A stretch of DNA of 6,028 nucleotides. Origin: a virus. Positions 1 through 6,028 of this stretch are shown piece by piece (positions within the stretch are counted from its first letter, which is position 1; the number at the start of each line of letters is the position of its first letter). The stretch lies in the IMG/VR virus record IMGVR_UViG_3300045988_005292; one strand, 5' to 3'. The position numbers and the translations under genes are program-made. The notes under the pieces were generated by a model that was not told the origin of the DNA, made no database searches, and saw only the letters and a list, made by a program, of their open reading frames with translations.

Positions 1-79
1 AAAACAAACGAATCGTACCGAATGAGAAACGGTGGAAAACTCAATCTACCAATCTATTACAGAAACAAAATATTTACAG
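1..79. repeat. Terminal direct repeat copy A, identical to 5950..6028. It marks the overlap of a linearised circular genome.
   Basis: Base-by-base comparison shows 1..79 (aaaacaaacgaatcgtaccg...aaaatatttacag) is identical to 5950..6028. The offset is 5949, which is divisible by 3. The Rep reading frame runs straight through the junction. Confidence 0.95.
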
Positions 80-414
80 AAGAAGAACGTGAAAAACTAT
101 TCCTAGATAAAATCGAAAAAGGAATCGTATATGTACTAGGCATCAAAATAGACCTAAAAACGGAAGAATCAAGATATATGGGAGTACTCGTAAGCGAACG
201 AGAACGATGCGAAAGAATATATTACGACAATCCAAAAGATTGGGATGAAAGAAAATATCTCAACAAACTTAAAAAACAACGTCAGTGGACGGAAACTAAA
301 GCAACTATGGTTGCCGAGAAACTAAAGAAAAAAGAGAAGGAAAACGAAAACCGATTCAATAACGACATCGATTTATTCTCCAATCTATATTATAAAAACC
401 ATTCTTACACATAA
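1..414 (+). CDS. VP4: Replication initiation protein (VP4), C-terminal part. It is 5'-partial in this window, and bases 1..79 duplicate 5950..6028.
   Basis: Frame 1 is open from base 1 (KTNESYRMRNGGKLNLPIYYRNKIF...) to TAA at 412-414. It is in frame with the 5323 ORF because the offset 5949 equals 3 x 1983. The track ORF 22..414 is only the part downstream of an internal Met. Confidence 0.9.
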   Translation, partial: KTNESYRMRNGGKLNLPIYYRNKIFTEEEREKLFLDKIEKGIVYVLGIKIDLKTEESRYMGVLVSERERCERIYYDNPKDWDERKYLNKLKKQRQWTETKATMVAEKLKKKEKENENRFNNDIDLFSNLYYKNHSYT

Positions 415-416
415 AC

Positions 417-625
417 TACGCACTCGAGTAGATAAGAGTGTATAACGGGAGGGTGAGGTACGGCTTCAGCCAAAAGGCAGCTACCTTAAAACCGGGATAA
501 GGAGTGACCGGCACCCGACCTACGGTCGTGGTGTGCGGCTCTGCCGATACTAAGGTACTAGACGTTAAGGAGGGCTATGCGCCCTCTATTGCTCCATCAC
601 CGTTCAAACGCCACGGAGGCTTAAA
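417..625 (+). other. GC-rich, highly structured intergenic island. Candidates are a structured RNA (3' end of the rep transcript), a single-strand (complementary-strand) origin or an attachment site. The family is unknown.
   Basis: My hand count gives 111 G+C in 421..620 (55.5%), against 17/100 in 621..720 and 33/100 in 301..400. No ORF of 60 aa or more is listed on either strand. Clear local hairpins: cactc/gagtg (421-425/436-440); ggc-ttca-gcc (462-471); gcac-c-cgacc tac ggtcg-tggt-gtgc (511-536, 9 bp); gagggc tatgc gccctc (570-586, 6 bp, all but one G-C). Several longer-range alternative pairings also exist (see findings). Confidence 0.5.
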
Positions 626-673
626 GATACTATTGTTAATAAAAATTAAATCGGAAAAATAAATATCAGAAAA

Positions 674-705
674 TTTGTAGAAACCAAAAAAAACACGTAT
701 ATTTG
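674..705 (+). promoter_or_regulatory. Bacteroidetes-type promoter: -33 TTTG (674-677) and -7 TAnnTTTG (tatatttg, 698-705).
   Basis: This is the only exact TAnnTTTG I found when scanning every tttg in the window. A TTTG lies 20 nt upstream. The site sits in a 17% GC tract, about 28 nt upstream of the first gene of the co-directional gene string. The predicted transcription start is near 711-713. Confidence 0.55.
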
Positions 706-720
706 TAATGTAATAAAAAA

Positions 721-728
721 AAGGAGGT
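721..728 (+). promoter_or_regulatory. Canonical Shine-Dalgarno sequence AAGGAGGT, 4 nt upstream of ATG 733.
   Basis: The sequence aaaaaaggaggtaaatATG is an 8-nt perfect complement to the anti-SD. No other gene start in the window has anything comparable; they have A-rich leaders only. Confidence 0.6.
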
Positions 729-732
729 AAAT

Positions 733-915
733 ATGTTATCAAAGTATTGTATAATTTTCGAAAACGGTAAATCCGTTAAAAAAATAATGAAAACAACTAA
801 AGCAATATTACTTAACAACTACGAATCAATCACATGGCTAGAAGAAAATGACAAAAGAGTAAAAAAATTAATAAACAACGGATATTGGGTATATTCAATA
901 ATATGTATTAACTAA
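733..915 (+). CDS. Hypothetical small protein (60 aa), first gene downstream of the promoter.
   Basis: ATG preceded by a perfect SD and by the predicted promoter. It is on the same strand and has the same A-rich codon style as the recognisable genes. I see no recognisable motif. Confidence 0.55.
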   Translation: MLSKYCIIFENGKSVKKIMKTTKAILLNNYESITWLEENDKRVKKLINNGYWVYSIICIN

Positions 916-930
916 AAAATCATTTTAATT

Positions 931-1134
931 ATGGCAGCAACAAAATTTTCAGTAATCACAACAGGAGACAATCCTACGTTTCATGTAACGATAAAAGAAA
1001 TACCAACAGAATGTACATACAAAATAGCGGTAACAATTGCAAAGGCAGTCATACCAAAAGACGAGCGTATAATAGCAGTAGTAGAATCATGGAAATTATA
1101 TCCTAACGAAAATGAAAAAACCGAAAAAGATTAG
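931..1134 (+). CDS. Hypothetical small protein (67 aa).
   Basis: It starts 15 nt after the previous stop with an A/T-rich leader. Its end overlaps the next ORF start by 23 nt. No motif is recognisable. Confidence 0.5.
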   Translation: MAATKFSVITTGDNPTFHVTIKEIPTECTYKIAVTIAKAVIPKDERIIAVVESWKLYPNENEKTEKD

Positions 1135-1366
1135 AAAATATGAAGCAGATGGATATATTTTCAATACATTTCAAGAACTAAAAAATTACGTGTACTTCAA
1201 CACGTCAATAAAAATGAAGAAAATATGTTATGAACTAGATGAAGATGTTATTACAAAAAAGTATATCTTCACAAAACAAGAAAGGAGGTTAATATGCGAA
1301 AAAACTTTTGACAAAGATGAGCAAGATGCAAAAATTTGGAAACAAAAACAATTAAAATTATGGTAA
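1112..1366 (+). CDS. Hypothetical small basic protein (84 aa).
   Basis: The ATG at 1112 overlaps the 3' end of the upstream ORF, an arrangement suited to translational coupling. The N-terminus is Lys-rich (MKKPKKIRKY). No motif is recognisable. Confidence 0.5.
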   Translation: MKKPKKIRKYEADGYIFNTFQELKNYVYFNTSIKMKKICYELDEDVITKKYIFTKQERRLICEKTFDKDEQDAKIWKQKQLKLW

Positions 1367-1367
1367 C

Positions 1368-1574
1368 ATGAAAATCACAGGTAATCAATGGGTGGAAATT
1401 ATCCGAGCTATCAGTACAGCAATCATTGCTATAATTACGACCTTATGTGTGCAATCGTGTACAATGAGTATGAGTATAGCGAAGAACAACAACAATGCAA
1501 CGCAGCAGACGGAACAGAAAGCAACGTCAAGCGTTGATAGCACACATGTTAATATTAATCCTAAAAACTATTAA
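1368..1574 (+). CDS. Small membrane protein (68 aa) with one N-terminal hydrophobic helix and a polar low-complexity tail. Candidate lysis or membrane-targeting factor.
   Basis: The ATG is 1 nt after the preceding TAA. The hydrophobic stretch AISTAIIAIITTLCV (about 1407-1451) follows charged residues K2, E10 and R13. A weak lipobox-like VQSC follows the helix. The tail is rich in N, Q, T and S. Confidence 0.55.
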   Translation: MKITGNQWVEIIRAISTAIIAIITTLCVQSCTMSMSIAKNNNNATQQTEQKATSSVDSTHVNINPKNY

Positions 1575-1578
1575 AAAA

Positions 1579-1848
1579 ATGGAAAGAGAATTTAACGACA
1601 TGAGAGATGTATTCAAAGTGTTACCAACAACACAAGAAGAAAAAGAATACATGATTGTAATTGGAAAACATTTGGCAACAACAGAAAAATTTCCAACACG
1701 TGAAGCAGCAGAAGAGAAAATCAATTCTGTAGACTGGAACCTAATTGCGGCAATGATTTATGCCTGCAAAGAAGCGGACGAATACGAAAAAAAATTAAAA
1801 CGCTCCGCAAAAAAAGCTACAAAAGAAGTTGCTAACAACAATAAATAA
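1579..1848 (+). CDS. Hypothetical protein (89 aa from ATG 1579). An alternative upstream in-frame start at 1495 would add a 28-aa Arg-rich extension.
   Basis: The track ORF is 1495..1848. The internal Met at 1579 (MEREFNDMRDV...) lies 4 nt after the stop of the upstream gene, matching the tight non-overlapping packing seen elsewhere. The C-terminus is Lys-rich (KKLKRSAKKATKEVANNNK). Confidence 0.55.
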   Translation: MEREFNDMRDVFKVLPTTQEEKEYMIVIGKHLATTEKFPTREAAEEKINSVDWNLIAAMIYACKEADEYEKKLKRSAKKATKEVANNNK

Positions 1849-1856
1849 AAAAAACC

Positions 1857-3791
1857 ATGGGAATACAAAAAAATATTGGTAAAAATACCATAGGAGACAA
1901 TAATAAAATGTCCGTAAGTCTACATGATTACAACATGTCGACACACGATTTATCAACAATCGTAAGAAATACACAAAGTCCGGGAACACTAGTTCCAAAT
2001 CTATGCCTAGTAGCTCAAAAAGGAGATACATTCGATATCGATATCGATTCAAACGTACTTACACATCCAACAACAGGACCTTTATTCGGTTCATTCAAAC
2101 TAGAACATCACATATATACAGGACCGGTAAGACTATATAATAGTTGGTTACACAATAACCGAACAAAAATAGGGCTGAATATGGAGCAAGTAAAATTGCC
2201 ACAAATGAAAGTGAAAATAAAAACATTGTCAGATAGTCCCTCAAATGAGGAATCACAATGGATACAAATAAATCCAAGTTGTCTACTAGCTTATCTAGGT
2301 ATCAGAGGATACGCTAATACACCCAATAGCGGAGAAGGAGAAGTAAGTAAAAATGCGCTACCTATATTAACGTATTTTGATATATTTAAAAATTACTACG
2401 CAAACACACAGGAAGAAAACTTCTACACAATTGGAACATCTCCAAAACTATCAATAAGCATCAATAATGTAGCAATAAATAATCCAGATGACATTATAGA
2501 AAGCCAAGGGTCAATAAATTCAACGTCAACCATAAAGGTAGTTGCAATAGGAGTAAAAATAAATAATATAAAATTAATAGTAAAACAAAACATATACGGA
2601 AGAACAACCGTAATGACTCCAGAGGAATTAGGGAGCGCAGAGGTAGCAAGCAACATCGTAACCATAAAAACAACAAAGATACCAGCCGGAGGAACATGGT
2701 TTGTAAGAAGCATATACTCAACGCAAAGAACATCTCTGGAAAAATATCCACTAGAAAACCTAGACACAATCAGAGATAAAATATTACTGACACCGGGAGA
2801 TACAATATTTGACATATCAAACGAAAACACGAGCGTTGCACCATTCACAAATTTTGCGAAGAGAAACACACAAGATATTTTAAACACAGCCTTTACACAA
2901 TATGGACTATGCCTAAAAACATACAACAGCGATATATATCAAAATTGGATCAACACCGAATGGATAGAAGGCGTAACCGGAATCAACGAAGCAAGTGCAG
3001 TAGACGTAGCAGACGGCAAACTGTCCATGGACGCACTAAATTTAGCACAAAAAGTATATAATTTCCTAAACAGAATTGCAATAAGCGGAGGTACTTATAG
3101 AGATTGGCTGGAAACAGTATACACAGGCGGAAACTACATGGAAAGATGTGAAACCCCAATGTTTGAAGGAGGTGTAAGCCAGGAAATCGTATTCCAAGAG
3201 GTAATAAGCAACAGCGCAAGCCAAGAAGAACCGCTAGGAACACTAGCAGGAAGAGGCGTTACAACAGGAAGACAAAAAGGCGGACACATTCGAATCAAAG
3301 TAACAGAACCATGCTATATAATGTGTATATGCTCAATCACGCCACGTATCGACTACGGACAGGGCAACACATGGGATACATATCTAAGCACTATGAATGA
3401 TTGGCACAAACCAGCACTTGACGGAATTGGATACCAAGATTCATTAAACGGTGAAAGAGCATGGTGGACGGACCACATTAAAACCAGCGGAGGACCATTA
3501 GTAAAAACAGCAGCCGGAAAAACTGTGGCGTGGATAAATTACATGACAAATGTAAACAGGACATTTGGCAACTTCGCGCCAGGAATGCCAGAAAGCTTCA
3601 TGGTACTTAACCGAAATTATTCAATGAATAACGAAGGTCAAATAGAAGATTTAACAACTTATATTGACCCGGTAAAATTCAATTACATCTTTGCAGACAC
3701 GAACCTAGACGCTATGAATTTTTGGGTACAAACAAAATTTGACATCAAAGTAAGACGTCTAATCAGTGCAAAACAGATTCCTAACCTATAA
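1857..3791 (+). CDS. VP1: Major capsid protein (Microviridae VP1 / F-like), 644 aa.
   Basis: This is the largest ORF. Its blocks correspond to conserved microvirus capsid blocks as I remember them: an N-terminal HDLS...PGTLVP...GDTF block, ALPILTYFDIFKNYYAN, LNLAQKVYNFLNRIAISGGTYRDWLETVY, PMFEGG...FQEV, EPLGTLAGRG and EPCYIMCICSITPR. A possible alternative start is ATG 1908 (MSVSLHDY...). Confidence 0.93.
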   Translation: MGIQKNIGKNTIGDNNKMSVSLHDYNMSTHDLSTIVRNTQSPGTLVPNLCLVAQKGDTFDIDIDSNVLTHPTTGPLFGSFKLEHHIYTGPVRLYNSWLHNNRTKIGLNMEQVKLPQMKVKIKTLSDSPSNEESQWIQINPSCLLAYLGIRGYANTPNSGEGEVSKNALPILTYFDIFKNYYANTQEENFYTIGTSPKLSISINNVAINNPDDIIESQGSINSTSTIKVVAIGVKINNIKLIVKQNIYGRTTVMTPEELGSAEVASNIVTIKTTKIPAGGTWFVRSIYSTQRTSLEKYPLENLDTIRDKILLTPGDTIFDISNENTSVAPFTNFAKRNTQDILNTAFTQYGLCLKTYNSDIYQNWINTEWIEGVTGINEASAVDVADGKLSMDALNLAQKVYNFLNRIAISGGTYRDWLETVYTGGNYMERCETPMFEGGVSQEIVFQEVISNSASQEEPLGTLAGRGVTTGRQKGGHIRIKVTEPCYIMCICSITPRIDYGQGNTWDTYLSTMNDWHKPALDGIGYQDSLNGERAWWTDHIKTSGGPLVKTAAGKTVAWINYMTNVNRTFGNFAPGMPESFMVLNRNYSMNNEGQIEDLTTYIDPVKFNYIFADTNLDAMNFWVQTKFDIKVRRLISAKQIPNL

Positions 3792-3804
3792 AAATTATAA
3801 CATT

Positions 3805-4122
3805 ATGAAATATTCAAAACCAACAAAAAACAACGGAAGACTAGAATCCGTAGAAATTTATGAAGGCGAAAGCATTGAAACAAAATGCGCAAGAGTACTG
3901 GAAAGCGGTGAACCAATCACAGACACCGCACCAATAATCTATACAGCAAAAGAAGATGGAATACTACCAGCATACAATATCCGTACAGACAGATTCGATA
4001 TTGCAATGGACGCATACGATAAAATAACAAGAAATTCGGCAAAAAAGGAAATAGCACCTAAGCCAGAAGATTTCGGGAATGTACCTAATAAAACAAACGG
4101 AGGGTCACCAAGTGAAAACTAA
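3805..4122 (+). CDS. Small protein (105 aa) between the capsid and pilot genes. It is possibly a scaffolding or internal protein, judged by position only.
   Basis: The track ORF starts at 3766 and would overlap the VP1 end. ATG 3805 lies 13 nt after the VP1 stop and gives MKYSKPTKNNGR... It contains an acidic/aromatic segment, IYTAKEDGILPAYNIRTDRFDIAMDAYD. The functional call rests on synteny only, since Gokushovirinae place VP2 and VP3 after VP1. Confidence 0.55.
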   Translation: MKYSKPTKNNGRLESVEIYEGESIETKCARVLESGEPITDTAPIIYTAKEDGILPAYNIRTDRFDIAMDAYDKITRNSAKKEIAPKPEDFGNVPNKTNGGSPSEN

Positions 4123-4126
4123 ACTG

Positions 4127-4146
4127 TTTGAAAAGGTATTTTCAAA
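4127..4146 (+). other. Hairpin 1 of the post-capsid intergenic region: tttgaaaa ggta ttttcaaa.
   Basis: A perfect 8-bp stem (4127-4134 with 4139-4146) and a 4-nt loop, starting 4 nt after the stop at 4122. Confidence 0.6.
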
Positions 4147-4149
4147 GCC

Positions 4150-4222
4150 TTGTAGGTAACAAGCACTTCGGAGTATTGTCCGGTTTAATTACCGGATAAT
4201 ACACGAAAGTACGCACCTACAA
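4150..4222 (+). terminator. Long imperfect hairpin (73 nt, about 28 bp) followed by TTTAATAT. Candidate intrinsic terminator and/or ssDNA origin structure.
   Basis: The outer stem ttgtaggt (4150-4157) pairs with acctacaa (4215-4222), 8 bp. The apical stem gtattgtccggt (4173-4184) pairs with accggataatac (4191-4202), 12 bp including one G-T, with loop ttaatt. The middle segments acttcg and cgaaagt pair with bulges. A T-rich run follows at 4223-4230. Confidence 0.4.
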
Positions 4223-4246
4223 TTTAATATCTAGTAATATGAATAT

Positions 4247-4266
4247 CGCTTTGAAACATCAAAGCG
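4247..4266 (+). other. Hairpin 3: cgctttga aaca tcaaagcg.
   Basis: A perfect 8-bp stem (4247-4254 with 4259-4266) and a 4-nt loop, 17 nt upstream of the VP2 start. No T-tract follows it. Confidence 0.6.
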
Positions 4267-4283
4267 CGAAAATGTAAATAATT

Positions 4284-5321
4284 ATGATAGGAGCAATAAT
4301 GGGAATAGGAGGAGCTCTAATGGGAGCACTCAACGCGAACAGCGCAAGTAACCAGAGTTGGCAAAGACAACACCAGCTAATGGAAATACAAGCTGAATTG
4401 AACAGAAAAAACGCCAAATTCAATACAACGCAAGCGAAAGAAATGTGGAATTACACCAACTTTGAAAACCAAATGAAACACATAAAAGATGCAGGACTAA
4501 GTCCAGGGCTAATTTATGGAATGGGAGGACAAGGAGGCTCAACACAAGGAGCAGGAACAGCAAGCGGAGTAGGACTGCCTCAAGACCAATCTGTAGGAAT
4601 GGGTCTAAGAGCACAGGAAATCGGAATAGAAATGGCAAACGCACTAAGCCAAATAAAACTTAATGAAAGCCAAGCTAACAAAAACGAAGCCGAAGCAAAT
4701 AAAATCAAAGGCGTAGATACAGAAGCGCAACAAGCCACCATTGACAATCTAATAGCGCAAACCTCAAACGAAAAAATAAAACGAGGACTTATATTAGGAC
4801 AAATCAGAGTAGCAGACGCCGAAGAAGAACTAAAAAGAAATACCGCAGATTGGACGAAAGAAAAAGCCGAGGAAACACGCTGGAACGTTAAAAGCCTCAA
4901 AAAAGGAATTGACAAGCTAACAGCGGAAATTGACGGAGTAGACCTCGACAATGAGCTAAAAAGAAAAACGATTGACAACAAAGTAAAAGAGAGTTCTCTA
5001 ATACTCCAAAACCTAATGGCTGAAATATTACTGAAGGGAAGCCAGAAAAAAGTTAATGAAGAACAGGCAAAAGCAATTCCAGCAGAAATATTACAAGGGT
5101 GGGAAAAACTTGTCAAAGAAGGAAAAGCTCTAATCATTCAAAAAGATCAGATGGAAGCCTACGCGCAAGATGTGATAAACAGATACGAACTAGGTAAAAA
5201 AGGTCTAGATATCGAAGAGCAAAAACTTATCAAAGACATTATACTAGGAATGTTAGAAATAGCATCCAAGGGAGCAGGAGCAGCCATGGGAGCAAAAGTA
5301 GGTAAAACAGGTTTTCAATAA
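4284..5321 (+). CDS. VP2: DNA pilot / minor capsid protein (Microviridae VP2, phiX174 H-like), 345 aa.
   Basis: The N-terminus is Gly-rich and hydrophobic (MIGAIMGIGGALMGAL). KDAGLSPGLIYGMGGQGG (about 4485-4538) matches a block I recall as typical of microvirus VP2 proteins. A long charged region with heptad-like spacing follows (LKRNTADWTKEKAEETRWNVKSLKKGIDKLTAEIDG...). The C-terminus is again Gly/Ala-rich (ASKGAGAAMGAKVGKTGFQ). Its position between the capsid and rep genes fits this call. Confidence 0.85.
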   Translation: MIGAIMGIGGALMGALNANSASNQSWQRQHQLMEIQAELNRKNAKFNTTQAKEMWNYTNFENQMKHIKDAGLSPGLIYGMGGQGGSTQGAGTASGVGLPQDQSVGMGLRAQEIGIEMANALSQIKLNESQANKNEAEANKIKGVDTEAQQATIDNLIAQTSNEKIKRGLILGQIRVADAEEELKRNTADWTKEKAEETRWNVKSLKKGIDKLTAEIDGVDLDNELKRKTIDNKVKESSLILQNLMAEILLKGSQKKVNEEQAKAIPAEILQGWEKLVKEGKALIIQKDQMEAYAQDVINRYELGKKGLDIEEQKLIKDIILGMLEIASKGAGAAMGAKVGKTGFQ

Positions 5322-5322
5322 T

Positions 5323-6028
5323 ATGTGTCTATATCCTAAACTCATACTAAACAAGCGGTATCTACCAACGAAAAAAAATGGTGGGGTACCGCCTGTTTGT
5401 CCAGATAAAAGATTACGTTATATAACAGCAGCATGCGGAGACTGTTACGAGTGTAGAAAACAAAAACAAAGGCAATGGGTGGTAAGAATGTCAGAGGAAA
5501 ACAGGCAAACACCAAATGCTTATTTTCTAACACTAACAATCGATGATAAATCATACAAGCAAATAAGCAAAAAATACAAATTAAAAGACGACAATGATAT
5601 TGCAACAAAAGCCATAAGATTATGCCTAGAAAGAGTACGGAAATTAACCGAAAAATCCGTAAAACACTGGTTTATTACAGAACTAGGACACGAAAAGACA
5701 GAAAGATTGCATCTCCACGGGATAGTATGGGGCTTAGGAAATGGCAAGAAAATAACAGACAATTGGAAATACGGTTTCACATTCACCGGCTATTTTGTGA
5801 ATGAAAAAACAATCAATTACATCACAAAATACATGCTAAAAATCGACGAAAAACACCCAAAATTCAGAGGGAAAGTATTATGCTCGGCAGGAATAGGGGC
5901 AGGATACCTCAAGCGAGAGGACGCCAAAAAACATGTATACATACAAGGCAAAACAAACGAATCGTACCGAATGAGAAACGGTGGAAAACTCAATCTACCA
6001 ATCTATTACAGAAACAAAATATTTACAG
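5323..6028 (+). CDS. VP4: Replication initiation protein (Microviridae VP4 / gpA-like HUH rolling-circle endonuclease), N-terminal part. The frame is open to the window end and continues at 80..414 on the circle.
   Basis: ATG at 5323 lies 1 nt after the VP2 stop (TAA 5319-5321). There is no stop in this frame before the window end, which is why the ORF track omits it. My translation is MCLYPKLILNKRYLPTKKNGGVPPVCPDKRLRYITAACGDCYECRKQKQRQWVVRMSEENRQTPNAYFLTLTIDD...RLHLHGIVWGLG...INYITKYMLK... RCR motif 1 is FLTLT (5524-5538). Motif 2 (HUH) is HLHGIVW (5710-5730). Motif 3 is YITKYMLK with two tyrosines (5818-5841), compare phiX174 gpA YVAKYVNK. An N-terminal Cys cluster (C26, then CGDCYEC) is typical of Microviridae VP4. 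The full protein across the junction is 346 aa. Confidence 0.92.
   Translation, partial: MCLYPKLILNKRYLPTKKNGGVPPVCPDKRLRYITAACGDCYECRKQKQRQWVVRMSEENRQTPNAYFLTLTIDDKSYKQISKKYKLKDDNDIATKAIRLCLERVRKLTEKSVKHWFITELGHEKTERLHLHGIVWGLGNGKKITDNWKYGFTFTGYFVNEKTINYITKYMLKIDEKHPKFRGKVLCSAGIGAGYLKREDAKKHVYIQGKTNESYRMRNGGKLNLPIYYRNKIFT
5950..6028. repeat. Terminal direct repeat copy B, identical to 1..79.
   Basis: Same comparison as for copy A. Base 5949 (c) has no counterpart at the start of the window, so the repeat is exactly 79 nt as presented. Confidence 0.95.

Follow-up and report, generated by a model that had tools for sequence, protein, structure and literature searches.

A conserved folded element shared by two groups of gut microviruses: a candidate complementary-strand origin that follows the T-rich strand

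To our knowledge, only a few E. coli microviruses have complementary-strand origins defined by experiment, and no such origin has been defined for the dominant microviruses of gut viromes. Every microvirus is expected to have a priming hairpin (PMC9865509). Among the cis elements that every microvirus needs (PMC9865509) are, in phiX174, the PAS (n′/PriA site), a single hairpin of ~55 nt in the F-G gap, and the 30-bp viral-strand origin, which lies inside gene A. The oric of G4, St-1, phiK and alpha3 is a G+C-rich non-coding island in a compact genome (in G4 the F-G gap has 58% GC, against 46% for the genome). The G4 origin, which carries CGGCGAAAGCCG, forms several hairpins on the viral strand, including an SSB-resistant mini-hairpin of the type CGGCGA(A)AGCCG, which has a purine loop closed by G..A and shows where the primer is made (PMC13037366). 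Mini-hairpins of the c-GNA-g type have a Tm of 76.5 °C as DNA and 39 °C as RNA, resist nucleases as well as SSB, are located at the primase start in the complementary-strand origins of G4, St-1 and alpha3, and recur in RSF1010 ssiA and in the N4 single-stranded promoters (PMC13037366). The single-strand origins ssoA, ssoU, ssoT and ssoW of rolling-circle plasmids, and sso1 of ICEBs1, are orientation-specific, non-coding multi-hairpin stretches of 150-300 nt that are active only as ssDNA and are recognised by primase or RNA polymerase of the host (PMC4595007). They behave as cassettes, exchanged across replicons with different Reps. The CS-6 hexamer of ssoA, TAGCGT, is found in a terminal loop, and RSB is exemplified by TTATGCCGAGAAAATTT (PMC4598088).

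The window analysed here is a stretch of 6,028 nt (IMG/VR record IMGVR_UViG_3300045988_005292) with a 79-nt terminal repeat, which implies a circle of 5,949 nt. It belongs to the Microviridae, which have an F-type capsid protein and an HUH Rep on a circle of ~6 kb; its closest GenBank relatives carry annotations for a major capsid protein, a pilot protein and Rep. Pfam Phage_F and REP_ORF2-G2P matched the genomes in which the element described below is inverted, and the window VP1 was a weak Phage_F match. The GC maximum of the genome was found at 421-625 (55.5% against 36%). The best 200-nt value was 0.555, at position 419, with a runner-up elsewhere of 0.47 and a value of 0.356 for the remainder of the window; the hand count in the original prediction (111/200 for 421-620) was exact on recount. 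The island was also correctly placed between the rep stop and the only recognisable promoter, as TTTG-N20-TATATTTG, downstream of it, was the only Bacteroidetes-type promoter match (Table 1). In about 30 of the 42 window-type genomes this promoter was found 73-84 nt past the element. The statement that the island has no ORF was nearly right. Two mechanical ORFs overlap it, one of 52 aa with a GTG start (504-662, +) and one of 55 aa with a TTG start (575-742, −), and a “hypothetical protein” is annotated across the element in one relative. Coding is argued against by compensatory changes in the stems and by indels that are not multiples of three.

Table 1. Features of the island and its flanks, in window coordinates.
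Feature	Position	Strand	Observations
rep stop codon TAA	412-414	+	Flank, outside the element
Whole conserved element	421-625	−	Candidate functional strand is the complement, read 625 to 421; blastn/nhmmer family
Hairpin P0 (421-425/436-440)	421-440	−	Formable in 95/101 copies; covarying arms CACCT/GGGTG, CACCT/AGGTG, CACTC/GAGTG
Nearly invariant block TATAAC-GGG (complement CCC-GTTATA)	441-449	−	Invariant T and A columns in two alignments
Variable domain, differing per subfamily; holds the window-specific ggc-ttca-gcc hairpin (462-471)	450-510	−	
Two-part hairpin Pa (512-515/530-533 and 517-520/524-527)	512-533	−	Complement loop c-GTA-g; compensatory changes at 7/8 pairs
Mini-hairpin Pb (536-539/543-546)	536-546	−	Pair 538-544 with four pair types
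Most conserved tract, including 2-bp mini-stem Pc (557-558/564-565)	547-569	−	Alignment of the family
Hairpin Pd (570-575/581-586)	570-586	−	Duplex part of the putative triplex; double changes at 5/6 pairs; 98.7% of cells paired
Putative third strand, mirror repeat of Pd arm 586 to 583 (paperclip triplex)	592-595	−	Covariation
Pseudoknot PK1, partner of Pd loop 578-580	597-599	−	Four pair types at each of 578-599 and 579-598
Hairpin Pe (600-603/613-616)	600-616	−	CCGT/ACGG, GCGT/ACGC, GCGC/GCGC, TCGT/ACGA; 98.5% of cells paired
Tentative pseudoknot PK2 (610-612 with 618-620)	610-620	−	C611-G619 becomes G-C in 14 sequences
Bacteroidetes-type promoter TTTG (674-677)-N20-TATATTTG (698-705)	674-705	+	Flank; assigned to the small-gene/VP1 operon

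Searches with blastn and nhmmer recovered 138 instances of the element (101 unique cores), all from gut microviruses of ~6 kb. The window copy is a short version, since most relatives have ~85 more conserved nt beyond 421. Comparison of the copies confirmed the island as a real, conserved and, judged from its alignment, intricately folded element that is common to two very different groups of gut microviruses. Element identity was 85-92% between genomes in which Rep was barely alignable (E 0.002) and VP1 was ~26% identical. Near-identical elements alongside almost unrelated Rep proteins fit a cassette read by the host, and recognition by host factors instead of Rep would account for the cassette-like behaviour.

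A cmscan search of Rfam (4227 models, E ≤ 10, both strands) gave no match in 417-625, in line with the initial impression that no RNA family was recognisable. The sole match in the window was a chance one to mir-3578 at 4150-4222. An ARAGORN scan for tRNA and tmRNA found 0 genes. No match to the element was found by plasmid BLAST, nor by two pattern scans over 185,579 reference genomes, and on these grounds a host origin, an attachment site and homology to plasmid sso were dropped. Pattern matches in several large viral contigs (L012, L013, L016, L018, L024, L038, L039, L043) were discarded, as they lacked the flanking motifs. The suggestion of an attachment site with homology in the host is thus largely refuted, even though temperate microviruses do exist in Bacteroidetes (PMC3091885). 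Like an attachment site, a transcription terminator or insulator would suit the location of the element in the window's clade, past the last gene and ahead of the promoter. However, half of the genomes carry the element as the reverse complement with respect to the mRNA, and a search of 350-780 for intrinsic terminators (a G+C-rich hairpin followed by a T-run) returned 0 sites on both strands. We therefore regard both of these proposed functions as extremely unlikely.

Covariation backed five hairpins, a single pseudoknot formed by a loop, and a triplex of the mirror-repeat “paperclip” kind. Absence of conservation or covariation in relatives had been named as grounds for abandoning the original prediction; among the 101 unique copies, 22 of the 30 pairs showed changes on both sides. 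Conserved, extensive intrastrand pairing of non-coding DNA is a hallmark of sso, and here 93.9% of the cells were paired, against 30-56% in slid controls. The covariation score over the same copies was 0.414, against 0.124 for shuffles. The folding energy, which was also expected to exceed that of shuffled sequences, did so only modestly (z −1.6 to −2.1), on either strand and as RNA or DNA. The strong structural evidence is comparative and does not come from the folding of single sequences.

Two of the hairpins first noticed in the window, at 511-536 and 570-586, were real and covarying. The third, ggc-ttca-gcc, is present but belongs to the variable domain and is limited to the window and its closest copies; no consensus fold shared by the subfamilies was found in this 5′ domain. 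The proposed long-range helix between 608-616 and 526-534 was not retained, because its 89.7% of paired cells show no covariation and it is broken by changes that the local helices compensate. Two other candidates, a long-range GGGTG/CACCC helix and a TACCTTA/TAAGGTA helix, were rejected for support that was not consistent across copies. Read on the complement, Pb of the window is CGGC-AGA-GCCG, and most relatives have CGGC-GAA-GCCG. For the most conserved tract, also read on the complement, the window has CCTTAACGTCTAGTACCTTAGTAT, and the sequence of most relatives is CCTTAGCG(T/A)CTAGCACCTTGATAT. The window copy departs from the family motifs in having the loop AGA in place of GNA, TAACGT in place of TAGCGT, and CTTAGTAT in place of CTTGATAT.

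The putative third strand of the triplex fits 352 of 404 positions, and only 3 out of 10,000 permutations did as well. Scored as parallel pairs, it reached 95.5% (71% for shuffles), a value attained by 0 of 500 shuffles. Its mirror-repeat layout, R-loop-Y-loop-Y (R-loop-R-loop-Y on the complement), in which the third strand tracks the purines of the duplex under a loop pseudoknot as a cap, is similar to intramolecular paperclip triplexes (H-DNA) and to RNA pseudoknots with major-groove triples, such as SAM-II, preQ1-II, telomerase RNA and ENE. Unlike these systems, the triplex of the element has just four layers, matches nothing in Rfam and was recognised from covariation alone. We know of no description of a natural DNA triplex within a phage origin, and a mirror-repeat triplex supported by covariation would be a rare natural functional DNA triplex. 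Of the two pseudoknots, PK1 has only two Watson-Crick pairs in the window (578-599 and 579-598), and PK2 has a single covarying pair and a tight geometry.

The element was sense to the genes in 38 genomes and antisense in 37. Its direction follows the T-rich DNA strand and not the genes. The window-like orientation was found on the A-rich strand in 100 out of 101 contigs, and the lone exception was a palindromic chimera. Orientation specificity of sso is defined with respect to the displaced strand (PMC4595007), and the element would be orientation-specific in the same sense if the T-rich strand is the displaced one. Synonymous bias at four-fold sites was a mirror image in the two genome types (64% A and 14% T in one, 14% A and 66% T in the other). 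At least six orientation switches were required on the element tree. Since the genome types are essentially two deep clades, the count of independent orientation “choices” depends on this NJ/Fitch estimate.

In the window the T-rich strand is the complement of all genes. NNT codons and thymine bias are a documented signature of the packaged strand in ssDNA phages (PMC3278643), and the thymine signature was also seen in phiX174, Chp2 and SpV4. Not every coding strand is T-rich: the cultured microvirus phiMH2K is A-rich at four-fold sites. We infer that it is the T-rich strand that is packaged. Its strict coupling with the element, whatever the direction of the genes, would offer a marker of the likely packaged strand that needs only sequence.

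Folding appears to take place in the T-rich strand, the complement of the window + strand, and in its DNA form. The asymmetry of mismatches, the c-GNA-g mini-hairpin and the chemistry of the triplex pointed this way. On the window-like strand 27 A.C mismatch events were counted against 5 of G.T, and the Pa pair 517-527 was G-C in 64 copies, A-T in 6, A.C in 31 and G.T in 0. The A.C excess could also stem from the C→T mutational bias behind the T-richness, the ratio of ~5:1 being near the compositional bias. Of the 101 copies, 79 form the Pb mini-hairpin, of the SSB-resistant GCG(N)NAGC type known from G4, on the complement, and 0 form it on the other strand; GCGAAGC was present in 41 of the 101, and the window has AGA as its own loop.

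Another reading is a structured RNA with the sense of the window-like strand, be it an ncRNA of ~200 nt or an element of the rep mRNA 3′-UTR. It would form an H-type pseudoknot with U.A-U and C+.G-C major-groove triples, which is a classic RNA architecture too, and could serve as a regulator, an anti-defence decoy or an exonuclease block. Covariation is equally compatible with RNA and ssDNA, the pseudoknot-plus-triplex arrangement is known in the RNAs named above, and in the window's clade the element closes the operon at its 3′ end and would be transcribed with it. In 27 copies, T.G wobbles were seen in P0 when read on the window-like strand. The MFE of the whole element was also lower on that strand in 84 of 101 copies, a difference confounded by strand G-richness, and for this reason the comparison was judged uninformative as a strand test. 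However, in half of the genomes such an RNA would run antisense to all genes, and no promoter for it was recognisable there. No consistent dedicated promoter was found in either orientation, and matches on the T-rich strand were compositional noise. One-sided changes from G-C to G-U are almost absent and A.C is frequent, the third-strand variant CACC (13 copies) would set an A opposite an A-U pair, and the Pb loop of the window-like strand (UUC/UCC) is nothing special, whereas that of the other strand is GNA. Rfam gave no match, and an RNA gene gives no reason for an orientation tracking strand composition and not transcription. A regulatory RNA, as first put forward among other options, is thus unlikely, and we infer that the molecule is DNA.

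We consider it fairly probable that the island is a cis-acting folded-ssDNA element on the T-rich strand and constitutes a host-read complementary-strand origin cassette, similar to sso and to G4 oric. An origin of this kind, folded in the packaged ssDNA, was the best supported of the functions initially listed, with the folding strand corrected to the non-coding T-rich complement on account of the composition coupling, the mismatches and the mini-hairpin. The priming function is suggested by analogy. On entry of the viral strand into the cell, the element would fold into a cluster of short G+C-rich hairpins, the nuclease- and SSB-resistant c-GNA-g mini-hairpin, and one hairpin clamped by the mirror-repeat third strand and the loop pseudoknot. 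The folded element would stay free of SSB, and a priming enzyme of the host, either primase/primosome or RNA polymerase, might recognise it and lay down the primer for complementary-strand synthesis. The cassette would have been exchanged repeatedly among unrelated microviruses, each insertion being oriented onto the displaced, packaged strand. With its helices and motifs defined, the element is a concrete candidate for the complementary-strand origin of gut microviruses.

The resemblance to G4 oric did not extend to homology. With nhmmer (E ≤ 10) the family had no match in G4 or phiX174, and blastn-short gave just trivial matches of 8-10 nt. Unlike G4 oric, the element has a GNA loop of 3 nt and not GAAA, is ~200-290 nt long, and has a pseudoknot and a putative triplex that are not described for G4. 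In the window's clade it is also on the strand opposite to the genes, and its host is probably a member of Bacteroidota and not E. coli. A hexamer similar to CS-6 was found on the candidate functional strand in 89 of the 101 copies (TAGCGT in 55, TAGCGA in 34). In contrast to ssoA, this hexamer overlaps the covarying 2-bp stem and is half buried in it. No RSB-like sequence was found in the family alignment.

The core of the phiX174 viral-strand origin may also have a counterpart. CTTGATAT, identical to that core, CAACTTG/ATATTAATAAC (the slash marks the nick), was found on the T-rich strand, the putative viral strand, in 59 of 101 copies; within the element it occurred 44 times on that strand and a single time on the A-rich one. 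The module could therefore be, or contain, the dso, the viral-strand origin that depends on Rep, with Rep nicking the T-rich strand in the conserved single-stranded tract ...ACCTTG/ATATCGG... between two hairpins and setting the polarity directly. The polarity coupling is exactly what a dso would give, and very little other non-coding DNA is available in these genomes. However, the CTTG/ATA nick motif, which in a dso of the phiX174/pC194 type should co-vary with the Rep type, differs within one Rep clade (CATAGTAT in 23 copies, CTTAGTAT in 14, others), among genomes with Reps more than 80% identical, and CTTGATA is absent from the window. Near-identical elements alongside almost unrelated Reps are hard to square with the specificity of Rep for its origin, and a post-hoc 8-mer match has limited weight. 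This reading is quite improbable, a shade more so than that of a structured RNA.

If the element is a complementary-strand origin on the packaged strand, its direction also informs on polarity. Since the complement of the window + strand appears to fold, the T-rich non-coding strand would be packaged, and the window's lineage probably packages the antisense (gene-opposite) strand. It is quite possible, if not quite probable, that this lineage is a “negative-sense” microvirus, in which the T-rich, module-bearing strand is encapsidated and genes are read from its complement, that gut lineages have switched replicon polarity with respect to their genes, and that a host-read cassette with a natural pseudoknot-capped DNA triplex inside was gained anew on several occasions, each time on the packaged strand. 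This suggests that a large clade of gut microviruses is opposite to the textbook rule by which all Microviridae genes are on the viral strand. Even one gene on the complementary strand has been described as “highly unusual” in Microviridae (Roux et al. 2012). If true, this polarity would affect the quantification of ssDNA viromes from strand-specific libraries, the interpretation of mutational spectra and phage engineering.

The same polarity and DNA-strand evidence would also serve another function of packaged ssDNA, such as nucleation of condensation or packaging, or the shielding of incoming ssDNA from host nucleases or defence. Mini-hairpins resistant to nucleases and SSB (PMC13037366) would suit such a role, in which case priming could be left to a second, strongly folding region in the window's subclade. 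However, this has no known precedent in Microviridae, and the analogy of the mini-hairpin points specifically to priming sites. Moreover, phiX174-type phages are not known to need a packaging signal beyond Rep at the origin. Such a function is very unlikely, and we favour the complementary-strand origin. The second region, also non-coding, was found at 4123-4283. Its folding was far stronger than that of the island (z −7.1), and it could be the true priming site in the subclade in which it is present.

The window represents a microvirus genome whose first 79 nt recur exactly at its end (1-79 = 5950-6028, a direct repeat). This repeat is an assembly overlap that marks the contig as circular, leaving a unit genome of 5,949 nt. 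The closest GenBank relative was a human-gut Microviridae sp. (PV067927.1, 79% identity). The GC-rich non-coding island (421-625; hereafter the element) lies between the rep stop codon and the sole match to a Bacteroidetes-type promoter. Downstream of this promoter, in the region 674-732, the Shine-Dalgarno sequence AAGGAGGT was found 8 nt upstream of the ATG at 733. Strong Shine-Dalgarno sequences are generally absent from Bacteroidota genes, which makes the pairing with a promoter of this type unusual.

Coordinates of genes, promoter and element hairpins in the window
Feature	Position	Remarks
VP1	1857-3791	
Pilot-protein gene	4284-5321	
rep	start 5323, end TAA 412-414	346 aa; crosses the junction
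Bacteroidetes-type promoter	TTTG 674-677, TATATTTG 698-705	spacer N20; a strong Shine-Dalgarno sequence and the first small gene come next
Hairpin P0	421-425/436-440	
Hairpin Pa	512-515/530-533 and 517-520/524-527	
Hairpin Pb	536-539/543-546	
Hairpin Pc	557-558/564-565	
Hairpin Pd	570-575/581-586	
Hairpin Pe	600-603/613-616	

The original prediction had counted 111 G+C in the 200 nt at 421-620, and the same figure was obtained here. No other 200-nt stretch of the genome is as GC-rich (runner-up 47%, mean of the remainder 35.6%). The island folded better than shuffled controls on both strands, but modestly so, with z scores of -1.7 (plus strand) and -1.6 (minus strand) for RNA and of -2.0 and -2.1, respectively, for DNA. 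No known RNA family could be assigned, as neither an Rfam scan nor ARAGORN returned a match over the island. A terminator or insulator, another of the functions first proposed, drew no support, a hairpin followed by a T-run being found on neither strand.

BLAST searches of phage records showed the island to be 75-86% conserved in microviruses that are about 67% identical to the window elsewhere. To collect the family, viral and metagenome contigs were scanned with sequence patterns, after which an nhmmer profile was applied; 138 instances with 101 unique cores resulted. True instances were confined to contigs measuring about 5-7 kb or to concatemers of units of that size, and most came from the gut of humans and animals. 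Three longer contigs were assembly artefacts: L085 (10.5 kb) is a chimera in which one microvirus genome is duplicated in inverted orientation, and L102 and L116 (9-11 kb) are head-to-tail concatemers with two element copies about 6 kb apart. The element was absent from 72,556 plasmids and, in a two-pattern scan, from 185,579 reference bacterial and archaeal genomes. With no host match in the latter, the idea of an attachment site with host homology was abandoned.

Comparison of the 101 unique copies revealed a conserved and covarying structure. Its 30 pairs were kept in 93.9% of alignment cells (30-56% in slid controls), 22 of them had changed on both sides, and the covariation score was 0.414 against 0.124 for shuffles. 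The hairpins originally described at 511-536 and 570-586 are part of this structure (Pa and Pd) and are thereby confirmed. The one at 462-471 is present in the window's closest copies but is local to them, and a long-range helix between 608-616 and 526-534 drew no support from the family. Across subfamilies, the region 450-510 differed in sequence and had no common fold. In OP549868.1 (1433-1675) a 'hypothetical protein' CDS is annotated straight over the element; the covariation pattern makes a mis-annotation probable.

An all-against-all mutual-information scan detected two further, non-nested signals. The Pd loop (578-580) forms a pseudoknot with 597-599, the pairs across the family being TG/CA, CG/CG, ACC/GGT, ATC/GAT, CTC/GAG, GCC/GGC, GAG/CTC and AAA/TTT. 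Positions 592-595 show parallel complementarity to the 5′ arm of Pd, and are thus an exact mirror of its 3′ arm. The mirror fit held at 352 of 404 positions, against about 100 of 404 in shifted or antiparallel registers, and only 3 of 10,000 permutations of the 10 distinct arm/third-strand combinations were as good. Under parallel-pair scoring, 95.5% of cells were complementary versus 71% in shuffles, none of 500 shuffles equalling the observed value. Judged from covariation alone, Pd and 592-595 would adopt the purine-loop-pyrimidine-loop-pyrimidine layout of a "paperclip" intramolecular triplex, with the pseudoknot as its cap. A further pseudoknot, pairing 610-612 with 618-620, has one covarying pair and is tentative.

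Relative to the genes, the element was in sense orientation in 38 genomes and antisense in 37, and both types are bona fide Microviridae. The sense genomes make up the clade of the window, with VP1 identities of at least 38% and the element 16-80 nt after the rep stop. The antisense, or inverted, genomes come from a highly distinct lineage, in which VP1 is about 20-26% identical or undetectable and one end of the element abuts the opposite-strand stop codon of the pilot or another gene with a gap of 0-3 nt. The window Rep and one inverted-type Rep were barely alignable (E 0.002), and the elements of these genomes were 85% identical; other cross-type pairs reached 92%. A neighbour-joining tree of the elements required at least six switches between genome types. 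As the types are essentially two deep clades, the independence of the orientation cases rests on this tree.

At four-fold sites, the coding strand of the window type (51 genomes) had 64% A, 14% T, 11% C and 11% G, versus 66% T, 14% A, 11% C and 10% G in the inverted type (49 genomes). Since the compositions are mirror images and the element orientations opposite, the bias relative to the element is identical in both types. In an annotation-free test on 101 contigs, the A-rich strand carried the window-like orientation in 100; the sole exception was the palindromic chimera L085. A transcription-linked bias offers no explanation for a mirror image relative to genes, whereas a replication- or packaging-linked bias can do so. 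The element is therefore polar with respect to the replicon and not to gene expression. A surplus of thymine and of NNT codons is documented as a signature of ssDNA phages and ascribed to deamination (C->T) in a single-stranded genome (PMC3278643). The A bias of the window's coding regions (e.g. VP1 and the pilot-protein gene; 64% A and 13% T at four-fold sites), shared by all 51 genomes of its clade, is the mirror image of this signature. T made up 50-65% of four-fold sites in phiX174, Chp2 and SpV4. The T-rich strand would accordingly be the packaged one, although the T excess has one cultured exception, the Bdellovibrio gokushovirus phiMH2K (AF306496; A 45%, T 23%).

Mismatch asymmetry, the Pb mini-hairpin, triplex chemistry and the naturally single-stranded form all point to the complement of the window's plus strand, the T-rich strand, as the one that folds. 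In robust helices, the window-like strand carried A.C mismatches in 50 cells and G.T in 8 (27 versus 5 as inferred events, p ~1e-4; 18 versus 5 minus the dominant pair), an excess that becomes G.T wobbles on the complement but is confounded, as C->T bias on the T-rich strand alone would favour A.C. Pair 517-527 was G-C in 64 copies, A-T in 6, A.C in 31 and G.T in none. Pb reads CGGC-GAA-GCCG on the complement, where 79 of 101 copies had a c-GNA-g triloop (GAA 53, GGA 25, GTA 1), compared with none of the 101 on the other strand; 41 copies had the exact heptamer GCGAAGC. The DNA heptamer d(GCGAAGC) melts at 76.5 C and r(GCGAAAGC) at 39 C; GCGAAAGC is the primase primer start site in the G4 complementary-strand origin, with related motifs in St-1 and alpha3, SSB binds CGGCGAAAGCCG poorly, and RSF1010 ssiA and the single-stranded promoters of phage N4 also contain GAA- and GGA-looped mini-hairpins (PMC13037366). 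In the G4 record, the F-G gap has 58% GC (genome 46%) and GGACGGCGAAAGCCGCCGTCC is found at the annotated primer and origin.

Triplex layers on the complement would be G.G-C and A.A-T, with T.A-T in a recurrent variant (13 copies, CACC on the plus strand), all of which are permitted in the pH-independent purine motif. On the plus strand, two or three adjacent protonated cytosines would be needed, and the CACC variant would set an A opposite an A-U pair. Semerad and Maher are said to have shown in 1994 that RNA strands are excluded from purine-motif triplexes. If the T-rich strand is packaged, the complement is also the only naturally single-stranded form. As counter-evidence, the terminal pair of P0 was T.G in 27 copies when read on the window-like strand, and whole-element MFE was lower on that strand in 84 of 101; we place little weight on the latter because the G-richness of the window-like strand brings it additional, non-native G.U pairs. 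An RNA of window-like sense is structurally possible, pseudoknots with major-groove triples being classic RNA motifs. However, in half of the genomes such an RNA would run opposite to every gene, without a recognisable promoter, it gives no reason for the coupling to strand composition, and G-U type variation is nearly absent.

The best-supported reading of this evidence, all of it computational, is that the element is a complementary-strand (single-strand) origin cassette, which we regard as fairly likely. Such an origin, folded in the packaged ssDNA, was among the original suggestions, but the composition and folding-strand evidence would place it on the strand opposite to the one then assumed. 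The element would be a non-coding, multi-hairpin structure active only as ssDNA, with one working orientation relative to the displaced strand, and would be read by host enzymes. An sso is defined by these same properties (PMC4595007), and every microvirus is expected to have a priming structure of this kind (PMC9865509). Being host-read would fit the way near-identical copies have passed between genomes whose Reps are unrelated. As a putative sso or oric, the element has an unusual, pseudoknotted architecture; it is conserved and was found only in gut microviruses. A different role at the ssDNA level, in condensation or protection of the incoming DNA, is less likely.

On the inferred strand, the most conserved single-stranded tract is CCTTAGCG(T/A)CTAGCACCTTGATATCGGC. 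Of the 101 copies, 89 have TAGCGT or TAGCGA within it, which is the CS-6 hexamer known from ssoA origins (PMC4598088), and 59 have CTTGATAT, which forms the core of the viral-strand origin of phiX174, CAACTTG|ATATTAATAAC. Both likenesses are suggestive, and serve as leads rather than tests. The CS-6 position is partly base-paired and covarying, and no RSB-like block was found in the element. The phiX174-like core would suit an element that also contains the Rep nick site, but the motif varies among genomes with Reps more than 80% identical and the window's copy is divergent, so we keep the nick site as a rival or an addition to the origin reading. The window has TAACGT at the CS-6 position, CTTAGTAT at the nick-like motif and an AGA loop in Pb, and lacks CTTGATA throughout.

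A corollary of an origin on the T-rich strand is that the window's clade would package the strand complementary to its genes, and the polarity thereby implied for an entire microvirus lineage would be unusual. Literature searches on polarity found no report of such packaging, and Roux et al. 2012 considered even a single complementary-strand gene highly unusual for the family (PMC3394797). The packaged-strand polarity of phiMH2K is of interest given its A-rich four-fold sites; its genome has CTTGATA twice on the non-coding strand and not on the coding strand.

A second non-coding region (4123-4283), between the ORF at 3766-4122 and the pilot gene, contains three near-perfect hairpins. Its DNA fold had a z score of -7.06 (0 of 200 shuffles as good) at a GC content of only 34%, and its long hairpin gave a weak Rfam match to mir-3578 (E 0.76). 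This region could be the real priming site in the window's subclade, another origin, or a set of terminators or attenuators. It was 87-99% conserved, confined to that subclade and absent from the inverted clade.

Most relatives, of both genome types, possess about 85 nt of additional conserved, hairpin-rich sequence past P0 (...GCTGCGC...CCGTGTTAACATCACACGGGTCTGTATTTAACACCTC...; e.g. L029 5656-5740 and L031 1037-1120). This extension is missing in the window, which has a short version, and likewise in L019 and L134; in all three, rep terminates 7 nt short of P0. In one inverted-type lineage (L023, L047, L059, L061 and similar loci), a long near-perfect G+C-rich hairpin (CGAGGAGCACA...CTATGCAG/CTGCATAG...TGTGCTCCTCG) followed by a G-run adjoins the extension, about 90-150 nt beyond it. 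Mosaic copies were seen among L004, L009, L069, L072, L078 and L080, and in L045-L067, L006 and L008, some retaining no more than the half that ends with the conserved CGATATCAAGGTGCTA tract, others no more than the half from GCACCC on, which suggests recombination breakpoints inside the module.
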